DNA of 54,040 nucleotides, counting the filler, from Sluysia triapertura (lineage: Eukaryota): the NCBI GenBank assembly GCA_046118255.1. It is 4 parts of 4 records of this genome, joined end to end, with 100 filler letters (N's around TTAATTAATTAA, not from the genome) between each part and the next. Parts side by side here need not be neighbours in the genome. Positions count along the whole stretch, not along the records: positions 15,377 to 29,169 come from JBJNIA010019740.1; positions 29,270 to 41,058 come from JBJNIA010170479.1; 2 more parts are not named here. The stretch is one strand, 5' to 3'. The notes beneath the pieces are model-generated. The model was not told the DNA's origin. It searched no databases and saw only the letters and a program-made list of their open reading frames with translations. The position numbers and the translations under genes were made by a program. Positions 1-54,040 of this stretch are shown here, in pieces; the first letter of the stretch is position 1, and each line of letters starts with the position of its first letter.

Positions 1-787
1 TAATAATGCGTGATAGTGATAATAACAATAAGTGCTAATCAGTGTACCAACGTGCATAATAAAAGATCCAAATGGAACAATTAAATTAACTAGATATTAG
101 GCAATTTTAACGAACTAGCACTGTTTTAGGTCAACCTTGAAAATGTTAATATAGTTAAAGCCTGTTTTCACTAGAATGAAAAAGTCGGTTTTCGTGTTAA
201 ATAATTAATAAATATTACACAAATTATGTCTCTGAGTTTCGATTTTTCATCATTTTTCAATCTCAATTTTCAGCTGTCTGAATTATCAAACTGTGGACTC
301 TTTGAAGGGGCAAAATCACGAGAAGTTCAGGATGTACCCATAGTATAAAAATAACGATAATGACTGACTTTGAAAAATAGAGAAATCAGAGATTAGTAAA
401 TTATTTATCCATAATCATAGTTTAGGACTTCCAAACAAATCTAAAATATCCTATCATATACTGTATACAACTGATGTAGTGAAGCGCTAATATAAATAAA
501 CAATACATACTCAACATGTAAGCAGCGTTAATAAAAGCGTTATTCGGCTATTAAAAGGAGGGTTAAACTGGACTCAATTTTAAACGTTTATCATTTATTA
601 TGTTGATGCATAAATTCGTGCGGTTTTATTTGTTGCAAAGAAAACACATCAACTTCTTGTTTTAACTGATTTCAGTTATATTCATTCAGCTGAATTATCT
701 ATTTAAATCACTTTCACTTTCATTACCCTCATTAAAATGGAGTATCAGGTAGATACTACTACTACTACTTTTCTAATTTAATCATCA

Positions 788-1046
788 TGTCGAACCATCT
801 TTCTGGTCTCAATTTGAAAAAGAAGAAGCAATAACAACGTGGATTGAAGAATTGTTCGACCAAAAATCACCAAGCTTTCTTCAAACCTGGGATTGACAAA
901 CTGCCAGAACGGTGGAAGGAATATCTCACCGATTGAGAGACTGAGATATTTGTTTTTTTTCTAATGATTTAATAAATTCATTTTTTATTTATTTTTTGCA
1001 CGGTTTTCATTCTTGATCAGCATACACGAACTTATGCACCAATCTA
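788..1046 (+). mobile_element. mariner transposon 3' fragment (decayed)
   Basis: Translates across frameshifts to QFEKEEAITTWIEELFDQKSPSF..GIDKLPERWKEY, a mariner transposase C-terminus. Ends in mariner-type TIR ACGAACTTATGCACCAATCTA. Confidence 0.8.
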
Positions 1047-1985
1047 GTTGTATTATCATTTAAATATAAGAAAGAAAAAGAAGTTTTTCAATTTTGCATT
1101 TATTTTCTATTAATTAATTAAATTTAATTTTTTATTTCAAAAGAAAAATACAACGAGAAACTAAGCTTTAAAAAAGACTAAAAAATTGCAAAAATTGTGA
1201 CAATTTATTGTGAAATTAAATTATAAAGTTAATATTATTTAAAAAGCTAATAGTACATGCATAATAGTATTAATAAATATTTAAATAAAGTACTTTTTTT
1301 ATTCAAAGCGCAGATCACCAAGACAAGACAATTTTTCAGGAATTATGCTACCTTCCCAATTTTCGTTAATTAAATACAGAAATAGAAATAATAGAAAGAA
1401 TTTTATCTTTTCTGATCGCTGATTGATAATTTTTGAAACAAACAATACATTACCTTATTATCATTATTACTCCAAAAGATATTCAGAACTTATTTTTATA
1501 GGTAAACGGTTTAGTTGTTTTCAGATATCATTTTTAATTGAATATATATGATATTGAAATGAAGGTCTTGTCCGATAGAAAATAATATTTATTTAACTAA
1601 TAAAGACAATACGTAAATTGGAAATACAAACGAAACATCTAAAAAAGCTCAATGTTTTATGAAGAAATGTTTAGTTTAAATGCATTATTAAATCCTTTGT
1701 TAAATGTTTAATTTCTATCTTATAATTAAATAATTGTTTCAGATAGTTGTCATTGAAAAATCCGACGTACTTTTTGTGGAAAGATGGAAAGAATGTGTCA
1801 GCAATTGAGAAGAAAATTAACTCCGCACTGTGTCTACGAAAAACTGCAAAATTCATTTTTGGTAATTTCGTCGTTGATGATGAAGAGAGAAGTAGGCCAC
1901 TATTTACGTGGTTTTTATTAGTTAAATAAATATTATTTTCTATCGTACATAACTTTCGTTCCAGTCCTAGATATAATGTAAAAAT

Positions 1986-2108
1986 AACTTCTTTTATTTC
2001 CCCTGTGGAAATAGACATTTCCTCAAAAATTTTTGATAGCGAGGCAATGCCTGAACTTGTTTTAAAAAGTTACTTTCCTTCAATAAAGATATAAACCCCA
2101 AGTATCAA
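1986..2108. repeat. copy 1 of a diverged ~120-bp direct repeat (copy 2 at 3836-3951)
   Basis: AACTTCTTTTATTTCCCCTGTGGAAATAGACATTTCCTCAAAAATTTTTGATA versus AACTTCTTCTATTTCCCCTGGAGAAATAGGCATTTCCTCATAAATTTTTGATA; similarity continues to ...TTCCTTCAA.AAAGA.ATAAAC..AAGTATC. Confidence 0.8.
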
Positions 2109-2354
2109 TTATTTTTGATTCATCGAGATTGGCAGATTCCGTTGCAGCTGAAGGAACAACTTCATTCTGATCCAGAGTTAAAACCTTGTGTCCATAATTT
2201 GGAATGGTTATAAAGGAAGTTTTACAGTCATTATTATCATTGGCATTAATAATTATTTGCTATAATAGGAAAACTCAATAACAGTAACATTTATTCCGTT
2301 TACTAAAGATTCGATTTATGACTAATATTTCATAAAGAATAATTTCGAACAAAC

Positions 2355-3536
2355 TGCAATCCCTCTATTTTTGCTTCATATACAAACATTATTTATATTA
2401 CAACAAATTAATTACACAAAATAATAAATAAACATGAATAAATTACTATTTATTTATAATTTCCATTTTTAACTACTACATTTCATTTGGCCAAGTACTG
2501 TTTCAAAAATGCAGGACACATTATACAAACTTTTTATTTAAGAGACTATACAAAATTAGTATTTTATTGATATTCCTGAATTTTTCAATACCTCGACACA
2601 CCTTTTTGTTATCGAATTAATCAGCGTATTTACACTTTATTTCAATCTTTTTCCAAGCATCCAATATTGCATTTTTTAACTCAGATATATTGTTATACTT
2701 TTTTCCTTGATTGTATACCTTAGGGATAATTGAGACAATAAATTTTCTATTGGCCACTCTGAACTTATTAATTGTAGTTTTAGATCAATGACGAGGAGCG
2801 TTATCCTGCTGAAAGATGACAATGATATTTTCTTTTATCAAATCATAGTATTTATCACCATTAAGAGATGATGGAACTACCATAACTGATCATCCACCAT
2901 AAATTCTCTTAGAAAATATTTCTTCTGAATCCTTTAGATAATGCCAATAGTATTTATAACCATCAGGACCATCCAAATTAAATTTATTCTCATCTGAGAA
3001 TATTATCTTGGTCCAGTCAGTGTGTTTATTAATATGATTTTCGGCAAAGTTAATTATTGCTATTTTATAAGCATCAGTAAGTGGAGGTTTAGCAAACATT
3101 TCAATGAATTCGACCTCGCCATTATTTTTTAATATTCTCCATACTGTTGTTTTATTGCAGTTTATACCTTATTAAACTCCTTTTCTATCGATTAGAAAGT
3201 GCCTTTGGAAGGCCCATTTGTTTCCATTGCTTTTTATAACTATTATCTAAATAATTTTTTGGCAATACTTGCATGCCTTTCCCTTTTTTGAATATGCAAC
3301 AATATTTCCTCTTTCGTATTCACTAAGTTCAAATCTACGCGCCATTAAAACAATATAAATATTTACAAAAAATGTCCTGTACTATTGAAACGAAATTTAT
3401 TCAACTAAATGCCATATAGTTTATTAAAAGTGTATTAAAATTGGAAATTATAAATAAGTAGTAGTTTTTATTAGTGTTTTATTTATTAAATAGTATTGCT
3501 AATTTGTTATAATGCAGCAAAAATAGGGAGGGTGCA
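2355..3536 (-). mobile_element. Tc1/Tc3-like DNA transposon, decayed, with long imperfect TIRs
   Basis: Transposase starts at ATG 3345 (MARRFELSEYERGNIVAY) and contains [26 protein letters not shown] and VIFQQDNAP, with stops and frameshifts. Inverted ends TGCAATCCCTCTATTTTTGC and GCAAAAATAGGGAGGGTGCA, with similarity extending ~150 bp. Confidence 0.9.
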
Positions 3537-3835
3537 TATTAATCGATATCTAACGATAAATTCTAAGAAAGTAAAATATAATGAAAAAATCAAATCAAAA
3601 AGACAAAGTATTTATGCTTGATTGTTCCACTGCTACGGTTGAGTACTACTTGACTACTCGAGGAAAAAGGTCACAAGCCACAAATACGAAACATTATCAT
3701 GGATTATTGGCAAAAGAACAGATCCAGTGATTGTTGGTTGCTGTGAGAACAGAAATTCGAAGCTTTGAATTAATGATTGTTAAGAAATATGTTACAGAAG
3801 AAATACGTAGGGCAGAATAATTTTTTATATTCTAA

Positions 3836-3951
3836 AACTTCTTCTATTTCCCCTGGAGAAATAGGCATTTCCTCATAAATTTTTGATACAAGAAATTGTA
3901 GAAGTTTTTTGAAAAAGTTATTTCCTTCAACAAAGAAATAAACAAGTATCC
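3836..3951. repeat. copy 2 of the diverged ~120-bp direct repeat
   Basis: Aligns by eye with 1986-2108. Confidence 0.8.
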
Positions 3952-4976
3952 AAAATTGATAGAAGATGGGAAAATAGAAGAAGTTTTACAGCAATTTATA
4001 TGAATTTAAATATGAAAAAATCATGGTCCAAAATAAAACCGATCGATAATTAGTTTCATTTGCAAAATCTATTAACAATCAAATTACATTTTACTCTTTT
4101 TCTATCTAATAATATTAAACTACCAATATTTTATACATGCATTGGTAATCATAAAAAGATGTTTTCTAAGCAATTTTTCATTCAAAAATATAACTACCAA
4201 CCCTAATTTTCTACGATAAAATTTAACGAATATGTCTAAATTATAAACGTTGCTATAGTTACACACAAATAATCAATTATACATTTTGTATTTTATATCT
4301 GAGTCCAATAATAATAATAATAACAATAATAATACATTTAACCTGTTGATAATTAATTCAAATTTTATTGGACAGTTATTTTTATCAAATTTAATTAATG
4401 TTAAAAATTAAATGTATTATTAATTTATTATATTAATATATATACAAATATATTTCTTTTTCTTCACAACTTCTTTTTTAATTATTGAATAAAAGATAAT
4501 TATTCTGATAAAACACACAAATTTCAACAATCAAACAAAAAATAAATAAGTATAACAAGATCAATATAATAATAATAATATTATTATAATTATAATAATA
4601 TTTGGATTATTTATTGTTGTTTTCATATTTTAGGTTGTACACGAAGAAAAAAAGTTAAGATTTCCTTTCGATATTGCTTTGTTTGATTTATTTATTTAAA
4701 CAATGTCTACAATGCCATTTTTTAATTAACAAATTACTCATTAATCACTCATCAATCAATTGAGTCACACAATTTCAGTGACATTTTATAGAGCCAAAAA
4801 TAGATTTTACAACCAAATGTTTCTCAAGTGACCAATAAAAATCTGTCAAAATTTTATGTAGGAAGATGCACTAGTCCACTCAATTGTCATTTGTCGAAAT
4901 ATAAGTAAGTAAACGTCACTTTTATTGGATAATAATGAAAAAGTAAGACTGATTAGTTACAATATATTAAGTAGAG

Positions 4977-5166
4977 CTATTCATCTTTATGAATTCTAAC
5001 CAAAGCAGCTAGAAACTGCAGACTAGCAGGTATTGGAGGAGGTTTGGATGTGGAATTAGCTCGCAAGTCCTGATTGTGACCAGACGTGGAATTAACATTA
5101 CTACTGGAACTGTCACTGCTACTTGGGGTGCAGTAATGATGGAGATTAGTCGAGGAATTGGGTTGA
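4977..5166 (-). CDS. terminal coding exon of an unidentified gene (Ser/Pro-rich C-terminus ..KPPPIPASLQFLAALVRIHKDE*)
   Basis: Acceptor TTTATTTTCAG ends at 5167; open frame runs to TAG at 4977. Phase 2 matches the donor AA|GTTAGT at 6106/6105. GC content is above background. Confidence 0.65.
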
Positions 5167-5678
5167 CTGAAAATAAAATGAAAGTTTCAGTAATCATTAT
5201 ACATTACTGTGGGTTTTTTGACAGGGTCCGCTTACATCAAACGTCTTGCAACGTGTAGTTGGCGTTTCTACAACTTGATAAGTTAATAACTACCTTAATT
5301 CTAATTTTATAGCCTTAAAACTACTCGTTGAATTCAACACTTTATAAAATACTTAAGGGTCTTTATAAACACTATTTTAATAAGATGAATAAAACTAAAA
5401 ATTCAAAAAACTTTATAGACATGATACGAAAAAAGACAAAAATAAAATTATAAATTTTCAAGTTAAAACTCGTTTAATTTTTCTGTATTTTGCTCTTCAA
5501 TAATTATTTCTTTAGAGATTTAAATTTATGTGGATTTTAATATATTAATTTTATTAATTAAAATTAATATTATCTTGTAACATGGATAATGATGAAAACT
5601 TCTCCAAAGCAATTCAAAATAACGAATTTTACAAATGGCGATTCTCATTAAATTTATGCTAGTTTACATACTAGTCAT

Positions 5679-5857
5679 CAGCCAATGAGACTTGAAGGAG
5701 CGTTCTATAACATTCTAGAAGCTCCTATTCTATGTCTAGAAGCGGGTTTTCTTTTCTTTTTTGGAAAATACTTATTTTTAAAGTGATTTTAAAGATTTAT
5801 AAATAATTTTAAAGCATTTTATGTGATTTTAGGGAGCTGTGATGACAACTAACAATG
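5679..5857 (+). promoter_or_regulatory. dispersed repeat copy 1: CCAAT box + heat-shock-element-like array
   Basis: CAGCCAAT at 5679; gTTCt-aTAAc-aTTCt-aGAAg-cTCCt at 5702-5726; tail GCTGTGATGACAACTAACAATG shared with copy 2. Confidence 0.55.
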
Positions 5858-6105
5858 TTTTTTTCGATGTCGGCTTTTCAAAACTGTGCTCTGAAATGTA
5901 CTTTTTTAAAAATTCATCAAATTTATTAGGTTTTCGTCGACTTAGCAAAGCATAATTAACCATATTTCTATGTTCCAACCCAACGCATATTGTACAGTAA
6001 ATAGAAATATTATCCAATATTTTGTTAAAATAACAAATACGATTTTTTATCTATAGTTTACTATTTACTAATTTTATTATTGATGTACAAATTATGTCAA
6101 CTAAC

Positions 6106-6728
6106 TTCTGATTGAATAGCACCTCAGCTGTGGGTACTGGATCAATAAATCTAGAGAAAGACTGTGGTGATTCTTTAATTTGACTATGAACATTATTATA
6201 ACAACCTTCAGCATAACTGTTGTTTCTGGGATATTCTCCACTAGAAGTGTACGCATATTTACTCTGACCATTGGAAACCAAGCATTGGTCAGTGTTAGGC
6301 TTGTAAACGCCTGTACCAGCAGAATGTGCTCTGGTAGCGGAGGAAGCTCGTGTACCTCTGTTTATACTGGATCTGTATTTTGGTCGCCATTTGTACGAAG
6401 CACTTGTTACGGTACCGTTGTTCATTAGAGGTTTTCTGATGATTTGATTCGATGATGGAGTGACTGAAGACAATGGAGGTGGCCGTCGCCATGACAATGT
6501 ACTGGAGTTGTCATCTTCTGTGTCAGCATAGTAACCAGGCGGGTAAATACTGGGATTTAAGCTAACATCGCTAGTGGAAGGGGGCGGAATTGATGCCAGT
6601 ACAGTACTCAAATTGTAATTACTAGTATTATTAGTATTTGTTTGACAATTCGAACTTGTACCATCGCTGTTGCCATGGCCACCTGATACCAATTTCAGCA
6701 ACAAGATGTAGATTTCAAAACGACGAAG
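6106..6728 (-). CDS. penultimate coding exon of the same unidentified gene (low-complexity S/T/N/P-rich)
   Basis: >200-codon open frame with higher GC. Acceptor TTTTGTTCTAG at 6729 (alternative ATCAG near 6683). Donor GTTAGT at 6105 is phase-compatible with the 4977-5166 exon. Confidence 0.65.
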
Positions 6729-7412
6729 CTAGAACAAAATATTCAAAATATGTTTACTTTTATTAATGAAAGTAGTGAGTAACGTTTCACGAAAAAAAAC
6801 AGGAAATAAAACATTAATAAAAAACAAAATACAAATAATCCAAATAAAAGTAGGTTCCATGTTTTGCTTTTTCCAAAGAAACGAGAAAAAACATATACTA
6901 TATTGTCTATCAAAGGTCTGCACATTTTTTAAGTTGCGCTCCAACTTAAATAAATAAAATAAGCACCTTTTTAATAACAAAATGTATTTTTCTGTTTCTT
7001 ATAAATAAATTAAATATTATGAACAACAACAGTTCAAAATAAAGAACAATTAACAAAATTAAATTTTAATTCTTTATATCAAAAATGCAATATTATGTCT
7101 GTTGATATTTCACTTTTGTGAAATAGTAATATTTTTTCAACACGTCGCTGTTATATCGCGATTGTGATAGCAGTCTGCTGACGTTAGTTTTAATTAACAG
7201 CTAAAAAATAGCAGAATACCAAATAGCATAACATCTCTAGTGCACGTGTATAATTGCTTTATGAATTTGTAAGTATATTCTCTTTGAAATTTTATTCTCG
7301 ATGATTGTTCTACATCAATATCGTAAATTATGGAATTAGATGATGGAATTACTTGAATTGGTAAAAAACAACAAAAAACAATTTAAAATTTAAAACAATT
7401 TTAAACTTTTTA

Positions 7413-7458
7413 GCGACTCCATTTGGGGGCTCGCCCCCTAGTTTGCGCACCTTTGTTC
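7413..7458. mobile_element. possible hAT-type terminus remnant
   Basis: GC-rich GGGGGCTCGCCCCCTAGTTTGCGCACCTTTGTTCTA resembles hAT (Buster/Charlie) ends; partner end not found. Confidence 0.3.
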
Positions 7459-7655
7459 TATAATAGAAGTGTAATAATAAAATTCTGTGTTTTGCTATTT
7501 TTTGTCTGTATCAGATATTGAAATTTAATAATATTTAATGACATTGTCGAAAAACAATATTTATAATGTAAATGAATTGTAATTATAATTATCACTATAA
7601 TTATTATAATCATTATGCGTAAATATTAGTGTAAGATTTGTCACATTTATCATAT

Positions 7656-7889
7656 TGTAGTGAACTCACTTTTAAAATACAACAATTACAAATATAAACA
7701 CTAACAAACACTAACACAAGTCAACATATCTTACATAAACAAACTACAACATATCTTACATAAACAAACTACAACATATCAAACCACCAAACAGTACATA
7801 TAAAAATACAAACGCAGTTCTTATAATATCATATTTTGTTAAATTTAATCTAGTATTGTTGTTAACATTTGTTATAGTAGTATCTGAGC
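7656..7889 (+). mobile_element. LTR-like block followed by a degenerate tRNA-iMet PBS
   Basis: Starts TGTAGTG, C/A-rich and G-poor, contains a 25-bp tandem duplication (CAACATATCTTACATAAACAAACTA x2). Followed by TAGTATCTGAGC, 2 mismatches from the canonical TGGTATCAGAGC PBS. Confidence 0.5.
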
Positions 7890-8564
7890 TAAACTCAACA
7901 TAAATTCTATCGTAAATATATTTCACGACATATTTGTGTTTTATTATGAACCAATTGCCTTATTACTTTTTGTGTAAAATATAACGAATATCCTTTTTCT
8001 CTCGTGGTACTTTTTCTATGTCCAGAATTTTGAAAAACATTTGCGGTTGTTTTCTTAAATAAATAAAATTGAGCAGAGTTCGACTTACAACATATAGTGG
8101 GCGTTCTTGTAATTTAAAGCTAATAATCTTATTAAATTTATTTAAAAAACACGTATAAAAAAAACATAAATCACATTTCTTAAACATTCTACTGCTTTTC
8201 TCACATTTTGTATCTTAAAACCTTTTCATTCCTTTAATTCAAAACGTTTTATCCAATGAACATGTTAACTTTAAACCAATCAAATTAAGAGGAAAAAACA
8301 AGTAATTATTTTAAGATTAAAATCTTTTAGGGATCTTTAATCATATAATACTAGATTTTAATTTTAAAGTTTGCCCTCAGTAGATCGGGTTTTACAGTAA
8401 AATAAAATAATATTTTAATTATTAAAATAAAAATGCCCTTAATAATAATAAAGTTAACTCTTTCATAGAATAAAAACCTCGAACGAATAACCAAAGTAAG
8501 TAGTATTGTATAATTAAAAAAGTGTGTTTCTTTATGATTAACTGTCACTATTTATACAAACACA

Positions 8565-8674
8565 CAGCCAATCACAGACGAGTAGAATTCTAGAACATTA
8601 TAGAAACTTCTTTTTTTATTTTTAGTAAGAAATTGAATGATTTTAAAGGGTTGTGATGACAACCTAACACAATG
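8565..8674 (+). promoter_or_regulatory. dispersed repeat copy 2: CCAAT box + five-unit HSE
   Basis: CAGCCAATCA at 8565; aTTCt-aGAAc-aTTAt-aGAAa-cTTCt at 8587-8611; tail GTTGTGATGACAACCTAACACAATG. Confidence 0.6.
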
Positions 8675-9149
8675 AATTTAAACTTTCTTAAATTATTCTA
8701 AAATATATAAATTAAATAAAAAATTATTATGGTTATTCTTATTCTATTTACATAAAGAATCTCAATTATAAAGTTTTGTGTTAGTTTATTTTGCTTTTAT
8801 AAGGTTAAATCATACGTAATTAATAGCATTAAAATTTCTGTTTTAAAATCAATAAAAAAGGAAAATTTTACAAATTTGTTAATTTTTTTCTGTTTGGTTA
8901 TTATCAGTGTCAAACTTAATGTTTAAAATAATTTTTGAATTTATAAATGTATTATTATAAAATAAACTAACATGTTGTCTAGTAATGCATACAAGCATGA
9001 ATTAATTAATTTTCTGTTGTGTATTTATATTGAATAAATAAATTTTTTAATTATTAATACGATTAATTATTAAAATGATTTGATTTTTAATATGAACATC
9101 TATTAACATAAGAATAACAAAAATTGTATTTATTATACCTATTTATTAC

Positions 9150-10471
9150 AATTTTTATTTCTTGGACACCTAATAAAGTCTGTGATTTTTAATTGCCTAG
9201 GTGATTTTTCTCCTTGAATTTCATCAATCAGATCCCATATTTTGTTCATCTTATCAGGAATATTAGCTTGAAAATATTTTTCAATTTTTTTGCATACTCA
9301 TAGGCTTCATATCCTGTCTTTACTTCATCTTTTACCTATTCACAGAATTATCATTTATTTCCTCTTTTTCAGATCTTTCTTTTGTATACTTCTCTATTAG
9401 ATCAAGTAAAAGATGTACATCAAATTTTGGATTAATCTCAAAACACGGAAAATCATCACATTCAACATTCACTTCTTTAGCATACGCATTTTCGAAAGAT
9501 TTTGTAAAACAATTAGAGATAGTTGCTGTTTTAACAAGTTTTTGAAATACCTTTTTGCACCATACCTCTTATTATCTTAACATTATTATCTAAAGTAAAA
9601 TTTTCCGCTACTCTGCTTGGATTGTACTGTTCAAATCTTTTAACCAATCTTGAAAACTGTTAACGTCAACCAAGACTTCGTATTCAAACCTTTATAAATC
9701 TTTATATAAATCTTTAAAACAACGAGGTGTCTCCGATCTGCCTATCACTAAAGGCTTTAACTTTCCTCCTAACATATTTACTCTAAATAGTGTAGTAATT
9801 CGATCTTTAGAAAACGTACCATTTGCCTTATCCATTTTAGAAATTGTATATATTCTTTTAATGAAAATTTCCAGGATAGTCCGGTTTCGTTACAATTATA
9901 AACATTTCTATCTTCTTATTCTTTTAACTTTGACATATACAATTCCTTAAAATTAAGAATGTACCTTTCATACACGGTTTTTGATTCCCCAATAATTCTT
10001 TTGAACGATATCATATGCCTGCAAAGAAAAGAATTAAGGCAATCGTTTGATGCTTTAAAATCGTGAATCCCAAGTGCTGTGCTAATTCTAATGCCTTCTG
10101 TTGCAATATATCACCACTGATACTGATATTTCTTGTTCTCTGAATCTGGAACCATTCGTACAATAGAACAACCTTTATCTTCAGCAAATAATTTTATCAA
10201 TTTATGTTTTTCCTCGATGCTTAAATCTTTTCTCTTTCGTTTTGGATTTGTATTTTTCATGTTCATAAAAGGCAATTAAAAATGAATATTTAAACAAAAA
10301 ATGGAGAAATGATTAATTTATTTTACATTAATAATTATTCATTATTCAAAATAAACAGTGTTTATATTATAAAATTCAATTTTCCGTATGGTTTTCAATA
10401 ATTTTTGACTTAAATGTTCATATTAAACTCTGTTTATATTAAGCATGGTTCATACTGGACAGGGTTCATTG
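9150..10471 (-). mobile_element. Tigger/pogo (CENP-B-like) transposon, decayed
   Basis: HTH region ISISGDILQQKALELA..FKAS and DDE region NVYNCNETGLSWK, KDRITTLFRVNMLGGKLKPLVIGRSETPRCFK. 5' terminus TA|CAATGAACCCT at 10471. Left boundary approximate. Confidence 0.85.
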
Positions 10472-11044
10472 TATATTTGGTGTTCAAAATACTTTTAGTG
10501 TTGAAAAGTTTGCTTCTGCTGTGGTTACACAGAGGGCGTTTATGCATCCGAAACAATCGTTTTTGTTGACTTAACTTGAGGTTACGTTTTGCTTACTTTG
10601 TATAACTTAACTTACGCATTTTATTTTATCTTTAATTACGTAATAATGGAGGGTCTTATACTTGAATTTTAAATCCTAGAATCTATAACAGTCTAATCTT
10701 AATTTATTCCAATTAAAAAGTCATATAATTTTACAAAAATAAATGAAAGTTTGAAATATGATAATTATATAATTTACAATTAAACCTTTGTGATGAGGTA
10801 TTTAATTGATCTATTTCTAATCGGGTTGGGGAAATAAACTAAATAAAAGAATTTAAATGCATTTTAGTATTCTGATTCTTAGAATCGAAACTACTAATTA
10901 CAGTTCTCCAAGAGATAATATCATAACTAAAATATGTCGAAATCTAACAAAGAATTAAATGATAAATTAGATTGTTATGACAAATTAAATTATGATATTA
11001 AATTGTGTCTTTATCATTCAACTGTAGCTACGTATATTAACCAA

Positions 11045-11164
11045 CAGCCAATCAAACTTCTAGAAACTTTTTTTGGAAAATAAAATAATAAGTTTTATTT
11101 TAAGGTATTTGGTGGTTTTATTTGCCTTTTAACATTAATTTATTGATTTTAACGGTAGTGATAC
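11045..11164 (+). promoter_or_regulatory. dispersed repeat copy 3: CCAAT box + shorter HSE
   Basis: CAGCCAATCAAA-cTTCt-aGAAa-cTTTt, then TTTTGGAAAATA as in copy 1. Confidence 0.5.
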
Positions 11165-11440
11165 TTCACTTTGTAACTGATTCAAATATATTTGTTTAGA
11201 TTTTTCTTATAGTAATTTAAGACAAAATAATAATAATCACTTTGGTTCAATTTATCTTTAATTTCTTGATGTACTACTGACACATCAGCCAAGATTAACA
11301 TACTTCTTTATCAAGCAGTTTTTGACATCATTATAATATAATATAAATATAAATAAAAAAGAAAATATAATGTCAGAATAGTAAAATCGATCACGAAATT
11401 ATATATGCATTTGAAATAAAAATTTTAAATATTTGTTTAA

Positions 11441-11654
11441 TCCTTTCAATACCACTTTTGGCCAGTGAAGATATTTCTATATAATTGAACTAAATGTGTT
11501 GTAAATAAGTAAAGGAACATGTTTACATATTTTCAGATGTTTAGAAAATATGGTTTTTGAAAAAATGCTTTGGGACACATATGTCCCTGTAGTAGTTTAA
11601 TTATGGGATAAATATATCCATGGGACTTATATATCCTCTGCAGTATTGAAAGGG
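11441..11654. mobile_element. non-autonomous piggyBac MITE (214 bp)
   Basis: TTAA on both sides (11437-11440, 11655-11658). TIRs (T/C)CCTTTCAATAC and GTATTGAAAGGG. Subterminal palindrome GGGACACATATGTCCC plus two degenerate copies. Confidence 0.85.
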
Positions 11655-11746
11655 TTAATAAACAATCTGAATTATAACTTTTATTTTTATTTAAATTTAT
11701 TTAATCACACAAAGAAAAACAAAGCAAATGCTAAGAGGTAATTTTA

Positions 11747-11904
11747 TAATTTAATTTAATTTAATTTAATTTAATTTAATTTAAAATTAAAACAAGACAT
11801 TCATAAATTATTGTATCAATTATTAATAATTGAATTATTTAAAAATAAGTTTCATTTGTTATACTTAAGTATAATTATATCATCATTAGTATATTAATGT
11901 ATTA

Positions 11905-11953
<49 letters not shown>
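11747..11953. repeat. microsatellites (TTAAT)n and (ATT)n
   Basis: Directly visible. Further (AAT/ATT)n tracts near 15377, 29270, 48290 and 51574. Confidence 0.95.
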
Positions 11954-12809
11954 CAATATTTACGAATATTGTTAATATTTTTAGACAGTCTTAAAGTAAT
12001 TAAAACTATTTACGCATTTGAAAATTATTACAAGACTAAATATAAACAATAAACAAATTACTTGTTTGTTTTATTAGCTATTTATTAGTAGTGAGTAGTT
12101 TATTTTATGCGAGATGTAATATTAAAATTTACATTTAATAATTTCATTAAATGAATTTAATTATTTTCCTTCTCTATTTTCTTTTATTTTTTCATTTTTT
12201 ATTCAATATCAAATAACCAATAATTAATATTTTTTATTCTGATTACAATTAAGAAAAATACTAATTATTTATTTATTATTTAAATAATTATTTAATTATT
12301 TGTTTTTATTGTTTTGTTACATTTCATTGTTTTATTTTCAATGTATTTAATTTATATGTATTTGTAAATTTAAAATATAAATTGTGTTAAATATTATTTA
12401 AATATTTTTAGATTATTTCAGTGACAATGTTTACTTTTTGAATCACCGTTACATTGGTCGTGTTGGTTCATTTTTTCGGCTTTCAAGAAGTAAGATGATT
12501 AAAGATGATTACGTTTTGAAGGTATTCCTCTTTGAGACGTGGGTTAAAATCCCACTCCTGAAACCATTTTTTGTGAAGAGATGATGCTCGTTGATTATTA
12601 AATTTATGAAATTTATATGATTTATTATTATTTTTATTCAATATCTTTGTTATCGAAAATTATATTATCATCTCTGCTAATGAAAAGGTTACTTAAATAA
12701 TTTATTATTATTCTCAGACTTTACATTACAAATACAAAAATAACGAAAACAGTTTTTATTTTTGTTACAAATTAACATATAACAAAATGGCTTATAATCA
12801 GATCGTCTA

Positions 12810-13895
12810 CAGATTACCTTGAATAAAATTTTCAGTCACCGTGATTAATTTAATAACTGTTCCATTTAAAGTCGCCAGAACAGCAACACTGTCCAATATT
12901 CCGACACTCCAGGACTCGATGCAACTAGTCAAATGAAAGATTTGAACAGCTACCACTCTGCACGTGATGTGTATATATGACAAATTGGACCACACCATTA
13001 ACTTCTTATATTGAAGACGTGCATATAGACTGTATCTCTATTTCTGTCGACAAAGGGAAAAGATGTTCTTTTGAGGTTATTCAGAAGATAATAATGGTGA
13101 TTAGCCTTCAAAACACAAAAAGTTCAATTTAAAACATAAAATCTAGAATTACTATTAAAAAAGAAGTGACACATGTAGAGTCGAATACACATGCCAATTC
13201 TGTAAAGGTTGGCTAAATAATAGAACTTGATATTACTTCGAGCTCGATTAATACATGGCTCACAAAATACACAATCACAAGTAGCAATCGAACCATCGAA
13301 CAATGCTATTTATTCATAAATTCATTCAATTTTGACTTCCTTTGTTCTTTGAATGGAGCCTCGAGCAATCCAAACTAATCGTGAACTCGCTCCATTTTGA
13401 ATGTCCAAATTTAAAAAATTTGGTTTGTCATCTTTCAAATGGAGCTCAGTCAATTTAAAATAATCATATTTTCGGCCCACTTTGAATGTCTGAATTTAAA
13501 ACGTTCGACTTCAGCATCTAGTTCATCATCCTTCAAAAATATTCGGAATAGGCCATCCGAGTAAAAAGTGCCAAAGTAAAACAGAGCATTGATCTGCTTA
13601 AGTACGCAGAGGCTTACACAATATCAAACTTGACATAATTCATAACTTTGAAGTTACCCGACATTGAATTATCGTTTATAAAATCTCATTCGTTGTGGCG
13701 ATAAGTAGCCAAAATTCTGAGTAATATTTCAACTTCAATTAGAATGGATCCACTTCTGTCGTCATCAAGCACCAGGAATCTTAACTTAACATCTATTTCG
13801 ACTAAATTCATATTTTCAAGACGTGCCATTTCAAATTTGTTAATTTTAAAGTCGTCATTTAGAATCTTCTTTTTAAAATTTTTACCCGTTCCATA
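12810..13895 (-). pseudogene. decayed intronless ORF of unknown origin with a partial RING-like motif
   Basis: Long protein-like stretches broken by stops and frameshifts. ATCDCVFCEPCINR near 13240-13285. Internal ~86-bp duplication at 13349-13503. Confidence 0.35.
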
Positions 13896-15276
13896 AATAA
13901 TACAAGGTCAACTTAATATATAGTTTCGGTATCTTTTATTAAACAGTTTCATATTTTTAATTCTTTATCTTCGATCAAATATTTCATAAAATACACATTT
14001 CTTGAGTTCTTTCACGATATTTTTCAGTAATATAAAAAACATAAGTATAATAATAATTCAAGTATGAGCGACAGTAGCGGTTATATTTATTATAGACGTT
14101 GAAGTGTGGCAATATTAATATTATTAAATTAGGATTTAATTTTGATCGACGATTTTATAACTTTATTGTTCTTCTTCGGAGTTAAAATGTAATAGTGAAA
14201 TTATGAGATTCCATGTGATGTTTTGTGACGGTGTATGTGAATCCTGTTGTGATATCTTTTATGACAAAGTTTTCGTGTCTGTAAATGATGTTATTAATAT
14301 AATGTGATCGCGGTAATCGGCTGAGCCATCACATCTTTACTCCAATTTTTTTTCAATATATTATCAATTGCCATTCGATGTCTAAAACTGATAATTTGTA
14401 TATTAAATTCAAATTGCTTTTAGACTGAAAATTATTCATTTCTTTATTTCTATTGGTTGCTTATAAAAAGTAACTATGATTTTAATATTTGTCTAACTTT
14501 TTAATACAATATTAAAATTAATTTTTTATATTTTAACTCAAATTACTCTTGCTTGTATTTCGTTTTTAATTAATAACGTTTATCTATATTTCAAATGAAA
14601 CATTATTGATGTTATTGTACAGTTATACTACAGTTGTAGTTATAGTTATATTATTACGTAAATAAAAGATATAATTTTATAAACAATTTTAGAAGATATA
14701 ATACTTTTTTAGCACATTCGAAATTCGACATGTCTTTCCGCGAAAGTCGGTTTTAAAGCAACAAATAGCAACATTATCAAGTAGCAATATGTGTCGAATA
14801 ACAATATTAAAGTTAACAATAAACATAGTCATTCCATAAATATTCATTGCTACAAGACTACAAATATGATCGAATAGAAAATATTTGTCAACTGTCCATA
14901 TAATACAACTTAATATTATCTTACAAATGCAGAACAATTTAACATTATTCTAAATGTAATTACGTAAAAATAACTATTTTCCACTACTTCTGTTTCGGGT
15001 CCAGTTTCATCAAGTAACTGATTTCTCAATTATAAATACCATATACAAAGTTATTGCGATAAATACTTTTTAAATAGTTTTAATTAGGGCTGTTCCCGGC
15101 CCACCGAATCAATTTTCTACACTGTTTTTTAATTTAGGTGCACCTGATTCTATCTGATGAGCATGATCGATAAATAAGTGACAGTACATTGGTCTTAAGA
15201 ATCATGAATTTTCATTATCCTTCTTGAGTGTTTTTTGAAATAAAATTCTAGAATATTTACAATAAATTTCTAATTG

Positions 15277-15376
15277 NNNNNNNNNNNNNNNNNNNNNNNN
15301 NNNNNNNNNNNNNNNNNNNNTTAATTAATTAANNNNNNNNNNNNNNNNNNNNNNNNNNNNNNNNNNNNNNNNNNNN
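15277..15376. other. assembly gap linker (44 N + TTAATTAATTAA + 44 N)
   Basis: Identical 100-bp structure occurs three times; the 12-mer places stops in all six frames. Confidence 0.97.
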
Positions 15377-15424
<48 letters not shown>

Positions 15425-16367
15425 TTGTATGACACAGTAAATCTACTTTCTTATTTATCTTTTCGAAACTCAGTAGTATGATTATACAATTCATTCGAGA
15501 ATAGATAATAACAAAATATTGTAAAAATTGATAGCACATTAAAGCAAGTTTTCAAGACAGTAAAATTACAATAAATGTTATTTCAAAAAGCTTCTCTTTT
15601 TTATAAAAGTGATCTTATAAAGTAATAGTTGTTCCTGTATCTTGAATATACATCTATTTCAGAAATAACCCTTACTTTTAGTTTTAATTTGAGTCTGATT
15701 TATTCACATTGTTGGCTTAAATTTCCCCTTTGTTTGCAAATGGAAAGTGCATTGAATAAAATTGTTATGATTGGCTACTGAGAAATAATAAATAATAATG
15801 TTGTTTAATTTAAAAATATCGAAAAGCTAAAAAAAAGTTAAATTAATTTTTCGTGCATAAAATCATTTACTATAATTATTACATAAATTATTATAATAAT
15901 TAGTATCTGTTTTTAATGTATATATAAATACAAGTTAAAACTTATTTAAATAATATTAGTACTTACTGAAGAAAGTAGTTAAAAATTATAAATAATTGTT
16001 CCAAGAAAAATTTTTATTTTTAAAATAAATAAAAATCAGAATATAATCAATATTGTTTATAAGTAATTTTGTGATGCTTTGATATACTTTTAGAGAAATT
16101 AATTAAATGTCATCGGTCTCGAATTGAAATCTAGCAACGATATTTTGCTTGAAAATAAATTGAGCTGCTTTGATTAAAAAATTCATTAAATATTATATAA
16201 GAGTGTTTATAAATTTTTAAAAAATGTTTCGTGTTTTCTTTTATATATATATATATATATGTTGTATTTTTATCTTTTTAATATTTCTTAAATTATAAAA
16301 GACAATTAAATAAGTCTCAATCTCAATATATTACAACTATATCTCAATAAAAGTCAAATAATGATTA

Positions 16368-16988
16368 CGGTGGTGGCCAAATTATTAGGTGGTCCATTAA
16401 AAAGTGTCGTTTGGGAAAATGTGGTAGAAAGAAGAAAAAATGAGTGAGAGATGACAGATATTTGATGAAACTTTCTACCAAAAGCGGTTAGAGACTTGCG
16501 GAATTCACGTTAGTGCCAGAACAGTCAGAAAGAGACTTGTAGACCCAGAAGAAGCCTAATCTGACATCAGGGATGATCAGTTAAAGGTTGGCATGGGCTA
16601 AGCAACACCAACATTTAACTGAGGATCACTGGAGTCACATGTGTTTTAGTGATGGGTCGTTCTAAGTATTGGATGACAAGACCACCTTTGTAAGAAGGAG
16701 ATCTAATGAAGAGTTTAATCATGATTAATAGTTTCATAGTATCCTTGATAAATTTTGAATTTTATCACAAAAATGGTCTTTGTAAGTCAATAAAACATAG
16801 TTTTCTTCGACAATTAATAAACTAAAATTCAACATAACACAAATAAATGTTAGTACAATAAATACAATAAAATAAATAATAAACAAATAATAAATACAAT
16901 AAATAAATAATAAAAGCTCAAGACCCACAAATAAGTTGGTTATTTTAATAAAAGAATTTTCAGATTCAATCTGTGTTTGCCACTACTG
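16368..16988 (+). mobile_element. internally deleted Tc1-like element
   Basis: TA|CGGTGGTGGCCAAA ... TTTGCCACTACTG|TA. Transposase remnant VSARTVRKRL..KKPNLT..RLAWAKQHQHLTEDHWSHMCFSD..FVRRRSNEEF. Confidence 0.85.
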
Positions 16989-17392
16989 TATTGAATCAGC
17001 CTTCTTACAGCAAAAGTTATAATAATAATTTTCTTTGTTCTGATAGAAAAATGTGGTTCTTTATATAGTGTTTGGATAATTGCTAGAAAGTCGGGAATTC
17101 GACTTAATTATTGTGCTTATCGGCAAGACATGCTTGTTTCTTAGAGTCGGTTTATGCAGACTAATTTTATTAATCAAAATGAACATAAATTTTCGTCGAA
17201 TGTCCGTCTTAATAGTGACTGGCAATTGTCCAAAGATAATAAGCTTTGTGACGAACAAACTCTTACTTTTTGAAAATAATAAAATTAAAATTTAAGATCA
17301 GAATTAGAATAATAATATTTAATAGTTTAAATTATTAAAATATTACATTTACATTAAATAAAATATTACCATTATTTAATTTTCATGGCGAA

Positions 17393-18101
17393 TCACACAT
17401 GCAAATATCCGTCTTTACGTTGGCCAAGTTTTTCGTAGCAAACAATAGGTATCTCAGATGGATTCAGCGGAGATTCAACTAAATAAAATATCTCCATGTA
17501 TTCAGTATCTCGGATCATCAGCAAATAAAAAATTAACGTTAAACAATTTAATAGTGATAATAATAATGATAATGATAATAGTAATAATAATAATATATTA
17601 ATTTATATTAACCAAGTTTTGAATAGTTTTTTTTGAATTTGGTCGTATTCTTTCATTATACGTTCTTTTCCATCTTTTTATGTTGCAGTTCTAGTTGATT
17701 TATAGATTCCAAACCACCTTGATATGCTGCGGCACCTCCAGTTTTAGCCTTAATAATTTTAATTTTCAAAATTTAAAATTACTACTCACCAGTCATCGTA
17801 CTGTCTCAATTGTGTTTCTTTCATGCATTGCTTTTACTGGATCTGTGGTTGAGGCAGCACCAATAGTTGTTTTTGCTTGTTCCTGATAATCTTGCGTCTT
17901 TTTCATTTTTTCCTGTTCTGCTTGTACTGCGCGAGTTTTTGCACTGTCCAAGTTTCCAGTCTTATCCCGTTCTTGTTGTCGAGCTAATACAGCTGCAGCA
18001 TCTCGTTCTCGCAGTTCCTTTTGTCGTTAGTTTTATTGAACGAAATCTCTCAAAATAACTTCATCTTCACAAGTAGAAACGTCAATATCAGCAGTAAACA
18101 T
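17393..18101 (-). pseudogene. intron-containing pseudogene of a coiled-coil protein (N-terminus loosely smoothelin-like)
   Basis: Exon-like blocks 18101-17790, 17748-17613 and 17478-17393 with GT-AG boundaries (41-nt intron 17749-17789). MFTADIDVSTCEDEVILRD..RQKELRERDAAAVLARQQER, with in-frame stops and frameshifts. Product identity weak. Confidence 0.5.
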
Positions 18102-19995
18102 AATCGTTTAGTTTAGTGTCAATTCTGTTTAATTTAACAAATAATTTTCTTCTTTATATTTACATAAGATAATCGAAATTTTGAAATATGTGTAATTTAT
18201 TACTTTTAAATAAAATAATAATGGTGATAGTAATGATAATAATAATATAATTTATATTGCGCTCATATCTACTACAAAACAAGTACTCAAAATAAATAAT
18301 TCATTATAATATTTCTTAAATATTTCATAATCTTCCAATAATTTGATATTTGGTATGTGGTTGTATATTTGCGTGAGAGAATGTTTAATCAAAAATTTGG
18401 GAACGATGATGAGGAAATATAAAAATATTAACAAGAAGAATTAATAATGCAAATGAGAAGATCCATGCTTTAAGTAATTTTTGAAATTATTATTTTTGAT
18501 TATTATTAAGGAATAATCGTGAATAATAATAATATTTTTCTTAGTGTTTGTTAGATAGATTGTTATATCCTTGATACAATTATATACGTTATTGTTAATC
18601 TCGACATTTTACTCATTTTTAGTATTTTTTAGTGGATATTTATAATAATAATAATAATAAGAATTTGTATTTGATTTTTGTTTAACCAGTAAATTATTGT
18701 GTTGTTATTGATTTGATTTCCAAAAGTTTAATTTTGGGTGAATGATTATTATTATTATCAGAGTAAGAGAATTACTGAAACTTTATACTTGATTTAGGGA
18801 GTCTTGGATAACTGAGATTCTTTTTAAGCTAATTGATTAATATTGATTTATCATAGCTAATAATTTGCAGAAGCCCAAGAGTAATTTAACGCGTGTCTAT
18901 ATTTCATTCACTAATGTTATGTTAAGAAGTTTATAGTGAAGGTGTAAAACTCGTATGTTATTTCTAAACCCTTTCAACGACCTGTCGTTATCTATTAACA
19001 AATTATGAAGAATCTCTGTACCAGTAATTGAAACACAGTTGGTTAGGAAGGATCTTAGACTAGCATGAACATTCTTTGCACTACAACATCGACAAAACTA
19101 GTAATAGTTTGCTTTTTCAAATGAAAAGGCGTATTAAATTTAAAAATATGTAGCCTAAAAGATGGCTGAATTTGCAGTTCGCACACGCTGAATTTAATTT
19201 TATTATTATCATAGTACAAACACTTCGGATTATCGGTTAATTATAATGATACATATAATCCATTCTGAGACCGTATTTTCAAGATAGGTATAGTTTGAAA
19301 TATTGTATTTCTGCGAAACCACTAAATTCTAAAAGATCGAAATATTTAAACACTGAATAGTTATGGGAAAGTAATATGCGTCAACTCAGACAACTGTACC
19401 GGAGAACACGCTGTTACATCATTTCGGAAAGAGAAGCAGAAGTTGCAATATCTATTAGAGATCATCCTAAAGTAGAACATAATTTCGATATAGATGCTTC
19501 ATTGAATTTGATTTTTTTCGAGGAAGCATTACTATCGGATGATTCGCCCATTTGTTTGCCATGTGGTTGGATCTTATCTTGAAGATATTGTGAATCCTAT
19601 GTATCATTCATTTCAACAGCAGAATGAGTACGAAGTATAAATGGCTATGAGATAAGAGTGAATAAAAGAACCCTGTATTCAACGAATGAACTTAGGATCT
19701 CTCTACTTTCACCACGATGCAGCCACACGCAACTAAGAAGTATCATACACGATGTAATCAAGCCATAGAATAAGCATTATATTTCAGTATTAAATATTAT
19801 TCTTGTATTCTCCCTTCCGATCTTATTGAACTTATCTATTTCTGTTTAAAGTAGTGTAGTAGACATCCGGCATTCAAACAAACAATATAGAATGAGTCAT
19901 CAAATTGGCCAGGTATTGGTGGATTTAGAAACCAATCTTTTGATTACTTTTTTAATTTTCACGACATTTATTTGTGTTATCCAATTCCGATTCAG

Positions 19996-20138
19996 GTGAA
20001 AGTGGACAATCATCACGACTTCCAAGATATAGCAAGTATAGTGGCAGTGGCCAGGACTTACGCTACCACAGAGCCATTCATCGATGCCAAATGTGATATT
20101 GTCATTCAGAAGATTGGGTCTAGTTTGAAAGCATTTCA
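19996..20138 (+). CDS. Syn: synapsin exon (C domain, ATP-grasp)
   Basis: [47 protein letters not shown]; flanked by TTCAG and GTAAGT. Confidence 0.95.
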
Positions 20139-20176
20139 GTAAGTAAATTTTGCATTTGCTAATTTAATTTATTCAG

Positions 20177-20251
20177 ACGCAAGTCTTTGTCTGGATCGTG
20201 GAAGACGAACACCGGCTCTGCTATATTGGAGCAAGTTGCCATGAATGACAG
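20177..20251 (+). CDS. Syn: synapsin exon
   Basis: [24 protein letters not shown] (synapsin [11 protein letters not shown] motif); phase-consistent after a 38-nt intron. Confidence 0.95.
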
Positions 20252-20549
20252 GTACCTTTTTAAAGATTGTCAATATTAAACTTAATATTAAAATTCATTC
20301 ATCTTGGTCTTTTTAAAAAACCTGTACGACCGTGTGAGTCACTACTAGACACCACATTGCATATTCTACAGTTATTACGACTTGCTTTCTCAGAAAAGTT
20401 CGCGCTCTTATTTAAGTTTTCTCTGTGTCCAACAATGCTATGATTGAGCATTTTCAAGAATATGTTGTCTTAAGTTTAACGTCTTTAATGCTCTGACTTG
20501 CTTTATATGTGTTTTAATTGTGCCGTCACAATTCGATTTTCAAATTCAG

Positions 20550-20652
20550 ATTCAAACTGTGGGTTACCGAAGTTTCGAAATTGTTCGGCGGTCTCGATAT
20601 TTGTTGTTTGAAAGTTCTTCAGTCGAAAACTGACGAGTATTTCATTTACGAG
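20550..20652 (+). CDS. Syn: synapsin exon
   Basis: FKLWVTEVSKLFGGLDICCLKVLQSKTDEYFIYE (FGGLDIC motif); AG/GT boundaries in phase. Confidence 0.95.
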
Positions 20653-20708
20653 GTATGCTCGATTGATTATTGATTATTTAGTATTGATTATTCGTATTCT
20701 TGTTTCAG

Positions 20709-20818
20709 CTGAAAGGATCGAATATGAATCTTCTGGGAGAAACTCAAGAAGAAGACAGAAAGGCAATTGCAGAATTGATCATGTCCAAAGTACAAATTTT
20801 CTGCAGACCAAATATTCC
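20709..20818 (+). CDS. Syn: synapsin exon (end of C domain)
   Basis: LKGSNMNLLGETQEEDRKAIAELIMSKVQIFCRPNIP; donor CC|GTTAGT, phase 2. Confidence 0.93.
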
Positions 20819-22074
20819 GTTAGTTTTCAGAAATGAAATCGAATTATTAATTTTACATTGATTTTGACAGTTTTTGAAATTAACAACGTTTACCAAACAA
20901 TGCTAAATTCGTAATTGTAATCTTTTTGGTGTAAGTGCCAACAATTGTTCTATTTGAAGAAGCAGTTTTACAATTAATTATGCGGAATTTGATGAAATAA
21001 GTATGGTAGACAATTCAGTAATATCCATAATTGATTAAACATCTCCAGCACTAAACCACTCTCACCTCCTCGATAAAAGGGTGGGGTTACCTGATTGACT
21101 GGTTACTCGTGCGCGCTCAATTTGAATTGGTATAGATCGTTCTGATTGATTGAGTGTTTTATTATTGATTAGGGTGAGTATTATATTAAATTCGGATTTA
21201 GTGTTAATTGGAAAATGATTTTTTAGTTTTTGATTTACATATTTAAAGAACTTATTGTATTTGAACTTATTTTTATTTTAAGTAGTCAGTCGATGTTAAC
21301 AGTCAATTAATCAGAAAAGTGAGTCTCTTATGATTTGCTATCACTTAATCTAACAACCAACCATACTTATATAATTTATACAAGAATATGATGTATAATA
21401 TTATATGTTACATATCCATGATGGTTATAATTGTTATGTCGGCTAAGGTTATATGCTTATCCGAGTTTTCATACCCTAATATATACCAAATCTTGTAGTT
21501 ATGACGATTACATTGTTTAAGAATTGTATGACTATCCGAAGAAATGGATATCCTTCGAATGGATATCTCAGAATAATATCTTCTACAACTTTCCAAAAAT
21601 TAAATTGTCATATGTTTATCTGTCACATATTTCTTATTTCACACTAAAAACATTAATTTTATTAATAATAAAACCTTACATAAAATAATTGCGCCCGAAA
21701 AATTTATACTTATTATGCACTGTGTTTATTATAATTCTATAAATTAATAAATAAAGAAAAAACTTACTTATAAATAAAAGACTTATAAGAAACTTATAAA
21801 TAATGAGCCATATCCTTGCTTAATACGTATATAGTATTCAGCATTCAATAAAAAATAAAATGTCTAATTAAACAGATAGGTTACTAAAATAAGAACGTCA
21901 ATAATGTACTACTTACTATTATAAATAGCACATTATTGATAAAAATTGATTTTATAATTAGTTTACGAAAATTATTGATGAATAAAATTATTGAAGTTTA
22001 TTTACAAACTTTAGTAATATACATTTTGATAATAATAAAAGACAATTGGATACAAATATTAATGAAAAAGTTAA

Positions 22075-22644
22075 TAAGGACTTCTGGCTGGCCATTTGTG
22101 CGAATCACGACGACTCATCCATCTTCCAGAAAATTTGTCATTTAGCCATTCACGAGCAATGATAGTAAAGTGTGGAGGAGCTCCATCTTGCATGAAAATC
22201 AAATCTTCAATATTGTCCAAAGCATTGATAATCGGTTAAACACAGTGAGGTACCTTTCAGCATTTGTAGTATGATGAAGGATAAAGGAACCCACATTTCC
22301 ATCCAAAGTCATTCTACATCATACCGTTACTTTAGGTCGAGTCTGCATTTTTTGCACAGGTAATACGAGGATCTTCTACCCAGTAGTGGCACTTATGACG
22401 GTTCACAAACTCTCCTATATGGAATACAGCTTCATCACACCAGAGAATAGTTTTTGTAAAGTGTTCAAACTTCAAACAATTTAATTAAAACAAATTCACA
22501 AAACAGATCTAAAAAGAAAACGAAAGCATAGATTAAAATGCCATACATTAAGTAAGGTATACACAAAGTTGTTAAACATATTACGGCATTTGAATTAAAT
22601 TGTAGGTAATTTAAAATAGGGAGTTACTTTTCAATCACCATGCA
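22075..22644 (-). mobile_element. DD41D/rosa-type Tc1/mariner remnant inside a synapsin intron
   Basis: ILWCDEAVFHIGEFVNRHKCHYW and IFMQDGAPPHFTIIAREWLNDKFSGRWMSRRDSHKWPARSP; terminus resembles (TA)CAGGGTGATTGAAAAGTAACTCCC. Confidence 0.85.
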
Positions 22645-23596
22645 CTTTTAAAAAGCAAAATAAAATACATAACAAATAAAATTATTTATTTCGTTCTGTG
22701 AATACTTGGGATCTTCTGTAACAAGTATAAATGAACCAAACTATATTTTCTATATCTAAAAGTTAATTAATATTAATGTTAAAATCTACATTCATTCGAC
22801 GCGCAAGTGACATTTTCCTTTTAGGACTCAAATTGCCCCATAATTTGCCTCTCCATTTCGGCCGCATTTCGTAGAACTATTTGGTATTGATTATGATTTT
22901 TTAAGTGCTCCTAGGTGCTTTACTTTAAATTATCCAGTTATAAATGAGACACCAAATCATTTTTAATTTTTTCTATCTTGACGAATTGCAAATTTATAAT
23001 ACCAAGCACAAAAATTTATAATACCACTATCAAAAATATTGAAACACAAAAGATTGCATTGCAAACACGCACTGGTTACCTATCTTAGTTGATATTTGTA
23101 TAAATTAATTGATTCATCAATTTTGAATGCGACTATCCATGATGGCATGCAATTAATTTGGATTCTGATTGGATATGAAATATATTCTACTGGTTCTATA
23201 TTCTACATATTCCGTATTATCGTTCCTCTTACAAATCTATATCAAATTTATTAACAACAAATATTCACTCTAACCGACATAAAATACTCAACCAATGAGA
23301 ATGATCTATTCTAATTTAAATTAAATCCTCACAAGTAAATCAGGAGGGGTTTAAATGCTGCATAAATTCTAGAAATACGTGATTTAATTGCGTAATTTAA
23401 TATTTGTTTCGTAATATTGAAATTCCATTCCATGGACATTCATTTGTTGGTTTGTGTATTTTGTATTCATTTCTTTATTTTCATTTTAAATTTATCAATT
23501 TATCGAACATAGACAATATTCAGAAAATATTATTATTTAGTATCGTTAATGTAAGGGAATTTAGTACTGATAATAGTCATCCTCGTACAATTACAG

Positions 23597-24049
23597 AAAG
23601 GCAGAGAGTGCCCATGCAATGAACAGTGCCAACCCCACCTCCACTACTACTTCTGGCCCTGTTGGTAGCAGTATCGGAGTAACTGTACCTGGACAGTCAA
23701 CACAATCTACTGTTGCGCCAGGAGTAGCTCATCAAGGTCTCTCTTCTTCTGCAGGTTCTTCTGCAGTATCAACCGCGGAGAATGTTCTAGGTAGTATTCG
23801 GGGGGTTCTTTCCAGTGCTTCTACTCCAGCAGCTCCGCAAGTGTCTGCAGGACATGGACCCGGAACTACTGGTTCGGGAGGGTCGTCACGACCACCTTCA
23901 AGCACTGGTACTAGTGTACCGACTGCAGGATCGACTATGAGCTCGAATTCTGTCACTGGACAATATCCGGGATTGAACCAACAGAAACAGATGGGAACTT
24001 CTGGAAGCACTGTTGGCATGACAAATTACACCACCACCAATCATGTAAT
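23597..24049 (+). CDS. Syn: probable synapsin exon encoding the low-complexity S/T/G/P-rich region after the C domain
   Basis: Acceptor TTACAG at 23596 in phase 2 joins the 20818 donor in frame (..PNIP-KAESAHAMNSANPT..). About 150 open codons, high GC. Donor GTAAGT at 24050 (alternative at 24045). Confidence 0.7.
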
Positions 24050-24057
24050 GTAAGTTT

Positions 24058-24342
24058 TGTTGCGAAAGCAATACAGAATAATAACAATTTTCAGTTTAAA
24101 AATAGAAAATTATCAATTCGCACAATAACATACTTTTCAAAATCCTCGCAACACCAGCAATATATACAACTACCTACTAGTACATCTTCATATTCTTGTA
24201 CAATGACTTTCTCATAACTTCTATAAACTCAACATACATTATTAATCTAAATTAAAATTGATTTAACAAATAAATATTCTTAATATATTGTTATTAATAT
24301 TGTTACTTTTATTATTACCACTGGTGAGCTACGGGAGGCTCG
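24058..24342 (+). mobile_element. LTR (TGT...CA, 263 bp) plus tRNA primer-binding site
   Basis: TGTTGCG...TTACCA (24058-24320), then TGG-T-GAGCTAC-GGGAG-GCTCG (24322-24342), matching the CCA/discriminator/acceptor stem/T-stem/T-loop spacing of a tRNA 3'-end complement. Confidence 0.7.
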
Positions 24343-26087
24343 TGCAAGACCTTTGTTAAATGATTCTATGATTTGCGAGCCCCTTGTTCTTGAAAACCAT
24401 ATTTAATGTATGTTATCATGAAACGTGGAATGTGGAAGAAGTTGTGTCCATGGCCAGAAGGAGAAAAGAGAATAAGAACTTTGAATTTTATCTTGAAAAA
24501 TGAAATTTAGTAGAAAACTTACTACTGGAAAATTCCAAATCGAAATTCCCAGCACCGTGAAACAAGCCTAGGTATTTGTGGAAACAAACTTTTAGTTCGA
24601 TGAATAATATCGTTAGAATGAAAATATCTTTTCGGATTTTATGACAGTCTTCTTAAATTAGAAATCTTTGGAAGAATTTAACCCTAACCCGTACGTTAAA
24701 TCTTTTTTGAAAAATCATCGCTCGGCTCTGGATAAATCTGAAAGATCATAAGACATGAAGTAGGAAGGAAATATACTATGGGAGCTTCTGGCATAAGTTG
24801 TAAATATTTTCTTGTAGTAGCACTTTTAGTTATTGTTTACAAATGGCATATTTTTTCTTTATTTTATTCTATTGGATTGTTTGTTCTATTCCTTATTAAT
24901 ATTATATTGCTGTTTTTGGTGAAAAATCCATTTAATTTACATTATTTTATTTCTTTATGTTAGTCGCAGTGACACATTGCTGTAGCACTAGTTCATACGA
25001 TGATTCTAGAGAAAAAAGAACAACCCCTTGTTAAAAATTTCATAGATCAACACGGTACCGTTGTTTTTTAATTGTTTGTTCATCAATAAAGATTGTGCTC
25101 CACCTTTCAATTCGTCTGGTGCAGTTTTCTTACATTTTCTACGAAGAGTCGTACAAATCCATCCACGATTTGGAATGGGATACGAATATTGTGTTGCATC
25201 TGATTCTGAAATTAATGTCCGTAAAACTAATTTTGATCTTTGATCTTTGATTTTTGCCATTCTAATAGAACGTGTAAAATGCGGCTGGAATGTTTTCCAA
25301 GATATTTTCGTGATTTGAACAAAGATCTAACTCTTTCAATCTTTTGAAAATGTCAATAAATAATGTATGCGATCAGATAAATGAGAATAATAACAATGCC
25401 CTATTATAGTACAACGTTTTCAATGAAAGATTTTCGACAGGTATAAAGAATAATGAAAATTCAAGTTGATTCTAATAGAGTTACTTCAGAAAGAAAAATG
25501 ATTATATTTATAATGAAAAACTTGTTCATGTTTATTCAATGCATATCTAACAACAATTCAACATTATCGATGTGACAGTTCTGAATTAACTTTATTCTAT
25601 GGCATCGCCTAGTCCACTCAGAAGTTTTAAGATATTCTTGTTTAAATTGAGAAGCAAACTCAAGTGTTAGTTCGAGCAATTTGATTGAGCGAGGAAGGAC
25701 TCAACTGAATTACATTTTGAACATTTTCTGAGTTTCCAATTTAATAGAAGTAGTAGTAAAATCCTTGTTCAACATGTGTTACGTTTATTTTTTGTTAAGT
25801 TCCCCATTGGCAACTAAGCCATCTAATTATTATTCACGTAAAGATCTTAAGTCTCATTTCAATTTATATTTTAGGATATTTTAAACTTGAGGAAGACTTA
25901 AAATGTATAAAGAAGAACCTTAAGCTCATTTTAAATTTTATCACACAACGTTGTGGCTTCATATCTACTGCAAGTTATTTAATACAGCTTAAAGAGATTT
26001 AGGCGAGCCGTGATATAATACAAATATTCAAGTTAGTAAACATAGAAAGTAAAAATAATGAAATTGTTTGAAGTATAAAACGAGAAA

Positions 26088-26270
26088 TGTGGTGAGATCA
26101 AGACAAAAACACAATCACAAACAAACTTCAACGTCATCTAACATATTTATCAAATCACCAAATAACATACAAAATATAATCAGAAACAATCGTTAACCAA
26201 CAGCACAAAGCAAATTCAATATCTATTCACAACAAACATAACTATTATAATATTACACAATTTAACATTA
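26088..26270 (+). mobile_element. LTR-like C/A-rich block
   Basis: Starts TGTGGTG; same G-poor composition as the PBS-bearing blocks. Right end approximate. Confidence 0.4.
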
Positions 26271-26399
26271 TTAAAATTATTGTTTTTTGTCATTTTTCTA
26301 TTCTTTTGTGCCTTTATTCTTATTATTCCTCTTATTCGATTAACAAATTAAATTCTCATTCAGAATTTTGTTTTTGACGAATAAACTTAGTTTTAAAGT

Positions 26400-26956
26400 C
26401 ACTGCATTTTCTACTCTTAACACTAGCACAACGGCTAGTTTGTGGAATAAAAGTTGGATTCGTTTTACAATGCGAAGTCATTTTGACGTAATACGAACTG
26501 TGTTCTTCGGTCCCATTTCAACCTATCAAATGATTGTATTAGTAGTGTTCAATAAGAAAACATATTACGCAAAGAAATTAATATTCCAGAAAAGGATATG
26601 CAAAGAAATATATGATCAATGTCTCTTAGCAAATCATTCCTTAAAGTTCCGATTAAAGAACCCAAATCAAAAATCAAAAACAATTGAATTGTCTTTATCA
26701 ATGAAGCATTTACCTCAAAAATTCAAAATGTAACTATAAAGAAACTGAGCCAAAACACGCATTGAAGAATATCTTAAAGCAATTGAAATCTCTCAAAGCC
26801 TTATCGCATAATATTTTGATCGCTGAAGTTACTGGACAACTAAAATCAAGGTTTTTACCGAATCTTCAAATGATAAAGCAAAGAAATGAATCAGTTCTTG
26901 AAAGAGATTATTTTATTCGTGCAGATTATGCCAAAAAGTTCGATTATTTGTCATAA
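26400..26956 (+). pseudogene. CUL3: cullin-3-like C-terminal fragment (cullin homology region end + neddylation domain), intronless, decayed
   Basis: VFFGP-ISTYQMIVLVVFNKK..EINIPEKDMQR..KEPKSKIKNN..FINEAFTSK and LKSLKALSHNILIAEVTGQLKSRFLPNLQMIKQRNESVLERDY..FDYLS* parallel Cul3 motifs STFQMTILMLFN, IPERELVR, KEPKSKEIEN, VNDQFTSK and EVTQQLKARFLP..IKKRIEGLIEREY. Frameshifts, stops and deletions present. Confidence 0.85.
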
Positions 26957-27439
26957 ATCCTATATTATTTTATTATTATCTACTTACCATAATAAGCAGA
27001 AAATTATACCACTAGAATAAATAATAATAAGTAAATAATGTCACATTATTAATTCATTGTACTCAACACAATTCATGAATTATAAAACTTCAAGCCACAA
27101 AGTCTTGTAATAAAATCAAATTAACTAGATCGCCATTATCAGTTATCATTGTTTTTTTATTTTTTTACTTATAAAAATTTACAGAATAAGAAATTAAATT
27201 TAACAATTAAAACTGTAAGTCTTTAATTGTTTTCTATAATAAAATTAAATTACGTGTATTTTGACCCTCAATATATCGGGTAAACTTAATGTGTTCTCAA
27301 AATACATTTAAGTGTAATTTAAAATACTAATTTTCTTAAATTAAAATTGCCTTACAAAAATATAGCTTAGGTTACGCATTGATTGAAATATAAAGGAGAT
27401 TGATAAAACTCGGGAAGATAATGATATAGATAATTCTAG

Positions 27440-28800
27440 ATATTACAATGATAGTAATTCGATTATTGATGAACAACTTGAGCTCTTAAATTCAAATACT
27501 GCGAATGTTCATTCAAACTGCTGCCAATTGCCGATGAATATAATGAAATAAGTTTAATAAATAATATTAGTAATGAAACTAAAAATTGGCAATAAAACAA
27601 AAAATAATAAAAATCCAATCGATAAAATGTTAAAACAATTTTAATGTGGCTATTTAATTATTGCAGTGGACGAGTCAAGAATAAAAATAAATATCCGGTT
27701 TAAATCCTAGCATTACTTCAACTTGGTAGAAAAGTCAAGAACTTTTAGTGTTGAACACGATATTAATGAACCACAATTTAATTCAAACATTAGAGATACA
27801 TCATGAAGCATTTGTTCCTGTCCAAGTTACAACCGATTGCATAAATGAAGCTTTAAAAGAAACTCATAAAATTTTCCCGATGTTGATGAAAATGATTGTT
27901 TGTTAATCAAGAACTGTTTTCAACAAATTTCAATTTTGCGTACAATCTTATTAAATAAAGGTAATGAAAACATTCGTGGATTCATGTAATGTTCAAAATT
28001 TTCTTAATAATCGAAGTGACGAGCATCTAGAAAAGAACAAATGCAAATACTGAAACTATGAGAATTATTGTGAACTTAATTTAAAGTCGAATGAAAATTT
28101 TGATATTGTTAATTTAAAGAAATTGAGCAACAAAAGTACTCATTTGAAAGAAAGTTTATCGACTCAGGAACATAATTTAAAACTGTTTCAAAATAAAAAC
28201 CGAATTAGTTGGAATTTGATTTAGTATGAAAGATGTTAAAAATCAAGAGGAATCTATTTTCCATGAAATTATTTATTGGCTTGCTAGATATGTTACAAGT
28301 AGAATGTCAAACAAACACAACTAATGATGTGTTTTCAGTCGTGCAGCAAATTGAAAGAGCATTCTTTATAACCGACTCAGCGGTTCACATAGTATGGTTG
28401 AAGGGCGGATGAACATCGAACTTGAAATCAAATATAATGCCAATATGAAATCTGTGCATAATCACCTTAGAGATTCGATGATATTATATTTTTTTGATAA
28501 AAAGTATGAGATAAAGCTTTTTGATGATGCTGTTTCTTTCCAGTTTATCCTAAGCGAATCAGTAAAAGGTATAAAATGGAAATAACAAGAATGTTTGATT
28601 ATTTACCATATAAACGAACAAGCACATTTCCTTATGCAGGAAAGTAGAATGTGTAGATCCTATTCGATCACCAGCTTTGCCAAGTATAATTATGCACTTT
28701 AGATTGCACTTCCATGATAAAGATGGATTAAACTTGATAATAATGAATTAAAGAAATCTACACTAGAGTTGTCAAATCTTTGTGGTGAAAACTTATTTTT
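27440..28800 (+). pseudogene. decayed intronless ORF, possibly ubiquitin-specific protease (C19)-like
   Basis: Fragments ENDCLLIKNCFQQISILRTIL, HE/LFIGLLDMLQVEC and YSITSFAKY..RWIKLDNNEL fall in the order of USP Cys box, QQDAxEF..LLD and His box; highly degraded. Confidence 0.3.
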
Positions 28801-29034
28801 AATAGTGGGTTTCTTATGCAATACTCAAACTTTTGTTTTTATTCGTAACAAAATGTTTATCCTAAAGTTTTATGTTGTATATAATAAATTAGTCAAATTT
28901 TATTATGTTATTATAGATTTTTTCTTATTTAACGTAATGTCCTTGAGGCCAACATGTATGTTAAAATCTTTTTTGTTTTAATATTTGAATTTTATAAAAA
29001 AAGTTACTTATTTGGCAAATTAATCAAGTATTTG

Positions 29035-29169
29035 TATTGGGTTGAGGAATAATTCATGAGCGTTTTTTTTCAAATTTATTTTAAACAAAAAAACAACGAT
29101 TTAATCAATAATATACTCTCCGTTGTTGTTTACAACTTCCTCCCATCGTTCAATAAGTTTTTCGATGCC
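29035..29169 (-). mobile_element. mariner 3' end, cut by an assembly gap
   Basis: GIEKLIERWEEVVNNNGEYIID* followed by TIR (plus strand TATTGGGTTGAGGAATAATTCATGAGCGTTT). Confidence 0.85.
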
Positions 29170-29269
29170 NNNNNNNNNNNNNNNNNNNNNNNNNNNNNNN
29201 NNNNNNNNNNNNNTTAATTAATTAANNNNNNNNNNNNNNNNNNNNNNNNNNNNNNNNNNNNNNNNNNNN
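29170..29269. other. assembly gap linker
   Basis: N44-TTAATTAATTAA-N44. Confidence 0.97.
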
Positions 29270-29296
29270 ATAATAATAATAATAATAATAATAATA

Positions 29297-29338
<42 letters not shown>

Positions 29339-29949
29339 ATTTTATTTACAATAAATAATTTTAATAATAAATTTGTAATATTACCAAAAATAAATGCACT
29401 TACGGATGATATATAATCGAGTCACTTGTAAATTTTTCTCAAGAAAATAGAAACGATAAATAACTGAAAGCGCTGATAAAATTTTTCATGGTGGTTAAAG
29501 TCTTGCTGTTGTTTCCGTGTGATTGTTATAATTTAGAATTTCGTGGTATCATTTGGAGATTAAAGCCTTGTGTTTTGGATTATCAAGTGGCTCCAGTAAC
29601 TCTAAATCATTGATCGATTCCTACTAATTTGATTTCTACCTGCAAATTTAAGTCATCCCTAAGTTTTTTATAAGGTTTTTTAAATTTTAAATTCATAAAT
29701 TTTAAACATTTAGTTTAGGCTAAACATTATTTGATTTTTTAAATTTGAAACAAGTTTTCTGCAAGCAATTTTAGTTATAATTAATTATTTATTATATTAT
29801 ATTGAATGCGATATTGTTGTACATTTATATGCTGTAGGTTGAACATTTATATTTAATAATTTTTACATTTGTAGTTAATAAAGTTTAAAGTTTTCGAGTT
29901 TTGTCTTTTAATTAGTAAAAAGTTGAATTAAGTTAATGAATCAGTTAAA

Positions 29950-30860
29950 GAAAATAATCAGACAAAAGTTTTAATAATAAAGTTTAATAATTAAAGTCAC
30001 AATTTTAGAATCAGCGAGAGACTGAAAAGTGTTAACTATTAATATATTTATTAAGCATACAATAAACTCATCCATTTAGGCAAAAGAATATTGGAAATGT
30101 CCATAAAAGCATACACCAAAACGTATTTTTTAAATTTAACGGTAATTAGATCCTTGGGGTTAAAGGATATTTGAAGAAAACTTATTTAGATAATACAAGA
30201 TTAAGTACATCAATTTGTTGACGCTCGCGAATTAACTGAAACTATATAAATTAACAAAGAAGACCCTTAGATAACTTAGAGAAACTTGAGACGTTACTGA
30301 AATTATAAGTTACAGAAAATGAATTCTATTGAAGATTAAGTAATTATTTAGTATTACATTTAATAAGGTAGCTAAGGTTTGAGTTACTTGATATAATAAA
30401 TAAAAACCCTTAGAAAGTTAATGAATGTTAAAGAATTATTGAGGAGTGATCGATAAAAAAGGGTTAAGACTTTATCATATCGTTAGATAATATAAGGTTA
30501 AAATACGAGCAGTATAACTAGAAAATTTCCAAAACTAATCCCGATTTTATAAGTGCTCTTACCTGCGAATATATCACCTTAGGTTTAAATCGTATATCAT
30601 AGGCAGACCATTATATTTTACACAAATTTGCTAAGCATAAGAAAAATACTAGCAATACTCATCATATCAATTTCGAGCTTATATGCCAAGTAAAGGGTTT
30701 AATTTTGGTGGCCAAAGCATCATTAAGTATTTCTTAATTTATAATTGAGTCAGTACTTTGGTTATGTTTTCTTAAAGTTTGTGATAATTTTACTTGGCGA
30801 TAATTGGAGATGCTCATAAAAAGGTATTTTATTTGGAAATTTATGTGAGATTTTGTTGAT
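29950..30860 (-). mobile_element. highly degraded non-LTR (LINE) reverse transcriptase region
   Basis: Vestiges in correct order: FINF/SKGF (DxSKAFD-like, ~30410), PQGS (~30155) and LLYA** (YADD-like, ~30055). Confidence 0.4.
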
Positions 30861-33514
30861 AGTTGAGTAATGGCCTTGTGTTATTATAAAATCTTTATTT
30901 GAGAACATGAAAAATTAGTTTATATTACGTTCCATTAGACTTGAGTGGTGAAAATTTTCCGTAATTGAAATAGAAATATAGTTGTAAACTTGACATATTA
31001 TTATTAGCTTTATATAATTTAAAAACTTTATAAAATGTAAAACTTTTATTAATAGAAACAGGGAGGATGAATCAAAAACACGTGAGTGATTTGTAAAGAA
31101 TAGAGACACGACAGGAATACAACAATTAGCATAACTTCTTACATTTTTCTTCAGGTTATGACGACTCGGAGTAGAATAATTGCTAGCAGAATAAAAACGT
31201 GAGACAATGCATGAATGAAGAATAACCGAGTATTTCGTGATTACCTTCGTTCGTTTTAATAATGACATTGTGTCCAAAACTTGATAGAATACTCATTATG
31301 ATGGAGTCTTAACCATTAGCTGTGACGATTGAGATATAGTCTTGTTTATTAATCATGGGTTTGATCTCATATAAAATTAGAAATCGAAGGAATAATGTAG
31401 TTTTGTTTATGTATATGTTCTTGTATTCAGATGAACATTTGGTTATGTATCAATTATCAATCATCGGTACATCTTTAATTATATGTTTGTATTCGTAGAT
31501 CAACGCATCGTTATCAGAATTAAATACAATTTTATTCGTAACTAAATTATCTAAATTGAACAGTGGCATCAGTAATGAATGAATCTTTATTTACAAATTT
31601 ATTAAAAATAATAAACTCGTCATTACCTTCATAGTTGTTAACAAAAACAAATGTTCATAATCATTATTTAAATAAAATATATGATTATTTACGGACATTA
31701 TCATCAAGATAGTAAGTATCTATATTCACGCTGTAAGATGTAGATCTAGCTGTTTCTGTCTTTAGGTTATAAATTATTTACATAACTTTATCTTGTTTTA
31801 CCACATAAAACCTAAACATACTTTACCTACATTTAGAATGTCTGATATTAACATTACTTTAGCTTCATTTACTACAAAATGGCTTTAAGTTCATCTACAT
31901 GAAACACAGATGCAACTTCATTTATGCTGTAGAATGCCAAAATAACTGTCTACGTTTGGACTTTCTAACATTGATATAAAATTAATTTTATTTGCAACAA
32001 ACATCGCTTTAAATTCGTTTACGATTAATACCACTGTAATTGCGTTTAGGTTATAAAATATCAACATAACTTTACGATTTTATTATGAAATTTAATATTC
32101 TCTTTTAAATTTTTGTTGACACCAATAAATCACAAAGGAATAATAAAACTTATTTGTATAAAGTAAAATTTTTCGAATGTTTCTCTCAGTTTTAATACTG
32201 TTGCTGCTGCAAATAATTAATTGTGTTTGCTACTAATTTGTGTGCTGAATTTGTTGTACAATTTATTGTACTGATTGAGCAAATTCCTAATTTTGTGGTG
32301 ACTACTAATTTTAATAGCATAAAATTAACATTATTATTATTATCATTAATATTCTTAAATTATTGTTATAATGTATTATTAAATAAAACATTAACTTCGG
32401 TTAAAAATTTTCATTTTCAATGGTTTCCATATCGCTTGCAGTTTTAATAATCAAGGCAACTATATATTTTTTGTCACATTGATTCTTTGAAATATTCTCC
32501 ACTTACCTTTAAATTATATTTCTTAATATTTGTTAAAACTTAAAATTTTGTTTCTTGATTATTACTAAACTCTAAAATGGAATCAACATGCACCCATGAA
32601 TCTGGATGTTCCTTCTAATTGGGTTAATATTCTTTCTACTAATTTCTGTTCTGAGCCGGAACCTTTATGCATACATTCAACCAAAGAATCAAGTAAATTA
32701 ATGCCCATTACACTTTTACTACTCTTTGCGATTTTGGGATTGAGTTTTTCTAAGTGAAATTCTGAAATTCCAATTTGTTGTAAATTATTAATGACATATG
32801 GAAATTTTGTGTCTTTTTTAAGTAATTCATTTGCAGACTATTCTTTTAACATTTTATATTTAACCGAGGTTATTAATAACTTGATTTTTACTTAAAATCA
32901 ACTTACCTTTTAATTTTTTTTGTGTTTTTCAATTGTGTGTTTTAATGATCTTTTTTCTGTATTATTTCGGATAGTTCTTTTTCCATTGTAATAACACTGC
33001 TTGAAGTTCATTTAGATTATCGTAATTTTGTTTATCTGTTGGATTTTTATGTTTATTTCTTTATTTAATTCATCAATCTTTTGTTTAGATAAACGTGTTC
33101 GATCTTGACTTACATCAAGATATGTTTTTTCGTAAATTTATTGTTTTGTTTTTTAAATTGTGGTTTAGTTAGGCATGAATGGCTAAAAACAATTTTATTT
33201 GTTTTCGTCACAAACGAGGAATGTGAATCTGAATAAATAAGACTGTGGAATATTTATAATAAATATAATCAAGTTGATTCTTCAGTAGTTCAGTGTTTTT
33301 ACTTTTCAAAGACAATTTAACAAAAGATATCGTAGCTTACATTTTATCTAAATCTACAGTTTTTATTAATTTTCTCAATGAACAAAAACATGAAAATTCT
33401 AAAAGCTCTAAACTTTTATTAATATTTGCAAGATTGTTTTTCAAAAAGTCAATATCATATGTTAACTTTAGATATATTTTTGTAGATTTTAAAATGAATA
33501 TAAGATTATTACTA

Positions 33515-34120
33515 TGAGTGAGTTTGAAATGTTTGATTTGTTTGAGAATGAGAACCTTTATAACATTTTACATTAGATAATTTCATGTGAAAAACCGAAA
33601 ATCAATTAAATTTTAAAAACTAAAATTAAATTCATTATTTTAATGCATGTTAACAATACTTGTAAGAAGTAAAAGTAGATCGAGTAAAGTAAAAGAAAAT
33701 AATGTTTGATTTTTAATCAATTTTTGTCTTCTGTATCTAATAAAACGTAACAAGCACTATCATGTAACTGTCAAAGTTATTATTTTTGGTTTAATTCTCC
33801 AAGAATGTTGTGATGATTTCTGTGAGAAAATGTTTGATTGGATTATGAGAAAGTCTGAAAGGAAATACGTATGTTTGTTTTTAATTGAAGGACTTATATC
33901 CTACTAAAATTCTTACTGCTCTGTTTCCAACGCTAATTTTGCAAAATGTCGTTTTCTATAATGGGTTCCCCTGTAGTGCACAACTTATTGAGGCGTACCT
34001 ACAGAAAAATCAATGACTGCTAAATTTTTTTATAAATCGAGAGTATCTCCTTATGTATTCATATCTACAAATTTATATTTATATCTTTCCTTATTTATGT
34101 CCTTAAATAATCCTTAAAAA
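33515..34120 (-). repeat. dispersed repeat homologous to 53250-53740; possible degraded LINE APE-endonuclease region
   Basis: Shared GAATGAGAACCTT, AAAAACTAAA.TTAAATTCATTATTTT and TAGATCGAGTA.AGTA.AAGAAAA. Minus frame gives TLLDL(F/L), like the APE motif. Confidence 0.55.
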
Positions 34121-36102
34121 TTATCTTTTTAATTAATTCTTCTTAATACAAAAGTAGTTCAAACCACTACCGATGACTATTGAATAAATACAATGAATTA
34201 CAATTATGTCAAAAATTAAAAAAATTTAACAAATAATTATATCAAAATGTTCAAGTAATCGGAAACGTTAATATTAACAATTATGAGCAATAATAATAAC
34301 AATAATAGTAATTGTAAAGTCCCTAAGGCTTATTTTATTTATGATGTTTGATTTTAAAAAAGATTTTGTAATTGGTCGGTTACCAACTGTTATCAAAATA
34401 ATTTAGATGGTATTTTATGGCTCCCATGAAAGTTGAGATAGATCTTAATTAAAATAAAATAAATTTTTAGATGATATCTGCAAACTATCCGAAATCTGTG
34501 AAGCTATTTTATCGAATTTGTTGTGTCTCTTTCTAAAATTTTTAACTGTATTTATATTCACTTCGTTACTTTAGTCATGCAACAGTCAATATTTAACTTT
34601 ACTTTAATAATAAACAAATCCATTATTTCTTGTTATTGTAAAGATGTATTATGAATTTTTATTATTGTCTATACATTTGTATTATTATATAAATTGTACT
34701 TTTTTGTATTATATAAATTGTATTTATATTGTACTTTTTTGTATTAATTTATAAAATATTATTATTTTTACAAAGAAAATTTACAAAACTAAATAAAATA
34801 AAATAATTAGGAATTTACAAAAAAAAGAAAATTAATTTTTTTAAATTAATTTTATTTCTATAAAAAATAAAATATATTAATGGATACTTATGAAGAATAA
34901 TGAAAATATAGCCAATTAAATTAATGAATATTAATGGATGTGCTACGTTTTTTATTATTTACTTAGCAAATTGTACAAAGTGTAATGGTCCGCCTACGAT
35001 ATACGTTTAAACTGAGGTGACGTACTAGTAGGAACAGCAATTAAAAAATCAAATTTAATCTTTCTGTTTACGAACGACCCTCAAATAATATTATTTCTTT
35101 CTACGTATTTAAATATACTCCTTATGTTAATCTTAATTTACTCGATGAATCCCGAACTTTTAAATCTTCACCACTAAAACTTTATTTGAAAATCTAAGGA
35201 CTTTTACTTAGTAGGTTACTCAAATTTCCTGACCTAATGGGATAGTCCAAATTCTACTAATTCACAAGTGTTATTGAAAAATTTTTTAGATTATCTTAAA
35301 CCCTAAATTGTTGATAAATAAAACTTCTTCGAAACGTTTTTTCGATTTAACAACTTTTAAGATCTGTCTTTTTTATTACTTCTTCATGAATTCACTAATG
35401 ATTTAAATATAATTTTAGGTAATTCTATATTCTATTGTTTTTAATTGTCTCTATTATTTATAAATATTCTTCTTTACAAATAATTGTTCTTTAAAGTCTA
35501 TCAAGTAAATTAATACAAATTCCAAGTTATATTGCAAAAAGGTGCTAAAATCAAATACAAACGTTGCTGTTACAAATATAAAAATCAAAAAAAGGTAATT
35601 AATTATGACTAGAATTACTTTTAGCAAATTTTTAGAGTTTAAACAATGAAATTATGTGTTCATTAAAAGATTTTAAGTAATATTTTGTCTTTTCTAATGG
35701 AAAGAATAACCTAATAATAAACTTACGTATAATTTAAATCAAATTAAATGATATTCATTGACAGTCGCCGGTGCCGACAATTTAGGTTAATTATTAATCA
35801 CGCAGGAGAAACAGCAATTTAAATGATACCGCTGCATTGAATCAGGCAGTAAACTTTAATTACTAATTGATGCCAAAATTTGAATTATAATGATTATCAC
35901 AAACTTTATTGGCGTTTTCAGCTTTATTTCTAGTGACCAAAATTTAAAAATTATTTTTTATATCATCTGTAAGTTTATTTATTTTTAGTAGTATTATTAA
36001 TTATTTATTTTAGGAAATCCAGTCAAATAATGTGAGTTGATTATCCATATCTTTTATTTATTTTCATTTAGGTTAACAAAGGTTAGTTTTATTTTTATTT
36101 AT

Positions 36103-36330
36103 TGTAGGGAAATCACAGCAAAGTTTCAACACTTCATCACATAAAAACATTTCTTACATACACAAAACATTAAATAAACTACTTGACTCAATAAAAAACC
36201 AAACATAGTCATTGTACAAAAATTTTCATGAATTATAGTCATTATTATTATAAATCCAATTGTAATAATAATCCTCATAATAATTTCATTTTTATAATCA
36301 TTATAGTAACATCACGATATCATTAACATC
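36103..36330 (+). mobile_element. LTR-like C/A-rich block
   Basis: Starts TGTAGGG; G-poor. TCATTGTAC..TTCATGAATTATA motif is also seen at 27054-27084. Right end approximate. Confidence 0.4.
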
Positions 36331-36440
36331 ATCATATTAAAATATATAATAATTATACTATTGTTATTATGATTTCTTTTTCTTTTACGCTTCACCTTTC
36401 TTCTTATTCTTTTGTCTGAAATTGATCGAGTAAGTTATTT

Positions 36441-37215
36441 ACAAAACCACTGAAAGCACTGAGATCAAATTTACTTCGATCTTACTTAAACGATCCTATA
36501 TCAGATAACAAATTCTTTGATGGATGCAATGATAATGAACAATGGCACGAAATGTTATTCGGTTTGTTTTTTAAGCTTTAGTGCAAGAATGACGAAAATT
36601 CGACCCACATGGTTGGCATATTCTATAAGAATTTAATGATTCTGATTTACTTATCAGTATGCGACGAATGAAGATGTTTTTAACTTAACACACTGAAATT
36701 CAACTTGCCAATCTTACGTATTTAACTGGTGAATGTAACTACGGTAGTCATATGACAGATGATAAAGACAGACGAATTCTTGTATCACTATTGCTGCCAT
36801 AACTCCAAATTATGCATTTTCTCACGTGGCACATATTACTGTCCAAATGGTGGCACACATCAAGATTTTATCGATTACACGCGTTCATTATCATTGAATT
36901 CAAATCCAGAAGTTTATGGTTTACACGAAAATGCTGATTTTGCAAAAGATACTAATCAGTTATTCAATGGAATTTTGTTAACCCTACCTCAACAAACTAG
37001 TAATTAAGGTAAGTCACCTGAAGCAGCAACAGAAAAATTGGCTGAAAACATCCTTAAAAAATTACCAAACGATTTTGACTTGGAAACAGTTATGCAAACA
37101 TATCCAGTTGTATATAATGAATCAATGGACACAGTACTTCGACAAGAATTTATCCGCTTTAACAGCCTCACTGCTTTTAAGCGAAATATGCTTCAAAATC
37201 TAAAAAAAGGTATTG
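36441..37215 (+). pseudogene. axonemal inner-arm dynein heavy chain fragment (DNAH3/7/12-like; AAA6 lid into C-terminal domain), intronless, decayed
   Basis: LRSNLLRSYLNDPISD, MLFGL.F..LVQE*RKFDPHGW, EFNDSDL, LTYLTGECNYG..TDDKDRR, PEVYGLHENAD, YPVVYNESMDTVLRQEFIRFN; several stops and frameshifts. Confidence 0.92.
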
Positions 37216-38988
37216 AAAACAGTTCAATTTAAATTTCGACAGTTAATCAAAACTTCAGAAATGATTAATAAATGTTCTGAAAAAAACTGATAGAAAATCA
37301 AGAAACAGTTTACTTCAGAATTAAAAGAACAAGAGATGTATTTACAAAATCAGATTTTGAGTCAAAAAAATTAGAGTTATCTGTAGTTGAATATCATTCT
37401 GCAAATATCAAATTCATACGTAATTTGTATAATTCTAACAAACTTCATCAACAACTACAGATAGTACCGCTTCAACGTCTGAAAATATAAAACAAATGAA
37501 TAATAAAAATTATAAAAATAAAATTAAATGTTAATCGATTTTTTTGGATGAAAACTCAAATTATTAATGTGGTATTGTATTTAATCTTATGTTAATATAA
37601 TGGAACTGCTGATGACTATTAAGATCCTGAAATGATAAAAAATTAAAAATATTTTATTAAATAAAAAATTAATATAAATGATTTTTTAAAAAAATGATTT
37701 ATGTTGCAATTTAATTATGATTTTTAAGTTACATTTACGACCGTTGCTCTTTTTTTATTGTTTGCATATTTATTGCTGCTTTATCATGGTTTAGTATTAT
37801 GATTGTTTAATATTATGGTTTAGTAAAAATGAACGTTATAATGAGCATATAAATGCGTTACAAAGATGTTCAGTTATGATTTTAAATGTATGAAATATTT
37901 TACCATGAAGTTATTCGATATATAAAGTAAATACAAATCCATTTGATTGCCATTTTTCATTATTTCCACGTGAAGTTAAAGTTGACGATAATGATGATAG
38001 CATATGGAATCAAATGCATCATATACAAAAGTCAAATAAAACAATTTACGAAATTGGTTTAAACATAGATGTAGAAAATGAAAAAATGCCTGTTTAACAT
38101 GTCGTTCGACATATAATATTACTTTGGCTAATTTAGTATCGAGCAATTTTAATTATGCACCTAATCTCGTGAAACCAACATCGAACAAGCAGATTTATGT
38201 ACTTTCATCACGTTTAAAAGAAACTCTAACGAGTATGATATATACATACGTATAATTCTTTTGCTTTCTTAATACACTTTATTTAAATATTTTTGGCTTT
38301 GTTTTAATATGTTGTTATTTATTTAAAGGCATTAAGCCTATTTCATTAACTAGTTCATTCGTTAGGAGAAAATTTAATAATTTGTTAATTAGTTTTACAA
38401 AGCTTAATGTTTTTGATAATTTTCAAACTAATATAAATAAAAAGCCCTCCACATTTATTATTATCAATATTTCTTATTGTTATTATTATTATCAATATTA
38501 TTATTATTTTAATTTTTTAATTTCAGCCGCTGGTTATCTGTGTTGTTGACAGATGCTATAAAAATAAATCATAAATAAAATAATAGATATTAATGGACAT
38601 TAATTGATTTTAGATTTTAAAATAATAGATAATGGATATAAATAGCAATTATTTCACAATTTAATTTTGGATTTTCAAGTTGAGTTTACAATTATTTTGT
38701 TCAATATTTCAAGTTGAGTTTGAGGCAATTGAATAATGTGGTCTAGTGTAATAAATCGACATTGTTTTTAGTTCGATCGACATAATTTTCTGATTCGTCA
38801 ATATCATCATTCAAAAATTAAATAGAATCATTTATCTATATATAGATTAAATTCAAGTAGTAAGTTCCTAATTAAATAGATTGGTCTCTTAACTTTTATA
38901 GGAGTCAAATTATTAAATTATTATCTTTAACTTAAATTATTATCTTTAAAAGTTAGTCTTCGGATCAAATACAAAATCTTCATAAAAT

Positions 38989-39095
38989 ATTGTGGGATTT
39001 TTTAAAATAAGAGATACTTATAGAATAAAGTAAGATTTCTAACGTGAGTCCACCAACGTACTAGGCTTACCAGTTAGGGCTAGCCGTTGGATTTA
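38989..39095. repeat. repeat containing a 38-bp hairpin (copy 1; copy 2 at 53917-54014)
   Basis: TATTGTGGGA..TAAGAGA..TAGAATAAA..GAGT.CA then CCAACGTACTAGGCTTACCAGTTAGGGCTAGCCGTTGG. Confidence 0.85.
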
Positions 39096-40718
39096 TAGAG
39101 AAAATATTTTTTAAGTAAAGGTGAAATAACTTCTTAAAGTGTCTGTAAATTTAATAGGATGCTCTTAACTTATTCAAATAATTTTTTGATTATTTCGGAA
39201 TTCAAATGCTTATCAGTCAAATCGTGTTGAATTCTGGAGGTATTTTATTTTATAAACAAATAGAAGTCATTGCTAACTGAAAAATAACAGTTAAGTTTAA
39301 TATTTTAAGAAATAGTTTGCGTAAATCATGTGAAAAGGATTTGTAATAAATGATTTTGCATATCAGAATTAAACTCTGAGAAGGGAAAACTTTGTTGCAG
39401 TAGATATTTTATATTTGAAACTATGAAAATTAATTATTAGTAAAAATGAACTCCCTAACAATTTATATTGTATACTAAATAGGGTACAAGTGAAAATATA
39501 ACAATAAAGATATTACGGAGAATTATTCTAGGATAATTCAAATAATATTAATAATTTATTAATGATTTTTCGTGAAACTCTTATTAGTTTCGAAAATTAA
39601 TTACAACAATATATTTTAAGTGGATTTTACGAGGATATTTTTCATATCCAAAACTTAACATAATAAACTAACATAGTATTTTAAGGAAAAAAATTCGATA
39701 AGTGTTTAGTGGTTTAATATATTGGCTGCTAATTAAATAAATATTAATTTCATATTGATAAGTTTGATGTAAATTGGTTTTAAATGAACATATTCCTTCT
39801 AACATTAAGTTTAATATTATACTATTACTTGCTAAGATTTCGAGACAAATGAAATACAAAACTTTATAAGAATTAAATTTATTAAGTACTATAACAATTA
39901 AAATTTTATTTTCTTTCTTTGTCATATCTTTATATACTGCATCGATCCTCACCTTCAATTGAATTTCTAAAATAAAAACAGTACTTAGATGATTACTAAA
40001 TTAATGAATAAAATAATTACGTTAATACTATTCTCTGACAAAAGAAGTACTGTAATACTAGGGCAGTCATTCTTTTCCTGTACTCTGAAACGATGCTTGG
40101 ATGTATTGTTTGTTTCTCGAACTCCACAATAGCGTAGCAGGAACGTTGTTTCGTCAGGTTTATAACAATTCATGATTCTTCCGATAACCAACTTAGACAT
40201 GAAACGATGGCGGTTCCGAAATCCTATTTTTACTTTAAAATATCTAACTTTACTGTAGACCACTACATTTCGTTGTTTTTTATAATAACTTCCATACTTG
40301 TATAAATGATATTTTTCTAAATGTAACATTACAAGCTGATCAAACCATACCTTCATCGAAAGTTCTTTTTAAAACAAATACATGCACAGTTTCAATTTTA
40401 ACATAGCACTCCGTATTCACAAAAACGTAGTTTTTCTTAATTAACTTAATTAAGATTTTCATTAATTCTATTTTTAGACTTAATCTCATTTTATGATTAA
40501 AGCTACTTAGTAGTGTGTAAGGCATTCAGAAGGCTCCAGATGCTTTTACGTTCATCTCCCTGATTCCGTTTTCTACTTCTTTATGTTAATTATTACTATC
40601 TAAACTTATTATTAATACCAATAACAATGATTATATTTCCCAAATATTTTAAACACTTTATAAGATTACTACAGGATCTCAAAAGCTTATCGATGTTTCA
40701 AGAATAAAGATTGATAAG

Positions 40719-41058
40719 TGTAGTGGTCAACATTCATAATTCAAACCCAATCAAAATACCAAATCTAATATTCATAAATCAAACTTCACTAAAATACAAT
40801 TTTCATAATAATCATATTTTTTTTACTTCCGAAGTACACCAACACAAACATCATAAAAAACATTCGATAATCACAACACCTCATTAACTCATATAAACCA
40901 ACAAATCAACTAACATCTCAACCATTTATAACACAACAAACTTCGATATTCAGCTCAAACAATATATAACATTCATTCACGAAATATTTCAATAAACAAA
41001 TCACAATCACAGTATAAACTTCACAAATCACAAATATAATAGCATTCAAACAACGCTA
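40719..41058 (+). mobile_element. LTR-like C/A-rich block truncated by a gap
   Basis: Starts TGTAGTG, as does the block at 7656; strongly G-depleted. Confidence 0.45.
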
Positions 41059-41158
41059 NNNNNNNNNNNNNNNNNNNNNNNNNNNNNNNNNNNNNNNNNN
41101 NNTTAATTAATTAANNNNNNNNNNNNNNNNNNNNNNNNNNNNNNNNNNNNNNNNNNNN
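41059..41158. other. assembly gap linker
   Basis: N44-TTAATTAATTAA-N44. Confidence 0.97.
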
Positions 41159-42929
41159 AAATCATTAATTTAAATATCATATTAGCAATTAATTGAGATG
41201 ATTGGTTATTTATTCAGTTAAATATAAACATAATTTATCAATATTTTAATCAATGACGATATTAAAACTAGATTTTTAAATTAAGACATAAGACATCACG
41301 GATTTCTAATTTATCTTTTAAAATCAGTTATTAATTTAGATTTTTTAAATATTTTTTCTCAAAACTATTTTATTAATTAAGTTATTTCAATATTAATTTC
41401 AAATTCAAGACAATTTTATGAACCACAGTCATACGAACCATAATATATATAATCATAAATATTTATAAATATTAGTGATTTTTAGGTGTATTTTAATATT
41501 TAAAATGATTTTTATTGTATTAGTTCCAATTGTTAATACTTTATTTTAGTGCCAATCGTCATAATATGAAATTTCGTGCTGGAAATAGAGAAATGGAAAA
41601 TTATCACAGTGATTTAGATGATATATTAGACAGTGAAATGCAGAAAATGAATGTAAGTAATTATATATTAAGTTTGAAGCTAGATGTTCACATGGAGTAA
41701 AATAATTTATAATCAGAGCTCTAATATTACACGAAAACTTTTTATAGTTTATAAAATTTAACAACAATATTTTGAATCTCATGATAAATTATTTACTTAC
41801 ATTTAATGAGTTTATTAATTTTCATTTTCATCGAATACACTAACTCGTGAACAAGTATCATGGAGAGATAAAGTTTTAGATAAAAAACAAATAAAGATGA
41901 AAGATAATTTATTGAGACGCAAATATAAAGTACGAATAACTAATAATTTTGAGATATTAAAACTCAGGTGTTGTCCGAAAGTAAAATCGTCTGGATGAGA
42001 AACACATGTGGGACCGGACCTCATGTTAGATTAAAAATTTTGAACTTTTATTCTGTAATAAATATACACATCAATATAAATATTTGTGAGGTAAATTTTA
42101 TCAATTGTATCCCATTATTGTTCGTTGATCCTGTTTTTTGATAAATTGTGCTTTGTTACTTACAAATTTATCGAATGGGATTTGAAGGATGAATAAATAC
42201 AAAGAAATGAAAGGAATTAGAGCGCATAAATTTGGATGAACGAAAAATAGCTCCATAAAAAGTAGAATTGAGGAAGATTTTAAGAAAAGATAAATAGGAA
42301 CGAATAGCTAATAGAACAGCAAAACTATCAGCTTAATTTAACAATTTGTTTTTTATTTAACAATTTAGCAATATTTTCCAAATTAAATTACATTTTATTC
42401 AAAACATTTGATTCATTAATTAATGCACACCAGAAGGGTTATTTGAATTCATCAAAAGTAGACTGACCGGGAAGCTAACGCGGGATGCCTGGCTTCACAA
42501 TTGGATGAAAAATTAATTGTGTTTAGATAAGTAAACAACTCGTCTTCTTGAAGAGGTTCAAAGTTTTGTGGTTTACTATTTGATTTATCCTCATAATATA
42601 GTGCTTGAGTTGTTTGGCTTGTTTCTTTTCATATTAATGGCTATTAATTTCGTTACATAAATTATTACCTTTAGAAATATACCACTTAAGGTGCATTAAA
42701 TGTCGAAAACGTAGATTAGGTTTTCTTGGTCCATCTCGACATTTACGTAGCATAAATAAGAAAAATAATAATCCATGGTTTATTAACAAAATTATGATAA
42801 TTAAAAAGCTTATTTATTTGGATTGTAATCAACCTCTCTAGTTACTATCACGCGAAACTTTGCCAACAGTATCGATATTGTCTTTATTCGACATCGAGGA
42901 TATCAAGCACTCTTTACTTCTTTTCTTGA

Positions 42930-43860
42930 AATTTCAGAAAAACTTGATTTCAATTTGCTTTTAGTAATGATGAATCACAATTAGATTTGAAACTTCGAAT
43001 TCTTCAAAACGGTAACTTGATGGATTTTTTTAATATCCTAAGTACAATGCCGATGAACATGTAGCGCACTTATTATTCAAATTTAATATTGAAATTCCAA
43101 TCAAACCAATTTCATAAATACTTCCTGTCCACAAATTCGTCATATACATAACCACAACTTGCATGATTAATATTGGAATCTGTTAAATACGACTTCATTG
43201 CTTTAATAGTAAATTCTGGATAATCTATTTCGTCATTTGGTTTTATAATATCTGACATTTCAACTGCGATCACGAACACTTTAAGATTAATTATAATAAA
43301 ATTTTACATTTTCAAATTTTAGACTTCGTAAGTTTGGAACAGTACCATCATCACCATTTAAAGAGTAATTGAAACGGCGAGTTTCCGTTTTTTGAAAGTA
43401 CGCTTTCTGATATAGCTGAATAAAGTGTCACTTAAATAAACTGTTTTAGCTAAGGCGTCAGTGACTGGTATAACTTCTTTAGGAAAAAATACTAAATTCT
43501 GAAATAAATCTGGTGAATCTGCTTTTAAATGTGAACCATTATATCCAAATAATTCCTTGTGAACGAAGAATCGTCACGTAATTTTTGTATGTAATCTGGC
43601 ATTGATAAATTAAAAACTAAATCTGAAGCTAAATTTTCATAACGTTCTCCATTGCATTATTTACATTAACTCCATAGAATACACTTGTAGGTATATCTAC
43701 TAAATCTGAAATGCGATGATACTGATGATCACCAATAAGCAAGTGTGTAATTCCATGATAAACTTGTGATGACAATTCAGAATGACAATTGACTGCCAAT
43801 TGGAGAAGACTGTAATCAAGGCCTCAGTTCACTTTCTTGTGTTTGCCATCCATCTGATTT
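42930..43860 (-). pseudogene. decayed intronless ORF of unknown origin
   Basis: Long protein-like fragments (KELFGYNGSHLKADSPDLFQNLVFFPKEVIPVTDALAKTVYLSD; SDIIKPNDEIDYPEFTIKAMKSYLTDSNINHASCGYVYDEF) separated by frameshifts. Confidence 0.4.
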
Positions 43861-44329
43861 TTGAGTTGAAAATAAATCTGACTACTCAGAACTGACATAA
43901 TTAATGATCTTGGAAAATTGAATCAAAATTTCAACTTCGAAATACAAAAATAATTCGCTCAACATAAACTTTTTAAATTCAAAAATTTTCAAAATTCTCA
44001 TTATTGAGGATCTATTATAAAAACTATATAATTTTTTTAAACTTTAGCAGAGTATGAGCGGGTATTCTTAAGTACAGTCCATAAAACGGGTAATAGTACC
44101 CGCCCCGCTCTTAATGTGTTAATAAAAAGTTAATTTATAAAATAAAAATTTTCTTGGAGTAATGCTTAACCAATTTTCAGTTTAATGTTTTAAACGTTTC
44201 TAAATACTTATTCAAAATTTATATATGGTACTTAAATTGTAAGGTAATAATAACAGCAAAAATGTATTAAACATTAAATTAAAATCTTTTCCAGAAGGTT
44301 GTGCAATAAACGATTTAAAAAACCCCAAT

Positions 44330-46352
44330 GAATGAGTTTGATTGACATTCAAAAGGACTGCTGTTTGTCATCATTTGCCAGAGCACAATTTGCAGTAGGA
44401 GTGATTACTGGGTATCGGGACAAGATATGATTGGTATAAATTCGATAAGACGTTTTAAGCATTCCAATAGAAATGTCTACCAGCAATTTGTTTATTAAAT
44501 TTTTACTGAATTTGAAGGTCTTAAGGATACTAATGTTATCAGGGTTCATTGTGCCAATAACCGGGAAAATTAAAGTGAAGATTTTGATCTTACGCCTCAC
44601 AATTTTGCTAAGATGTTAGGAGAATGGTGAATATTTCAGAGTTTTCCTTATGAATATCTGAATAAGTCTCGATTTTATCAAACGGTGTTTTAACATTAAT
44701 AAGAAAGTAGCAATCATTGTACGAAAAGAGTAAGTCAGGCAGTTGATGTTTGATGTGATGAGGTTTATCGGGCCCGTTAGAAAAGAGGGAGCATTGAGCA
44801 TCACAGTTAACATCAATGCCATTATCTCTGAAAAGAGAAGCGACAAGCCCAAGTGCTAAGTTGTGGCGCAAGGTTATAAGGCTGGAGTTGAAATGACAGT
44901 GGTTAAGAACGTGAGGTGCAGATTCACACTTAAAAGAATAGCGCCGACAGTTGGTGGGAAGATTTGCTTTCAAGTTTCTCGCAGTGAAATTTAGAAGTAA
45001 AGTATTTGTTCGAGCTTTGAATAGGAAGAAGAAAGTATTATCAGGGATTTCGAAGCTCATAAGCATTCTATTTGTAAGTCGAGACTGTGCAAGAGAAGAA
45101 GTCAGGAGAGATTGGCATTTCAAGCACTGACATCTTAGAAAATGAGATAACCCGGTCAGTTGATGAAAGACCTGAGTGACGTTATCCTTTTCATCTTTTG
45201 TGAAAGAAAATGAAGTCGATTGTAAAGTTAAGTTAATAGAGAAAGAATCATCCGCAAAAGTAAACAAGACTCGGATATCGTGCTTTCATTTGAGAGCCTT
45301 ACAGTAGCCCCTAACGTTAGACCACAGGGTTGACTTGGGGGGATACATTTCAGAATTAGTGATGTCTGGTTTCCGGAAAATAGCTTAGAGTTCTCTTTAA
45401 GGTATTATATAAAAACATCGAACAGTATTGACGTCAGTGGTAAAGATACGGAAATAGTGAACTACAGTTTGAATTAAGTATTCGCTGTGAAAAGAAGTAA
45501 AGCCAAGTCCTCCAAGATCAGTAGTAGTGTAAAGGAAGTCAATATATGATGAGTGAAAGTGGATTTGAAGATCGGGCCTCAGGATGTTTCTAAAGCTTTT
45601 TTCAAAAGAGGGCGTGGCCTATCAGCATCCTCATTCTTGTAGTGCATTCGTGCACTCCCAAGCTGCGTTCGTATTATTTTATAAGCTCTAAATCGATAAG
45701 GGAAGCAAGACAAAATATAGATTTGGATAGCTCTGATTTTTTGAACAGGATGAAGTTGGGATTCTAATATTTTAGAGCAATTAGAGAGAGCGGTGTCAAG
45801 TAAAGACTTAATTGATAAGTGTTTTGGACTTCCGATTTTTGAGCCGAGATAAGTAGTGTCCTTTGGAGTTAATGATAGGAACAGGGGTATTATAAATAGT
45901 AAGGGACGCTTCAGACTTGACAGTGTTAAGAAAGCCACATTTATCAGGGCGAAATTTTAGGTTGATGTATGAAGATAGCACGGCAAGTAAACGAGTAGCC
46001 CAAGTAAGTAAAGGGAGAAACACTATGGATAACAAAGCGAAGCAGTGGTTCGATGGCAAGACAAAAGAATGTCATAGACAAAGGACATTCTTGTTTAACA
46101 CCAACTTTAACAGATAATAGATAATCGCGTGAAACAGAGCCAAAAGCATTAGGGAAATCGAGACAGCAAATAAATAGTGGAGGTAATGAGGGTGTGATGT
46201 GTTGGCATGTAAGAGAGTCTGAAGTGTGAATGAGGTCAAGACAGGCATGAGAATGGATTGTAGGTTTAATATTTTAGCGTAAATCCTGTAAGAAGTATGG
46301 ACAATAGTAATGGGTCGCCAAGAGGATGGAGAAATAGAATCAGTACCTTTCC
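44330..46352 (-). mobile_element. 5'-truncated, decayed non-LTR retrotransposon with restriction-like endonuclease (R2/NeSL/R4 group)
   Basis: RT motifs WRPITI..YRIYAKILN, LDFPNAFGSVS, NLKFRPDKC, YLGSKIG and thumb GGLGF. C-terminal KARTNTL, CRR..CESAPHVLNHC zinc knuckle, RHN and PDL..INVKTPFD (PD-D/ExK). Confidence 0.9.
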
Positions 46353-48316
46353 AGATTTAAGAATTAGATAGGTTAGCAACGATATTACTACTTATACACC
46401 AATAATATTTATTTCACATATGCGGGATCATACGATCCACATGAAAAATTTTGCGCATGACAATATCATATTTTGATAAGTCACAAAAATCAATTAACAT
46501 CACAGTGCAATATGTTAATCTCTTTTTGAAGAAAATGTCTTATTGATCACATTAACTTTGCGCCAGGTAAGTATGAAGTTTTGTTTTTTTAATTATTCAA
46601 TTCAAAAACTCTTAAACATATATAAAATAATTAATTTTCAAGTATATTTGATTTACTAAAGGAAATTGTTTTTAATCTTTAAGTTTATTTTTAACTAATA
46701 TAATTTTTCTGTATTTAATTTTAATAAAATAAGTTTTCCAAATAATAATTCATTTGAAATTTGAATTATTTCATTTTTTTTATTTATTTCAAATAATGTT
46801 TTTGATTATGTAATAAAACAATGGTTTTATAAATAATCAAAAATATTTGTTAAGAAAATAACTGCTTATAAAAATGTAATATTGTTGAACTTAATTTGGA
46901 ACAAAATTGCAAATACGTACTGAGTTACTTAACATCGACTAAATTAACAAATCGATATTTTCTATTTTATTCAGTTTTGAGATTTCATTGTAATTTTTGG
47001 TTAATTAATAAAAATTTTTCATTTAATGATTGACTTAGTCATTTCTGTTCGTTTGAATATATAAACAATTTAGATAGCATCAGAATAAAATTTATTTTAC
47101 GAAATGAAATGAATTTATGAAATTGAAATTTAAAATGGAGTGACAGAAGTTATTGCAGTATCAATTAAAAATATATTTAGCATATAAAGATTAAATTTTC
47201 AATCACAAATCAAAGTAACTGTGGTCATAAGAGTTTTGTAATGTTATATTACGATGTTAACGATTTTAGATTAAATCGGTTAGGTCTTTCGATGAAGGAT
47301 GGTCGAGTTGGATAAATAGTGTTCATATACGTCAGGATGAGGAAATTGAAAACAAATTAGTGAATGTTTAACGTAGTCATACTTAGGATGCAAGGATATT
47401 AGATTAAGAGATGACACGGCATGGTCATAAAAATATTTAATCGATTCGATAAAATGCTTAGCGTAATTATTAGTTTTATTTTTAAGTATTATGTGAAGTT
47501 CTGTTAAAACTTCATTAAACGTTATAAGGAATCTCGAACTCACAGTTTCATTAAATTTGTCGTGATTGAAACCAAAGGTTTTAATTTCCTTTATACCGAC
47601 ACTAAAATTCGTGAATGAATTGACAATTAAAACCATTTAAAGTGACTTAAGGTCCATGGATTTATTGAAAAATTTTCTTTTAACATTTAACCGGACTTTA
47701 TGTAAGATTGAGAATAACCTGCCTACCAAAACAATCATCAATAACTTTATTACGAAAAAATTCAAAATAGTATTCATCAATCAAGCAAACTGCACAAAAT
47801 ATTATTAATGTAACGTAACAATACTTTCAATTGAACCATGTGAAGCACTGAATAAAACATCACTTTAGTCGGTATCGAGTATATAAAGAAGTTGCGTAAT
47901 ATATTGAGATTGTTGTTGGATCTGTTATTGTTACATTGATTGCAAAACTGTCGACGTTGACAAAACTAGAATACTAATTGTCGACAAGTGAATGTTTGCT
48001 AAGAATTTGGAAAATGCACTTTATAAATTCTCATGCATTTACTTTTTTTAGATCCACGTATTGCCCGTCTTAGAATCAATTTAACTTTTTCGATTTAACA
48101 TTTTAATTTTCAGTTGTTTTTTCTATAATATTATAAATATCGTTCTTTAATTCTACCTTATCGTATAGTAACATGAGAACTTGATATTATGATTATATTC
48201 TTTCTTACAATTAATTTTAATTTTTTCAATTATTGCATTTGATCTTTTATTTTTTGAACTGAATTTTTATCCAAACAATATTTGTCATTCATTATTATTA
48301 TTTATTATTATTATTA

Positions 48317-48360
<44 letters not shown>

Positions 48361-50510
48361 TATCAATTTTGTAATTAGAAATTTTATAGAAAATTCATTT
48401 AATTTGTTTTGAACATTTATTTTGTGCGCACAATTGCTTTTGATTTCAAAACGGATCTAGTTTTTTAATATATAGTTCAGATTAAAAGCTGTATGAGGTT
48501 CGAATCAAAGCTTGAAATAAAAAATACATCCAGTAACTATTACCATAAATAGTAAGAATAATATTACAATTGAGATAAAACATACCGGTGATAATAATAT
48601 ATAATGATAATAATAAATAATCTTAGTTACATAGTATTTTGATAAATACAAATCATTAGTTATTGTTTCGGTATATTGTATTTTATGTGGAGGATGAGTT
48701 ACGACATATGATATCGTGTGAAATAATATAAAACTGTTTGAACACCGTACAAAGCACTTCACTATATGATTAAAATACACTGTATGATCCACACATTGCT
48801 TCCGTAATATTTGATTATAAATTTAAATTTTTTCTTACAAATGACGCTTAATAGATCCATTGAAGAATCTGTTTCATTGTAATATTTCTAGGTCTTTATT
48901 ATAAAATTTGTTATTATACTCAATAGCATCCTCTAAACCGAAACCAACACTTCAAAGATTTGTGTAATTATTAAATATGTTATTATTTGGTGAACATTTC
49001 GTTGAAATGTACCACAGTTCTACTTCGACAGTACATTTCGTATTAAGAGAAGTTTATTTTATATTAGTTTTGTACAGGTTCGATGTCTTTTACTATATTG
49101 CGATTATTCCGACGTCCTACTAAACGTGCACAATTTTTTACTATTCGTTTCCAGCATTAGCTACAATTCGTTCGGAAGAAAGTCTATATGACGTTTATGA
49201 GGATAAACGTAAGAAAATCGTGTAAATATCTTATAAAAAGATGGTCAAGGATGGCATCACTAATAGTGAGCGATTTCGACAACAATCATTAAACGAATGC
49301 TAGGCAATTGATAGTCGTTTTGAGAACGATAATAGAATGTTTCACATTGTGTTATGAAGAAGTGTAATTGGCCTTGGTTTTCATTGATTTAAATTATCTA
49401 GGCATGCGAATTTAAAAAAAATCATGCTTATGACGACGTTTCGTAAACATAGTTTAACTCAAAACGTGATACTAGAATATGAGGCTTTAACTAATTTACA
49501 ACATTCATTAATACTAGTGATGGTATCATTCACGCTTTTTATCATTGTAATTTAAAATTTGATTTTTAAAATATAACAGAAATAGGTGGTAAATATCCAT
49601 TGCGAAATTGCTATAAAGTTTTAAATTATGAATTTCTTAAAATTTGAAGCTTTTAAATCAACGTAATGACTCACAAGACTAAATTTGAAATTAACATTAT
49701 AGGCGCCAGTTACGTTTTTAGTCATATGACGACGTCTTTTTTTGAAACAATTATCACAATTCATATTATGTAGGGTTTTTATTAAATCATACTTATAAAA
49801 CATTAAATTGAAACTTTACTGAGTTCACTATATTTCACAAGAAACAACCAGAGAAACATTGTACGAAACATCAACAATGAGTAGTTGATAATCATAATTT
49901 AAACTTATAACAATATATTTTGTAGTATTTAAATTCTTTCTTTTACTAAAAGGTATAATTATGTCACCAAGCTTCGAGTCAAATAAAATGCTTTTTTATC
50001 AGCGATGAATGGAATCCCATGTTATTGTTAATTGTGATTTTTAAACGACAAGTTTTAATAAGCAATATATTTTATGAATCTCCACATCTCTCTGTTACTT
50101 CTGGTGTACGAAGATTTCCAAAAACTTAATGATCGTTTTCGTCTGCCAATACAGTATCTAGATCTGACGAAACACTAGGAATGATTATTGTAAAAAATGT
50201 AGTAGTTTCGTCCTTTTTAGTTCGTGTAGTTTTTTCTCAAGCAACTTGTAACATTTTTAAAAAACATAGTATATAAGCATGAGCTTTAAAACACTAATGT
50301 ACTTCAATGCTTTTCTTTTAAGATTCTATACAGTTTTATACGTGACATTATCTGCAATACTTATTTCGTATTTTTTATAGAAGTTTTAAGCAAAGATTTT
50401 GGAATATTTCATCATGATAATTTATTAATTTATATTTAATAAATACTAAATACTAATAAATATTATATTTAAATGTCGATTTTCATCTCATTTATGATTG
50501 TTTATTCTAG

Positions 50511-50861
50511 AAATCAACTTTTATTCAAAAACGTTGTTCTGATATCTTGATTCCGTACGATTTAGAGTCGAAAGAAAATGAAAATTTATCAACTGTTGAT
50601 TTGAACAGGAGATTATGTATTTCAAATTCAAATTTAAAATCCTTATGCACAAATAGCAATAATAATAACATTGATTGTCAGAGTGATGAGACACCAATGA
50701 AATCCCAAGTTGAATCCACATCTTTCATTAGAAGTACTTCAAATTTTGAGAAACGATCTTTCCAAGTAAAACATGATACAAGCTGGATAAGAGAGAATAA
50801 AGAAGATACAGAATCAAGGTCAACAAATAACAATAATACCAGTAACAATAATATTCCTTAA
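50511..50861 (+). CDS. probable terminal exon of an unidentified gene (N/S-rich, ..FQVKHDTSWIRE..)
   Basis: Acceptor TTTATTCTAG at 50510; 116 open codons in phase 0 to TAA; AATAAA downstream near 50966. Confidence 0.55.
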   Translation, partial: KSTFIQKRCSDILIPYDLESKENENLSTVDLNRRLCISNSNLKSLCTNSNNNNIDCQSDETPMKSQVESTSFIRSTSNFEKRSFQVKHDTSWIRENKEDTESRSTNNNNTSNNNIP

Positions 50862-51572
50862 CATTATTTTATTCGATATTGGTATAATTATAGTGCACAT
50901 TAACCAGCTACACAATGTTTAAATCCGAAGATCATATAGTATTATTTCAACTATTTTGTGATAAATAATAAATCGTAACTGACATGTATGATTAACAAAA
51001 TCACTTATTTAGGGTCAGTTACGATATTGATTATTAGTTTTTTTTTCTTTTTCGTTTCTACTATTTACTTCATTGTTATTATTAGATTGGTTGCGGAAAT
51101 GTTGTTATAATTTGATAAATATTTCTATTTACTTATTATTTTTGTATATTAACTAGCTATTCGAAATTAAAATTCGAAAATTGTGTAACATTATTTTTCA
51201 AAAAGATAAATTATGATATAAACATAATTATAAAACTTTGTTATTTTAGAATTTATTTTTTTAGAGTTTAATTATGAAAGTTAGATTTTTCTTTTATTTT
51301 GATCTTACTGTGATTGTTTATCTATAATATTTAAATTCGCTCAATTATCTTTCATGCTTTTAAAAAGTGTAAATAATATTAATATTATAAATAATGTGCA
51401 CAATGATAATAAAAATAATAATAATATGCTACAGAAAATAAAAATTATAATTAATCTTATTTTATTGTATATAGAAAAGCTTTCTATATGCATTTTTCGG
51501 TTAAATTAATACCTGCAACCATTTCTAACAATATCTTTTTTATGAAACAGCCAGTCATCTCTTTAGGCATTC

Positions 51573-51621
<49 letters not shown>

Positions 51622-52759
51622 TTTGTGAGATTAAAAAGTTAATCATATGAAGACTAATTGTAATTTTTGGTGCTTTTATGTTTGTTAATAAGTATTTTGA
51701 TTATTTTACTTATTATTAATTATTAATTATTATTAAACATCCGTTCGTAATATATTACTTAAATTGAAAATATTTAATATGATTTATTGTCTAGATTTGA
51801 TTTAGAAATTTTTCTTGCAGACGTATTACGAAAATGATTTCGTGTCATTTTTCTATTCATGTTTGGCAAATTTATGAATTTAATTAATAGATTTATTAAT
51901 ATTAATTCATTAAAATTAAAATTGAGTTTTGCTATATTCAAATCATTTTATCAATAACACTTATTGTGTTTTATAGTTGTAATGTAAAAGAAACATGATT
52001 GTTGAAGTTTTGTTGAGTGCGACACTGATTTTGGCAATATATTAATTGATTAATTTGAAACATTTTTTAAAAATATAATTTTGTATGAAATATATATATA
52101 TTATGATTTTAATAATTATGTTACCACTCATAAGAGATTTTAGTGTTTAAAAATTGATTTTATCGTTTAATCATTCATGATAACCATTCTCTTAAATTAC
52201 TTCGATTATTATTATTATTATTTTAATATTACGCAGAAACAAGTAATGCATAATGTTAATGTTTAAGATTAAGTAAGATTATTTTGAATAAATATATTGA
52301 TTTAAAATATATACAATAAATGTTATTGGCTACAATGTTCAAGTATCTATTTTAATATTTTTTGATATAAAATAAAATTGGTATTTGCAACTTGAAATGC
52401 ATAATTCAAAGTCTGATAAGAATATCAGAAAATTTATTGATCAAAATATAATAACTAATTGTGTATTTATTGATGACTAATAATATATTATAATATGACA
52501 TATTGCATTAATTTCCACAGAAAGGGTATAAATAACAAGAGTATGAATAGAATAATTTAGTAATTAAAAAGTTTTCATATGATATTTTTTATTAGCAAAG
52601 CAAGATTAGAATTCAAAATCATGATGTTAATATATAAATACTTGTGTAATGAAAAGTGATGTAAAATATCTGAAATATGATAATATAAATATAATTAATT
52701 ATTTCTAGAGCAAGAATAATGAACAGTAAAATGTTCGTAATCGTTTTGAAACCGAAGAA

Positions 52760-52910
52760 CACCTTGGAATTCCAAAGACCTTTGTAGGATATTGAGACCC
52801 TTATGAAGACTTAAGCAAGGTTTGGGATTGTCTTGAAGTGTAAAGATACCTTTGAACTTCAGAACCTTGGGATCATTTGAGACCTTGTCGATATACTGAA
52901 TACCTTGTAA
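52760..52910 (-). repeat. degenerate CAAGGT-based periodic repeat, possible collagen-like (Gly-X-Y) remnant
   Basis: (C/A)AAGGT recurs roughly every 17-19 nt on the minus strand (QGIQ, QGLK, QGSE, KGI, QGV). Confidence 0.35.
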
Positions 52911-53249
52911 AGTATTTAACAACTTTATAACCATAATAAAACCTTTAAACTTGGAATAAAATAATTTTAATTAATTAATTAAAATCTTAATTAACTATTG
53001 GAAAATTACGTTTGCGTGAATACTCTTTGAATGAGGAATGCTATGTTCAAGCTGTAATTTTGTAAATGTGTCTTAAAGAGACCTTCCGATGAAGATGAGG
53101 TTTGATCGAGTTCATACGAGGAAAGCTTCTATATTGAGCAAAGTCGAATTTTAATTAACTTTGAATTTAAAATGAAATTTTCACATTTAGAATGATGAAG
53201 AGATTATGAGTTGGGTATGGAGTAATTGCTATGAAATAGGAGAATCCGA

Positions 53250-53740
53250 AAATGAGGTTGAAATGTTTGTGAAATGGTTTGCTTGGGAATGAGAACCTTA
53301 AAAAATTGAGTGTGAGTAAATGGAAATTAATTAAAATGTAAAAACTAAAGTTAAATTCATTATTTTTAAGTATGTCAATAATAAAAATTGTTATTTTTTA
53401 ATGTAAGAAGTGATTCGTGAAAAAATAGATCGAGTAGAGTAGAAGAAAAGTAAGAATATTGAATTGTTTTGTTTTATAAGGTTTAATCTTTAAGAGTTTT
53501 TGTTGATTTTTGAAAGAGTAATTTCTGATTGCGAATGTAGAAATGATTGGATATTATAAAAGTATAAATTAGAACACTTAGGCATTTTTTACTTACACAA
53601 GAAAATGGGAGACAACATTCACAGGTGATCGCGAAAAGAAGATCCATGCTTTTGCTAACGTGTTTTTTAATTTTTTATAAATATTAATTTTATTCAAGAA
53701 TCCTTTATTGACCTCCTTAAAATAATATTTTAAATATTAA
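53250..53740 (-). repeat. second copy of the 33515-34120 repeat (possible APE region)
   Basis: Shared blocks listed for copy 1; minus frame STLLDLFFTN. Confidence 0.55.
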
Positions 53741-53916
53741 TTTAATTTCACAAATATTTTGCTATAATATCTTAGATTTTATAATTACTGATCTAGTTAA
53801 AGTAATTTTTTATAAACATTGATAAGGAATATTTTATCATAGTGTCTTAAAGTTTATTATTATTAAAGTTTATTATTAAAATAAATTTTTATTTTAAATA
53901 AATATTAATTTAAGCT

Positions 53917-54014
53917 ATTGTGGGAATACTAAGAGAGAATAGAATAAAATGAAAAACTTATTTTGAGTTCACCAACGTACTGGACTTACCGGTTAGGGCC
54001 AGCCGTTGGATTTT
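53917..54014. repeat. repeat containing a 38-bp hairpin (copy 2)
   Basis: CCAACGTACTGGACTTACCGGTTAGGGCCAGCCGTTGG at 53972-54009. Confidence 0.85.
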
Positions 54015-54040
54015 ACTATGTAAAGTGCGAGATTTACCTA

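Follow-up and report, generated by a model that had tools for sequence, protein, structure and literature searches.

Spliced host mRNA pieces enclosed in probable solo LTRs of a Ty3/Gypsy family in Sluysia triapertura

How pieces of spliced host mRNA, from cullin-3 in one case and from dynein in another, came to lie directly behind high-copy, LTR-like blocks is the question raised by this locus. The window, that is, the whole stretch of 54,040 nucleotides analysed here, was taken from assembly GCA_046118255.1 of Sluysia triapertura, which is made up of 263,945 short contigs; the cullin-3 case lies on JBJNIA010019740.1 (C19740) and the dynein case on a separate contig, JBJNIA010170479.1 (C170479), and other contigs are abbreviated in the same way. 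The dynein unit is very probably a solo LTR of a Ty3/Gypsy family (family B) in which variable sets of spliced host mRNA pieces sit between a constant 5' block and a constant 3' block, with capture likely by template switching. The evidence comprises, for family B, LTR ends, 5-bp duplications, PBS/PPT context and an RNase H-integrase partner, and for its cargo intron loss, microhomology, sense orientation and multiple copies with different flanks.

Two units in the window

TGT-starting blocks on separate contigs, at 26088 and 36103, had been noted in a preliminary description of this DNA and were borne out: both are G-poor (6.4% and 5.6% G, respectively, versus 13.7% in the whole window) and high-copy across the genome, and their copies begin sharply at TGT. 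The same description had united both cases in one LTR family marked by a shared pyrimidine word, T(A)TTCTTTTGT, a proposal that was rejected because the word is a chance occurrence, present in only 2 of 32 copies of the 26088 type (family A), and the two blocks cannot be aligned (best local match 17 nt, E 0.013). The word lies at 26299 and 36405 and occurs three times in the window, where 1.0 is expected (maximum 4 in 40 simulations). A count of tRNA genes in the window gave 0. The dynein unit, of family B, comprises the following features:

36098..36102, + strand: left target-site duplication, TTTAT
36103..38453, + strand: very probable family B (Ty3/Gypsy) solo LTR, TGTAGGG...CCCTCCACA, enclosing the cargo; 2,351 bp, both ends common to many copies
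36103..36420, + strand: conserved LTR 5' block, C/A-rich and then a T-rich tract
36414..37209, + strand: spliced axonemal dynein heavy-chain piece (DNAH3/7/12 type); parent C235194, Pfam AAA_lid_11, PDB
37203..37479, + strand: spliced piece of a second host gene, no name assigned; parent exons on C198575 and C193549
37480..38250, + strand: module common to many other B LTRs without dynein; matches in 40/40 scored contigs
38250..38453, + strand: conserved LTR 3' block, with a palindrome and AATAAA inside
38454..38458, + strand: right target-site duplication, TTTAT

The unit had earlier been drawn as ending at 37215; its real end is at 38453. Its ends are of the TG...CA type with a short inverted repeat (TGTAGGG / CCCTCCACA), and elsewhere in the family the variants CCAAA, CCATA and CCAGA occur together with an end 2 nt longer. 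The dynein piece, for which axonemal dynein heavy chain 3 is the best PDB match (E 2e-41), consists of a short upstream exon piece and five exons, with four introns lost and the frame broken, while the second-gene piece consists of three exons with two introns lost, its parent exons having GT/AG borders; six introns from two genes are thus missing from this unit. Comparison of the second gene with the protein atlas gave no usable match, and no Pfam match was found in 6 ORFs of the module at 37480-38250. Within the 3' block, AATAAA stands at 38436-38441 and the palindrome GGC(A/C)TTAAGCC at 38328-38338; a stable hairpin was considered for the latter and discarded, since shuffled sequences fold as well (z -0.76).

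The cullin-3 unit, of family A, is composed as follows:

26088..26340, + strand: family A 5' block (TGTGGTGAG...), probable beginning of an LTR from a sister family
26410..26507, + strand: short WD40 (striatin-like) piece; 82% over 77 nt to C117829; Pfam WD40
26509..26956, + strand: cullin-3 C-terminal piece, one intron lost, frame broken; Pfam Cullin_Nedd8, PDB
26963..27389, + strand: mosaic of a 67-nt piece and fragments of two high-copy repeats (27019-27190; 27185-27389)

Cullin-3 is the best PDB match of this cargo (E 1e-29), and its parent exons, with intron borders, lie on C242713 (GT) and C222778 (AG). Both cargo names given previously therefore hold, and so does the description of both cargos as same-strand, intronless and dead: the pieces are spliced relative to parent exons, the CUL3 and dynein parents carry introns across these intervals, and both frames are broken. 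Intron loss was examined for dynein, the second gene, cullin-3 and one further GT donor. A host piece does follow each tract, as had been stated, but cullin-3 itself begins about 200 nt past the word, behind the WD40 piece; similarly, the expectation of multi-copy cargo holds for dynein, present in 19 contigs, but not for cullin-3, which is single-copy behind block A. For the WD40 piece, which recurs in another family-A copy (C117829), striatin-3 is the only PDB match whose single stretch passes, and the 67-nt piece of the mosaic is likewise common to another family-A copy.

In 7/33 loci the 5' block of family A is paired with a common 3' block, two degenerate PBS were found, and one complete copy carries the duplication TCTAT/CCTAT, the single 4/5 match obtained for this family. 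The PPT pattern gave 0 matches for this family, a simple duplication scan of 15 A-type starts yielded no convincing end, and neither a 3' end nor a duplication of the cullin-3 unit was found in its contig; the repeat at 27185-27389 was tried as the 3' end and rejected, as it continues onward in other copies. The cullin-3 unit is the 5' block of an LTR family, a status that is only likely, joined to a spliced piece. The same arrangement is likely present here in a separate, older family, the unit having since lost its 3' part.

Ends and element context of family B

Exact 21-nt starts of block B number 253 in the genome, with 0 in the control. Twenty complete LTRs of this family were delimited, ranging from 1.06 to 3.87 kb, and no short empty LTR was seen. 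A 5-bp target-site duplication is exact in 13/20 and matches at 4/5 positions or better in 17/20, versus 2/380 and 19/380 control cross-pairs, in a count that permits two terminus lengths and excludes two PBS/PPT-linked LTRs; with one fixed terminus it is exact in 8/13 of one set and 0/7 of another. The PBS-like TGGTGTCAG, presumably a match to tRNA-Leu, stands 1-4 nt past the LTR 3' end in 6 pattern matches (control 0) and also in C95079; three of these seven PBS-linked ends align to the B 3' block, two are short inverted pieces within another LTR and two share the last ~20 nt only. Ten contigs (control 0) have a G-run (PPT) 1-5 nt ahead of the LTR start; 8 of them have at least 600 nt of upstream pol in common, in which RNase H (E 1e-11) is followed by integrase (E 1e-11), and the best homologs contain RT, RNase H and integrase domains. 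The internal region was located through this PPT pattern; the post-PBS DNA of C11071, used as a query, returned low-complexity matches only. Because in other copies this 3' end is followed by a PBS, and this 5' end preceded by a PPT, 36103-38453 is read as an LTR. No contig has an internal region flanked on both sides by cargo-bearing LTRs, and none of those fetched spans a whole element.

According to the layout proposed in the preliminary description, the block would be a complete short 5' LTR, the pyrimidine tract would serve as a leader, and host cargo would stand in place of the internal region, in the manner of published LTR retrocopies. The common 5' block, with a median length of ~340 nt over 36 sampled copies, would agree with this in being close to the typical CsRN1 LTR size (training length 330, PMC3601003), and a recognisable 3' terminus lies within the fetched length in only 7/40 sampled copies. 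A B- or A-type 3' block is absent in 18/24 other sampled copies with at least 1.5 kb downstream, for which reason the downstream pieces of those 18 are not placed inside an LTR. However, in a self-comparison the 5' block did not recur in direct orientation beyond the dynein cargo, the PBS follows the far 3' block and none follows the 5' block, and the duplication brackets the whole 1-4-kb unit, of which the block is the first ~340 nt. The short-LTR layout is thus refuted for the 17 TSD-bounded copies, though it might yet apply to some of those whose end was not located; overall it is very improbable.

It might also be supposed that the LTR-shaped unit moves alone as DNA, as a non-autonomous, Ginger- or Pack-TIR-like element with integrase-type ends, after an earlier RNA step had supplied the cargo. 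Solo units far outnumber linked ones (253 exact starts versus 6 PBS and 10 PPT contigs, found with looser patterns), and the TGT...ACA ends carry short imperfect inverted repeats, as such a unit would. Ginger and Pack-TIR DNA transposons, however, have long terminal inverted repeats and no PBS or PPT, whereas family B has PBS and PPT and lacks such repeats, self-comparison of the dynein unit having detected no inverted match between its two ends beyond 7-9 nt. Moreover, many independent spliced cargos require repeated reverse transcription, and long LTRs are expected to recombine to the solo form anyway, which makes DNA mobility very unlikely.

Host cargo and its probable route into the LTR

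Repeated capture of spliced host mRNA by LTR elements, as originally suggested, is upheld by the variety of sense-strand host pieces in other family-B copies, which include Serinc, Ras, bestrophin, nicastrin, tropomyosin, tektin and others. A host-domain match (E <=1e-3) was obtained in 9/36 copies chosen by the 21-nt start alone, from 8 different families, so that a recognisable host domain lies behind the 5' block in at least a quarter of sampled copies. Pfam host matches fall on the sense strand (antisense ORFs 0/67). The middle sections of LTRs linked to a PPT gave no Pfam match, nor did that of C188987, a complete LTR linked to a PBS. Modules are common to different copies in mosaic fashion, the 3' modules being the most widely shared (Serinc in 39/40 scored contigs). 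Since dynein occurs with different 3' modules, for example with that of bestrophin in C186824, modules appear to have been reshuffled both ways, and a strict model in which the newest cargo always lies on the 5' side was rejected.

Joined exon junctions were found in 52/52 testable cases across 18 dynein copies, 16 of which are broken in the exons tested. The dynein piece begins at a 7-nt microhomology and passes into the second gene at AAAAAAG; at the three junctions measured, those for which both sources were found, microhomologies are 7, 6 and 7 nt, with a chance of 0.2-0.5% each. The LTR-dynein junction is identical across dynein-bearing copies, and their duplications differ (TTTAT, TACGC/TACAC, ATATA). 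This argues against post-integration entry, in which cDNA made from host mRNA would have recombined into solo LTRs already in place and been multiplied by duplication or gene conversion; the continuation of the dynein cargo of C95079 into the LTR end and then the PBS is equally hard to reconcile with it. Mosaic module sharing could also be obtained by conversion, and one-off cargos such as cullin-3 are single-copy, as entry of this kind would allow, and the explanation is nonetheless highly improbable.

Under capture by template switching, reverse transcriptase likely switches onto co-packaged mRNAs and back. If the switches took place within the stretch of RNA from which the LTR is copied, the cargo would enter both LTRs, whereupon it would spread with the element and be reshuffled between co-packaged variants, and LTR-LTR recombination would leave it behind in solo LTRs. 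As to the LTR segment concerned, the dynein cargo lies upstream of a likely polyadenylation signal, and AATAAA occurs within the last 40 nt of 27/39 family-B ends. Our first choice, a tentative one, is a long R region, with the promoter in the 5' block and capture at the first strand transfer; U3 is a comparably tentative second choice, and U5 appears unlikely. A U5 model with the polyA signal before the T-rich tract was rejected (5/19 versus 28% background), as was a promoter in the 3' block, where a TATA box is not conserved (8/39).

A bolder and rather doubtful reading is that such a 'Pack-LTR' acts as a standing recorder of co-packaged host mRNA, with no empty form and each lineage bearing its own mosaic, and that every solo LTR, with promoter block, cargo and polyA signal, forms a transcription unit ready for use, from which chimeric or regulatory RNA with matches to host genes could arise. 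Judged by sequence, the tested cargo is dead, and no working product is shown.

Relation to described elements

LTR-mediated retrocopy capture by template switching has already been published for animals (PMC5131818, beside which maize Bs1 is cited there), and what appears to be new here is the presence of host mRNA pieces inside the LTR across a whole family. The retrocopies of that work resemble family B: they derive from partial, spliced mRNA, show microsimilarity where templates were switched, form chimeras of several genes and include later rounds of retroposition with shared switch points. The fly cargos, however, replace part of the internal ORFs and are flanked by both LTRs, whereas family B carries its cargo between the two termini of one LTR, where it persists in solo LTRs and differs among the members of a family of hundreds; the word 'solo' is absent from the text and from the supplement files searched (9/10). 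Papers on yeast Ty-made retrocopies aside, in which switching within LTRs may have been described, the literature searched gave no instance of a family whose LTRs generally enclose cargo.

LTR capture of host mRNA was previously known as rare and as filling the internal region; here it is the LTR that is filled, the sole part doubled in each cycle and outlasting element loss. Exons could thereby be shuffled on the scale of a whole family, and the LTRs would preserve a natural record of the mRNAs that enter the particle and of the sites at which reverse transcriptase switches. Filling of this kind is also a possible reason for the kilobase length of some LTRs, and in genomes of this type it may give rise to false gene models and inflate gene families.

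Cassandra, Helenus and Ajax (TRIMp3; PMC10886601) share with family B host-RNA-derived sequence in the LTR and solo LTRs with 5-bp duplications, but carry one fixed small-RNA promoter piece in elements below 1 kb, whereas family B has variable, broken pieces of protein-coding mRNA in 1-4-kb LTRs tied to a pol-encoding element. Ogre (LTR 1.9-6.5 kb) and planarian Burro (PMC6431247) are likewise Gypsy elements with kilobase LTRs, and Burro bears host-like domains as family B does; in the portions seen of that source, captured material is internal or between two LTRs and LTR length is not attributed to host mRNA. Compared with CsRN1-type Gypsy elements, as far as the consulted part of PMC3601003 extends, the LTRs here are 3-12x the 330-nt training length. 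The family A start TGTGGTG fits the 5' motif TGTGGYG, which the family B start TGTAGGG does not, and the family B end fits 6/7 letters of the 3' motif MSYYAMA. CA-rich U3 stretches are known for LTRs related to this type (PMC3601003).

Spliced host-gene pieces behind two non-alignable 5' blocks

The window, a pack of four stretches with a G+C content of approximately 27%, is drawn from a genome of 619 Mb in 263,945 contigs, and its cullin-3 and dynein cases lie on separate contigs (C19740 and C170479, respectively). The G-poor 5' blocks upstream of these pieces, block A and block B, indeed begin with TGT at 26088 and 36103, and both are high-copy in a contig search (scores were computed for 40 of 440 and for 40 of 3,355 candidates, respectively). 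The preliminary description had placed them in a common family marked by the pyrimidine word T(A)TTCTTTTGT, a view that has been abandoned: no A-B alignment was obtained (top local match 17 nt, E 0.013), and the word occurs at chance level in the window (3 versus 1.0 expected), being present in 2/32 A copies and 18/45 B copies. Exact 21-nt block-B starts number 253 in the genome (control 0), which is a lower bound because copies differ by 10-25%.

As had been anticipated, the dynein piece, whose top PDB match is DNAH3 (E 2e-41), is multi-copy, occurring in 19 contigs besides its parent when all 33 candidates were scored, and the parent (C235194) carries four GT-AG introns across the cargo interval. 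In the 18 of these 19 contigs that were fetched, all testable dynein exon junctions are joined (52/52), and 16/18 copies have stops or frameshifts in the tested exons. The dynein piece is directly followed by a further host gene (gene 2, unnamed), represented by three spliced exons. The LTR-dynein junction falls at a 7-nt word common to a dynein-free copy and the parent, while microhomologies of 6 nt and 7 nt occur at a skip inside dynein and at the dynein-gene 2 joint, the chance of each of the three being 0.2-0.5%. At one locus on C95079 (L082, 292-777) the latter joint is in frame, a 162-codon stop-free stretch being kept across it.

A family-B LTR enclosing the cargo

Homology among dynein copies extends to 38453, with end sequence CCCTCCACA and TTTAT at both flanks. 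Among 20 complete family-B copies (1,059-3,867 bp when measured to the shorter terminus; none below 1.06 kb was seen), the 5-bp target-site duplication is exact in 13 and matches at four or more of five letters in 17, as compared to 2 and 19 of 380 control cross-pairs; this count admits a terminus variant longer by 2 nt and omits one LTR linked to a primer-binding site (PBS) and one linked to a polypurine tract (PPT), and with a single fixed terminus the duplication is exact in 8/13 of one copy set and 0/7 of another. A pattern of the 3' end, a short spacer and then TGGTGTCAG matched six times (control 0), and at two of these sites 18 letters presumably form the complement of a tRNA-Leu 3' end; on C95079 the dynein cargo continues into the LTR end and such a site. 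Only three of seven PBS-linked ends align to the family-B 3' block, two others being short inverted pieces within another LTR and the remaining two sharing approximately 20 nt. A G-run precedes the 5' end in 10 contigs (control 0), of which eight share at least 600 nt of upstream DNA, one 169 nt and one none. DNA upstream of the 5' end encodes RNase H and then integrase (E 1e-11 for each), which is the Ty3/Gypsy order, and the top homologs have RT, RNase H and integrase. The shared ends, the duplications, the PBS and the G-run with its pol context therefore indicate that the 5' and 3' blocks bound one LTR. Thus, the proposed association of an LTR with spliced host cargo is retained, while that of a separate block followed by cargo is replaced, the cargo lying inside one LTR.

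Two solo LTRs, L114 695-1755 (C184407) and L237 (C245542), both with the duplication CATGT, contain a short inverted piece (PBS complement plus LTR end) that reads as a tRNA-primed minus strand would; L114 also holds what is presumably, by motif, a gag-protease piece (no Pfam match). A further LTR family is suggested by four loci (L033, L061, L067 and L068), where TGGTGTCAG lies behind a conserved end of a different kind (...GCTTTTGGACGGTTCA).

With regard to the LTR middles, Pfam matches in 98 sense ORFs comprised Serinc, Ras, EF-hand, Adaptin_N, OTU, CCCH finger and, weakly, nicastrin, and those in a second set of 92 comprised bestrophin, EF-hand, Serinc and, weakly, RRM; none of 67 antisense ORFs had a match. 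Duplication-bounded copies carry dynein, bestrophin, Serinc, Ras, nicastrin and tropomyosin. To lessen selection, 40 copies were picked solely on their 21-nt start (20 minus-strand matches with at least 1.9 kb of available sequence, together with the first 20 plus-strand matches among the 100 listed), and a host-domain match at E <=1e-3 was present in 9 of the 36 with at least 600 nt downstream (120 sense ORFs), representing eight families: cation ATPase, cNMP-binding, filamin, Ras, forkhead, tropomyosin (two copies), EF-hand and tektin. The block that these sampled copies have in common stops at approximately 340 nt (median), and 34 downstream segments form 29 clusters, some of which may be flanking DNA of truncated copies. 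A terminus could be recognised in only 7/40; of the others, 24 have at least 1.5 kb downstream, and 18 of these show no known 3' block. Both findings count against cargo inside the LTR. Among the PPT-linked LTRs, the four that exceed 900 nt have only the 5' block in common and gave no Pfam match; in one PPT-linked LTR, a stretch of 52 nt matches the EF-hand cargo region. Modules are shared between copies as mosaics, the Serinc module being found in 39/40 scored contigs and a module at 37500-38230 in 40/40. The evidence for intron loss covers dynein, gene 2, cullin-3 and one further cargo segment, which matches an exon with a GT donor at its end (C236471). Several of the named cargos, namely dynein, tektin, tropomyosin, filamin, EF-hand and cation ATPase, come from genes connected with cilia, muscle or calcium.

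A probable capture mechanism and known systems

Solo-LTR anatomy, a Gypsy partner, spliced sense cargo, microhomology and independent insertions of the same cargo were directly observed, and LTR-mediated retroposition with the LTR itself as cargo bay is, in our judgement, a highly probable overall explanation. Reverse transcriptase would have switched to co-packaged mRNAs inside the LTR-templating segment, so that the daughter element would carry the captured piece in both LTRs; modules may have been reshuffled by recombination among co-packaged variants, and solo copies would be left by LTR-LTR recombination. AATAAA lies within the last 40 nt of 27/39 ends, against a background of 11% that is understated because the ends were selected by an A-rich pattern, and a polyadenylation signal ahead of the T-rich tract is not enriched (5/19); taken together, these data point to U3 or a long R as the probable site of the cargo.

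The capture mechanism has already been described in the accessible part of Tan et al. 2016 (PMC5131818), in which fly retrocopies take the place of internal ORFs between two LTRs; on the other hand, family-B cargo sits inside the LTR itself. In the available portions of other sources, Cassandra, Helenus and Ajax have LTRs with small-RNA pieces (PMC10886601), LTR captures are placed in the internal region or between LTRs (reviews PMC6431247 and PMC5470649), and nothing further on cargo appears (PMC12471100). No family with an LTR composed of varying spliced mRNA pieces was found in full-text literature lacking most subscription papers. The system is real and better defined than on first reading, its distinguishing feature being the cargo inside the LTR.

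Cullin-3 retrocopies, family A and neighbouring repeats

For the cullin-3 piece (PDB match E 1e-29), the expected parental intron was located through two separate contigs, one exon ending in GT (C242713) and the last exon beginning after AG (C222778), which the window joins with 15 nt lost across the junction. The reading frame of the C242713 exon is broken at an AT run, so that this exon may belong to an intron-bearing paralogue. A second, independent retrocopy (L074 1835-2480, C234882) joins the same two exons exactly and sits behind a third TGT block starting TGTGGTG, a type that on C97485 is connected with the 3' block of family A.

The start of family A fits the CsRN1 5' motif TGTGGYG published in PMC3601003, as far as the accessible part of that paper goes. 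Its shared 3' block ends in CATCCCTCA(A/C)A and has in three copies a palindrome resembling that of family B. In 7/33 loci this 3' block is connected to an A 5' block, and in two cases a degenerate PBS comes after it; no match to a PPT pattern was obtained for this family. One complete copy measures 2,521 bp (flanks TCTAT/CCTAT), and 80 ORFs downstream of other A copies gave Pfam matches to WD40, OSR1_C (weak), Ulp1 and Tc5 transposase pieces. The window copy, which runs from the 5' block through a striatin-like piece and cullin-3 to fragments of other repeats and lacks the 3' block up to the contig end, is likely an LTR.

Further features of the window are as follows:
27019-27190, fragment of a high-copy repeat, part of a further C/A-rich block that carries a T-rich tract
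27185-27389, fragment of a second high-copy repeat, some copies of which are connected to sequence of window 5214-5300 and 8081-8127
27390-28978, decayed stretches resembling coding sequence, downstream of the cullin-3 mosaic (18 ORFs without a Pfam match)
29363-29446 and 35927-36009, outer nested inverted match
29646-29787 and 35596-35739, middle nested inverted match
30543-30654 and 34941-35050, inner nested inverted match

The nested inverted matches, at 68-77% identity, suggest that a decayed element of approximately 6.7 kb, bounded by long terminal inverted repeats, lies immediately upstream of the family-B LTR.
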